Origin: Schmidtea polychroa
Lineage: Eukaryota
DNA length: 64,000 bases
Assembly: GCA_044892525.1 (NCBI GenBank)
Contig: CM097887.1
Coordinates: forward strand, 87,584,397-87,648,396
Direction: 5' to 3'
Below are positions 1 through 64,000 of this stretch, one piece after another (within the stretch, counting starts at the first letter, position 1; each line of letters opens with the position of its first letter). The notes beneath the pieces were generated by a model. That model was not told the origin of the DNA. It ran no database searches and was given only the letters and a program-made list of their open reading frames with translations. A program made the translations under genes and the position numbers.

Positions 1-2332
1 TTGTCAAACATTTTATCAATCAACATAAGTTTTTAAATAATAATTAATATTTTATAAAAAGTCGCGGAAACCTCGGTAAATTTATTCATTAAAAATTCAA
101 TAAAATCCTATCTTAGGAATTTAATAAAATCACTCATTTTGATTTTTTACCTCACTTTTATTCAAAGATAACATTTTATTTATTTATTTATTATTTTATC
201 AAGTCCCATAAAAATGACTTAATAAATTAAATGCGATGGCAAATTTTTGGCACAACCTTTATCAAGTATTAGAATTTATAGAAAAGCTATTAGCTCATTT
301 AATTTTATCAAAATTTTCTAGTCTGATTACAAAATATTTTTTTATAAATTTTTCAATCATTAAAAACCAAAAAGCATTTAAAATTCATTTAAAATACAAA
401 ATTCATCATTTTAGCGCAACAATTTTCTGCTAGCAAATATAAAATGTTATCATTGAAATTTCTGATGAATGATTCATAAATAGAAACTGAAAAATAGAAA
501 AAACAAAATCACGGGATAAATCATAAATTCCAAGAAAATCATTTCAAGCTAAATTTATAAGCTGTGCAATAGACAGATATTCAATTAATCCTCCTTTTCC
601 CATTTTTTATTATTTACATTTACAATTTATCACCAATCAGGCAAAAAGAAACTTAAACAAGTTTTCAAAATTTCTAAAATAAACGGTAAAAACTACCCTA
701 TTTTATCTCATACGAAATATTTTTTATAAATTTAAGAATTAAAAATGGAATATATTTAATTATTTATGTAGTTCAAATAAAATATTTTAATATCAAATAA
801 TAAATCATCGCTATCTGTTGAAGAGTAATAAAAATGAAATTAATAAAAAATAATTAAGAGAAATATTAATTACAAAACAGATATTAAAATGAAATTTTTC
901 AAAATTACCCAAAAAAATATTTAAGTTCAAAAGATCGTTGTTTTATGAATTAACTCAATGTAATAAATTATCTAGGTTCACTCTTTTCAAAGACCAATTA
1001 GATCCATTTTTTATGAGAACTGTGATATATGATAAAAATTTATTAATAATAACCCTGTAAATTAGACACAAATAAGATGTAAAATGAGTTCCTTGATTGA
1101 TCTTTAGACCTAAAAAGCGTAAAAGGTTAATGTTATACAGCAAGGTTTATCTCAAAAACGATAAATTTGAAGTCTACTCTGGATAACTTAATTTACTTTA
1201 CAATAATTTGCAAAAAAACACGTTAATATGTTGCTCAATATGCACTGTACACATTTGGTAATGAAAAATTTCGCGTTTCAAAATAATTATTGGGAAATTT
1301 TACCACATCCGCTTCATCTAAAGAACAGAGCAAAGTAAATTTAATTTATTTCGGTCCCTGAAGTATTTATTTAGCAACAAAATATTAAAAAATTCCACAT
1401 AAAGATTTTGCTGTTTCACTTTATCAATCTAAAAACTCAGTAATTAATTATTAACGAAATCGAAGAGCCACTGGTTGTTTGCTAAAGGACTGATTGTAAT
1501 GAAGAATATTTATTTGTTAATATCATCTTTTTTGATGTTATCAATATGTTATTACATGAAAAAAACATGTTAAAATTATCTCCAACTTAACAAATTTTTC
1601 AAATAAATTAAAGCCTACTTTTTAAAGACGATACTAGAATATAAATAAATATTCCAATATATTTTATATTAAAAATAACATTATTTTAATTATTTTATTT
1701 AAAATGTTATCTAAAATTTAAAACAACTGAAAAAGGTAGGTTGGAAATTCTTGTCAAATAAAAATACTGATAAAAATTTAAAATTTATATTCAAAAATTG
1801 TGAAAATTATTTAACATTTTTTGTAACAAAATTTATTCGTAAAATTTTGTAAGTGCTTTTTCGGACTGACTTTATGGAAATAAATAAATGTAAAATCTGG
1901 TACATTATTGATAATATTTAATAGAAATTATTATAAAAAAATATTACATAAATCTGATAAATGGAAAAATATTTCATTTTGGCATCATAATACATTTGTC
2001 ATGCACAAAAATCAAAATGTGTTCTACTTCTATTTATCCATAATTTCCCATTTCGGTTTCACAATCAATTTAAATTGGCAAATAGATAAATGCAATTTAT
2101 GAACAAATTGTTTCAAGTAAAGACTGTTTAAAAATGCTACATTTAACCTAAATTTCCCGCAGTATTCTTCCAGGTTTACTGAAATGCACCTGTTGAAGCT
2201 TTCCAGGGTTGCATGTTTAAACTTTTTACAGAGAATATTTTTGAAAAAAACTAAACATAATTTTAAAAATTCACGCAGTAGCAATTTTAATGCTAGTGAA
2301 ATCTCACACATCTTTGTTAATGTCTTACAATG

Positions 2333-2552
2333 NNNNNNNNNNNNNNNNNNNNNNNNNNNNNNNNNNNNNNNNNNNNNNNNNNNNNNNNNNNNNNNNNNNN
2401 NNNNNNNNNNNNNNNNNNNNNNNNNNNNNNNNNNNNNNNNNNNNNNNNNNNNNNNNNNNNNNNNNNNNNNNNNNNNNNNNNNNNNNNNNNNNNNNNNNNN
2501 NNNNNNNNNNNNNNNNNNNNNNNNNNNNNNNNNNNNNNNNNNNNNNNNNNNN
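2333..2552. other. Assembly gap (220 N)
   Basis: Run of N; the X-containing ORFs at 2030-2646 are artefacts of it. Confidence 0.99.
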
Positions 2553-4789
2553 TAATAGAAAGCGTATGTCAAAATGGAAAATTTATAGAAATTTTATCTC
2601 TAAATTAAAATTGAATCCTCCGAGAAATATGAATAGATATTTCTGATAAAATTCTGAGTAATTACACAGAAATCCTGCTGATTCCATTAGCATGTCACAT
2701 ATTTAGAAGAAATTGGACAGATCTAAATGAAATTATGCAATTGGACTTGTTAAGTAATCTATCTGTGAAAAGATTATTAAGAATTTAATACAGATTTCGA
2801 TTTCTGCGCAATTACTGATTTTCTATTTACTTTTCCATCCAACATTAAATGTGAATTGAATTTAAATTAATTCATCATTTATTTATCGGTTAAACAAAAA
2901 CTTGGAAACCGAAGTTAATAATTTTACAAAGTTTTAATAATAATTTGTAGCGATATTTAGGTAGGGTTTGTTTGAGACTGTCGCCAGTTTATTAACCAAT
3001 TAATCAAAATCTCACATTAAAAGATGAATATTTCAATAATTTGTTTTAACGTTCTAAAACACATCTTTAAAATATTGCCTTTTACAAAAGAATAACTTGA
3101 ATTTAGTCAAGTGAGCTCATTTTAGAATAGTTTTAAAGCTTTATTTAAGAATTGAAAAAGTCATAACACGGGTTTGCATTTTTCAAATGTACATCAGTCG
3201 ATGGTCAGGGGGCTCACTTTAAATCTAGTTACATACAAATTACTATTTAAAAGCAATAATTATATTTCAAATATAAAATACTTATAATTTATATGCGAAA
3301 AGTCTAAATTTTTGTATTAAATTGTGACTTTTATTATCTATAACATTCTCAAATTTTATTGATTATTATTGTCATTAAAATTACTTCATTAGATATAAAA
3401 ATATAATTGAAATTATTTAAGATTCAAATAAATTACGAAAACCTCAGCATTTTATTTATAGATTTTTAAGCGCAAATCTGTTCGTTAATAAATCGAAATT
3501 ATTATTTCATCATTTAAAACAACAATCTGACGGCTAAATAATAGATTAGTTTCGCCACACATCTAAATACTAAAAAAGTACTTGCAAATGACATAAAAAC
3601 TTTACTAATATAGACCTATGGTTTTTCATATGGCCTGCAGACACTGACTATTTTCAATTTAATGATGAGAGTAAGTTATCATAGTTTTCCGCGGTTAAAC
3701 ATAGAAGGCAAAAGTGTAACATGGAAATTTAATGGCTAACTAAATTCTTAAAATGTATGTGACATGATTGAATTTATTCTTTTAAAAATAATATTATAAT
3801 AAAATATGGAATCACAATTTAAGACACGCATATCTAAAAGATTAAGTACCTCAGTGTTGAAATTGATAATCTTGGTATTTAATTACATGAAAATTGATAG
3901 AGAAATGGTATGAAACGATAAATATATGAAAATTAAATAGAAATTAGGTATAGAAAATTAACTAAACCTTATTATAAAAAAGAGCTCCATTTACAAATCC
4001 AACTTTTTATAGAGTAGATAAGTGTAAAAAGCGTGATGGACAGTAAAATTGAGAATATGTTGAGCAATTTTAAAGAACAATGAGAAATTAAATAAATATA
4101 TGTTCTAAAAATCCATGCAAAAAAAATAATAATAAAAAACCAAAATATAAGTAATTAGCAAACTTACATACAAAACATACTTCATATACGTATCAGTTAT
4201 TAAAAAAATTCAAAGAATAAATTATACAGAAATAAATTATAAATCATTAATTATTATTTAGCTAATATTCATTGCTACTTGATAATAAGCGACCGATTGG
4301 ATAAAACCTGCTACCATCACTAGAAATTTGAAATATCTCTAACAAGTTTGGATCTAATGGAGACTCGTACGTTATTAAGTATTTAATAGCTGGAAAAAGA
4401 TCCTGTAATATTGACGTTTATTTTCTTTCATCTCTTATCAGCTGCTGTGTTTTTGTTCAGTTAGCTTCTTATACATTTCTTGATACCAAATTAGACAAAT
4501 ATGTAACTTTTGTTGACATTTTAAAGCAAGTTCTATTCTCGGATCGTCAGTAAGGACTCACAAATTAAACTAGCTGTTATTTTATGAATTAGATTCTGTT
4601 CTTTGTTATCGTTACAGTGGTTCTTAAAATAAATGGATAGACTCATCCAGAGGAACATTATTAAAATATACTACATAACTCGAAAGAAATCATATTTTCA
4701 ATATCATCATTATAAAAAGAAAATTTAAAGCTATGTTTACATTCATACTCAGAATTTATTCATGGTTTTAATGCACCACCTAGAAATAT

Positions 4790-5223
4790 CAGGCCCGTAA
4801 CAAGGGTGGTGCAAGCGGTGCAGTAGTACAGGGCGCACATCTGAAAGGGGCGCAAAATTGGAATGTAACATTTTTTAATGTTACCAAAAAATAACAAAAT
4901 ATAAATAAAAGAAATTATCAAATGGCCTGCAAAACTACGCCTTAGCTAGCGTAACATTGCTGATTGGACTGGTCCATTAGCGTGCCTTCGTAGGTGTGTA
5001 TTTTGTAAAGTTTTAGTCCACAAAATGGATTCCTGTCATTTTTTCAATTAGCAACAGAATTTTTAGAGCATTACTACCTATTATAATAGCTGGAGATGAA
5101 TAAATAGTTAACAATCTTAACATGAATATTATAATTATTATAGTAGGCTGTTTTGAATTCGGGTTGTAGGGGCGCAAGATATATGAACCACACAGGGCGC
5201 AATAATGCCTTGTTACGGCCCTG
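4790..5223. mobile_element. Non-autonomous hAT element (MITE, 434 bp)
   Basis: TIRs CAGGCCCGTAACAAGG / CCTTGTTACGGCCCTG (15/16 match); perfect 8-bp TSD AGAAATAT (4782-4789 and 5224-5231); repeated subterminal GGGCGCA motifs. Confidence 0.92.
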
Positions 5224-6644
5224 AGAAATATAATCGTTGTTTATAGTTCAAATATACATTTTATTTATATACATAATAACCTCAAGATGGCAATTAATAT
5301 GTTTTTTATTTATCAGAAAGAAATATAAATGGCGAACTTTATTTAAATAATTAATTATAGTAAGCAATTTCATCTTTGAAAATCTGTTTATGCAAGATTT
5401 ATTGTTACATAGAATAGCACTAGATAAAAGTCGTACCGAAAATTTGTTTTACATAAGAAATAATAGGTGTTGATCATTTTTGTCATTTAATCATAATAAT
5501 AATAATAATTCCATTTAAACCATTTCAAGTTAAATATTGTTATGTATTCAATATAAATTTCTGGTTTCGAAAAGTGTATTAGTTGTAAATAATATTATAT
5601 TTTCAACAATTTCCTAAACCGACAGGGCAATCTTTTATGATAACGTTCGGTTTTTATAACTGGAACTTATTATAAATGTATCATTCCCTTTTCTATATAA
5701 ATACAATGATTGGTTATCAAACAAATACAATATCATTAGTTAGTACTATGGTTTCAATTTTAAAAAATTTTTATGTATATTGAATTTTTTTAAAAAATAT
5801 AAAATAAAATAATTCGTTAATAAATTAGTTTTTCATTTATTAGTGTGACCTTGATATATAATAGAATTATATTATATATCTAATTTTATAGGGTTCCATC
5901 TGATTTCATTTGTCATTTTATATATTAAATATTATTAAATATTTAAAATGAATTTTGATTAAAGATTAATTAATAGTTTTTAACCTTTTCTGGTCAAATT
6001 ATTAATAATTTAAAAATAAAAGTAATTTGTTCAAATTAAAAATAGAACGCTTAATTTAGAAACGAAAACTAAATCTCAGGATCAATTGATATAATGGATT
6101 GTGCAAACAAATTACAAAATTATTATTAATATTTTAGATTTGACTTAAAGGAGTTTATTTTAGAATATTTTAGAAGTAATTTTTAAATAACAAATGCCTA
6201 CCGTATCATGATTTTGATTAAAATTAATTCAAATTGGTATTAACTCAACTCTCATATGTTTCTCATTCTTATGAACACTAAGGATTTTAATGGTCATTTT
6301 CGACCAATGAGTAGTTTAGTTAATAAAAGTTCATAATATTTTTGTTCTTTTTTAATTTGTATTTCAGTATCTTAAAATTACAAAACAAGGACAGAAGTAT
6401 TAATTCCACAATAATAATAATAAAATAACCACAAGACCTTATGAAGATTAAAACAATTTTTTAATAAACCTATTAAAACGTGTAATTTAAAATATTTCAA
6501 ATTTTAATATTAGCACGCAATCACCGGCACTTGTCATTCAATTGTGGCTGGAACTACTATAAAACAAAGTATATATTATAATCTAAACAATTTAAAATTT
6601 TAAAAATTATATTTTGGCACAATGGCAAAACATGTCAAATACGT

Positions 6645-7074
6645 GTGGCAGGATTAACCATTAGACAAATAAGGCACGTGTCTTGGGCACTAAGCGTTTG
6701 TGGGCACCACAAGTCCTCAAGAAAAAAATTTTTTGAACAAATTTAGGTCCAGAAACAACTGAAAATTGAAAAAGTGCTATGAAAATGAAGAAATAAATTA
6801 TAATAAAAATTCACATTCAAGTTTGGTACAATCTTAAATGTTTAAAAATTAAGCGCATAAAAATTTTAAAAACTCGTGATAAATGGTAATGACTAAAATG
6901 TGTACCGTGCGGACTCACCATTCATTCGTGTTTAACCCTAACCCTGTCTCTAACCTTAATCCTGACGCTAACGTAATAATATTGAACATACAGTGGAAGA
7001 TCAAGGGCCTGGGCAGAATGGGGTACCCATGTCGGTTTGTGCCTTGGGCACTAAAATGGCTTAATCCAGGCCCG
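6645..7074. mobile_element. Degenerate hAT-like MITE containing a telomere-like hexamer tract
   Basis: Imperfect inverted ends GTGGCAGGATTAACCATT / AATGGCTTAATCCAGGCCC; subterminal TTGGGCACTAA repeated near both ends; no clean TSD. Confidence 0.55.
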
Positions 7075-7870
7075 GTGACAGTCAATGTGTTAATAATTTC
7101 TATCAAATATCAATAAAATAAGAAATAGATAATCTCTTACATTTATTTGTAAGAACATTCAATACTTTTATATTTTTTGTTTTTATAGTCTTGTTAATAA
7201 GTTAATAAAAAGTTCACATTGATTAAGAAATTTTTAATCCAACAGAATGTTTAAATTTGAATAAAGCTACATTTGTGTTTTAAACTGAATTTTGAAAAGG
7301 TATTTCAAAATCAATAACAAATTCATTCAAACAATTAATAATTCAAATATTTTCTTGGTAAATATCTGATATACAATATATTATTTGATTAAAAATTATT
7401 AGAATTTTATTAAAATTTTATTAAAATTTTACTTTCAAAAATATTACAAGTGAAAGTTTATTGATTATTCATACAAAAAGCCCAAACTCTTAAGTGGTTG
7501 GTAGAATTTTTCTAATTTCCTGTTTATATGCAAAAAAACTTGAATTAATTGAATATTTTCTACTTACATGCCTGATTAATTTGTTTCAATGATCTAAATT
7601 ATTAGGGAATTCTTTTTTAATTTTAAGTTTAAATTGTATTATGCCAAAAAATACAATCACAATACATATCATAATTATTAAACCAGTCGTGTTATCTGAC
7701 TACCTGATTTCGGGACTGCGCATTTTTGTTTTGACTATTCAAATGAAATTAAAAATACAGTATAATTACATAAATATCAAATAACTTGAGATTTATAATA
7801 AGATTTATAAAAAAATGTTTTTTACACAAGTACACTAGCATTTTACAAAGACGTATTTAGAGATTGTTTA

Positions 7871-8080
7871 NNNNNNNNNNNNNNNNNNNNNNNNNNNNNN
7901 NNNNNNNNNNNNNNNNNNNNNNNNNNNNNNNNNNNNNNNNNNNNNNNNNNNNNNNNNNNNNNNNNNNNNNNNNNNNNNNNNNNNNNNNNNNNNNNNNNNN
8001 NNNNNNNNNNNNNNNNNNNNNNNNNNNNNNNNNNNNNNNNNNNNNNNNNNNNNNNNNNNNNNNNNNNNNNNNNNNNNNNN
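7871..8080. other. Assembly gap (210 N)
   Basis: Run of N. Confidence 0.99.
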
Positions 8081-8345
8081 TAATAAAATGTGAAATAAAA
8101 TAATTTTTATTAGAGTTGATTACATAGATTATAGTAAATCTGAAACTTCTAAAAAATAAGAAGTTATCTGTAAAACTTTTCCTTAAAAATACCATAATTG
8201 CATCCGTCTACATAATTTGGTAATTAAATTAGGTTAATCAATTAATGAAATGAATTCCACAAAAAATTATTTATTTTAATTTTAAATTACAATTCATATA
8301 ATTATTCTAATATGAAATTTGAAAATTGTTTGTTTAATTAATTAA

Positions 8346-8514
8346 CCCTTAAATGTATTCTGTTGCATATCTCCAACAATTTATTTAAGCGCTTATAACT
8401 CAGTATACATGCAATAAAGGAACTTTAATGCATAGTGTTGCACAAGTCTAACAAAACGCCGAGTCACTGTGTATACCTTTATTTTTGAATTTGGAAAAAT
8501 CATGCATTTAAGGG
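8346..8514. mobile_element. piggyBac-type MITE (169 bp)
   Basis: TTAA on both sides (8342-8345, 8515-8518); TIRs CCCTTAAATGTAT / ATGCATTTAAGGG (12/13). Confidence 0.85.
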
Positions 8515-8871
8515 TTAAAATAGAAAAGGAAAATTTTTAGTTTTAAAAGTGACGCAAAAATATTAAACACGTTTTCTAAGTTGAAGTGCGCTAACAATAA
8601 TAACGTATTTAAACATATTTAGACATTTAACCGAATGAAATATACAATAAATCGTGTTATTATCTCAATATTTATTGAAATCAACATGGATAGTGTCTTT
8701 GAACACAATTTTATTTAATAAAATGATTAATACAGTCACAAGGTCATTTGAATATTTTGGAATATTTTTCGGATGCAACTATTTTGAATGTTAAAATTTT
8801 ACCAATTTGAAAAATAACTCATTTCATAATTTAAAATAAAAAAAATTTGTTTTAAATTTATTTTATTTATC

Positions 8872-9125
8872 NNNNNNNNNNNNNNNNNNNNNNNNNNNNN
8901 NNNNNNNNNNNNNNNNNNNNNNNNNNNNNNNNNNNNNNNNNNNNNNNNNNNNNNNNNNNNNNNNNNNNNNNNNNNNNNNNNNNNNNNNNNNNNNNNNNNN
9001 NNNNNNNNNNNNNNNNNNNNNNNNNNNNNNNNNNNNNNNNNNNNNNNNNNNNNNNNNNNNNNNNNNNNNNNNNNNNNNNNNNNNNNNNNNNNNNNNNNNN
9101 NNNNNNNNNNNNNNNNNNNNNNNNN
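8872..9125. other. Assembly gap (254 N)
   Basis: Run of N. Confidence 0.99.
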
Positions 9126-9769
9126 TGGACACAGTGAACACCGGAACTAGTGATAACCGTCACGATTGGAATTAGAAGTATTAAAAGAGACAAAATACCT
9201 CACAATAAATTTTTATTTAACTGATGGAAAATAAAATAAAATTCAAGATTTAAACGTTACGAAATCCGTTGTATTTATTGGATCAGTCTCTGGAAATGAT
9301 TTTTATCAGTGATTCTATAGCTTATTATTAAATATTCAAAAATAAAAATTGAATTATGTATTAATTTTAAACTTTGGTGTCACTTATTACTTTTCATTTT
9401 GTCTTATCAACAAGGTATTTCAAAAATAATTTTACGATGTACTTTTATGCCGTTAGTCATGGTTTCCTAATCTACAACTTAAAGTCGAGTTAAATATTTT
9501 CTAATCAAAAATTACTTTAAATGTAACTTCAAACTTATACTCAAACGAACTTGCAATCTGTTTATACGACAATTTCCAAAAGTGGAAAATTGGGAAAAAA
9601 ATGACACAAGAACAAAGCATTTGGAATAATTATATAATTGGATGAATAAACCGGAACTTATATTACTACTCTTAAATAGTAAATTGTAATTTTTTTTTCG
9701 AATATAAATGATTAAACTTAATAATCTCAAGGTCGTCATCTGCCGCGAACCATGGGCAGATTTTGGACC

Positions 9770-10087
9770 TAGTGCCGGTCTTAGACAATTTTGAAATAAT
9801 GCCGCTCTAGGTGGGTTATCAACTTGAGTAATCAGTTACAACAAGGATAATCGAAGTTCCTACCTTAAACAATTTTGTGTTATATAAAAAGTGATATTAG
9901 TAGTACGAAGCACAACTAATAATTTTCATATAATAATAATAATAATTTTCATAATAATTTTCATAATTTTCATAATTTTCATAATTTTCATAATAATTTT
10001 CATAATAATTTTTAAATATTTTTAAATTTTAATTTTTCATAATTTTGCCACCCATTGAAATAATGTCGCTCTAGGCAGCCGGCACTG
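9770..10087. mobile_element. hAT-like MITE (318 bp) with internal CATAATTTT tandem repeats
   Basis: Ends TAGTGCCGG / CCGGCACTG; 8-bp flanks TTTGGACC and TTTAAACC (6/8); subterminal GAAATAATG(C/T)CGCTCTAGG occurs near both ends. Confidence 0.65.
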
Positions 10088-11297
10088 TTTAAACCCCACA
10101 AAATACGGAACACTCGATATATGAAAATAACATTAAAGAAAACATCTTCAACTACATTATTAAACTGATTGATATAGAATTAATATTTTAATGCAAAATG
10201 CGTTTATATTAATCACAATTATGCTTACATGCAATACATGTATTATATTTGTTATTGTTGAGATAAATGCAAGTCCTGATTAATTTCACACAACAAAAAA
10301 TCTTCATAATAACAATTTAGTTTTTTAACATTTTTACAACAAATTTGTGAATTTCTTCAAATTCTTGTCATCATTTTAACACCTCTGTGTCCCCGAAGTA
10401 TTTAGCTGCGCGCCGAAAGAGATACCCCTATTCATCAGCCACTAACAACAGTTTTGAATGTAACCAAAGCAAACCCAATAAACCCAATATTGCCAATGTT
10501 AAAATTTGCTTTCAGACAGAACTGTTTGAATTTAATTAGAAATTATAAAATAAATGAAGTATAATATCTCTAATGTGATTATTAAATTATCAATCAGTAA
10601 GTTATAAAATTTCGTTCTGCTTGTGATTGCGGCCTTTCATTTGTTCCGGTCTATGAAATGTATCATTGTTTAAGGGCACAGAAAAACAGGAAATACCATA
10701 TAGAATAGAATTTTCAGGATAAAATATTCGATATGAAATCCATTTTATTTTTAGATTGTTATGGATATTTTTTTAATCGGAATCATTGCCTTTTAACAAT
10801 AGAACATATTTACATATCCGCACCTGGCTTATATCCCCAGCCTCGTGTCAGCAAAGAGGGCGATTGAAAAATGTAACATTCTCTGGACTCAGGCCTCTTT
10901 TTACAGAAAATTGGATTAAATGAAAGTTTTACTAGCATTTATATTCTTAGAAATGACGTAAATATTGTCCCCCACAATAAATGCAAGTAGTTCGTTACAA
11001 GATGATTTTTTTTAGCATTTTGTACATAATTTATTAAACTTTACATTTAAAATCAGTCAAATTTGGTATTTAATATTTATTTATACAAAGTTGGAAAATT
11101 TTGGTACCTCTCAATCAATATAAATTGTGATTTATAATTATGAAATTAAAATATATTTGCGATTAATTTATTTACTAGAGCCCTCATATAATTGTCCTAG
11201 GTCCATTAATTTCTCTTGATACCCTTGACAAAACTACATATTGCAAATTATTCAGATAAAGTCAAAAAATAAAAAATATAAGGGGTAAATATGTACT

Positions 11298-12100
11298 CAG
11301 GCCCGAATTAACCTCTTCGTATGTCCTAGCAATAATAATATAAGATCATTGTAATCAACTCCTTTTTCAGTACTGAAATTTATAAAAACAGAAACAAAAG
11401 AAAATAAAGAAAGCTGCTCGACAAATGTAAGCGATGATATCCAACCAGAAAACACTATAAGAAAACTTTAGAACAATTAAAATCAGGTATGGAAGATAAA
11501 CAAGATGAATTTACAGATGATACTGATGTAGTAGTAGCCGATGTTTCTACCAAAGTAAAAGTATCTCCAGAATATGAAATAATAATCACAAAAAGTCAAT
11601 TTAAATTATAATAATGACCCAGTCAAGTGGGATTATACTAATAATATAATAAGTTATTTTGCTGAAAATATTCCTTTGCGAAATATAGAATTCGATTTTC
11701 TTTGAAATGTGTACTTTGATGAATATTTTGGTTAATTTCAATTCAATAAATTATCACCTTTATGTTTAAAATGAATATTTAGCAATAATAAATCGTCAAA
11801 ATACTCAGTATAAATTAAAAAGTTCGTGGAATATAGCAAAATAAATAAAAGCGAAGCTATTTTTAAGTTAAATTTTTTAAAGTGATATTCGATGCAATTT
11901 CTAATGGCATACTAGTTTCGAGCTTATTTGTGTCTCATATATCTCATTTAATTATAAAAAATGTCATTAAAACATCGCAATCTTTACACATGGAGTATGT
12001 TCTTACGTTTCATCGCTATTCAATTTTAATAAATTTATCGCTTTCGCTTTGTAATTATTTAATTATTTATAAAATAATGATTTCTTGGTAGCAGCATTTA
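11298..12100 (+). mobile_element. Decayed hAT element (left TIR plus possible transposase traces)
   Basis: Starts CAGGCCCGAATTAACC (hAT-type TIR). The ORF at 11882 (IFDAISNG...FVSHISHLIIKNVIK) loosely resembles the hAT DNAxN / CxxH-LNL-VK region. No right TIR found. Confidence 0.35.
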
Positions 12101-12106
12101 TTATTT

Positions 12107-12272
12107 AAAACAATAAAATGATAATTTAAGCCTTTTGCTGCAAATAATGTATTTAATGAAAATATTTTCGACTATAAGATAATCCTTGTCAATCTCCTAT
12201 CTTATAGTCGAAAATTTTTTCATTAAATACATTATTTGCAGCAAAAGGCTTAAATTATCATTTTATTGTTTT
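12107..12272. repeat. Fold-back inverted repeat: 75-bp arms, 16-bp loop
   Basis: 12107-12181 is the reverse complement of 12198-12272 with one mismatch. Confidence 0.95.
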
Positions 12273-13401
12273 ATTTAATTATTTTTGTATTAAATCTAAT
12301 TAAATTGAATATAATTTATGTTGGTTAAAGAATATGATTCCGCAGTTCTGCGTTGAACGATTACAATGAAGGTTATGTTTTTTACACTTCACTACTCCAT
12401 TAAGAATTCTTGTCTAGATTGACCTGAAACTTCAAAATAGACACTCAAAGACCGTAACAAGTTTAATATATATATTTACTCTCTATTTCCCTAAATTAGA
12501 GTCTCGGTATATTTCCCTCTGTAATCAAGTTTTTTTTATTTTACAATCAAGTTCAATTTCCCAAGAGACCAAATAGTTTAAAACTTTGGAAATGAAATTT
12601 GCTACAATTTATTGATTTATAAAAATATTGAGAATTTTTTTGAAAACATTTATACTTGAAAATTTTTAATAAAAAATTAAACTTTATATAGAAAAAATTG
12701 AGAAAATGTTTACTAATAAAAACACTTGCACTATTGATTTTCAATATTTATATTATAATTAATAAATATAAAACTCGTGCACTTATCAGTTGTCATTTGG
12801 TCATGGCTTATATCTGGCAATGGTAAATATGTAAATTATTGTCATCGTGTCTTCAGTATCCAAAGATTTGCATTAAATGCATTGACATATGGTACACAGT
12901 ACAAAATACTTCATGAAAATAAATAAATACAAAAGTTTTTTCGGCTTTTATCCAAATCTCATCAATAACCAAATGTAAATACAAAAGTTAAAAAAGCTTT
13001 TTCTAAAATAAGGAATAGAGCTGAGTCACAATAAATAAATGAAATATCATCAAAGATAGAAAACAGATTAAGTGACCAAAATAAAAAATTGGGCTGATAA
13101 ATAAATAAAATTAAATAATTTTTGAAAGTTTTTTATTCATAAAATATCATTATCAGAAAAGTGCTGATCAATCAAACTTAACGATAAACTTCTGATAATT
13201 CTAGTAATAAATATTGACTTGTAATTAAATTTAAATTAAATTAAAATTAATTGAAAACGGTATGCAGTGAAAAGTATATAAACTGAATTCTGGCATATTC
13301 TTTGTAAATATTTAATATAAAAGTGATAAAAAGACATTCATTACAGAGTATAACATTTATTAAAATACATATAATGTTTTAATAAAAGTTTCTGGACATA
13401 T

Positions 13402-14080
13402 TTAACCCTTTGGATACCGCGTGACCTATGGGTCCACAGCGATTTTCTCCGAGAGTATAAGGCAAAGATGAAAGCTTTTTACATCATTATTTAGAACTTA
13501 TAATAACGAACATTTTGAGATATAAAACAAATTTTTATCATATTCTGGTCGTCAGATAATTCAGTTACAATTTTAAAAATAGGCCTTTTTCAAAGTGAAA
13601 TAAAACATTGAAGATAAAGGAAAAAATTCATGAAACATAAATTGTTTGATAGAACCACTATCGATCATATATGGGTAGAAAATTTCATAGAAAATCTAAG
13701 TAGAACCTGAGTATTTTTCAAAATAATAAAACCTACTTTTGAGAAATTTTGAATCTTTGATTGTCTTCTCATTAACCCTTTCGCGGAAACATGAAATTTA
13801 GAAAATGTTCGCAAAGTGACACAAGTAATTATTTCGGTTTTAATGCAGATATTTAAATTCGGATTTCAGTTTTGGGTTTGTGGTTTATTTAATATTGCAT
13901 TTTTACTGAAAACAAAATAAATATAATATGTGGAGACACACCGACGTGTCCTTTTGGAGATTTTGTTTTGTTAAAGGGACACGTCGGATATGCTCGACGT
14001 CGAACACTTTTTTTATGTGTTGGCATATGCCGACGTGTCCCAATTTAAGCAATTCGTAGTATCGGCCTATGCCGGTTTCA
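13402..14080 (+). mobile_element. Two piggyBac-type left ends (13402 and 13772) with a subterminal palindrome cluster
   Basis: TTAACCCTTTGG at 13402 and TTAACCCTTTCGCGGA at 13772, the latter identical to the start of the 41141 element; inverted repeat GGGACACGTCGG(C)ATATGC at 13976-13993 / 14023-14041. Confidence 0.55.
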
Positions 14081-15530
14081 TTTTATTCAAATTACAATTC
14101 GCATAATCATCACAAAATTATTGTTGATAAAAAAATTATTCTTGTTTATTTTTTCATGTCTTCATGCTCGATTTACTTATAATTCTAATTTATTATACAA
14201 TATTGCATGAAATTCCAAATGACGTGAATTTCCGTCTCACGTCTTCAAAATGTTAATTAAATAATTTCAAAAAAATTCTGAATTTCTAATTTTGTACAGA
14301 TGACAGAAATAAAATGTTATTGTATGTTGCAGCACTATTTAAGAATTATTTCATCGGATTGATATCTTATTCATTGAGTTCGCTTCCATTATGATATTAT
14401 TACCTTAATATTTCAGTTGATTTACAATAATTTATTTTTATTTTACTATGGAATATTATTAAAACGTGGGGCTATGTGAGGCCTTTAAATAGTAAACACA
14501 ATGCTGGCTTAAACGGAAACTCAATGTGGCACTGATTAAGATCCAAGAGTTTAGGAAGCACTGTACATAGAAAATATAGGTTAACAGAACATAATCTAGG
14601 ATTGAGAAATTTGCAACGAAAATTTAATATTTGAACTAATATTAAAAAAGCTTGCTTGAGAAACTAAAATTTTTAATATGTAAATTTTATCTTGTTATTT
14701 TAATAAAAATTAAGAAAGTATATCTTTTGAACAAAACTCCTTTTACAACTTATATGAAAGTGGTTAACCTATAGATATGACTTAGGCCGCTAGTCTGCTT
14801 TGAGTCAACACAGAATTGACATTATTTACATTATATACGTTTCTATTTTCACATCACTTCCATTCTTTGAAAATCTTAATGATAAAGCAGGTAAATTCTT
14901 GAATAAACATTGAATCATCATAGATTATCGAAATAAGTTTTCTTTCAATTAGAATCTTGCTGCTAATGGAATAAACCAAAGATAGGAGAGTTGGGAGTGT
15001 ATAAACCGTGAAAATTCAATAAGAAAAACAGAATTTTATTTTTTTCATTTTTTTCATGTCGTATTTTAAATATATAGTAAGTCAAAATAAAAAACTTTTT
15101 TCTTTAAATTTTTAATAAAATTTTTAATAAAACGTACAGAATTTTCGTTATTTTTTTTCCTTTTATTCAACAAAAATGTGAAAAAGGATTTTTAATTAGC
15201 ACCCTCATTTTTTTAGGGATACAAGTTGAAACAAAGGTAAAAAACTGTATAAAAATAATAAATATCCATGAAGATAACAATTAGCTTTTATTTATTTTTT
15301 GAGGAATTTGGTCGTATTTTTAATGGTAATTGAATTTTATTGTTGATTATGTGCTAATGAAAAATATTAATACTATACTACAATAAAAATGGGGAAACAT
15401 TGTTTAAGGTAAAATTTTCGTGAATTTCGATCAATGATGGAATTCAAAGTATTTTCAAGTTCAAGAACTGACGAAAATCCTCTTTATCACTGAGGCCACG
15501 ATAATTAAAAAATAAAATAATATTGGTATC

Positions 15531-15950
15531 ATGGCCGATATCGCTGGAAGAGAAAAGAAACGAAAGACTACTGCTTCCATTGATCGGAATATTATGATTT
15601 CTACGAAGAAAAATCGAGTTATTTCAGTTTCAAAGTTAGCCACAAAATTGTATATATTTGTCACGCCACAAGCAATCAGAAATCGTGTCAGAGAACAAGA
15701 ATTCACGGTCAGAGTATTGCACAAAAAACATTTCTTGGCACGCAAGCAAATGAAGCGTCTCCTGGAATTCGCAAAACAGTTTAAGAAGATGCCAATAAGA
15801 AAAAGGTTTATGGTGCAACGAATCGAAATTTAATCTGGTCTCATCGAAGAACATCAGAAAAGTATTGAAAAAGAAAACGTAGCCAATAAAATAAGCTCCT
15901 TACAGGTAACTGTAAAACATGGAGAAAGAAATATTATGGTTTCCGTCGCA
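15531..15950 (+). pseudogene. Tc1-family transposase remnant (DNA-binding region plus start of DDE domain)
   Basis: GREKKRKTT...IRNRVRE...KKHFL..KQMKRLLEFAKQ matches the Tc1 HTH/KKP region; continues across frameshifts as ESKFNL and VTVKHGERNIMV (cf. PTVKHGGG-SVMVWG). Confidence 0.8.
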
Positions 15951-16564
15951 TTACAAACCACGAGGGTGCTCAATTTATTTGAAATTTTATTTGTTTCACC
16001 TATTTAATAATTAAAAGTTTTCAATTTTTCACAAATTTTGCATATTTAATGCTTTATTTTTAAAAAATTGATTGATATTTTCTCTCGTCTATAGTTTCCA
16101 ACAGAAATAATTATAAAACAATAAATCTAAAATTCCCGGAAGTTATCAATAAAATCGATGATTTTTAAGGAATATTTTAATTGTCAATTAAAAACAAATC
16201 ATAGTCTCCTTTTAAAATCAATTAAAAAAAAATTAATTTGCAAATATTTTTGAACTCGATTTCTTCAAAAACAATAACTGGGAGAGAAGGACGAAGAAAT
16301 CGGTTCTTGGAATTCATGATCTATATAGCTATGGGAATGAAATTTATAGAATTTACACAATCGATTCTTGTCTGTGATTTTTATACCGAGATTTGCTATA
16401 ATTAGTGCCAAAGGCAAAAGAATAAGTGTGCAAATCATTCTTGTTTTACTGGATTTTCCTATGAGTTATTACGAGGGCATAAATTCGTTGTAAGTATTGA
16501 ATAATATATACGCTACAACTTTACATTCTAACTAAAAATTAAAAAGTGTATGAAAATTAACCTA

Positions 16565-16781
16565 CCGTATATACTCGCGTATAAGTCGAGAAATTTACGT
16601 CAAATTTTCAAGTCAAAATATCCACTTCGACTTATACGCCGGTCAAAAAACGTACAAATTAATTTTTAATGAAATTATTAAACCTTTTTTTATTTTTGTT
16701 ACCTCGACTTATATGCGGGTTTCCAATTTAGGACTTAAAAACCTCTTAAAATTTACTCGACTTATACGCGAGTATATACGG
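16565..16781. mobile_element. pogo/Tc2-like MITE (217 bp)
   Basis: Perfect 26-bp TIRs CCGTATATACTCGCGTATAAGTCGAG; TA duplication on both sides; internal CGACTTATA(C/T)GC repeats. Confidence 0.93.
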
Positions 16782-16906
16782 TATGTAAAATATTTTAAAT
16801 TAAGACTTTTTTCATACCAAAAATAATCTTAAATGAAATCTTTCCCATCACAGTTATTATAAATGAAATATTATAATTGTTATTATAAAAGTTATTATAA
16901 ATAAAA

Positions 16907-17028
16907 AGGAGATTGACAAGGACTATCTTATAGTCGAAAATTTTTTCATTAAATACATTATTCACAGCAAAAGGCTTAAATTATCACTTTATTGTTTTAA
17001 ATAATAAATGCTGCTAGCAAGAAATCAT
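16907..17028 (-). repeat. Inverted copy of 12077-12198 (dispersed repeat)
   Basis: About 120 bp, near-identical to the reverse complement of 12077-12198, including the hairpin loop sequence. Confidence 0.9.
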
Positions 17029-18860
17029 CACTTAATACTTATAAATGAAATAATTAAGAAGATGGTTTAAATGGGATAAGTAAGAGATAAAATGTAAGTG
17101 TTTTATTAAATCTTTTTCCAAGCTTTAATGAAATGCAATTTCTTTATCTAACTTTCAATATCTATTTCTTTATTTCATATTCAACATAACTTTATTCGGA
17201 TTTTCACTTAAATTAAGTTCCTCATCCAAGCCCCAGTTCTCATTTTGATCAAAGGTTTTAATTTAGAAAAAAAAATAATTAAAAACGTAATGCTTAGATC
17301 TACGAAATAATCTAAACATAAATCTAATAGGTTAATAAAAAAGTATGAACAATTGATTCTAAATTTTGAAGAGAATTGGCGAACGAGTTGAATGGAGATA
17401 GCGCAGATTTGATAGAGGAAAAAGAGCTTGATCCATTCTACAGGATAAAGAAATTCATTCCATGAATAAACATTTTGCTTCCTCGTGCGATAATGGAGGG
17501 AAATATATTTAATACAACTTCTTAAAATTGTTATTTTAAAAATTTTGTTAAACATTCCAAAGTTTTCAATTCTGTGTATTGAATATTTGCTGAGGTCTCA
17601 AACCTTTTGACATCATATTCAAAAGGAGTTTGACACTTTGCGACGACATTTAATGATGGGGCAAGGGGCTAAAAATCTGGCAAAATGTTTGACGTAATTT
17701 ATGGGTCATTACTACTCATAATGAAAAATACCTTCACAGTTTAATAATATGAAAGTGAATTATATATTAATTAATTAATTAAATATATCAATGTTTGTGT
17801 ATGATGAATCTAAGAATCATAAAAACTACAAGATGTCGATATTTTATTTTCAAAAAAGATTTTGTCTATATGGAAATACTTATTATTAGATTCTATTAAT
17901 TGGTTGCCCTTAATTATGACCGTGTTTGCGTTAATTTATAAGTTCCGTGAAGTGATTTATAGGTAAGTTAACGAGAAGAATTTAAGCTTTAAGAGTTTCA
18001 TTAAAAGCAGGACGTTATTTCCACTTATACGAGAGATTGATTCGCATAGAGATGTCAAAGAGGTCCCAAAATTCTTAATACCCAAAAAGTATGGGTAGCA
18101 ATAAGCTGACGATTTTTGAGTCTATATGAGATGCTATAATGCGGTTATATTTAATTTATAACTAATAATAACTTAGTTATTTTCCAAAATGTAAATATCT
18201 ACAGAACACTTGTAATATTAGGAAGACTAAATCATAGCCATTTTAATTTATAAAAAATTTATAAAAAATTTCAAAGTAAAAAAAACAAAAAAATTAAAAA
18301 TCCTACGTAAATGTGAGCGGTAAATTTATTAAATAATTTATTAAATTCTATTTACTCATATAAAATAAAAATAATTTATTTTCAGCAAAATCATATTTGA
18401 AATTAAAATTAATTCATTTTATGGTTCCTTTTTTTATAGAAAAAATTAGAATTTTACATTTAACATTTCATATTTTCAAAATATTGTTGTAATGAACATA
18501 AAGATTTTCGACTAGATAATGTCACAAGAAATTTTTTTGTCACAACTAAAATTAATTTCTTTTTAATAAATCAGTAGGATTCCTGATAAAGTAGAGGAAA
18601 TAAAATTAATTTTCGTAAGAGCAACAATAATTCAGTTAAAATTGGACAAACTTTGGACAAAGTTATTGAGCTAAAGTATTTTTTCAAACTTGATGTGTCG
18701 TAAAAAAATAATTATTTTATTTATTTACACAATAATACTCATTTCACTTTTCGAATTCAAATCGAATACAGTAAATTAGAATTTCTTTGAAAAAATCAAC
18801 GATGACACTGTTGAAATGCTGAAATAAAAAGTTTCCTTCATAATTTCTTGAAAATGCTTG

Positions 18861-18895
18861 GTGTGCCGCGATCCAAAAAAGGTTGGGAAACACTG
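18861..18895. mobile_element. Right end of a Charlie-like hAT element
   Basis: GTGTGCCGCGA...AAAAAAGGTTGGGAAACACTG is the typical CAGTGTTTCCCAACC TIR in reverse, followed by CTTTAGAA (NTYTAGAN-type target). Left end not found. Confidence 0.6.
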
Positions 18896-18896
18896 C

Positions 18897-19305
18897 TTTA
18901 GAAGCTCGGCAATTTTAATTACATTTTTAATCATAATATATAAAGCAAATCATTTAATATAAATAGTGAAAGGCTGATTTTAGAAATAATCTCTTATTTT
19001 CTAGAAATTAAATTTTAATTATTTTTTAATATATTTTTCAAAATTTCCACATATTATCAAACTCGTTGAATGTGGAAATACCGGATAGTTTATTTTTATT
19101 CTATTCTTTGCTTACATTTTAATAGTCTATAACAGTGATGAGCAGCACGTGGCCTTTCTTACATATTTTATCTAATTTTTTTAAATTTTAATTTAATTCC
19201 CAGGAAATAAGAGATCATTTTTACAATCAGCCTTTCACTATTTACACTAAATGATTTGCTTTATATTATGACTCAAAGTGTAATAAAAATTTATGAGCTC
19301 CTAAA
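18897..19305. repeat. Diverged inverted repeat, ~115-bp arms, ~180-bp spacer
   Basis: 18897-19013 versus the reverse complement of 19191-19305; shared core TAAAGCAAATCATTTA..TAAATAGTGAAAGGCTGATT. Confidence 0.85.
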
Positions 19306-20879
19306 TTGATGCCTAAATTGAGTATTTTTTTTAATTTTGCATTAAGGTTTATACCCAATGCTAGAACCAAAATTGTCGTTGGTCTTCCATGGCGTGCTTG
19401 TTCTATAATTTCTAATTGTCGTAACAAATCTGATGATGGATACTAATAAAGCAAGATTTGAGACATGTAGGGCTTAAATTAGAATTTGTGAGATTCCTAT
19501 TAAAATCAGATGCTGATTAGTTTGATTAAGATGGATTGGTTGCTGTTGAATAAAGACCGTTACAAAATATTAATAACTTTTACATAATGCCAGTAATAAA
19601 ACGTTTTCATTACTATTTAAAAAAATGAATCTATTAACATCACTTAAATGGCCCCTAGGCTGTAACTTCTGTATAAATTTTGGGAATGATTTGTATTGTT
19701 TATTATTAATTATTAATGTTATGAAATTCAATTAAAATCATATTGATATAAAAGTTTAATTGGAACATTTATTAAACATATTCCCATCCCATTAATCATT
19801 TAATAAGACTTTTAATTGATTTAATGTTTAATTTTAGGATATATTCTATCAAAATGAATTAAATTCAATGATTATGTTAAATATAGAATCGCTAATATTA
19901 AAATGATTTTATCTCATTGTAGTAATCTACATCATTTGAAGTAACTGTTAGCAACAAAAGCAAGTAAAATAATAATAGAAGAGGTACATGTTGTAAACAC
20001 TAATACTAATTTTAAAGTCAAAGACATAAAGAAATTATTAAAATAAATCCTAAATATAGACTATTTTTAAAAAAATAAATTAAAATAACTGACACTTGTT
20101 AAATTGTTGCTGCAGATTGCGAAGCACTTCTCATCTATTTTAATAAGAAAATGAAAGTAAAAATCGAGTAAATGCTAATCATACTCATTTCTTTATTCAA
20201 TTTTTCCATGGTAAATGACTTATCAAATGTAATGTTAAAATTTTTGACAACAGTCTGAGCGACAGTAAATTTATAACCATAAAAGCTCACTGTTTTGAAA
20301 ATAACAAATAATCATATTGTACATAATTCAAGAAATTCATACCAGAAAATAAATAAATCCAATAAATAAATGATTTCATAGTGATTATTGATTAAAAAAT
20401 ATCAAAATTAAAGTATAAAATTTCTAAGATTGTTTCAAATGTCTTTCAAATATAATGATCATTAATGACTCGTTTAAACAAAGTAACAAAGTATTTTTAA
20501 AATAAAAAATGATAGTGATTTTAAGTCAAAGAAAAATATTTACCTCCTTTGCCGAATTAAATTTATATATAAATTTTTCACATTAAGAAAAATATCAAAC
20601 AAATTAGCTATTAATATATAGATTTTATCTACTCTGAGGCCTCGATTTGAGTCGTTAATTGGTTCCAAAGAAACACGACGCAACATAAATTGTAATTTTC
20701 AACATATTTAATATAATTGCCTCTGATAAAATCTGAAATCCGTTTGCTTATAAAAATTTTTGGTACAGCAGAAGTGTTTCTTTTGATGATGATATTTATC
20801 CCTCTACTACATATTAATGTGGTTTAAATATTAAAGTGAGGAATAAATATTACTACTATATTTAGAAGAGATCTATGTA

Positions 20880-21860
20880 GTGAGATGAAGAAGGCCAGAA
20901 CAGAATATGACAAGAAGTTACAGAGACGCGGTTACAAATCATGCAAGAAATATTGTATCACCGAGATATAATAGCGAACCGAGAGAGTATCGTGAAGAAA
21001 GACCGAACAGAACTAAGAACGAATGTTTGACATATCACAAGGTAGGACATTTGAGTAGAGATTGCATAACAAACGCAGTTATATGTTTTACATGTGGAAG
21101 ACAAGGACATGTAAGTAGTCAGCGTCCACAGATGCAGAGATAAATTATCGAATGTTATGCGTGTGGTACCCCGGAACACGTGAGAAGAGAAGAGTTGCAA
21201 AAACAATTTGGTATTCAACTAAAGTGATCAGTAGAAGATATCGAGAAAACAAAGCAAGAGTACTTGTGCAGTATTAAAGCTAAATTTGGAAAGACAATAA
21301 CAGAGATGGATCGATTTCAAAGAGCAAAGATAAATAAACTTTAAAGTTAAAAAAACCCAATACTACTAAACATTATAATAATGAATAAAAATGTTTTATG
21401 GCTGATAAATGGGACAAAGCTGTTGAGGCATTAAATGGAAACTCAAGGAAAACCGATAAATATTACACCTTCAACAAGGTCAGGGCAATACTGCTTTAAC
21501 AGAATGCCAATTGGAATGGCAGTGACACCGGGTATGTTTCAGAAACTGATGGGAAAAGTATTAATTGGTACGAGATATGCAGTAGTAAACCTAGACGATA
21601 TTTTTATATTTACAGAAATGATCAATCATCACAATGAAATGTTGGACAAAATTGGAAAGGCAGGTTTTAGGATAAACCCTGAAAAGTGCCATATCCTTAT
21701 AGAAGAAGTCGAATATTTAGGTCATATAATCAACAAAGATGGAATACAACCCATCAAAGCTAGACGCGATTAAATCATTTGAAAAGCCAAAATATGTTAA
21801 GAATCTGAGATGCTACCTAAGAACAACGCAATTTCAGACATGGATTAACTACCTCAGTAG
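20880..21860 (+). mobile_element. Ty3/gypsy LTR retrotransposon remnant (gag zinc knuckles plus RT)
   Basis: Three CCHC-like knuckles (CLTYHKVGHLSRDC, CFTCGRQGHVSSQR, CYACGTPEHVRRE); RT motifs GQYCFNRMPIG..VTPGMFQKLM, NLDDIFIF (YxDD decayed), INPEKC, VEYLGHII. Stops and deletions present. Confidence 0.88.
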
Positions 21861-21899
21861 ACTGGATATTAAAACAGAGTATATTGCACAGTTTTGTAA

Positions 21900-22495
21900 A
21901 AGGGTGATTTCGTTTAGTTTGTTAGTTGGGAGTAGCGCTATTATGCTGGAACATAGAGATTTTGTTGACTTGACTCCAGATAGCGTTAAAGTTAGTTTCC
22001 CGAATTCTAACCATTTTTGCGGTTTTCCGTTATCGTCTGTGAAGTAGTTGAGTATATTTGTTTTTGGGTTGATTATTGAATTAATGGTGTGTGTATTTTC
22101 TGTGCTGGTATTTGGGTTGCAATAGTAGTGTTTTCGTTGTTGTTGGATATCTGAGGAGTATTTGTTGTGTTTTGTTGGTTTGATGCCATTGTTTGTTTTG
22201 TTGATGTTTTTTTATTGTTTGTTGTGCTCAAGAAAATTGATATGGATATGGCTTAATGTGTTCAGCCAAAAGAGCCACTACGATAGTGGTTGAAATAAAA
22301 TCGTCGAGTGCGAGTGTCTTGTTGTGTTTGCTTCTGACACCAGATTTTTTATTGTCGTTGACTTCCTGTACTTTTATATTACTATAGTGTATTATCGTAG
22401 TTTGTACAAGTTAGAACCCAGCTGTAAAAATACTGTCTCGGGACATCTGGGATGAATGTATGTTATTCGAAAATATTTTTATATGTATAACTACA
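21900..22495 (-). mobile_element. Second gypsy fragment in the opposite orientation: putative 5' LTR, PBS and gag start
   Basis: Minus-strand TGGTGTCAGAAG at 22331-22342 (known gypsy PBS, complementary to the tRNA-Leu 3' end); upstream TATA-like and AATAAA signals; downstream gag-like FTDDNGKPQKWLEF. LTR limits uncertain. Confidence 0.55.
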
Positions 22496-24854
22496 AATAT
22501 CTAATAATAAAAACATTAATAATAAATATTAACAAGAAAAAGAAAGGTTTCTTTTATTTCAAATATTTCGATTTGAACAACCGTTTAGAAGGTAGCTTTC
22601 TTTGAATAGTTTAACTTCCCGAACCACCGTTGGAAATGTGGCTTTCTTTGAATAATTGTTCGGAAAGTTCTTTAATATTTCTTCGGATAATTATTCAGAT
22701 AGTTCTTTAGAGTTGCTAAATTTAGTTTTTATGTTATAATCTTTTTTTAAATTCTATTCCTCTTTAAATTTTTTTAATCGACATTCTTATAGATTTTTTT
22801 CATTTTACTATAGCGATAATTTTTAGTAAATTATCGCTATTTAGTTTTTTAAAATTTCGTTTCCTCGACACTACGGGAACTATAATAATCGTAAAAAAAC
22901 AAAACCTAATTGACGTTTTGTTGAAAACAACAATCACAATAAAAATACAACAATTAACTACAATGCACACAATGTTTATTGGCACACGATGACGCGAAAG
23001 TGGAAAGAATGAAAACCCGAAGAATAAACACAATGGAAAAAGCTGAAGATTACAAGTGGCAAAAAAGACTTTGAATATAAGAAATAAATCTGGTTCTGCT
23101 TAAAACATTAACATAGCACGGAATTACAAAGATTGTAAGATCCTTCCATGATAGAAATTTCGTTGCTTCAAGTGGTCATTTGAGATGGAGTCAGCTTGGA
23201 CCTAGATTTAGACTAAGATTGGAATTCTGACTACAGGTATAAAATGAGACACAAAAGGAGAGAGAGAAGCACAAGATACTGAAAATACTAGTTAAATAAA
23301 GATAAAATAAAATTACCTACAACGATGATACTGCTCTAGCCACCTACAGCAATCCCAGTTAGAGAATACAGAGAAACCACGTACAAGACGCGAATCGTTG
23401 TATTACGCCTCCATGAGATTAGTTCAAGTGGAAAAATAATGTCCAGTTCGAAATAATTTTCATTTAAGTGGGTAAATATTTGCGATTACAAAAAAGGGAA
23501 AATCGCCTAATTTAGTAATCAAATTAATTAGTTTAAACAACCTATAATATCAACCTAATATATCACGAGATAGTTTCGAAGTAATAAACAATTCTTAGAA
23601 AAATATTTTGTTTACTTGTATATTGATATGAACATATAAAAGCCCTTACTTAAGTTTATCAAATTTTATTTTTAATTTTAAGTCGATAGATAACCTTTAG
23701 TAAAAGTAGTTTGAATGTACCATGCTAAATGTCCACCGATGATGAGGAAACTAATTCTGAATGCGACTACTCTGTTTTCCTTCCAATTAAAGATAAGATC
23801 GTTAACAGCGAAGAAATTTATCGTATTCTATAATTATAACAGGTATGAATAGCGCAGAACAAGATGTTTACCAGGCCAGCCCATCGATGGCCGAGACCAA
23901 TCAAGAAGTGTCCCCAGTGAGGCATGAAGGACAAACCACATCTGAAGACGACAAATCCTACGATCAAGTCTTTACCAGACTTTGAACGAGATGGATATGG
24001 GGCTGATAGGGGCCTTCGACGACGTCAAGGAGGCCCTAGATCGGCTACAAAGACTGGAAACCGAGACTCTAGTCGGTGATTTGGAAGATCCTGATGAATA
24101 CACTAAGTCGCAATGTTATCCGGAAAGGACCGTCGCCATCCGGCGTGGATCGCCCTAGAGGTTTACAGCGTGAGAGGCGGGAGCCGCGACGAATACTCAC
24201 AGGAGACGGGAACGCCACCGGAAGACTCCCCTCAACCAATCAGCCGTATTATGATCCGCTGTACATTTTAGACGGTTCTGATACCGTTGTCACCTCAGTT
24301 GACAGATATATTTTGACAATTTACTGTATTCCAATTCATTACAATTTCTACAATTTTCGTGCAACCTGTCTATGTTTCTAAATTTTGATATGCCCGTATT
24401 TGTCTGAATTTGAGGATAAACGGCGCTCTAATACAAGGTCGTAGGGTGGAGTCTACGTATAATACAACGTAGTTTGCCCCACCCCAGAAAAAGATTCTGC
24501 TCTGTAAGGCAACATGGGCCAGGCAACGAATGGCTAAATTAGCCCACATGCCAATCACTCCAGGGCTTCAAGTAAATGCCCCAATGGAGTCGAATATCGT
24601 ACACTAAAAATTTACTGTTGCATGCATGATTAGAATTAAATTTGTGTTTATAGTTATGATAGGTTCTAGTTAATTTAAGTCGGTAATCTCAGACTCCTCG
24701 TGTCCTTTTAATCAAAACAATAAACTACACAACGTATATTTGAATCACAACAATATATTCTTTTCTCAACAATAAACAATCAATAATCAAAGTTAAATTC
24801 ACCGATTATGGGCCTAAATCTTCCTTCTATTTACTTTTCTCTTTGTTTACCCAG

Positions 24855-24974
24855 CTCGGGTTTCTTTTATCTCTCGGGTTTTACATTGGCTCGGGTTTCC
24901 CATTACCTCGGGTTTCCCATTACCTCGGGTTCTCCAATGGCTCGGGTTTCCCATTAGCTTGGGTTTTCTATTAG
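24855..24974. repeat. 17-bp minisatellite, 7 units (CTCGGGTTTCCCATTAC consensus)
   Basis: Units start at 24855, 24873, 24890, 24907, 24924, 24941 and 24958. Confidence 0.93.
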
Positions 24975-25839
24975 CCAATTAATTAATAAATTAACTTTTT
25001 TTGTCTTAACACATTTGAATGCTTTTTGACCCTTTCTAACCATTTTCTGATAAATTCCTAATCATCATCTTGTTAACCATTAGCTAATCTATACCTGTCC
25101 CGTTTTCCCAATTCGATTTCGATGATTTTACAATTTATTGATTTTTCTCGGATTTCCGGATTCTTGAATTTCGCAACTGCTTTTGCCATTTCCTAATACT
25201 GCTTCCATCATACTTTCCTTTACTATCAATTCTGTGCATGATCACGCTTTTATTTGTCTTTTTTCTTCATTTACTTTTATATAAATTTTCCACCTAAATT
25301 TCATTTAAATTTTTTTTAATTTACAGACCTTAACATTTATGTTAAATCGTTTATTTGGATGAACCCTGCTAAAGGTTGATCATTCGGAAACACAATCGGG
25401 AAGTAAAGGGACCGTAAAGAAAATCGGACACAGGCCATCTATCGGAAGTCCGTGGACCCAAGTGAGTACTGGACAATTATAATTACTCACTTTTTGCTAG
25501 TACTCAAACCCTTGGTACAGTACCAACGTTTATTGCTCAACGGGTACCAAGCGGTATAATTGTATTCTGGGTTACGCTGGAAACAGCACGAGATAAAATG
25601 TTTTAACCTGTAACCCACCAGTAATAAAATACGACAAAATGGGGGGGAGTCTAATATCAATATCTTGAAAAAGAAATTTAATTGCCTTGTGAATACGCTA
25701 CACAAAATAAGTGTTATCAGTAAGTACTAAACGCGCTAGAAAATATAAAAGTTGATACCTTTAATCTATTAGTAAAATGTACAAATGAGAGCTCTTAGAA
25801 ATATTAGGAAAGGTTTCGTTAAAAATAAAAATTATAAAT

Positions 25840-26490
25840 CAAGAAAATAAGGTCGATTTCTTAATCGCAAATGAAATTTCACCAAGTGTCATAGGAGTGT
25901 AATATGTTAGATCAATGTAATATGAAACTTGTATTGAACGCTCGAAAAGAAAATATGTTAATGTTGGACGGTGGAAAACCATGTAATTCAAAATATAATT
26001 ATCAAAATTAGTCGAGATGTGACTTTGAATAAAATTACTAAATGTATTTATGAAACATGTTGTTATTAAAAAAGGGATAAAATCTTTAGGACATGTGATA
26101 AACAATGAAGGAATATATATTCAAAACAACTCCAAAAAATATTGGGATGTAAATCAAACAAAAATTATATGGACGAAGGTGAAGAGGGTTTTTTAAAATT
26201 AAAGTCCACAAATATATTTCTTTATGTGCAGTTTCTGAGAAAGATAAATGTATTTTTAAATTTGGCGCTCCAAAGAGTATTCTTTATGATACAGGTCATT
26301 TTAGTTATCTTTATTAAAAGGATTCGCAAAGAAGTGTAATTTATCTAGTATATTCAACTAAGACAAATTGAACGTCAATTTAGAACTATTTGAGATGCTA
26401 TCCCGATATCCTTACAAGAAAAATATACTTGAATTTATGTTGAACGCGGCAATTCAGAAAACTACTCATTTGGGTCCATGCCAAAAAAAA
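25840..26490 (+). pseudogene. Heavily deleted gypsy pol remnant (RT end and integrase core)
   Basis: Fragments SLGHVINNEGI, FKFGAPKSILYDTG, QIERQFRTI and EFMLNAAIQKTTHLGP across stops and frameshifts. Confidence 0.65.
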
Positions 26491-26499
26491 TAACGAACC

Positions 26500-26730
26500 G
26501 TGTGAACTAGAATTATTAATGGAATACAAGGGCCACCAATATTGGGAATAGTGTTTTTTCCAAAATTTAGCCCTATTTGTTTCTACGTGGCTACCTTCCA
26601 TCATTAAAAATACTCCTAGATTCATTGGTTGAATAACTGAAGTTGTACTTGATTGCATAACTATTATCACGGACCATACTTTAGCCAGAACGCATTTCAC
26701 CACCAGCTTGGTCCTCATGGTAGATCGCAA
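26500..26730 (-). pseudogene. Possible gypsy integrase zinc-binding (HHCC) fragment
   Basis: GSHVETNRAKFWKKHYSQYWWP resembles the H-G--RT----R--YWWP segment of gypsy integrases. Confidence 0.45.
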
Positions 26731-26976
26731 GTAAACTACATACTACACAACACAACCTAGAATACAATGATTTGTTATGCCATTCGATACTCGATGAATG
26801 ATAAACGTATCAGTATCTTATTTACTAAATTTAACTACTTGTACTCAACCTGTTGAGTCACTAAGTTTTTTTATAATAGTCATTTTATTAGGGACCACAA
26901 CCAATTATTAGGGTTCAATTTACCCGAAAAAGTACCCTTGCCATAAAGAAATCAAAACAACCAAAAACCAATTTAT

Positions 26977-29900
26977 TTACATTTTATTACGCTTATTAAA
27001 ACTTGCTAAAATTCCTTTACCATCGGTTGGAATTTTTGCTACCTGTTTTGGATTTGAATTAGTTTTAACCTCTTCCTTTTTCTCGGGATTTTCCGATGAG
27101 TTCAACTTTAAATTTTTTGACTGAGTATTCGAATGGTCAACCACTATCTTTCGTTTTTTCGAATTACGTTCAGATTCATTAACTTTATTCTGATTGGCTG
27201 TTTCTATATTCTTTCTCTTCTTATTGGCTACTTCCATTACTTGAGCACCTTTTCTTACTTTCGGTTTCTTATTGGACTTAACTGATTTTTTAACAACATT
27301 TTCTTCTTCTTTTTCCTCATCTACCTCCATTGCCTCATTTTCTCTTCGTTCCTGTTTAATTACTCTAGTTTTCTCTCGAACTTTTCTGACACTTTTATTT
27401 CTAATTTAGATTAAAGTCAAATAAATTATAATTTGCGAATTAAACTTGTAAATCAAGGCTTTCAAATCGATCTCTCTTTTATGGAAATCAGATAGATCAA
27501 CGCCTTTCAATTCTGCCATTTGAGGGATTCTTAAAAGTCCGAGGCTATTTGCAAATTTCCCGATATTAATATCTAGAATTGGTAAATTAGCGGTAAATTA
27601 GCAGCTGTAACTAACTGGATATTTTGAAAATATATTTCAAATCATGTTTCCTATAGAACATAACATATGCAATAAACGCATTGACACTCTTTTCGTACAG
27701 CAATCGATCGGCAATGCATAAATCTTGCATCCGAGTTTCAAAAGATTCGATTTGTTCGATATTAAAGTTAGGTTGGTAAATTTTCATTTCAATATTTTGA
27801 TTTTCCCGAAGAAAGTGTACATATGTGTCCTCGGACGATCTAAGTAACAATAACGTTTCACCGAATTGCTCGCATCGAGCTGTCCTACCACAACGATGAA
27901 CGAAATTAGTAGCATATTGTGGAGGATCAAATTGAATGACCCAATCAATATCGGGAATATCAATACCTCTCGCCATAACGTCTGTGCATATCATTACACC
28001 TCTATAGAGAATAAATATGTTATAATACTGAATTTATATTAATTATTATTGAATGAATGGCCGCCATGTCAACCAGCCTAGTACAAAGAGAACACGGTGA
28101 AACCTCGGTTCATGAGTAGCCCATTGACTACCAATGCTTTTATTAGTAATACATTAGCAAGTTCAGGTTTTGAAATACTTATAAATCGAGGTTTCACTGC
28201 GTTACCACATGAATTTTTAATGCAAAATTCTTACGATTTCATTTCTTTAAATTGTTTGAAAATCTTTTCTCTCTTGGATTTGATTTTTTTATGAAAAGCT
28301 AAGAAAGTACGCTTCTTTAACAGACTAAAGATTGAGACAGGATAAATAGGAATAATACGATAAGGAATACTCACAGTGATAAAATAGATTTGTAATAATC
28401 CACACTATCACAAGTGGCCATGAATAATAATATTTTTTTATCCTTTTTATCAGCGAGGAATTTGACCAGGATGTCGATTTTGTTTTCGTTTTCAACAATC
28501 TATGAGATATAATTAATAAATTATTACTTTTTTTGAGGAATAATAAAAAACAAATATTAAAAATAATAATATTAATTCGTTAAATAAATTAATTAATCGT
28601 TAAATAAAATTAATTCGTTAAAAAATTTAGACATGCATTATCTCTTAGTTTTCCATATAATCAGCTATTTTAGTATCAAGAACGATTTCTCCAGTTTTGT
28701 CAATTGAATATAATATTCTAAAAAAAAATCTTATCGAAGCTACCTTATTTTTAAACTAAATGGATCATCTATATTTTTCAGTTCAGTCGACATCATGTAA
28801 CATATCCAGTTTGTCTAACTTTCACTATTTCCCCGTTACATGGAAGCACAAATCGAATATCCATCATTAATTGGTTAAAAAATATTCAAAAAAATTAATA
28901 TTCTTACCCTTAATGTCACAATAATCTATTCAATTTGCATTGGAATTATGATTATATTTAATAGTTAATTTTTAAAACTAAATATAAATCATATCCAAAA
29001 TATTTTTCATTTACTGGGTGAGAATAAATTTATTATTAAAAAATACACCTTATTAGTCAATTTGTAAAAAAAAATTTTCAAAAACTTCTAAGTGTCAGGA
29101 AGGGTAAAGAAAATATCCATCAACTAAGTAAAAATTATTTCAAATTGAAAATTAAAAATCACCATATAATAGTTTGTCATATTTTTAGGTATATTATCGT
29201 TCAAATCCGATTCTTCTTCATGTTTGACTTTGACACTAATCCTTACTGGATTTCTCAAACCGGCTCTAACTATATTTTCAACTTCTGTCGTTTGAGTAGC
29301 ACTAAATAAACTAGTTAGTCTCTGTTTTGGAAGACTTTTGATAATCGTCATCAACTGATCTTCAAAACCCATTTCTAATAATCTATCAGCTTCATCCAAA
29401 ATCAGTATTTCCTGTAAGAATTAATAATAAAATTTAACTTAATGAATAAGCATTACTGTCGACTTTAATGATTTAATCAATTTTGCATTTTCTTCAATTT
29501 CTTCGATTGCTTTAGCGAAGGACCCAGGCGTGGAAATTATTACTATACCCTTATTTGATTCTGAATTAGATGATTCAGATTTTTTGTTGAATAGTATTAA
29601 ATTTGGTTTATGTCCATTGAAATTTGTTAGAAAGTTATTAAACATTTCATATGTTTGATTGGCAAGCTCAGATGTCGGAGATAAAATGACAGAAAAGACA
29701 TCTGTTGATTTAAAAGAATCCATTTTATTTAATAACTCAATTATTGGAATAATGAATGCCAAAGTTTTTCCAGAACCGGTTACAGCTTGTGCAACGATAT
29801 CTTTCTTTTGTAAAAATTTAGGAATTACATGAGTCTAGAAAATTTATAAAGATATTCAAAAATGAAGATATATACTTGAATTGGCGTTGGCTTTTCAAAT

Positions 29901-29986
29901 TTCAAACTTTTAAGCGCGTTATTAGTATTTTTAGATAACTTACATCCTAAATCTTTCCATGAAATATCATTTGTATCAATAGTCAT
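26977..29986 (-). CDS. DDX55: DEAD-box RNA helicase DDX55/Spb4, 8 exons, 629 aa
   Basis: Exons 29876-29986, 29457-29834, 29163-29411, 28375-28499, 28235-28324, 27616-28001, 27446-27572, 26977-27400; all GT-AG, total 1890 nt in frame. Motifs: Q (PTPIQ), [37 protein letters not shown], plus the DDX55-type C-terminal extension ([11 protein letters not shown]). Confidence 0.9.
28095..28199. mobile_element. Tigger/pogo-like MITE (105 bp) inside DDX55 intron 5
   Basis: TIRs CGGTGAAACCTCGGTT / AATCGAGGTTTCACTG (14/16); TA flanks decayed. Confidence 0.7.
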
Positions 29987-31057
29987 GCTGTAGTATTATA
30001 ACAATATTATATATTTAAACAATTTTTTAAATATAAATATGTAATCTTAAAATATCGTTAACAAATAAAGTTAAATTGAAATTTTTCATAAAAAATGATT
30101 TAGGAATAAGAACTTAGAAATTTTAAATTGAAATTTTAAATTTTGAATATTTAACAAAAAGTAAAAATTATAATTTAACTTGACACAAATATCATTATTA
30201 CATATTTACTTTAAATTTGTTAATTTAATTTAATTATACAAACATAAATGTTGAGTTCACTTTTTATTTAATTTAAAATTTAGTTTTCATTTTATATTAC
30301 TGAATTTTACCAATGTGTTGGTGTTTCTATAATTACCTCTGTTTGCGTTTAGGAGGGGTATCATTTAAATGTCTTATGGTTACTATAGCTCTGATATTGA
30401 CTCTTTCCTAAACGCCTTCTTGATTATTTAACTTTTTACTTTCTGTGTAAACATGGCAACAACCATGTTGGTAAAGTATGCAGTGGCTGAAAATCAATGA
30501 GCAGGTGAACTCCACTAATTAAACTACTTCTCATTGTCTTTTCATTTTTGCCGATATTTCTAGTCAGAACCAATGGTGAGCTATAGGAGGCTCGTGGGGG
30601 CTCCCGCGAGCCCTTTGTTAAATTATTCTGTCAGAGATAAATTTGGAACAGTCATGAAATGCATAAAAAGAAAACTGGAAAACATTTGATTATCTCTAGT
30701 GTCACAGATAATTCAAGTTATATAAATAGAAACTGTTGGACACAGAAGAGACAAAGTTAGACAAAAGCTAGACAAAAAGTGACGCTAAAGTGAGAAGAAA
30801 AGTGATAAATAAATTGAGTCAAAAGAGAACGAAACGTTATTGGAAAACGATTTGTGAAGAATAATTGTAAAAAAACAATTGTTGAAGAAGATTTGAAGAA
30901 AAGAATTAGTTGACAAATAAAACGAAAAGAAGTTAATTGAGTATTTGAATAAAGTTATGTAGCTCAAAGAAAACTACTAGCTCAATATCCCAGTTGATAA
31001 ACCAATCAGTAATTAGTATTCCTCACCGAGTGTTGTAATAATCATTGTATAGTTACC

Positions 31058-31210
31058 AAGCAGAGTGTTGAATTTATTGTCAGTGTAAAGTGAAGTTATT
31101 TGTGATTATCAATAAAGATTTCTGTTGTCAAGTGTTATTTTGGGATCAGTCAAAAACACGCTTGGAGTCAAAGTAAGAATTTTAAATTTATCACCAACCC
31201 AATAACCCAA
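31058..31210 (+). repeat. Dispersed ~153-bp repeat, probably the 3' part of an LTR; inverted copy at 60634-60787
   Basis: Roughly 85-90% identical by eye to the reverse complement of 60634-60787; contains AATAAA; TATA-like TATATAAATA lies upstream at ~30719. Confidence 0.8.
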
Positions 31211-32119
31211 AAACTCTTATCTCATGGTTAAGAGGATATTTTTTTGACGATTTGTTATTATCGTGCTTTTAAAATATGTTTCGTGTGTAACTTATTGCTT
31301 TGTTGGGCTAGAACTGAGAATCGAGAGCTTGTTTTAATGAATCAAAAATACATAACATAAAAATCGCACCAAGTTAAATTAAAACACCAATCAATACAAA
31401 TTAAAGTACATAACACATTGGTGATAAATAAGACCCGGGTGAAAAATTAAAAGGAACGAAAATAAAGGTCGCAATCACTAACACAATTAGGAGAAACATC
31501 ACATTCGGAATAGCTAACCACTAAGAAATAAAATAATAATAAATAAAATAATGGGTAATGAATTAATTAATAATATGGAAAATTTCTAAATAAATAAATT
31601 TAAAATTTAAAATAAATTATCTAGTAAACTGGAGAAATAAAAAAAATGTAGAATGAAAGTAGTAAAATTAGATAAACCATAAAATTTATAAAACTAAAAC
31701 TAAAAATAAAACCAACAAAATTATTTAAATTATAAAACTTGTAAAACTAAATTAAAATTAGCAAAAAACTATTTAAATTATAGAATTTATAAAAATAAAT
31801 CTTAAAAGTTAATAAAAATTAGAATTTTGATTAATTAGATTAATTAAATTAAAAAATAATAATTGCACACATTCATGCATGCAAAAATAAATCAGAATTG
31901 CCTCGCATTCTAATTGGATATAACAGCAGAGAATGCGTAGACGTATAATTTAATCAGTATAAATACTGAGTGAAATTTCATTTAAAAAACGGTCTCGCTC
32001 AACTGGTTATACAACAATTCATTTACTGGCAGTAAACATATGCTCTCAATTTTCGATTCCATGCCATCGCGGTGAGGTAAATTTGATTTTTGTTTTGTGT
32101 AATATAATTTTGTTAGGTC

Positions 32120-32340
32120 TAATGTTATTTTAAATGGAAGTTAATTTTAGTTAATGTTATTTAGTTAATTTATTTTGTTATTTAGCTAATGTTATTTTAA
32201 ATTAAAGTTAATTTTAGTTAGTTATTTAGTTGTTATTTAGCTAATGTTATTTTAAATTAAAGTTAATTTTAGTTAATGTTATTTAGTTAATTTATTTTGT
32301 TATTTAGATAATGTTATTTTAAATTGAAGTTAATTGTTAA
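32120..32340. repeat. AT-rich minisatellite (55-67-bp units)
   Basis: AATGTTATTTTAAAT recurs at 32121, 32188, 32243 and 32310 with conserved intervening blocks. Confidence 0.85.
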
Positions 32341-32589
32341 ATTGGTATGGTATTATTCATTTTGTTGTTGTTAAGTCTACTGTTATACAATTTTAGGAAT
32401 AAATAAAATTTTTAACGGAATTTGTTTTTAATTACTTTTAATGTTTGGCGTATGTTATTTTGTCCTTTTTGAAAAATATTATAATTTAGGTTGGGTTTTT
32501 CTTGATATTTATGTGTCGATGGTCTGGGCTGGGGAAAGGTTTGTGGACGGGCGGCACTACGTGCTGTTAGTCGGCAGATGTTTCGCCAG

Positions 32590-33020
32590 TTGAGTCCATC
32601 GGAGTAGGGGATATAGATAGGGAGATGAACGGTTAGAGGGGATAAAATCAATTTGCGATAGTTTAGGGCCCTATTTAGAGTTAGAAAGTATAGGATTTTT
32701 ATTATTTTCATAGACATTTATGAGTTAGGAGAAATATTAGAATAGTTACGAACTGTTGTCAGTAGAGGAAGTAGGTTTAGGCAATTTTAAAGAAACCACG
32801 AATAGTTAAGATATTCGATAGTTCAGGATTAGAAATACAGGCAGATCCCTGCTCAAATTTTCATGAGAAGTGTGGAAACATGTGTATTAACTTGTGAATA
32901 AGGGCCAACCCCTGCTCAAATTTTTTGAAGGATAATTTGGATATTATAGGGAGTATATAACAATAATTATTAGATGGACAATAAGGGCGGATCCCCGCGA
33001 AAAGTTTTTACAAGGGAACA
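32590..33020 (+). mobile_element. Possible gypsy integrase tail (GPY/F) and triplicated 3' junction motif
   Basis: Frameshifted traces GVGDI and LGPYLELESIG; the GATCCCTGCTCAAATTTT-like motif occurs three times at 32844-33010. Confidence 0.35.
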
Positions 33021-33599
33021 GTTGGAAATACCCTTAATTGAGGACCACAAATGATCTAAAAACAGCATACAAAGTGAATAATGACGTAAGACCTTCTATC
33101 GGCCGTCTAGAACCCGAAGAGAAAATACAATGGGGAGTATTTTTAGCAATAGAGCTCACCTGCTCATTGTTTTTTCGTCTTTGTGTACAGTACCAACATG
33201 GTCGTCGCCATGGTTTAAATTGCAATAGTCATGGAGGTGCTTAGGGAAGAGTCAAACGATTATGATTACCCCTAACGGATTTTAAAATGGGAAAGTGACA
33301 CACCCCTAAGAAACCAACAGCTTTTTCTCGATTTATTTATTTTTGTTTTACTTGGTGTTATTATTGATTTTAAATATTCTTGGTGCATTTTATTTGTTGT
33401 GTGGAGTCATCTCAGTTGGCCATTTACCTTCAATTGTTTACTTAATGAAAATTTTAAGACAGTTATGGGAAAAGAAAATATATTGTTGTTTCTGACTTTA
33501 GCGCAACAATTAGGAGGTTAATAAATGTCCATTTGTGTAATTTTTATTATGTGGATATTATGAACAGTGCTTGTGTGCATGTATTTATTTTTTTTCCAA

Positions 33600-33815
33600 C
33601 AAAGAATTTTTCTATCCGTCTATAGTGTAAGCCAGTTAGTGTAGTACCTTAAATCAATCTAAAATTTTGAAAGGATGCATTATTATTGGTAACGAATTTA
33701 TCTGCCAAATTTCAGCTCTATTTAATCACGAGAAGTGGATTAATTTGCCACAGCAAGATTTGCATTGCTCACACAAACATACATACAAAGTGAAGTTAAT
33801 ACAGAGTTTAAAAAT
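33600..33815 (+). mobile_element. Possible Helentron-associated non-autonomous element (HINE/DINE-1-like)
   Basis: AAATTTCAGCTC...CACACAAACATACATAC-AAAGTGAAGTTAATACAGAG followed by an A-run resembles HINE 3' ends; recalled similarity only. Confidence 0.35.
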
Positions 33816-33945
33816 GTTAAAAATCAACAGCTCAAGCAAGTTTAGAAATAAATTTACAAACACCAAATATAAACATATTTCCAAAAGGAAAGACAAATTT
33901 TTATTTTCGATTAGGAAATGAAATAATGATCAGTATGAAATATTT

Positions 33946-36900
33946 CTAATCATCTATTTCAATAGACACGTTGTCTTCATTAACATTTTTACACACGATC
34001 CACTCATCGTTTTCTTTTTTTCTTCTATGAAACAAGGGCTGAGAATACTCAGATGATTCTATAGCCATTTTGTCATCTAATTTTTCATATTTATTACTTT
34101 TGTTTTTGGAAAATTCTAATTCTTTTAGAATATCTAAATTTTTCCATCTACCTTTTATCAGGAACATATAATTAAAGAAAAAACACGAAAAACAAACCCG
34201 AATATCGATAATCTTTTGCAAGAATCTTCATAAAATAAGGTAAGGTCTCAGAAAACAATGTTTTGGAAGACAGAATGTTATCCAGGCCAATAAGATTTGG
34301 AAACAGATCGGTGATTTCATCGATTCCAAGTCGTGTTTGCAAAATTCTTTTATGTAAATCACCGAAACATGATTTTCGCAATGGATGCCAGGTATTTTTA
34401 GGTCGAGAATCATTGTGATAAATCATTGACCTGGTCACAGTACTTATTAAATATTGACCAAACAAATCATTGCGTTCAGGAAGCCAACGATTGAACAAAT
34501 AGTCACTATACGAATAATCGTCACATATTTCAGATAATTGGTCGATGTCTTCGATAAAATCAACATGGTTTTCATGGAGATAATTAACGAAAGTTGAATA
34601 ATCCAAGCCACAGAAATCGAATACAGCCTGAATTTAAAATGATATTGGAGATATATCAAGCGTATGAAATAAAAATAGAAAATTATCAAAATCAATTAAA
34701 AATTAATTAATATTCAAAAAATGTAAAAATCAAATATTTTTGGTAAGTGATAACTGTTGGCAAATAAGAATCTAAAAAACCATTAAGTAATTTTGCATTA
34801 ACGAAAAGTTCATATAAAGGTCGAATAAAGTTAGTCAAGCCGGATTTTGTATTTGAAGTGATTTGGTTGCGAGTGGTCAGATTCTGGAATGTGGTTAAAA
34901 TTCTTGAGCCTAATTCTTGGTGGAATCGAGTTTCTCATATTTACTGATTAGAATCAAATAAGTTCGAAACTAGGCCATTAGAAATTGCATTGAATATCAT
35001 TTAAAAATTTTATTTTATTCGGTTATCCGAAAACCAAAGCCATTTAGTAATGATAATAATAATTGTTCCTGTTGATTATATCTACATCTGGAATTCCCAG
35101 ACATTTTAAAGATTTGTTAAGATATTTCATGTTAATAAGTGTTGAAATTCATTAAATTTGTGTTCACTAGATTGAACTCTTCCATTGTAATTCGAACCAA
35201 TTCGACAACCGTTCCTCACTCAGTGAATTCCGATTAATATCATCTAAATTCAACGAGTCAATGATTGAATCACTAATGAATGTTTCATATCGCAGTTCAT
35301 CGATTTTATCTTCTCTGTATTCACTCAAGTTTCTAGTATATGTTTCGGAAGAATATCTCAATTCAAATCAGCTTTATTCAAAGATTTTGCTTTATCCATA
35401 ATTCGGTATCATACAATAAACATGTTTTGACAAATGCTAAAATTCCCACAAAATAATTTTCGAGATTCAACAATTCACAACAAAGAAAAAAAACAAACGC
35501 GATCAGAATCAAAAAGCAAACGTGCACGCCAACGCGATAAGAGTTCAAAGATAAACAATCGAAAATTATTATTCGCAGTAAAAGACTTAAATTATCATTT
35601 AATTGGTTAACATTCAATTAATGCTACTATCAAGAAATCATCACTTTATGCCAGTGGTTCTCAACTAATATAAAAGCGCAGAACACCATTCACATACTTG
35701 CCCACAATGAGTGACCAATCACAAATTACTATAAATCTGTCGTAAACGTAAACAATATTATAAGCAAAGAAAATACCGCGCGCAACAATAACAAGCAATA
35801 AAAACACTTTTATATTTGTATGTTTATATATCTGTGTAACGGCTTTCTTATTGAATCATCTTATAAAATAATTAATTGAGGTTTTTGATGTATCTTAAAT
35901 GCAAATTTAAAGATAAAATGTAACTGGAAGCGTAATCGCGGAACACGGGTTGAGAACCACTGCTTTATGCTGTTGAATTATTGGGTTGGTAGTTATATTT
36001 AAAAGTTACCAATCAAATCTCTGACTCCAAATTATGCTTTATCTGATTCACAAAATAAAAATTCTCGAACAATATTAACCCTCTATTGATTATCACAATT
36101 GATTACACGAATTATAACAACACGATCAATTCAACACTCAAATAGATTATCTGACTCAATAATTTGGTAATTTGAATTGAATTCTCCTTTGCTTTGACTT
36201 GAATTTATTCAATATACTTTAAACATTTCTAATTAAACTAAATTTTGCCACACCGCTTGGTTCCGATACTTTCTCTTCTTTCAATTTTATTTTCTCACTT
36301 TAATGTCTCTAATTTTCTCTACTGTTTGATTCTGACTACTAATTTTCGTTCTATACAAAATGTTCTGATTCCATTAAGAAAACCTTTGCTTTTATAGTGC
36401 GCACTTGCCTGAAACATATGATAATTCATTTTTTCCATTTCTGTCTCTCCTGATAGTTCGGCATCCGGGTGATAAATTGTCATTTGTTTTTCATTTCTGA
36501 TTCTGGCATTTTCTATACATTTTCCAACTCCTGTGTCGTCCCTAATAGTTCGGCATTCAGGATAGTTTGTCATTTTTCAATTTCTTCTTCTGGCATTTTC
36601 CATACTTTGTTCTATTTCCCACGTTATCTCTGAAAGTTTGGATATGCCGATTTCGTTTGTCTTCCAATTTTGAAATTTCTTTTTGCTTTCTTGCACTTAG
36701 CAATGACCTTTCTCCTGCTTTGTTGTCTGATTTCTTTTATTTGCTCTTTCCTTCTCATTTCTCAATTTTTTCTCTTCCGTTCTCTTTCCCAGGTTCCACA
36801 GTGCTATCCCAGGTTATTTTATTTATTTATGATATTATTGATTATTTAGGTATCCCCCCAACAATACTAATGATAATGATAATTAAATTGTTATTTTGCC

Positions 36901-39900
36901 TTGTGAATTTGACTTTAATTATTATTATTATTCTAAGATATTTTATGTAAATGATGCAATAAAAAAACTGGTTTTAATCAATCAATACTTCAGGATTAAA
37001 TAGAAGTTGCGATCGGAATTTGCTTGAATTAAATTGAGATAATTGTTGTAATTTCTCTTTGTATTTTGCTATTTCCGACTCATCCGTTTCTCCTAGTCAT
37101 TACACAACTTCAAAATAGATATTTTTTAATTAATTTTATTTACTTTTACAATAAAGAATTTTTCCAAGAGCTCGAAAAATGAAAATTGGGTTATCTTTAT
37201 TCATATCGACTAATCCTGAATTTTTACCTCTCACTAAATAATGTGTTCATTATTAATATGTTTACAAATAACTCAAACTAGTAATGAAAATCTCTAGGTT
37301 ATTAATGGCACTTCGTATATCGCCATTGCTAGATTCGACTATTTGATTCATAATTGTTTGCAGCTCTTTTTCGTTCATCTAAAAAAATTCATATTTAAAT
37401 ATAAATGTGAAAATTCCAAAATTATTTAAAATTTTTTGCCATTTTCCGTTTTTATTATTTCAATGGTGCTTAGTCTAAATTGACCATTCCGCTTACCTTT
37501 AGAGGGAATATTATTGTTGTTTTTTTGTTTAATTTTTATAAAATTACGGAAAAAAATATTCATATTTAAAATTAATTTTAAATAAATTTTAATAAAATAA
37601 TGGAAGAATTTAAGAATTCGGATTTTGAATATTTTGTGTAGTTATATTAGAAAGTTGGACTCAGGTAATCTGAATGATTTTCGATAGCGCATTGTCATTT
37701 CCCCGCCGATTCCGGATAGTTCCCGATAGATTCAGTTAAACATAGTCACACAAATTTGTATTGTAATATTAACCATTTCCTGGCTGAATTAAGAGTTGAA
37801 GAAAAAATAATCAAAAAAGTGTTTTTTTATGTACATATGGGGTACCCAAAATGGTTTTTATGATTTTTTTTGCCATACAAAAAATTTCAAAGTTGGGGAG
37901 ATTCTCATGTACTACAGTGGTAATTCTTTTTTTCAAAATGGTTCATATCTTCTTCGTCATCCGAAAATTCTATTTCAGAAAGTAAAAGGCGGGATTAAAT
38001 GATTTTACATTAAAAGTATAGATCTTCCTTATCGATCATAAATAAAAATATTATACCTACCAGTCCATATATGTATATACCTGTATGAAATATATCATGA
38101 TTCCATATGGCATCATTAGCCAGGAAATGGTTAATTGTAGATGTTTTCTTTGTTTAAAGGTCGCTAGATAGAAGCCTAGAATGATTACCAAATCAAATTG
38201 ACAAGAAAACCAAGAGGAAAACCAAGAGAGGTATGCCCTAATTTCCAGGAATCAATCACTGTCTTTTTTTATAAAAATGTGACAACATTAATCGACGATC
38301 GTTAAACTAAAATTACGAACTTGTTTCGAGTTTTCAGTTTGTCGTTTGATGAATGTTGAACATCCACGGATGTGTTGTTTTATGTTTATGTCTGCTGATT
38401 TTTATGTTTCATTTTAATTGTTAAAAACACGTTCTTTTTGTTATTTGGATTGGTCTTTCGCGTTGGTGCCGATACCGATTAATCGATTTTTGGTCAAAAT
38501 CCGGCAGAAACCAATTTCCGGATCAATAGTCGGGTATGCCCTAATTTTCCAATTGCCCCTGAATACATAAGCTCGCCTAATTCAAATGTTGAGAAGTGGG
38601 TCCTTACATGTGATCTGTAAAATAATTATGTAGTGTATTGGTACTTTTTCCAAATTAATATCAGGAGTAAAAATTTTAATGAAATAGACCTCTTCAATCA
38701 TATCACATGTTAGAAACGTCTTATCTCAAGAAAAGCACTAGCCATCCACTAATCTACTTGGCAAAATCCATTTAACCAGATAACTGAATATATTTCTATC
38801 CATTAAAATGTTAATACGCATTTAAATAGTCTGCAGTTATCCATTGATCATATTGCACTATTTCATAGTCGAAAATCTCTTTTAGTTTTTAATAAATTTG
38901 AAACTTACAGTAAAGACTTGCTATATCATTTAGTAATTATTTTTTGTCAATTGATGCTACTCCAGTAGGAATTCAACGAAATGCCATAAAATCGCAAAGT
39001 TAAGCTGAGAAATTCTTGCCTTACAAAATTTTCAAGCACGGTTTGAGTTTTTCACCTCCAAACACGAGTCATGTTACAGAAATGGAATCAAAAGTTACCA
39101 TCGCACCGGGAAGGGGTCATTAGTAACGATGAAAATTATATTATTCAGGAAATATTGAGAACTGTAACAAACGAACAGAACTTTCCGATAGACAAAATAT
39201 GATTTATTTTTATTAATAATAGTTGGAATAATGATGTAAACGAATTGAATAAGTGAATAATAAGCTGATTGGTCTAAAGCATCAGTTTTTGTATTTCTAT
39301 TTAACTACCTGCTTTAGGTATTGACTTTGTGTTGTATTGATGTTGCACATTTGGTTTTAACTTTTATAATAAATTTTGCATCAGAAATTGAATAGCCATC
39401 AAATATCATCCAAGGTCTTCAAACCAATCAAACTCAATTTTATTTCAGTTATTTGAAATCTCGATATATCAGGCCACTTTTCATATATCAATTTAGATAA
39501 CAATTAATCAATTAATTTAATTAAAACTGGCCAAAAATCTATTGATTCATTTTTATCTGGAAAAAACTGAAATTTCTATATACCCAAACAATGGTGAGGA
39601 TATTAGTTTTCCCTTATACAAATTATAGAATAAAATTAATTTTCAATAATTTTTAGAGTAATTAATTATATTAATTAATTAATTATCGAGTTTTCCATTA
39701 ATAATAAAAACTACTATTAAAATTTTAAAAATAATCGTTTTTTAATAAAAATTGATAAAAATTTCAAATAATAAATACAATAAATTAATAAAATTCTTTA
39801 TCAAGGAAAAATATTTTTCAAAATATAAAATTTACATAAAATTTTTCTTGTTTGATTATTTTGGAAATTGCTTTTTTCATTAACGTTACAGCAATAGGAG

Positions 39901-40556
39901 CAAAGGAAATGTTATCAATCTTTAGTTCCTCTTGCATGAGTTTTGGAATAAGCCAATGAGTAGAATATTTCAATGTTTGGGAATCGGATATGATTATTAT
40001 TAAAGGACATTTTCCAATGGCTTTATATTTAACCAACAGATTATGTAGTAAACTAGGTTCACTGTAAAACTGATTGGGAAAATTCTAAAAAATAATAATA
40101 CTTAACAAAACAATCATACATTATAACTTTAATTAATATCAGTTTTTTGTCCATATTATTATTAAATTCATCGCGAGGTTCAGAATATCGTGAAGTTTTT
40201 AGTAGAAAATCACTAAAATCATCTACTGCATTACTTTGAGTTTCATCATTCCAACAATGTATGCATACGTTAGGCAATGCGTATAATGTAGCAGTTTTAC
40301 CCGAACCTGAAGGTCCATTTAATAACAAAATACTAGAAGAATCGGAACTAGAATTTTTATTAATCCAATTCAAAACTTCTTGAATTTTTTTACTATGAAC
40401 AGCTAAGTCTGACTAATAATCAAAATATGAAAATTTGTGCTAAAAAGTTACAATCGTTTTAGGTTTATATTTTTCAATCCATAAAACACCAGGTTTATTT
40501 TTTAAGGGCAGAGAATTTCCAGCGACACATGTATCCAATTTTTTCTTTTTATTCAT
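33946..40556 (-). CDS. RAD17: Cell-cycle checkpoint clamp loader RAD17, 8 exons, 522 aa
   Basis: Exons 40452-40556, 40128-40412, 39836-40084, 37279-37378, 37144-37233, 36989-37092, 34198-34627, 33946-34151; total 1569 nt in frame (exon 4 donor could alternatively lie 6 nt further on). Motifs: WIEKYKPKT..DLAVHSKKI, GPSGSGKT, PNQFY, CPLIIIISDS, GDIRSAINNL, FRALGKILYCKR, YLHENH. Confidence 0.9.
35652..35962. mobile_element. Charlie-type hAT MITE (311 bp) in RAD17 intron 6
   Basis: Perfect 14-bp TIRs CAGTGGTTCTCAAC; perfect 8-bp TSD CTTTATGC (35644-35651, 35963-35970). Confidence 0.95.
36300..36700 (-). pseudogene. Possible decayed gag with tandem zinc-knuckle-like repeats in RAD17 intron 6
   Basis: Degenerate ~80-bp tandem units (GAAAATGCCAGAA...ATGCCGAACTAT) encode KCQ...ECRTIR / GCRTIR; the 84-aa ORF at 36319-36573 derives from these units. 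Confidence 0.3.
37773..38130. mobile_element. piggyBac-type MITE (358 bp) in RAD17 intron 3
   Basis: TTAA flanks (37769-37772, 38131-38134); perfect 13-bp TIRs CCATTTCCTGGCT. Confidence 0.88.
38460..38543. mobile_element. Right end of a hAT-like element (TAGGGCATACC TIR)
   Basis: CCGATACCGATTAATCG...CGGGTATGCCCTA; a second GGTATGCCCTA in the same orientation at 38230-38240; no left end found. Confidence 0.45.
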
Positions 40557-40888
40557 GAATGGAAATAAATATTTTTCAACAGCAAAAAATTTAAATTAAA
40601 TATCTTAATTTAACAAAATGTATATTAATATTCAAACAAAGTCAAATGATTTCATTGTTATTATTTTCTTCTTATTCAAAATGAGTAAGCTAAGATCATT
40701 TTTATTGAAACTGATAAAATATATTCAAATCATATTTTAATATTATATTATTATAAATATATTATATTTGTTTTTTCGATACGATAAGATTGTAATCTGT
40801 TCTTGCTTTGAATCCCGTTACACGTTATTAGAATGTGTCGAGAAAATAAGCAGTAATTAAAGGTGTTAACACAATATATTGTTTAGAG

Positions 40889-41563
40889 TATGGTTTCTTA
40901 ACCCGGGGTGCATGGACTCCTTAGAGATCTATGGGTGATTTTTCGAGGGTCCGTCGACTACATTTTAATTTGGAATTTTCAAAAAGCATTTAACTTGAAT
41001 TTTATTACCAAGCACAACATGAAAATGAAATCATAGTAATTTTTAAAATAAAATTTTTTTTTGATCTTAAAATAATGTCCTTGCTAAAAATTAATTTAGA
41101 AAGTTTTTTGTTATTCTGTAAGAAAGCCTACTCTCTTCTTTTAACCCTTTCGCGGACGCACTTTTTTAATTGCTGTTCCCAGAACGCAGTAGTATGACGT
41201 GTATACACGTCATTGTCCATTAAAGGGTTAAAATGAACTATGAAAAGTATAATTCCATTTGCCACAATCTATCTCTGCGTAGCGAGTTTTTTCACACTTG
41301 TGACGTTTTAATGTCTAACAGGATATGCGCGTAAAGTTGTCAAAAAACAATTCCTCAATTTAATTTATTAATTAAGAAAAAACAGCAACAGCCTTCACAT
41401 TAATAAATTGTGGATGATTTTAAAATATAAATATTAAAATTAAATATTTTGTAATAATTGATATATTTTTACTTTTTTTCGTTTTACATATTGAAGCTAG
41501 GGGTCCGTGCTTTTAAAAATATATAAAAGGGGCTCTATCACACCTTAAAATTAAGAGACACTG
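40889..41563 (+). mobile_element. Internally deleted Charlie/Buster hAT element retaining the transposase C-terminus
   Basis: Ends TATGGTTTCTTAACC / AATTAAGAGACACTG; flanks GTTTAGAG and ATCTAGAG (6/8). Remnant peptide IIPFATIYLC...DMRVKLSK..IPQFNLLIKKKQQQPSH* matches Buster C-termini. Confidence 0.8.
41145..41227. mobile_element. 83-bp piggyBac-type mini-element nested in the Charlie remnant
   Basis: TTAA at 41141-41144 and 41228-41231; TIRs CCCTTTCGCGGAC / GTCCATTAAAGGG (10/13); perfect 20-bp palindrome ATGACGTGTATACACGTCAT at 41194-41213. Confidence 0.88.
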
Positions 41564-41829
41564 ATCTAGAGCATATGTGAGGAACCTGTGGGCTCCGTAA
41601 AATCAAACTCTTGAATTAATTGATATTTGATTTAATGATGACTTATATAGTGATGTTTCTAAAATTTTCATGATACAAAATAATTCTAGGCTTTGTCCCT
41701 TGCATTAATACATTAATACAAATGTTCTATTTTTATTTTTTGATTTTGATCTTTTTTGAGTTTATTAATTAATTAATCAATTACATTTGAAAGACTGTAA
41801 ATAGTTAGTTGGACAAACATGAATCAAAC

Positions 41830-41891
41830 ATATTAATATACATTTTGTTAAATTAAGATATTTAATTTAAATGTATTGCTGTTGAAAAATA
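41830..41891. repeat. 62-bp inverted duplicate of the sequence just upstream of the RAD17 ATG (40570-40631)
   Basis: 60/62 identical to the reverse complement of 40570-40631. Confidence 0.92.
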
Positions 41892-43429
41892 TAATTTAAA
41901 AATTTACTATGAATTCGATTTAACAATAATTTGAACTTGACTTTGAAAAATGAATAACTGTAAAATATGAACAATCCCAAAATTAATGCAATTACATAGT
42001 CGCATGTAGATACCGACGACTAAGAGATTGGATAAATAATAAAACGATGATGAGACAAGAGGTTCAATAAGCCCATGAACCTAGAGGCACATTAGGTTAT
42101 TAGTAGTCTTATGTTGGGGCTAGTCTTTAGTTGATAGCTACCCTGCTTATGTCGCTTTCAATGGGCATATGTTGGCCAAATAAAATAGTTCTGCGCGGTT
42201 GCGAAGGAAATTTAGTGAAAGTATTAACAAGATAATACAGATACAAATATTAATGATTTCTTCACCAATAACCCACCAATAGTAACAATTTTGAGAAAAT
42301 GAGAAAAAACAACTAGGTAATACCACAAAAAAATTTTAAAATTTCAAAGTAAATAAATACTTACTCAAATTCAGAAATAAAAATGACAAATGCTAAGGCA
42401 GAATGCTGCCCGGATTTTTAAAATTATCTACAATTTAACCGAAAATTCAAGCAATTTGGAATATATTATTAAAACGAGAAGTATTGTCTGATCCCTGCTC
42501 AAATTTTTTATATAGAAGTATAGGTGCTGATTGAATAAGCAACCACACTGATTAAGTCAACAATTGAGTGGGTAGCAGTCACAAAACAAAAATTTGTATT
42601 TAAAAAATATAGTCCTGCACACACCAGATTTAAACAGGTATAAAAACCCGATCAAAAAGAACACATAAATGAACTATAAAAAAATCTGTTAATCTTATCA
42701 AAACTGCTGACTAAAACAACCAAACGTTGAAAACAAAATCCTTGAAAAACTCAAAGGGCATAAAAAAGCGAAACATTCTCTACTCTACAATGATGAACTC
42801 ATATTCAAGGATTATTACAGCTCAGTACCAACAACAACAGAATCAACCCAAAAATAAATTTTCTATGTGAAAAATTTTAAAATTCTTTGCGATGTAATTT
42901 ATTATCTCATGTCATAAATTTTGTCATTCAAGCCAATATAATTTTATGTTTTATTCAATGAATTTAAATATTACTTTTAGTAGTTCTTAGTGATACAGAT
43001 GAATGAGACAGATAGATCCCGAAAACGAATTTATGACAGAATAGTCCAAGTTTTGTAGACATAAATTATAAAGTATTAACTCTTCATTTTAGATGACAAT
43101 GGAAGGTTGAAAGTTATCATGAATTTTAGAAGGTTAGTAGGAAAAGACGAATCACTTTAAAGAAACTGATTTACGAATAGGTAATGATGACATTTCGAGG
43201 CAACAGTAATGATATTTATGTGAAACAGACGTGCTTTATTTATTTTATTTTTAATTTTTCTATTCTTTATGAAGTTAAAATTTATTATGATTTTATAAAT
43301 GTTATTTATCTCTTAACAAGTTAATATGCGATTAGAACGATGCAGTTTTTGAATAACAATGTATTCATGTAACACACATTCAAAATAGAAACTAATAGAC
43401 ATATGCATGTAGTTCAATTTTCTTCTGGC

Positions 43430-43670
43430 GGTCTTTAGAAAGCAGTCCGAGTGAGGCCAGTAGGCCGGAGTTTGTACAATTAAAGTCGCAGGAGTTCACA
43501 TAACCTGAGCAGATGAAGAGAAAGATTGGATGAATAAGTCCGCGAACTGTATCCCAAGTAACCAGAGAAACAAAAATCATGGACGAGATCGTAGGAAATG
43601 GTGTACTGAGGAGCGATTACCGCTCGGGAACAGAAACAGTAGTAAACATTGATAGATTGGATAATTAAAT
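43430..43670 (+). pseudogene. Gypsy integrase C-terminal (GPY/F-region) remnant
   Basis: Frame with stops: QLKSQ...KRKIG*ISPR...IMDEIVGNGVLRSDYRSGTETVVNIDRL, similar to the KL-PR...E--GNGVY-L...VN--RL tail of gypsy integrases. Confidence 0.45.
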
Positions 43671-45162
43671 TGACAATGTACCTGATAAAACTTTTGATAA
43701 ATAATTTAACTAAAATTAATTTAGATTTAGGAATAATTTTCAATTTTATTTTGGTTTTCTGAGTTCATAATTAGAAATAGATTGAAATTGCACACTGAGC
43801 AAAAAGTCCGATTATGATAAATCATTGGAAAACCAAAAATGGTTCGAATCTAGGAGGAGTTCAAAGAAATAATTGATTGTTCTTTCTCTACATTTTGAAA
43901 AATAAAATTTTTGAATTATAATCCTTATTTTTTTAAATCGCGCCAACATTAATAATGAAACGTTTTATTAATTAGTATATCATTAAACTTTAAGATAATA
44001 AAATTCTTAGTAAAATAAGTAGAAATAATGTAGGTTTAAACAAATATTTATTGTCTTCAAATGGAAAATAGACATGAAAATTGGTTTGTGTTACTTTTAT
44101 TTATATATGTAATTTTAATACATGACTATTTCATCTCACTATTAATGGATTTCAGTAGTACTGTCATCCGCGCTGTTAACAAAAATTTAAAGAAATTATT
44201 TGCAGTGGACCAGATGGATAAATTTTGACAGAACGTGATGCACTACACTTTTAACCCCCTTAAGCATCAACCCAGGAAGTTCAAACGGAGACAAATGCGA
44301 GAGATTAAAGGGGTTTGGAAAGATGGACAGGAGAAATATTAAAACATTGTTATTATTACATTGCTTTGGCTTATATTATTATATTGATAAAATATGATAA
44401 TTTAGTGATGCGTTTAATCGTAATCATATTAATTAAAACAATTAATTAAGAATAGTCTAAAAATTATTTATGTCATAATCGTCTGGAAGCCAAAAAAATT
44501 TATTTTAGGAAAACATTTAAATATTGCAACGAAATTGATGAAACAATAAAACAATAAACTAAATGCAAATATTTATAAATTAAATAACGATATAATACGA
44601 ATAACTATAATCTAATTTCATCAATGCGATCACAGTCGATTCGACAGAAAATAATAATCACATAATCTCGTATTTTTTTCGAACTCTGAAATTCGTTTTA
44701 TGTGGAAAATTCAGTAAATAACAAAACGATGAAGGAACAAGACAAAAAGTGCATGACTCCTACTACGGTAGATTATGAACCCTGAGGCTCGTCAGGGCAT
44801 TAGGAGTCCTCGTGATAGGGCTCTCCTTTAATAACCGGCACCGCTAAATCGCAGTACCAACGACGCTTGCGGGGGAATTGTGAATATCGTGAAAGTGTTG
44901 ACCAGATAGCATCCATAAGTGAAAAATTTTCCCCACACGTAACCCACTACATTCAATACAAAAATAAACACATTTTATAATAATTATTTGAAAAAAAATC
45001 ATGTTTGACTATTAAATAACAAAGACTTAAAAATTTTATTAAAATATTTGAATATCAATTTTAATTATAATTAATTTGTTTTTGTAAAATTTTTATTATT
45101 TTTCAAATACATTAAAGAAATGAATTTTAAAATTGTGTAATCTTATTTTTGTTTCTTTATTG

Positions 45163-45905
45163 ATGAATAAAGCCATTTTCTTCAAAAGTAAGTTCTTGAA
45201 ATAACTTTGTTAAATTATCTTATTGTTTTATTAATATGGTTTATATGGGTAAATACGTATTTTGCAATGAATATAGTATTCCTTTATTCATTTGATGTTT
45301 ATAGAAATGAATTGTGACAATCATTTATAATATTAATTTAGAAATGGATTTATTAGACTCTTGGTTTGAATCAATCCGAAATGGTAACTTAAAAGAAATT
45401 ATTAATATTTTTAAAACCAACCCGGATTTTATTAATAAATTTACTACTATGAATGATGGTAGAAACGTAAGTGTGAATGCCAACTGACAAAGTTATTTTT
45501 TACAAACAATTAGACTTATCAAACTAATGCAATTATTGAAGCTTCATTTCAAGGAAATCGAGATCTTGTGAAATGGTTGATAGAGAACAATGCAGATGTT
45601 AACTCTATGTCTGATGTGTGTTTTTGATGATTTATATACATTTCATGTTTATTTTGTTAGGGTGGATGGTGTCCTATCCATTTTGCTGCTCAACATGGTC
45701 ATGTGACCACTGTTAATTTGTTGGTACTTGGAGGTGCTGAAGTAAATGTCGAAACAGAAGTAAGCTGCCAGTAGTAATATGATTAATAAACGATAATTTT
45801 TCCAAGGCTAAAGAAACGCCAATTTTGTTTGCACTTCAAGCATATATGCGGGATACAGTAAAAAAATTATTGCACCATGGGGCATCTTTAGTTGGTATTG
45901 ATAGG
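45163..45905 (+). CDS. Ankyrin-repeat coding exons (4 repeats, ~150 aa), open at the 3' end
   Basis: Exons 45163-45187 (tentative), 45342-45466, 45514-45615, 45661-45759, 45807-45905; introns 154/47/45/47 bp; 99-102-nt phase-0 exons. Peptides AIIEASFQGNRDLVKWLIENNADVN, GWCPIHFAAQHGHVTTVNLLVLGGAEVN, ETPILFALQ...LLHHGAS. The last exon ends on a GTAAGT donor with no stop. Missed by the ORF track. Confidence 0.88.
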
Positions 45906-46744
45906 GTAAGTGATAATATTTAATTTCAATTAATATTCATGAGCGATATCACAATTTCAATACTAATTTAACTAATTTGAATAGATTATTTTTAATTAAT
46001 TTCTTAATACCAATTAGACAATGGAATTATTGGTATGTATTTCAAAGTTATTTTACATTTCAAGATTACTAATTGTGATCATAAACGAATACATAAAATA
46101 TTGATTCGTCTATTTTTTTTCTAATCCTACAAAGTGATAATTTGTGTTGCATATATGAATCATATATTTTCAATACTTATTTAGGGGAATTCATAAAAAA
46201 GAAACTTTTTACCGTTTATTTTTGTAATTTATCTCCGAATCCAAGCTTCCTAAACATCTTTATATTTCATTTTATCAACTATCTTCCTGTATAAATTCTA
46301 AAATAAAGCGTACAATTATATAAAAATAAGACTAATATAATTCATGATCACGATTTTGCATCAAAAACGTAAAAATCATAGATTGACTATTTAAATTCAA
46401 ATAATTCACGACTGTTCAATTTTTTTTATTAATGATTTCTATTATTTTTCTATTAAATAACAATTCATTAATTAATCAAATTAATTGTCAATCTATTCTT
46501 TTTATAAATTATTAAAGCAGCATTTCATAGTAAGTTTTGAACAGTATCATGTGATTTTATTCAGTATCTAAATTTTGTTTGTTTTATAATACACAATGAA
46601 TTGAAATTGTAACTGATTCTATAGTATTAAAATGAAATAGTTTTGTAATTTTAAATATTGGTATCATTTTCTTGTTATACAGTTTATTAATTATTTCTTT
46701 TTCAAATATCTTAATTCAAAATTTCATTTTAGAATTATCTACAA

Positions 46745-49700
46745 ATGTGTATACAAAAAGACATATTAGATCCAGCGTTTCTCGATGAGCAGAACAAAAC
46801 ATATTTAGTAGACACGAGTAGCTATAGAAAAATAGATAGTAACGGTTTTGATATCATGAACCGACAGCATGATCGTGAAATCGAAGAAATAAAGCCCGTT
46901 AAGCTTAACAAAACAAAAATTACCACAGAATACGACAGTGAATTAAAACGTCGACGACAGGACCTATTGAAGAAGATGCGACGAACCACTGAACCCGTTA
47001 ATGCTTTGACTCAATTAATTAGAAAACTATCACAGTCTGAAAGCGATTCAGAAAAAATAATTGTTGTTGAAGAACTCATTATGATATGCAATCAAGAAGG
47101 TGGGGTACCCCAGAATAAATTCTCAGATCAAATGATAAACATTTTGGAATTATGCATATGCGATTCTTCATCATCTGATGAATTCATTCTCTTATCAGGA
47201 CAGTTAATGATGAGTTTGTTACACCTAAATATCAGACGTGGTGATGCGGCAATTGTGGATTTTTGGTGTCGGATTTTCGATAAAATGACCAATTTACAAA
47301 TTGAGCAATATACTCAACAGATTCTCAAAATGCTACTAAAAATGATTGAAAGTGCCTCAGAAGGTGTTATTAATAATTTAAAATCCAACAAAGATACATT
47401 TTTAAAAAATTGGGAATATTTCTTTGAAAATCTCTGTTTTCCAAAATGCTTGAATTTATCGCTCATGATTTTAAAAAGTGTTTTCAATCACTGTCCAGAT
47501 GTTGTCATCGATCGATTTCACAATGTTATCGATATAATGATTGGATGGTGCATTCATCCCGACACAGATCTGGTGACAATGGAAGCTCTCTGTCAACGTA
47601 GCGTGGATTTGCACGAATGCTGGATTTCGGATACAATTAATCTCAAAAAGACTCTTAGCAATCTACAGAAAGATTTTTTAACACATTGTCAAATGTTGTC
47701 GAGAATTCATCGTATTGATAAAGATCGTTCGCAAATTGATGATTTAAAATTAAAAATCAAATTTTTCTGTTTTGCATTATCATGTGTTACCGCCGGAGTA
47801 AGCAAAATTTCAGATTTGAATGCAGTTAATTTCCACGAAAACAGCTCCGAAAATATTACAGAGATATTATCAAATGTATATGTCATTGGCATCATTGAGA
47901 AAATAACCGAAGGATTAATAATGTGCAGTAAACAAATAGATTTCGATAATCTGTTATTACAGCCAAATTCTGTAATTCTTCATTTGTTATTTATTTTAAA
48001 CAAAAAGGAATCAGTCGGAACTGTATATCAAAGTGTATTTCGATATGTGCTCGGTACAACTTTGCCATTGCAATCACACATTTTATCAGAGGGCAGTAAT
48101 AATACAAATTATTACAATAAACAATTAATTATTTCATATCTCGACCTGATCAGCATTTGCTTAGTAAATATCAACCTTGAACCAGCAACAGTCGTTCAAG
48201 TTCTCTCCCCAGTAAACTGGATACACTCATGCATTTTCTATGGGTCATTTATCGATAATAATCTAATGCAAAAATATTTACGATTGGTAGATATTATTGC
48301 CAAATCCCATTGCGTAACTACATTCTATCAAATTCTTTTAAGTGATCTGGAATTAGCACTTAATATTCTTATGAAAATATCAAATTGTACGAATATTGTG
48401 CGTTTAGTACAAAGCAATGCGTTCAAAGCAAAATCATACGAAACACCACAAGCGGAACTAGTAGTTAAATACAATATCAATCTGATAATTATGCTCTATA
48501 ATCGGTTGAGTGATCCTTCAATTCTAGTACCATCGATACCTGTACTTTTCACCAAGTATTTATTGTTCACAGAATCCAATGTTATTGTTAAGTATCCAAA
48601 TATGACAAGCTTTTTAATGAGTACAATATCCAAAATTAAACTATCTCACGATTTGATTCCTGATTGGATTAAATTCCTCTGTTTGATAATCAATACCGAT
48701 AATCTAGATTTCACAATAAAGAATATGGGGTTTGAAATTCTGAAAACGGTTTTAATAACTAATAAATCAGTTATTGAAAATAACATTGAATTAATTAATC
48801 TATTAGTTAGTAGTGCTTGTAATTTGATGAATTTTGAAAGTGAAAAAGAGGCCATAGTGCTTAGTTGTCTCAATATCATTGTCGAGAGTCTAAATTCTTA
48901 TGAGACATTAATTAATGAAACCAACATAGACAAACTTGTTGCGACTAATGTCATTTTCAGTATGCATTCATCTCATTTAATTCGTAGTAAATGCATTAAA
49001 ATATACTTTGATCTTATAGTAAAAACCGATTCGCCTATTTCCCAGAAATTATTTACTAAAAACTTAAAGTCTATTCAGGCTATTTCAGTATCGGGCCGAT
49101 CTTTCAAATTTCCAATAGATTTTAGCAAATCTATTTTCAATTGGATAATTGATTCAACAGATAAATATAGCTTCGAAAGTAGGGATATTCAAAGATTACA
49201 TAGTATTGTGGCAATCAATCAAAGTAAACTCGAGCATTTATTCTGCAATCGAATGATTATGGTTTATGAGATTATCATTAATGCCTGTTGGGACTGTGTG
49301 CGACAAAAGTTGAAATTCGACCAGAATGCCGATTCAAGGATTACTTTGATGACCATAGAAAATATGGTAAAATCAATTCTGACAAATGGAAATTCTCTAA
49401 AAGCAATAACTGATAAACGGTTTAGGAAATTGATGACTAAATTTACTAGTAAAACTCCAGAAGATCAATCGTTATCAGTAAATTTAATGATTCTCTTATT
49501 GGATGTTCTAGAGAAAATGTTTTATAATTGTTATGAAGGATGTTGTCTTGGATTCCCGTCAGTTAATAAGTCGATAGAAACTTTTTTCGTGACAAACAAG
49601 AACGTTTGTATTGAATGGTTCATCAAAATGAGATTGTTGATCGTTGCTTTAGCTCAATATTCTGGTCAGTGGAGCACTGTTATTTGGCATGGAATGCAAT

Positions 49701-52700
49701 TATTGAAATTTCATTTGGATAAATGTAATACACATTCAAGCTCAGCAGCAAGGATTCTGGTACCAGAAGTTGAAGACTGTATAGTGCTAACATCCATGGC
49801 TTATAGTAAATTGGGAAATTGGGAAAATTTATTTGGATTAAGTCAATTATCAGTTGAAACGTATGGTAGTAAATTTGATTGGATTGAAGCGCTTGCCGAT
49901 AAGACGATTGGACGATTGGAAATGGCCTTGTCAAAATTTGAAGAATATGTAAGAAATCACCATGACCCAGAAACTATTAAATCATCTTCAGAAATGAGGT
50001 TATTGACAAGGAAAACTACAAGTCATAGTTCTTTTATTTTATGCATGGAAGAAATAGCCGATTGTTATAAATTATTGAATAATCCCGATGGGTTGGAACA
50101 ATGGAAAAAACAAATTCAATCATGGAAATCAAATTCACAAATGCAAGAAGCTCAAAAATTGAGTATTAATTGGGCAAGACTTGTATGTCTGACAAAATTA
50201 TCGAAATGGGATGAAAGTCTTGATGATAAATGCATTCCGTTAAGGCAAAATGAGTTGTCCTGGAAATATAGATCAGTTATCGATTATTGTGAAGACAGTT
50301 TGTTTCTCTCTGTCGTTGATAAATGCCCTAATAAAGAAGTTGAAATCGACAATTTCATTGTCAAATTATCATCAATTCAATCTATTTGTGATTTCCCCAA
50401 TACATTTATTAATCCAGATATAATTTTAATCAATGAAAGATTGAAGCTTTCAAAGGCAGCAAATAAAGGAGAAAGTTTAATTGTTGACTGCAAAAAATTA
50501 TCAAATTTTTCTACAACATTACCACTATCAGTTATAAGTTTCTGTAACACAATCCAAAAACAATATAATGTCCCACAATGTTTTCCTAATCAAAAATATT
50601 TAATTCAATGGCACAGAAAGCATTTAAATTTTAATAAATGTCATAGCTTGATTTCTCATTCTTTTACCTCTTTCCTTGGTAAAGAAATTAACCAACAATC
50701 CACGTTAAGTAATTCACAATCTCCAATAATTCAAATGCAAATTGAACGAGAACTTGTAAAGTTACTATGGGAAGAAGACAAAAAGAAAGATTCCCTACAG
50801 CTGTTGACTAGTAGTCTAAAGGATAGTTTGTTGTTTGAAACGAGTGATTCCTCTTTGCACAGTTCTAAATGTCAACTAAACACGAAGTCTCTGTTAACAT
50901 TGTTTATATGGCTATGCAATGAAAAATCGAAATTTTCAAAATTTTGTAATGATACTAAAATTTCTAGTAATCTCCAATTTCTCATTGAACTTGCAGAAGT
51001 ACCTTGGATAAACGGTTTGCCATTAGTTTCACCCCATCATCGATCAATGGAGAAAACCTGCCAGTCATCAGTGACTGATGTTTGTAGTCAATTGCTTATT
51101 CTTGCTAGCAAGTCACGAAACCAAGACAACAGTGATAAAAGTTTCATGGCATTAGCCCAATGGTGTCTTAGTAGATCGCGGTCATTGGATGAAATCGGAT
51201 TTAACGCACAAACGATAGATTTAGCGCCTAAATTAGAAAATCAAGGCTTTTCTAGTGAAACTATTAGTAATATTGAGCTACTTTTAAAGAGTAATTTTTA
51301 TCCATCACAAATGAAATCCGAAAGCGATTGGTTTGGAGATTGTTATGAAGATTCGGGATTTTTAGTTGAATTAAGACAATCTATTTTAGCTCTCGATCCC
51401 GATATTACATCGACAATGGCGGAAGAAGTCGTTAAAATATGGCTTGAATTTGTTACGCATCATTTTTCTCTTCATATCGCAGCTGCTGAAGCATATTTTT
51501 CCTTTTTGAAAGATGCAACTCCAACGAAAACCAAATATAGTCTGTGCAATAAAAATAAAACCACAGCCAATTTGAGAATATTATCTTTAATTGGAAAACG
51601 ATCAAGATCTTTGAGAGATTCCATAATTAATAAAATAAAAACCAGTCCTCCTGGTTCATGGACTAATGTAATCCCACAATTGTTTGCCCGATTGAAGCAC
51701 AGTGATAAAATGATTAGGACCTGTATGTCAGAGTTATTGCAAAGATTGGCAGTTTCGAGCAACAACTGTAGCAAATTGATTGTATATCCCACATTAGTCG
51801 GTTCTATCAGTGAAAATTTAAACAATAGTTCTCCATATCACGATATTAAGAAAGTTCTTGTTGAGAATAACAGGCTGCTAGTCGATGAAGTCGGTGTGTT
51901 TATTAAAGAATTGCGGCGTATCACTGTTTTATGGGATGAGCTGTGGGTTTCATCGCTAGGCCAATGTTATGATGAACTTAATAAAAAAGCCCATCAATTG
52001 CAATCAGAAATAGATAAAATTGATTCTCAAGATGATCTGAAGCATAAAGATGTTATTTTGAAACTAAAGTACAATTCCATTATTCAAGCCGCCGTTTTTA
52101 TTCTTGAACGAACCAAAAGTGCAACAAACATGATTCCAGAAACTCCAAGAGAATCGTGGTTTTATAATATGTTTGCAGAGGTAATTTTTTAATATCGTTT
52201 TTATATTGAAATTATATATATATATTTATTAATAACACAATTTTATAACGTTTTAATCGATATATAGAAACTTTACTTATTTATTTTAATATTAAAAATA
52301 TAATAACCGTCATTAATTTGTTTGTTTGTACGTGTGTCAGATTCCTGCATTTGTTGTTAATTTATAATTTAATAATAATAATTTATAATTTAATAATAAT
52401 AATTTTAATAATAATAATTTAATAATAATAATAATTTGTTTGTACGTGTGTCAGATTCCTGCATTTGTTGTTAATTTATAATTTAATAATAATAATTTAT
52501 AATTTAATAATAATAATTTTAATAATAATAATTTAATAATAATAATAATTTGTTTGTACGTGTGTCAGATTCCTGCATTTGTTGTTAATTTATAATTTAA
52601 TAATAATAATTTATAATTTAATAATAATAATTTTAATAATAATAATTTAATAATAATAATAATTTGTTTGTACGTGTGTCAGATTCCTGCATTTGTTGTT

Positions 52701-55700
52701 AAAATTAACTAATCACAAGAAAGGGGGAATCTTTTTAAACACAATTTTATAACGTTTTAATCGATATATAGAAGCTATACTTATTTATTTCAATATTAAT
52801 AATATAATAACCGTCATTAGTTTGTTTGTACGTGTGTCAGATTCCTGCATTTGTTGTTAAAATTAACTAATCACAAGAAAGGGGGAATCTTTTTAAACAA
52901 CCCGGTTTTCTCACATAGCTTTTTCGAAATCAAGGAATCGTGACAACAACAAGGAAAGTTAAAAATAGAAAGCATTTCACTCACAATTTAGTTTATAAGG
53001 AAATTTTTGTAAAATTTAGCATATTGAAATTTACAAAAAATTAACTGAATTTTTATTATCATTTTAACTTTTCCCGCCATGCTTAACGGGGGATTATACT
53101 AGTTATTCATAAAGATCGAAATGTCTCTACCGAACAGATGTAATTTATCCAGTTTTGATCAAGTATTTCTTACGAAACTGTTACCAAGTTAAATATGTAA
53201 AAAATTTAAATAAAATTAATTTATGAATTTGATTATTAACAGTGACAAGAAAGATTTGACAAATCATGTGGATTTGTAATTTAACTAAGTCTAATTATTA
53301 TCACTTTCTAAGCCGCAATACATGCGCATTATGTTATTAATAAAATAATTGGTAAAACTATGTGGGAAAAACGGATAGATTTAAACGTATGTTTAATGAT
53401 AATTAATTCCCGCTATCTTCTATTTTCATTGTAGAATAAATGTCTAAATGGCCGCAAAATAAATTAAATGCTAAGCTTAATGGTTTTATTTTGATATTAT
53501 ATGAAAATTTGATTAAAACTAAACTAAAACTTTTCTTTAAGGTTTTCTTAAAAACAATCCTTCAAAAATAATTCTAAACTCCAATATTTTAATTTTTATT
53601 CCTAAACGTTTTTTAGTTTTTCAAAAGTGGCTTAAATTTTTCAAATATAAATAATAAACTATAATTAATATAAAATTAAAAAATACTGGCTAATTATTCT
53701 CAACATTGTGAAACACTGAATTCGCTATCGACTTGGTATAGTTACAATATGATTATAATTTGATTAAATATATGAAGTTGTCATGGCTAATAATTGATTC
53801 GACATATAAAATTTTCAGAAAAGACTAAAAATAGTTAATAATTAATAATTTTTCCTGAAAATTGTGTCTATTTGGTTGATTCATGTTAGTATAGACCTCT
53901 ATAATTTATTCATTTAACAGAGGATCGAGATTAATTTATTCTTTAAAATTATATATACACAAATGCCATTTTTCCAAATACTTAGCTTTTCCTTTTCAAC
54001 ATTTCATTATAGGAAAAACTTTATTTTTTGTGAATTATTATTATAAATATAAATTTTATTTTTAATGAGATCAATGAAGCTTATCATAATAATTTTTTAT
54101 AAATAATTTGTTTTCTAATTTTTCATTTTCAATGCATATTTTTAGGAAATTACAAGCACAATTGAAGAGATTAAAAGTCCAAATAATATTCGAGAATTTA
54201 ATGACGCGTGGAAAAAAATCAAAACACTTCAAGAGTTGATTCTTACTGAATCAAATAATAATATAAAAGTAAAAGTAAAACGAGGAAGACATCAATTTCT
54301 ATCTTTGAAATTAGATGATGTCAGCCCAGGCTTAGCTAAAATTAATTCAAGCCTTATTCCTTTACCTGGAATGAACAATAAATCATTGCTTTCAATAGAT
54401 AAACATATTAGTATATTACCAACGAAAACTAAACCTAAAAAATTCAGATTTCTATCAACAAATGGCAAGCAATATAGCTATCTTTACAAGGGGCTAGAAG
54501 ACTTGAGATTAGATGAAAGAGTAATGCAAATTTTAGGAATAGCCAATACAATGTTTAGCAAAATAAACGAACATGAATCAAATAAATATCACATTACTAC
54601 ATATCCAGTTACGCCTTTAGGTACTCGTGCAGGGTTAATACAAATGGTGGAAGAAGCAACTTCTTTATTTTCTTTGTATAAGCGTCATCAAATGCGTAAT
54701 AAAAATACATTTGATCAAATGAAATCGAAAGCGTGTCATTCCAACAACGGAGATATTGTTAATGAGTCTACGATAATATCAGAAGAAGGTCATCCTATCA
54801 GACCAACTGATATTTATTGGCAAAAACTTAGACCTAAATTAGAGGCAGCGAAAATTGAAGTTGGACTTGACAACCGCGAAAAATGGCCTATGAATATCTT
54901 AATTGAAGTGTTTAATGAATTAAATCGAGATACGTCTCCTGATTTGTTATCAAAAGAATTATGGTGCTGCAGTATTAATTCTAATAATTGGTATAGAAGT
55001 TCGATAAATTTCACAAGATCATGTGCTGTAATGTGTATTATGGGACATATACTTGGACTGGGTGATCGTCATTTAGATAATCTATTGGTGAATTTTTCAA
55101 ATGGACAAATGATTCATATTGACTACAATGTTTGCTTTGATAAAGGGGTTTCTCTAAAGGTTCCTGAAAAAGTTCCCTTCCGTCTTACTGATATAATTAC
55201 AAATGTATTTGGTCCGATGGTTGTCGATGGACTATTTAGGATATCTTGTGAAAATGTATATGAAATCATTCAGCAATCACAAGATAGTATTCTAACATTA
55301 ATGGATATGTTTATTTTTGATCCAATAGTCGATTGGTCTTCCGGTATAGAATCAGGTCATTATGGTTCATTTGATGGTGGGAAATACGCTGTCAATTCGA
55401 ATAAAAGTATCATTGAAAAACGTTCAGTAGAATTCGTTATAAATTTGAATAATTTCCAGTCTGTCTTCATTACGATTGAAGATGATTTCAAAAATTGTCA
55501 AGAGAAATTAATCCAAGATTTCCGAAATTTACACGAACACTTGAACAAAAGTTGGTCAACTTGTAAAACAATTGAAGAAATAAAAGCTACTCACAATAAA
55601 AAATTGCAAATGATTCAATATTTGCGTGGTTACGAAACAAATGACGAATGTAAAATCGTAGAACAATTCAATTATGTTCGTACACTTGAAGAACGTTCCG

Positions 55701-58700
55701 TACATCTAGAATTAGACATTCAAAAGCGACAGCAGCAACTTAAACTGGTCAGTATGGAGCACAGTTCATTTTTCAATAAAATACTTTCAGCCTCAGATTT
55801 CATTAGCTTAAAACTGGATATTAAGAATATCAAGAATTTCTTTGAGGAACACATAGAAAATATCGAAAAATCAATCACTGTGTTTTGTGAACAATATAAC
55901 ATCACTCGTGATACAAGTCCCTATAATGAAATTATCCAGGAAATTCAATCTATGCTAGATAACTTGTCAGAGGTTCAAGACGGTTTGATTGTTTTAGAAA
56001 AGTATAGAAACATTATTCAAGAAATGCCCCAGTCGTATTATAATTCAGATCGATGCAGCTACATGCTACAAATTACTGAAAACTTGCTAAAAAATCCATC
56101 ACTAGCAAATATTCAAACTAATTTACAAAGTTATTCCGATTGGATGAATAAAGAGAACTCAGGTTCAATTGAAACGTTTACTAATGAAAAAAATAACTGG
56201 AATAGTTTATTGAAAATCGAGGTTGAACTAATGGAAGAATTACAATCGAAAGTAATTTCACAGTCTCATGAAGATGAAATTCCCGAATTAGAAGCTATTT
56301 GGCAGTTGACAGTTTATGAAAACGTAGCGGGAATTAATTTATTTAAAGCTGTTTTATTGGAACAATATTTGGAAATGGCAAATATAACCTCTCAACTCGA
56401 TACAAACATTATTAGTAAAATACCGGAATATATTACTTTCACTGTTGATTATAATGTGACTTTGAGAAAATATCTGCAACTATTGAGTGCACATGAAAAC
56501 TATTTCAAAATATTGACTAATTCCATGAATATGTTCGGGATTTATCTTAATACTAATGAAGCGGGGATAGTTTGCAATATGATGGTAACATTACAGAAAG
56601 CGTGCATTAATATTCTCACATTCGAAAGTAAGTTTATTGAAATAATAATGCCAGAGTCGATAAAAATTATGAAACAATTAACTGTCGAAGATAATGAATT
56701 GTTGAATAAATTGAAATCAATACTGAAAGACGGTGAAAATATTATGCTCCATTTCAATATTGCACTCACCTCAACATCCTATGATGTGAATAATTACGAT
56801 CATATTCACCTGAAAACCGTAGTGCCGATGAAGGAAAAAATTGCGGAACTAACTGATATCGGCAGTATTCCGATTCATGACAGCTCCAAACAGTTGCGCA
56901 TTCTCATAGCTAGTTTTTACACCACAATCAACCAATCTTATCTATTAGTTTGTGATTTTATTGATTGCTGTATGGGTTCATCAACTCCTAGTTCCTGGAA
57001 TTATATCGATTTGGTTGCTGCCAGCAGTATCAATATTTCTCCGATTTGGAATAAATCGATAAAATTATTGAAAGATGCTCTTTACATGAGTGGATTACGG
57101 TGCATGGTTAACACTCTTGATCATTGTAAATCACTTATCGATTCATTAACTATGAAGCAAGATCAATCTCAATTAGTAATCATATTTAACAATATTCTTC
57201 GCAATTTGGAAATTTATTTTAATTTCATCAATAAGCACGTATTGGTTGGCGTCGGAAGTCAGTGCTTTGCTAAAATGTTCTGTTTGCTACTCGAGCACGC
57301 CGGTTGGAATATAGATACATTGATTTCTGAAAATGTGATCAATAATTGTGCCATGAGTGCTGATTACATTTGTGGATCCGTAGTTTCATTTAGAAAGCTT
57401 GAATACCCGAACGCCAATAATTTCTATAATCAACTTCAATTCAGATTTAATAACTATAAAAATATAGCTGGATTTTCGATAATTGAACCAAATGTCTCAC
57501 AACGATTTCAAACTCGCAATGTTGCTTTCTACAAATCGCTAATCGGATTGGCGAGAAATCAATTAATGTCGTTATGCTGGACGAAAAAACATTTGATTAG
57601 TGAAAGTGATTTGAAGAATTGCGATCTTTTGCCATTACAAGAACTCATCAATGCTTTGAATGGTATTCCTAACCGAGTTGCAGTGTTAAAAGAATTACTT
57701 TTAAAATTAGACACATTCAGTTCCAAGTTTGTGTCGGCGGATGAAAAAATATTATCCGAAATGAAAGATTCCAAAGATGCACTGTGCAGATTAAATCAAG
57801 AAAGAACTCAATCGATCAATAGTGTTAAAAAGCGAATTCTGATGTTCAATGATGTTTTATTAAATATTGATCGATTTGAATGCTTACGATCGGCCTCTGA
57901 ACATAGTAATCAATTCGACGAAGAAGTTATACAATTCCTGTCGGAAAGTAAAGATCTTTTACAAAAATTGTCCGAATGTGAAGGTTTAATAAAACCGATT
58001 GAAGAAGAAATGATCAAGTTGAAGGAAGAATATAAACTCAACACCGATACTTGGTATGTTGAATTGTTGGAAATTTTGCAGAAAGATATTGAAAAAAATG
58101 CCAATGAAGTTCATCAAAACGAAAATCAAATTAAAGAAATTATAATGTCCAATGAAAAAGAAGCGAGAGGATTAAAAGAAAATCTTTCGGCTGAATATTA
58201 TCATTTGATAAACCATTTGAAACCAAATCTAAGGATATTGCATACAGTAACGAAAAAGTTGAAATCCTACATGTCAATTGATGAGACTACATCGGGAACC
58301 AATCAAGACATTAAATCTAAAGTCGATCGGGTGTTGAAAATAATGAGCTTGTTTGAGAAATTTAACTTTACAATCGATGGATTAATGAAATTCATGTTGA
58401 AAGGAGATTCTGAAATATGTATATCGGAATATATCGGACAGCTACATTATCAACTCAATAACCTTGCCATCATTAAAGATTCCATTATTCCAGATTTGTT
58501 TATCACATTGCTATCTCTATCTCCATTGGAGAATGACGACAAGTCATCAATTTACATTTACGATATTGATATTCCATCTAAGTTTGGCTTCAGCAACAAT
58601 AACATGGCGGAAATAAATGGTGCTGACACCATGACTACTCGGATTTCTCCATCTTTGTCAGGAGAGGAAACTTTTGTCGACAGCATTTGTAACAATAAAT

Positions 58701-59023
58701 CTAATCTAATTATCATTAACGAGTTCGATGTTGTGGGAAAATATAGCAACAATAATAAAGAAACCAATGAAAAAGACAATGAAAAGAAAAAGTATAATAA
58801 CAGTGTCGGAGTTCAAAAAGCCATCGAAGTTTGGAAATTAATTGAAACGAGATTGAATTCAGCTAACCAGAAACCGTTGAATGAGTTATCGATTAATGAA
58901 TCTATCGAAATAAAAACAACTTCAAAGCCTGCTATCAATCAGTACATTGACAAATTGATAAAGTCTGCGAGAAGTGCAGAAAATTTGGCACGTATGTATG
59001 AAGGCTGGACCGCTTGGGTTTGA
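46745..59023 (+). CDS. SMG1: PI3K-related kinase SMG1 (NMD kinase), two giant exons, ~3,437 aa from ATG 46745
   Basis: Exon A 46733/46745-52180, phase-0 intron 52181-54145, exon B 54146-59023. Kinase motifs PTKTKPKK, YLYKGLEDLRLDERVMQ, VTPLGTRAGLIQ, GLGDRHLDN, IHIDYNVCF, VPFRLT; long insertion between kinase and FATC; SMG1-type end NLARMYEGWTAWV*. True start may lie upstream. Confidence 0.93.
52234..52899. repeat. Compound tandem array: three identical 114-bp units inside a ~160-bp duplication
   Basis: GTACGTGTGTCAGATTCCTGCATTTGTTGTTAA starts at 52328, 52442, 52556, 52670 and 52828 (spacings 114, 114, 114, 158). Confidence 0.93.
52257..53102 (+). mobile_element. Probable non-autonomous Helitron in the SMG1 intron
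   Basis: A|TC start (52256/52257), 3' CCCG-N10-CGGG hairpin (53073-53090), then CTAG|T (53099-53103); GTTTGT microsatellite near the 5' end; no TIR or TSD. Confidence 0.55.
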
Positions 59024-59948
59024 AGGAGTCAATAGAAATAATAATAAATTTATGATTCAAGAATTTTGATAGCGATATAAAAACCAACATCTGCTTTATT
59101 TTTCAGACTCGAAGTATTCGGTATCGCAACATATTACAATAATAATCTCTTTTATTTAAAGTAATTTGTTTTTTTCTCAATTTTACATATTTAACGGAAT
59201 TCAGATTGAATCAGGTTACCAGCACCATAACACCAGATTGGTTTACTTTCTTGAAATTCAAATTAGATGCCACAAAAGCTTCTCTAGTAATATGTGTAAG
59301 CTGTGTTTTGGTGTCGTACTGCCAAATGTCTGATTTACTTCTAGCTCTCAAGATCCTCAAATCAAGCCCATTTAATGATTTTAATTTGTTGTGTGAGAAT
59401 ATTGCGGTGTTGATTTGTTTGCTGATTTGTTTGATGTGGATGTGCCTGTGGTTATAGTTTACTTTATGCTTCTATTGATGTGCTTTAAGACATTAACTTG
59501 GCATTAGGAATACTGATTACTGTGCTACTGTTATATCTTTGAAATAAATAATTATCTGTATTTGTCATCTTTTCCACGAAGGGTTTAAAGTTGAATTTAT
59601 TATTAACAAATAATTATGAATTTCGTGATATTTAAATTAACGAACCTCTCAGCGTATATTAAAGATTAATTACTGCAGTCTGTCAAAATAAGCAATTTGA
59701 TTTTCATAACCAATTAATAGGATGAATTGTTAAATTTTTTTAATTGACTGGTGTTAGGAACCAAGATTGGATTGTCAAAAATAATATTCTTTTATAATTA
59801 TTTTCCAAATATTAAAACTAACTATCTCTTTATACTGATTATGCTTTATGCTCAAAGTCTATTTGATGTTGCCGCGTCTATGATTTTATTTACCTTCTAA
59901 CTTAACAATAGCACTACCATTGCTACATTTTAACGTAATAGTGAATAG

Positions 59949-60630
59949 CAGGGGTCAGCAACCTTTTTTGAACGACGGACAATCTTCAAAATAAATGTTT
60001 TATGTGGGATCTTAAATAGCGCTTTCATACCATAAACGAGGATAAATATTATTAAAAATAAATATTATTTTCAACATAATAACAATGTCAGAAAAGAAAA
60101 ATTTTACAACTCTTAAAAAGGAAAAAAAATAAAACTTTTATTACATGTATAGGGAAAACATGAAAATAGCAAATTTTTCTGTTAATTCATTTAAGTCCGG
60201 TTCTGTTTGGGATACTGAGATCCTTAACAAGTGTTGTATATTTTCAAACGTTAACCTGGTTCTATATTTTGATTTGATGAAATTCATTCTTGAAAATGTT
60301 TGTTCGCATAAATAGGTTTTTAAAAAGATACAAATCATTGATTTTGCAAAATTTCTTAAATTGAGAAATTTGTTTTCTAGTAGATTTGAATAAAATGCAA
60401 TTAAATTATTTTCATCAAAATTATTTTTATACGTTGTTAGATTGCAAATGAATTAGGTATAGTTGTAAATTATCTAGTGCTTTTACAATATCAAATATAA
60501 GAGGATTTTCAAATATTAATATGTCCATTTCTTTTGTATAAAAATCTTGAAACCGATGACTTTTAGTGACTCAATAAAAATATTCGAAGGACATTGTTTG
60601 TCTTTTACGTTTTAAAACATTTTCAAATTA
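59949..60630 (-). mobile_element. Decayed Buster/SPIN-type hAT element: terminal repeat and transposase C-terminus
   Basis: CAGGGGTCAGCAACCTTTTT at 59949; minus-strand RFQDF...IFENP...LQL.LIHLQSN...FYSNL...LRNFAKSM...TYLCEQTFSRMNFIKSKYRTRLT, with a frameshift. Confidence 0.85.
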
Positions 60631-60633
60631 GTA

Positions 60634-60787
60634 TTGGGTTATTAGGTTGGTGACAAAGTTAAAATTTTTACTCTGACTCCAAGCGTGTCTTTGACTGATC
60701 CAGAAATAACACTTGACACCAATAATCTTTATTGGTAATCGCAAATAACTTTCACTTTACACAGACAATCAAATTAACACTCTGCTT
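60634..60787 (-). repeat. Second copy of the LTR-like repeat at 31058-31210, truncating the Buster remnant
   Basis: Reverse-complement match to 31058-31210. Confidence 0.8.
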
Positions 60788-61096
60788 ATACACCTAACTG
60801 CTGTTGGGCTGAGAAGTAAGATAAAAATAAAGCATGAAAAATGTGTATAAATAAAATTCGAAAACAATAGGAAACGACAAAAATATACCTCAAAAATCAA
60901 ATTAAAATAAATATAAAATAAGTATAGTAATTAAAATGATATCTAGGGAAAATAAAACATAGGATTAAAACAATAAATTAAAAATACAAAATACCGATAA
61001 AAGAAGCAAAATAACACGCAGTTAATAGAAAGAATTTGGAAAATTAATATAAGTACAAGAAAAAGTAAAGAAAACTTAATAAAAGTAATGAATTAT

Positions 61097-64000
61097 CAGT
61101 GACCGCGGAACATTTTTTGAGCTGGGGGGGGGGCTAATATCAGCAAGTCGTAAAGTTCGATAGACCTCTATCTAGAGAAGAGGAAGGGCAATTGTAGAAA
61201 CCACCGCTGTTTGTATTTTATGGATCGTTTTTTGGCCAAACCTTTTTTAAATGATGGACATTTTTAATCTTTCATCCGCCCCAAACAAAAATCTCCACGC
61301 GATGACCCTAGCTAATAGTTTTTACAGTGTTACTTTACTATGAGTTTCTATTTATTCCCATATCAGTTAAGTCAATAAAACTCCAATAGGCTATATTAGG
61401 TGATGCACAATGACAAGAAAGTTAACATCTCTTAAAGTCATTTTTAGAAAAAGTTCCGAACTTTACTTTCCGACGTTCATTTCTTGAGACGAATTCGTTG
61501 GCCACTGTTAGAAGACAGAGCTCGTCATTTTTTTCTTTGTGTATGTTCAGTACTGCGATACTATTAAATCTCTCTTGCGTCATTGAAGCACGGAGCCATG
61601 TTTTCAGACGCCTCGCTGCAGAAAACGATCTTTCACTTGATGCACTAGTCGCTGGATTAACGCTTATCAGTTTACATATAGTGACAACACCTTCAACAAG
61701 TAGTTTCTCTGTTAATGAAAAAGTGCGCACTTTTTCACATATGCCGTTGAAGCACTTGATTTGTGAATGTTCTTGGCACAAAGTTGAGAAAGCATGTAGT
61801 TGGGCTTGCAATGAATTAATATCAAGGTCAGAAGAATAAGTTTCACTGACAAATTTGAATTCAGCGTTAGTGTTCTCCTTCTTTAAAGATTTGAGTAAAA
61901 GCGACTCCAGTTTCATATATGTGATAAAGCTCTCCTGCTGAAATCGTTGATCAATAGCTGCAATGATTAAATCAAATGCCTCAAAGTAAATACTTCGATA
62001 ATGGTCTTCTGGGTTAGATGGAAATGACGATGTTCCACTGCCAATTTGATATCTAGCAGGCACATTTTTCCGACGTGGAAGTGTTGGTACAGAGATATCT
62101 GGCTGCAACTTTTGTTGGTGGAGTACTTCTGTGTAAAAATTTACAAAAATCTCATCGTTTCGCTTACTCTGCAGTGTCTTCTTAACCACTTCAGCAAGAT
62201 GCTGTCCTTCTGTTGCTGACACCTTTGTCTTCTGCAGAGCTTTTGCAAGGTTGTCTGTATGACGAAATATGTTTTCGGCTAAATGTAATCCAAAAAAGAA
62301 GTCAAAATTTTGCATTTGCGCTTGAACGCCAATAATTCTGCACCGCACATCGGATTGCAACTTCATGGATAAGCAGATATCCCATTCTTGAAAGAGCGCT
62401 GAATAGTTGTCTAATATACGCTGACAGCATGTGGATCGAATTGTCCATCTGGTTGGACAGAACATAATGATTCCATAACTATCTGACTCTTCACCTTCAA
62501 TATTGTCTTTTATTTCACCCAGAAGATTTTCACGGAAAGGAGAATATTTTATAAGCGTCACAATTTCTTTGGCTGTATCCAATGTATCTGATACGAGTTT
62601 GCATTTAGATATCATGTCCTTCACACCCAGACTTAAAGAATGCCCATGGCAATGTGTGACGAATGCATTTGGTTGAATGCTCTGTATCTTTTTTGCAACA
62701 CCAGTCTTACAGCCCATCATGTTGGCAGCTCCATCATAGCACTGTCCTCTGCAGTTATTTAAAGGTAGCTGTAATCTTAGTAGGATGTCGTTGATTGCAG
62801 AAAAGATTGTTTCTGCCTTAATATCATGCAGGTGATAGAATCCAATGAAGTCCTCCTTAATATTCACATCTTCATCAACCCATCGTAGACAGAGAGACAA
62901 TTGTTCTTTATTAGAGATGTCGGTATATTCGTCACATATAAGCGCATAATGCTTCACATGGTTGATTTTTGAAACAATTGTGCGAATTATTTGTTGTGAC
63001 ATTATGGACAAAATTTCATTCTGTATGTCGTGGCTGGTGTATTTACTCCCTCTTCGTTTAATCCATTGGGTTAGTGCCGCATCGTCTCGAGCTCTGAGTT
63101 TAATCAGCTGAAAGAAGTTTGATTCTTCATCTGTATCTCCTTGAATGGCTTGTCCTTGTCTCCCAAGGTACTGTACATTTTCAATTAGCTTTATAAGGCA
63201 TCGACGATTATCCTCCCGATCTTTCTTCATACTCTCTGAGAACATTTCCATAATGGGACGATGTGTGCTTGGAATTGTTACTTCAAAATTTATGGCAGTT
63301 TTATGACATTCAGATAACTGATGTTCTCGAAATCGCATTGTAGCCTTCTTCCAATTTGAAAATCCGTCAGAAATGAATGCATTTTCTTTATTTCTAGCTG
63401 AATCCAAGTTCATAAGTGAATTTTGTTTCTTGCACATGAAACAGACAACAGTATCACTTTCAATCCGATAGTGTAACCACGGGAACTCACGAAACCAACA
63501 GCTCTGAAATGACCGATTCTGCTTTCCAAAATTTCTTTTCGGAAATTCAATATTCATTGGTTGGAATAATTCCATGTTGGGTTGTTGAGTAGTACTGGTT
63601 AATTCAATAAGTTTATTGCTTTTCTCAGGATGATTTCTTTCTGAACATGGATGAGAACTTGGTACTATTTCTTTTTCAATAACTTCTTGTGGTAACGTTA
63701 TCATATGACTTTCCTGTTAATCTCCACAGTGCTGGTTGTTTGAAGCGGAGTAAATTTGGAAACAAAAATATCGAGTGTGGACTGCCTTCTTTTCTTGGGA
63801 GGAGGATCTGTAAAGATAAAATAGTTATGTTTGAACATTTATAAAATATGAATTCTAATTCCTAATAATATGTCAAAATTTATATTATTACTTCCTTTTT
63901 GTTTCGGTTTTACGCTAAAAAGTATATGGTAGGATAGCAGGCGTACAAACTTACGTAGACTTGTCCTGGGAGCAGTCGAGGCACGAATCAAACAAGTAAT
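61097..64000 (-). mobile_element. Near-intact hAT DNA transposon (ZMYM1/Tip100/PRKRIR-like group), continues beyond the window
   Basis: Terminal CAGTGACCGCGGAAC followed by a G-run at 61097; contains the 760-aa transposase ORF; the other end and TSD lie outside the window. Confidence 0.85.
61422..63704 (-). CDS. hAT transposase, 760 aa (TTF-type zinc finger, DUF4371-like core, hAT dimerisation domain)
   Basis: RSFQSCWFREFPWLHY...VCFMC; catalytic DEYTD, QCYDGAANM, CHGH (CxxH), PTRW and PATSASSERSFS all intact. Likely upstream exon via a GTAAGT...TACAG intron at 63808-63954. Confidence 0.92.
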   Translation of the reverse strand: MITLPQEVIEKEIVPSSHPCSERNHPEKSNKLIELTSTTQQPNMELFQPMNIEFPKRNFGKQNRSFQSCWFREFPWLHYRIESDTVVCFMCKKQNSLMNLDSARNKENAFISDGFSNWKKATMRFREHQLSECHKTAINFEVTIPSTHRPIMEMFSESMKKDREDNRRCLIKLIENVQYLGRQGQAIQGDTDEESNFFQLIKLRARDDAALTQWIKRRGSKYTSHDIQNEILSIMSQQIIRTIVSKINHVKHYALICDEYTDISNKEQLSLCLRWVDEDVNIKEDFIGFYHLHDIKAETIFSAINDILLRLQLPLNNCRGQCYDGAANMMGCKTGVAKKIQSIQPNAFVTHCHGHSLSLGVKDMISKCKLVSDTLDTAKEIVTLIKYSPFRENLLGEIKDNIEGEESDSYGIIMFCPTRWTIRSTCCQRILDNYSALFQEWDICLSMKLQSDVRCRIIGVQAQMQNFDFFFGLHLAENIFRHTDNLAKALQKTKVSATEGQHLAEVVKKTLQSKRNDEIFVNFYTEVLHQQKLQPDISVPTLPRRKNVPARYQIGSGTSSFPSNPEDHYRSIYFEAFDLIIAAIDQRFQQESFITYMKLESLLLKSLKKENTNAEFKFVSETYSSDLDINSLQAQLHAFSTLCQEHSQIKCFNGICEKVRTFSLTEKLLVEGVVTICKLISVNPATSASSERSFSAARRLKTWLRASMTQERFNSIAVLNIHKEKNDELCLLTVANEFVSRNERRKVKFGTFSKNDFKRC

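Follow-up and report, generated by a model that had tools for sequence, protein, structure and literature searches.

An ankyrin-repeat module joined by in-frame splicing to the SMG1 kinase of the planarian Schmidtea polychroa, with the same exon layout in two trematodes

Introduction

The PIKKs (mTOR, ATM, ATR, DNA-PKcs, SMG1 and TRRAP) have among the most uniform architectures of large eukaryotic proteins, and their N-terminal solenoids are general docking sites for adaptors and substrates, as in the pairs ATRIP-ATR, RAPTOR-mTOR, Ku-DNA-PKcs and SMG8/9-SMG1. A long insertion between kinase and FATC is peculiar to SMG1 among PIKKs. Kinases bearing ankyrin (ANK) repeats, i.e., ILK, DAPK1, RIPK4, ANKK1 and TNNI3K, belong to the conventional eukaryotic protein kinases and measure 400-1400 aa. 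RNAi of planarian smg-1 leads to overgrowth and hyperproliferation, opposing mTORC1, and ankyrin is not mentioned in the Schmidtea mediterranea SMG-1 paper or the supplements checked (PMC3315482). Here we describe the SMG1 gene in a 64,000-nt stretch of the Schmidtea polychroa genome (hereafter the window), its transcripts and its flatworm relatives.

Results

Gene structure and domains

The SMG1 gene model of the window comprises six exons with phase 0 at every intron (Table 1). After splicing, the coding sequence of 10749 nt has 3582 codons with zero internal stops and encodes a product of 3582 aa, in the order, from N- to C-terminus, of a four-repeat ANK module, a conserved cap-like segment, a linker, the SMG1 HEAT/SMG1 domain, the kinase and FATC. 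A preliminary description of this DNA, made from its sequence, had proposed four phase-0 ANK exons, the last ending at 45905 on GTAAGT, and a strong acceptor at 46732, 12 nt before an ATG and in phase 0 with a 1815-aa frame. Both are present as described: exons A-D are small and carry one repeat each, exon D ends on the donor gatagg/GTAAGT, and the acceptor TTTCATTTTAG precedes ATG 46745, giving the junction product ...GASLVGIDR/NYLQMCIQKD. ATG 45344 was taken as the start Met because a stop codon lies in frame 11 codons 5' of it and because the fluke orthologues have their start Met at the corresponding place in the alignment. The start proposed earlier at 45163 (ATG 45164) found no such support, and a first exon at 45163-45191 was rejected, as the longest contig, collinear with the genome over 45239-45466, runs through unspliced. 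The SMG1 locus is single copy in the genome, and a genome search detected no second copy of the ANK exons at the DNA level. No tRNA was found in the GC-richer patch at 44800-44920. Intron 5 contains a perfect 114-nt tandem repeat.

Table 1. Features of the ANK-SMG1 gene in the window.
Feature	Position	Strand	Evidence
Minimal 5' untranslated leader	45239..45343	+	X1 contig record 3 collinear with genome over 45239-45466
Exon A: start Met and N-terminal ANK-like capping repeat, 41 aa	45344..45466	+	Contig splice 45466/45514
Exon B: ANK repeat 2, 34 aa	45514..45615	+	Pfam Ank; contig joints on both sides; fluke exon bounds
Exon C: ANK repeat 3, 33 aa, 99 nt	45661..45759	+	Pfam Ank; joints in 4/4 runs
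Exon D: ANK repeat 4, 33 aa, 99 nt, GTAAGT donor at end	45807..45905	+	Joined to 46733 in 4/4 runs
Intron 4: 827 nt, GT..AG, phase 0, separates ANK module from SMG1 body	45906..46732	+	Skipped in contigs
Exon E: cap-like NYLQMCIQKDILDPAFL, then charged YD.EL.RR linker, HEAT repeats, SMG1 domain and start of putative FRB-like region; 1816 codons	46733..52180	+	Pfam; contig
Intron 5: 1965 nt, GT..AG, phase 0	52181..54145	+	Splice sites; AFH08796.1 spans junction gap-free
Exon F: 1625 codons and stop; PI3/PI4 kinase, long SMG1-type insertion, C-terminal FATC	54146..59023	+	Pfam

Exons B and C match Pfam Ank with 21.5 bits (E 2.7e-4) and 30.3 bits (E 4.3e-7), respectively (cut-off 21.1), while exons A and D and a proposed fifth unit gave no Pfam match when scanned singly. 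The four tandem units of 33-41 aa nevertheless align in register. When single exons were aligned as fragments, the repeats piled up on one another, and that alignment was dropped. The segment after the junction is plausibly a degenerate fifth ankyrin repeat, to judge from a pattern that is kept in trematodes and from MCIQKDILDPAFL, which is invariant in a 62%-identical relative (L006). The ORF at 46745-52192 contains the SMG1 domain PF15785 (residues 743-1135, E 6.9e-29, 101 bits, cut-off 27), the sole such locus in the genome. It also has an FRB-like PF08771 match below the cut-off of 24.7 (residues 1722-1745, E 0.011, 16.4 bits), in a region split by intron 5. The second ORF, at 54236-59023, matches PI3_PI4_kinase PF00454 over the full profile 1-241 (E 2.1e-55) and FATC PF02260 at residues 1567-1594 of 1595 (E 1.4e-9), adjoining the stop. 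With the kinase ending at residue 369 and FATC starting at 1567, an insertion of ~1200 aa lies between them.

Transcript evidence for the junction

Transcript data consisted of assembled short-read contigs from four runs of two studies (X1-X4), which were taken as RNA by guess. The preliminary description had called for a check of the junction from the exon at 45807-45905 to 46733 and beyond, and the exact joint 45905/46733 (827 nt skipped, GT..AG) occurs in contigs of all four runs and both studies. The contigs also contain the joints 45466/45514 (in three runs), 45615/45661 and 45759/45807, each GT..AG. They continue unbroken past 46733 through the SMG1 frame; one contig is 8564 nt long, and the contig covering the start of exon E spans 46732-49500 and further. 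Over the intron-4 stretch 46024-46575 none of the four runs had contig depth, in assembled contigs that lose rare variants, and the DNA runs contain the whole unspliced stretch. In-frame splicing of the ANK exons onto the SMG1 kinase is thus supported, short-read contigs being no proof that one molecule carries every exon. Contigs have loose ends at 45078 and 45115, and a search of the window for an upstream exon that would account for them gave no match. Runs of two other organisms carry 21-24% of exon B-D words.

Trematode and planarian relatives

We compared the locus with SMG1 models of the flukes Paragonimus skrjabini miyazakii (KAF7232449.1, also P0096) and Dicrocoelium dendriticum (CAH8470311.1), both of which are automatic predictions named 'hypothetical' or 'unnamed'. 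The Paragonimus model has Pfam Ank_2 at 57-141 (E 4e-13 to 7e-14; 52.7 bits for the ANK segment, cut-off 27.3) ahead of an SMG1 domain at 1140-1458, and in the PDB its ANK segment finds ankyrin-1 and DARPins, the lowest E, taken as a sum over the repeats, being 1.6e-60. AlphaFold prediction of its residues 1-260 from a two-row alignment had a mean pLDDT of 37, too low to be used. Residues 4-223 of the window protein are collinear with Paragonimus residues 7-247 by blastp (E 2e-32). Identity to Paragonimus is 37% in the ANK region (52% in repeat 3) and 21-29% in the HEAT and kinase regions. The residues identical to Paragonimus number 17/33 in exon C and 14/33 in exon D, including ALQ..MR.TV.KL, and non-consensus residues are conserved on ANK repeats 3 and 4. 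Exon A resembles the flukes both in its WF..I..G.L motif and in where its Met lies. The Dicrocoelium model begins within repeat 3, and exons A-C are intact just upstream in genomic DNA, so that the model appears incomplete at its N-terminus.

The genomic DNA of both flukes agrees exactly with the window in the position and phase of all four introns, the long one ahead of the giant SMG1 exon included, and in the bounds of exon B. The preliminary description had suggested looking for the same fusion in relatives, and ANK and SMG1 were found joined at identical intron positions in these two trematodes. The fluke proteins have the same ANK(4)-cap-linker-SMG1 order as the window protein, as well as the common motifs WF..I..G.L, GW..IHFAA..GHV, ALQ..MR.TV.KL and YD.EL.RR. 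They differ in sequence (21-37% identity) and in far longer ANK-to-SMG1 introns, the Paragonimus homologue of intron 4 measuring 10.5 kb and that of Dicrocoelium 21.7 kb. Since the fluke genomes have this same exon layout, ANK-SMG1 is an old flatworm form of SMG1, and by these shared positions the fusion is older than the split between triclad planarians and trematodes and kept under constraint. The Paragonimus SMG1 body lies in at least 11 separate genomic blocks, whereas the planarian body has one intron; the two giant planarian exons thus appear to have arisen by loss of introns at a later stage. Retroposition of an intron-poor SMG1 body behind an ANK gene was rejected as the origin of the fusion, because Paragonimus has the same junction with its body in these many blocks.

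The relative L006 reads ttccag/AAC TAC CTG CAA ATG (NYLQM), with three synonymous differences and the acceptor at the same place; the synonymous changes show that NYLQ is coding there. Its intron 5 donor is at the same position as in the window. Smed-SMG-1 of S. mediterranea (JF894292 / AFH08796.1) is collinear with the window protein and ~94% identical over the whole length. It also starts with exon A (40/41 residues identical), which is followed by six odd residues, VSVNAG, and then MCIQKD, without ANK exons B-D (100 aa) and NYLQ. No Ank domain is recorded for AFH08796.1, whereas contigs of the window species include all four ANK exons; this reference protein appears to be incomplete at the N-terminus. 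Protein word-index searches returned no match for the 222-aa N-terminal piece, only the self-match for AFH08796.1 residues 1-450, and only P0002, a called protein of a relative, for residues 1-400 of the first ORF.

SMG1 of other organisms and NMD partner genes

In 38 SMG1 representatives searched, among them models from arthropods, chordates, nematodes, plants and fungi, no Ank was found within the first 700 residues; some models of the set are partial, and its flatworm models are all incomplete at the N-terminus. Human, insect, amphioxus and Marchantia SMG1 have an N-terminal helix of the D.SR[IL]..LLRRL type in common with the window (EPVNALTQLIRKL), and SMG1 of other animals and plants has the HEAT arch, SMG1 domain, kinase, insertion and FATC as in the window protein. 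In the complete models inspected outside flatworms low-complexity residues precede this helix, whereas in the window the ANK module does. A Macrostomum fragment gives a hint of ANK-SMG1 across Rhabditophora.

A check of the genome for NMD cofactors, also suggested earlier, yielded genes for SMG8, UPF1, UPF2 and EST1-type proteins, with PF10220 at one locus only. The idea that the ANK module replaces SMG8/9 is contradicted for SMG8, whose gene is present, and replacement of SMG8 was rejected.

Discussion

We interpret the window as holding the one SMG1 gene that this Schmidtea-type planarian has, and its normal mRNA as encoding one 3582-aa polypeptide (probability roughly 0.85). The preliminary description had likewise predicted one ANK-SMG1 protein of ~3,590 aa instead of two genes, and the junction in four runs, the 3582 open codons and the layout in two trematodes bear this out. 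The ANK(4)-cap-linker-SMG1 architecture itself is held with high confidence. The polypeptide would comprise four ankyrin repeats and a conserved helix-pair-like cap (NYLQMCIQKDILDPAFL), followed by a charged linker of ~60-80 aa with a conserved YD.EL.RR+.L motif at its end and by the canonical SMG1 body, in which the HEAT arch and SMG1 domain precede a putative FRB-like region, the kinase, the long insertion and FATC. A folded ANK module in flatworms would thereby sit where SMG1 of other animals has a low-complexity tail before the conserved helix.

An origin of the join in chimeric contigs or a mis-scaffolded genome deserves virtually no weight. The junction does come from de Bruijn contigs, and a contig spanning two genes would show no single transcript, but the joints fall exactly on canonical GT..AG sites in four runs of two studies, the unspliced stretch is complete in DNA runs, and the layout recurs in two independent fluke genomes. 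We also consider it quite improbable that one transcript carries two units, with the ANK exons as a 5' leader or small protein, SMG1 made from ATG 46745 or from a promoter in intron 4, and the fusion a minor or non-functional read-through. Such an arrangement would fit an ATG only 12 nt 3' of the acceptor, and read-through of the donor at 45905 reaches a stop after five codons (VSDNI*), so that an unspliced ANK-only product of 146 aa could be made. Contigs are moreover blind to RNA starts and rare isoforms, and a minor SMG1-only transcript may arise inside intron 4. However, in 4/4 runs the contig reaching the SMG1 5' end crosses the junction into exon D unbroken, with 46024-46575 uncovered. 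The four codons ahead of ATG 46745 are conserved in L006 via synonymous changes behind a conserved acceptor, and as far as trematodes the ANK module and cap segment are kept in frame, with every intron phase unchanged. P0002 begins at the Met of ATG 46745, but it was only called as an ORF from DNA, on a contig of 6.2 kb.

Within a single ANK-SMG1 polypeptide, the function of the module can be approached by analogy. Because PIKK N-terminal solenoids dock adaptors, a tethered protein-binding module would be the likeliest role: it might bring a flatworm partner or substrate to SMG1, or determine where SMG1 localises, and would do so alongside SMG8 and not in its place. We would put even odds on such a recruiter of partners or substrates. 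Alternatively, the module could act intramolecularly, docking back onto the HEAT arch, the kinase or the insertion of the same SMG1 molecule as a built-in regulator. Cryo-EM work shows regulation of SMG1 by intramolecular and SMG8-mediated occlusion, and the SMG1 insertion and the SMG8 C-terminus are reported to be autoinhibitory. The flexible linker with its conserved terminal motif could let the module reach back, and the conserved non-consensus residues of repeats 3 and 4 would suit such an internal contact, but ANK modules mostly bind other proteins and we regard internal docking as rather unlikely. Equally doubtful is the wider proposal that ANK-SMG1 is a derived character common to flatworms, possibly to all Rhabditophora, in which ANK would couple SMG1 to a pathway beyond classical NMD.

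A folded ANK module at a PIKK N-terminus, kept from planarians to flukes, would be an unusual and stable departure from a uniform architecture, and its ~165 aa offer a defined, expressible bait for flatworm SMG1 partners beyond SMG8/9 and UPF1. The planarian smg-1 RNAi phenotype had been interpreted with a protein sequence that has no copy of three of the four ANK exons (PMC3315482). Parasitic flukes carry the module, and none of the vertebrate and insect SMG1s checked does; if it is a flatworm-specific recruiter, an essential kinase would differ between parasite and host.

The preliminary description held that no ankyrin-bearing PIKK is known. This stands for the literature searched, in which flatworm ANK-SMG1 is absent, but not for databases, as the fusion is already implicit in the precomputed Ank hits of the public Paragonimus model. 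ANK-SMG1 resembles ILK, DAPK1, RIPK4, ANKK1 and TNNI3K in combining an N-terminal ANK docking module with a kinase. Unlike these conventional kinases, it is a 3582-aa PIKK, a member of an otherwise uniform family.

The ANK-SMG1 gene model

The window is AT-rich (GC 22–37%) and lies at C3:87.58 Mb of the 781-Mb genome. Four small ankyrin (ANK) exons, A–D, each encode one unit of 33–41 aa; the introns between them, all GT..AG, measure 47, 45 and 47 nt. Scored singly, exons A and D gave no Pfam match, and they appear to be in register with the ANK repeat on visual inspection and by comparison with their counterparts in flukes. The acceptor TTTCATTTTAG ends at 46732, and the frame open from 46733 comprises 1816 codons, beginning with NYLQ and continuing with the Met of a 1815-aa ORF (ORF1) that carries the SMG1 domain (Pfam, E 6.9e-29). 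The spliced CDS of 10749 nt (3582 codons) contains no internal stops. The exons, phases, donor, acceptor and SMG1 frame listed in the preliminary description were all found in place; the start it proposed at 45163/45164 is replaced here by Met 45344, which is preceded by an in-frame stop and aligns with the start Met of fluke orthologues, a contig of the putative RNA run X1 being unspliced from 45239.

Features of the window and motifs common to it and the Paragonimus skrjabini miyazakii protein KAF7232449.1
Feature	Position	Strand	Description	Common motif
Exon A (unit 1)	45344–45466	+	phase 0, GT..AG intron border	WF..I..GNL
Exon B (unit 2)	45514–45615	+	phase 0; Pfam Ank 21.5 bits when scored alone	D[LI]V[KR]W..N.AD.N
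Exon C (unit 3)	45661–45759	+	phase 0; Pfam Ank 30.3 bits when scored alone	GW..IHFAA..GHV.T
Exon D (unit 4)	45807–45905	+	phase 0; ends gatagg/GTAAGT	ETP...ALQ..MR.TV.KL
Cap segment				IL.P..L
Linker end				YD.EL.RR+.L
SMG1 intron 5	52181–54145	+	1965 nt, phase 0	
Tandem repeat in intron 5	52321–52702		perfect, 114-nt unit, 3.4 copies, 100% identity	
Second giant exon	54146–59023	+	PI3/PI4 kinase domain E 2.1e-55, insertion of ~1200 aa, terminal FATC (Pfam)	
Reverse-transcriptase fragment	21435–21773	+	RVT_1 E 1.4e-13	
Helicase ORF	27611–27994	-	exon-sized; Helicase_C E 5e-13 and SPB4-type C-terminal extension	
DUF4371 ORF	61422–63704	-	uninterrupted, 760 aa; Pfam DUF4371 E 3.6e-22	

Blocks similar to the tandem repeat of intron 5 flank it at ~52240–52320 and ~52730–52860, and the repeat appears either to have expanded recently or to be what is left of a mobile element. 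Elsewhere in the window, the DUF4371 ORF just downstream of SMG1 may encode a transposase, either intact or domesticated, DUF4371 being a domain of hAT-like transposase-derived proteins. The helicase ORF, within a GC-richer block at ~24–28 kb, is a DEAD-box rRNA-helicase-like gene, and the RVT_1 fragment is probably a retroelement remnant.

Transcript evidence for the join

Assembled contigs of four runs presumed to be RNA (X1 and X2–X4; two samples, two studies), whose species label is that of DNA runs containing the full stretch, were placed on positions 44000–49500. The joint 45905/46733, at which 827 nt bounded by GT..AG are skipped, was present in all four runs, as were 45615/45661 and 45759/45807, and 45466/45514 was present in three of the four. 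Four canonical-site introns are thus missing, which is impossible in DNA contigs, and the X1–X4 records are cDNA-derived regardless of their label. A single X1 contig of 8564 nt runs from 45239 to 45466, through exons B, C and D and then from 46732 on through the unbroken SMG1 frame beyond the end of the placed stretch, although contigs built from short reads are no strict proof that all exons share one molecule. A contig break at 46732 would be expected if a separate leader within the intron served a sizeable fraction of SMG1 mRNAs; none was seen in the four runs, nor any contig coverage over 46024–46575, in assemblies from which rare isoforms are dropped and which do not show RNA ends. X1 contigs also have loose ends of at least 190 letters at 45078 and 45115, whose sequence had no match in the window; they may come from a leader or exon further upstream, in this transcript or a different one, or the contigs may be unrelated.

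Translation of the codons just after the joint is supported by a 62%-identical relative, represented by P0002, an ORF call on the 6.2-kb genomic Logan contig L006; P0002 is 70% identical over the first 400 residues of ORF1. Just 5' of its ATG, L006 reads ttccag/AAC TAC CTG CAA ATG and the window ttttag/AAT TAT CTA CAA ATG. The acceptor position is common to both and NYLQ is kept via three synonymous third-position changes, which means that the other species translates these codons as well. Between the window and P0002, MCIQKDILDPAFL does not vary, and L006 shares the donor that closes the first giant exon.

The published Schmidtea mediterranea SMG-1

A HMMER scan of ORF1 residues 1–1200 against 1.84 billion representatives gave two close matches. 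AFH08796.1, annotated as SMG-1 of Schmidtea mediterranea and encoded by JF894292 (González-Estévez et al. 2012, PMC3315482), aligns collinearly with the spliced model from end to end (~86–97% identity per 300-residue block), and its alignment confirmed the 52180/54146 junction. The differences, distributed evenly, suggest that the window derives from a close congener or a divergent lineage and not from the same strain. The published protein starts with exon A, in which 40 of 41 residues are as in the window, but, unlike our model, lacks exons B–D and NYLQ: within its residues 1–48, exon A leads through VSVNAG (reading into intron 1) directly to MCIQKD. No canonical donor in the window sequence fits this join, which probably reflects faulty assembly of the 5' end or else a rare isoform. 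It is this record, without ANK exons B–D, that underlies the 2012 functional study, and ankyrin is not mentioned in the searched portions of its text and supplements. Small runs with another organism label, presumed to be RNA, contained 21% of the exon B–D words, which hints that these exons are expressed in that organism too.

Flatworm relatives with the same fusion

In KAF7232449.1, a 4097-aa protein from Paragonimus skrjabini miyazakii, Pfam places Ank_2 at residues 57–141 (E 4e-13; 7e-14 when a short piece is scored), with the SMG1 domain following at 1140–1458. Residues 4–223 of the spliced window N-terminus matched its residues 7–247 (blastp, E 2e-32) without a gap across the entire ANK module, and the common motifs show a likeness exceeding the generic ANK consensus. 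At its locus the ANK part is interrupted by introns of 45, 37 and 36 nt, followed by a 10.5-kb intron and a 3.6-kb exon; given a constant 3-residue offset, these four introns are identical to those of the window in position and phase. Its cluster includes P0036, an N-terminally truncated P. kellicotti model among the weaker matches. The 4000-aa model CAH8470311.1 of Dicrocoelium dendriticum starts at an internal Met inside ANK unit 3, and exons A and B, both intact, together with the beginning of C, are found no more than 360 nt upstream (L013:3644–4169, OX104063.1), so the model is N-terminally truncated; here too the ANK exon borders are those of the window, with a 21.7-kb intron before the big exon. 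Identity between the window and Paragonimus is 37% in the ANK region (unit 3, 52%; unit 4, 42%) versus 21–29% in the HEAT and kinase regions. Triclads and trematodes thus have an orthologous fusion, which is older than their split and under constraint. P0087, a fragment from Macrostomum lignano, starts ...GGHVTTVDILLNAGAE, closely like exon C, and has an SMG1 domain ~800 aa later; with a weak local match (E 0.15) and a poor model, it is a lead only.

The planarian SMG1 body (46733–59023) has a single intron between exons of 5.4 and 4.9 kb, whereas that of Paragonimus aligns to its genome in at least 11 separate blocks, a contrast that indicates extensive loss of introns on the planarian side.

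NMD genes and probable function of the ANK module

The preliminary description suggested that the ANK module might replace or bypass SMG8 and SMG9. Replacement of SMG8 is not supported, as the genome holds an SMG8-like gene: the only Smg8_Smg9-family locus found (C2:182259175–182261649) has a main exon matching human SMG8 in PDB (E 1.4e-23). UPF1, UPF2 and three EST1-type (SMG5/6/7-like) loci are also present. With a threshold of E<=0.01, an exon-by-exon search of the genome gave no separate locus for SMG9, which may be absent or have diverged too far for this kind of search.

The gene thus encodes a tethered module of four ANK repeats, perhaps four plus a cap, N-terminal to an otherwise canonical SMG1, and ANK-SMG1 is well supported as an architecture. 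The putative cap, a conserved stretch just after exon D, would fit a fifth ankyrin repeat, in agreement with its conservation; structure prediction of the Paragonimus N-terminus gave a pLDDT of 37. Stacked ANK repeats serve as surfaces for protein binding, adaptors and substrates dock on the N-terminal solenoids of PIKKs, and a linker of ~60–80 aa separates the module from the first conserved SMG1 helix. Most likely, the module would recruit a partner or substrate, or localise the kinase; the main alternative is that it regulates SMG1 intramolecularly.

Comparison with other SMG1 proteins

None of 38 SMG1 representatives, from amphioxus, horseshoe crab, insects, mites, nematode, duck, Marchantia and fungus among others, had an Ank-family match in the first 700 residues, the models being partly incomplete and the sole flatworm ones N-terminally so. 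No description of an ankyrin-bearing SMG1 was found in searches across 8.4 million papers and preprints. The public Paragonimus entry carries precomputed Ank hits under the name 'hypothetical protein'; the architecture is already in public gene models, yet unremarked. In those of the 38 models that are complete, low-complexity sequence occupies the stretch ahead of the conserved N-terminal helix of SMG1 (D.SR[IL]..LLRRL type).
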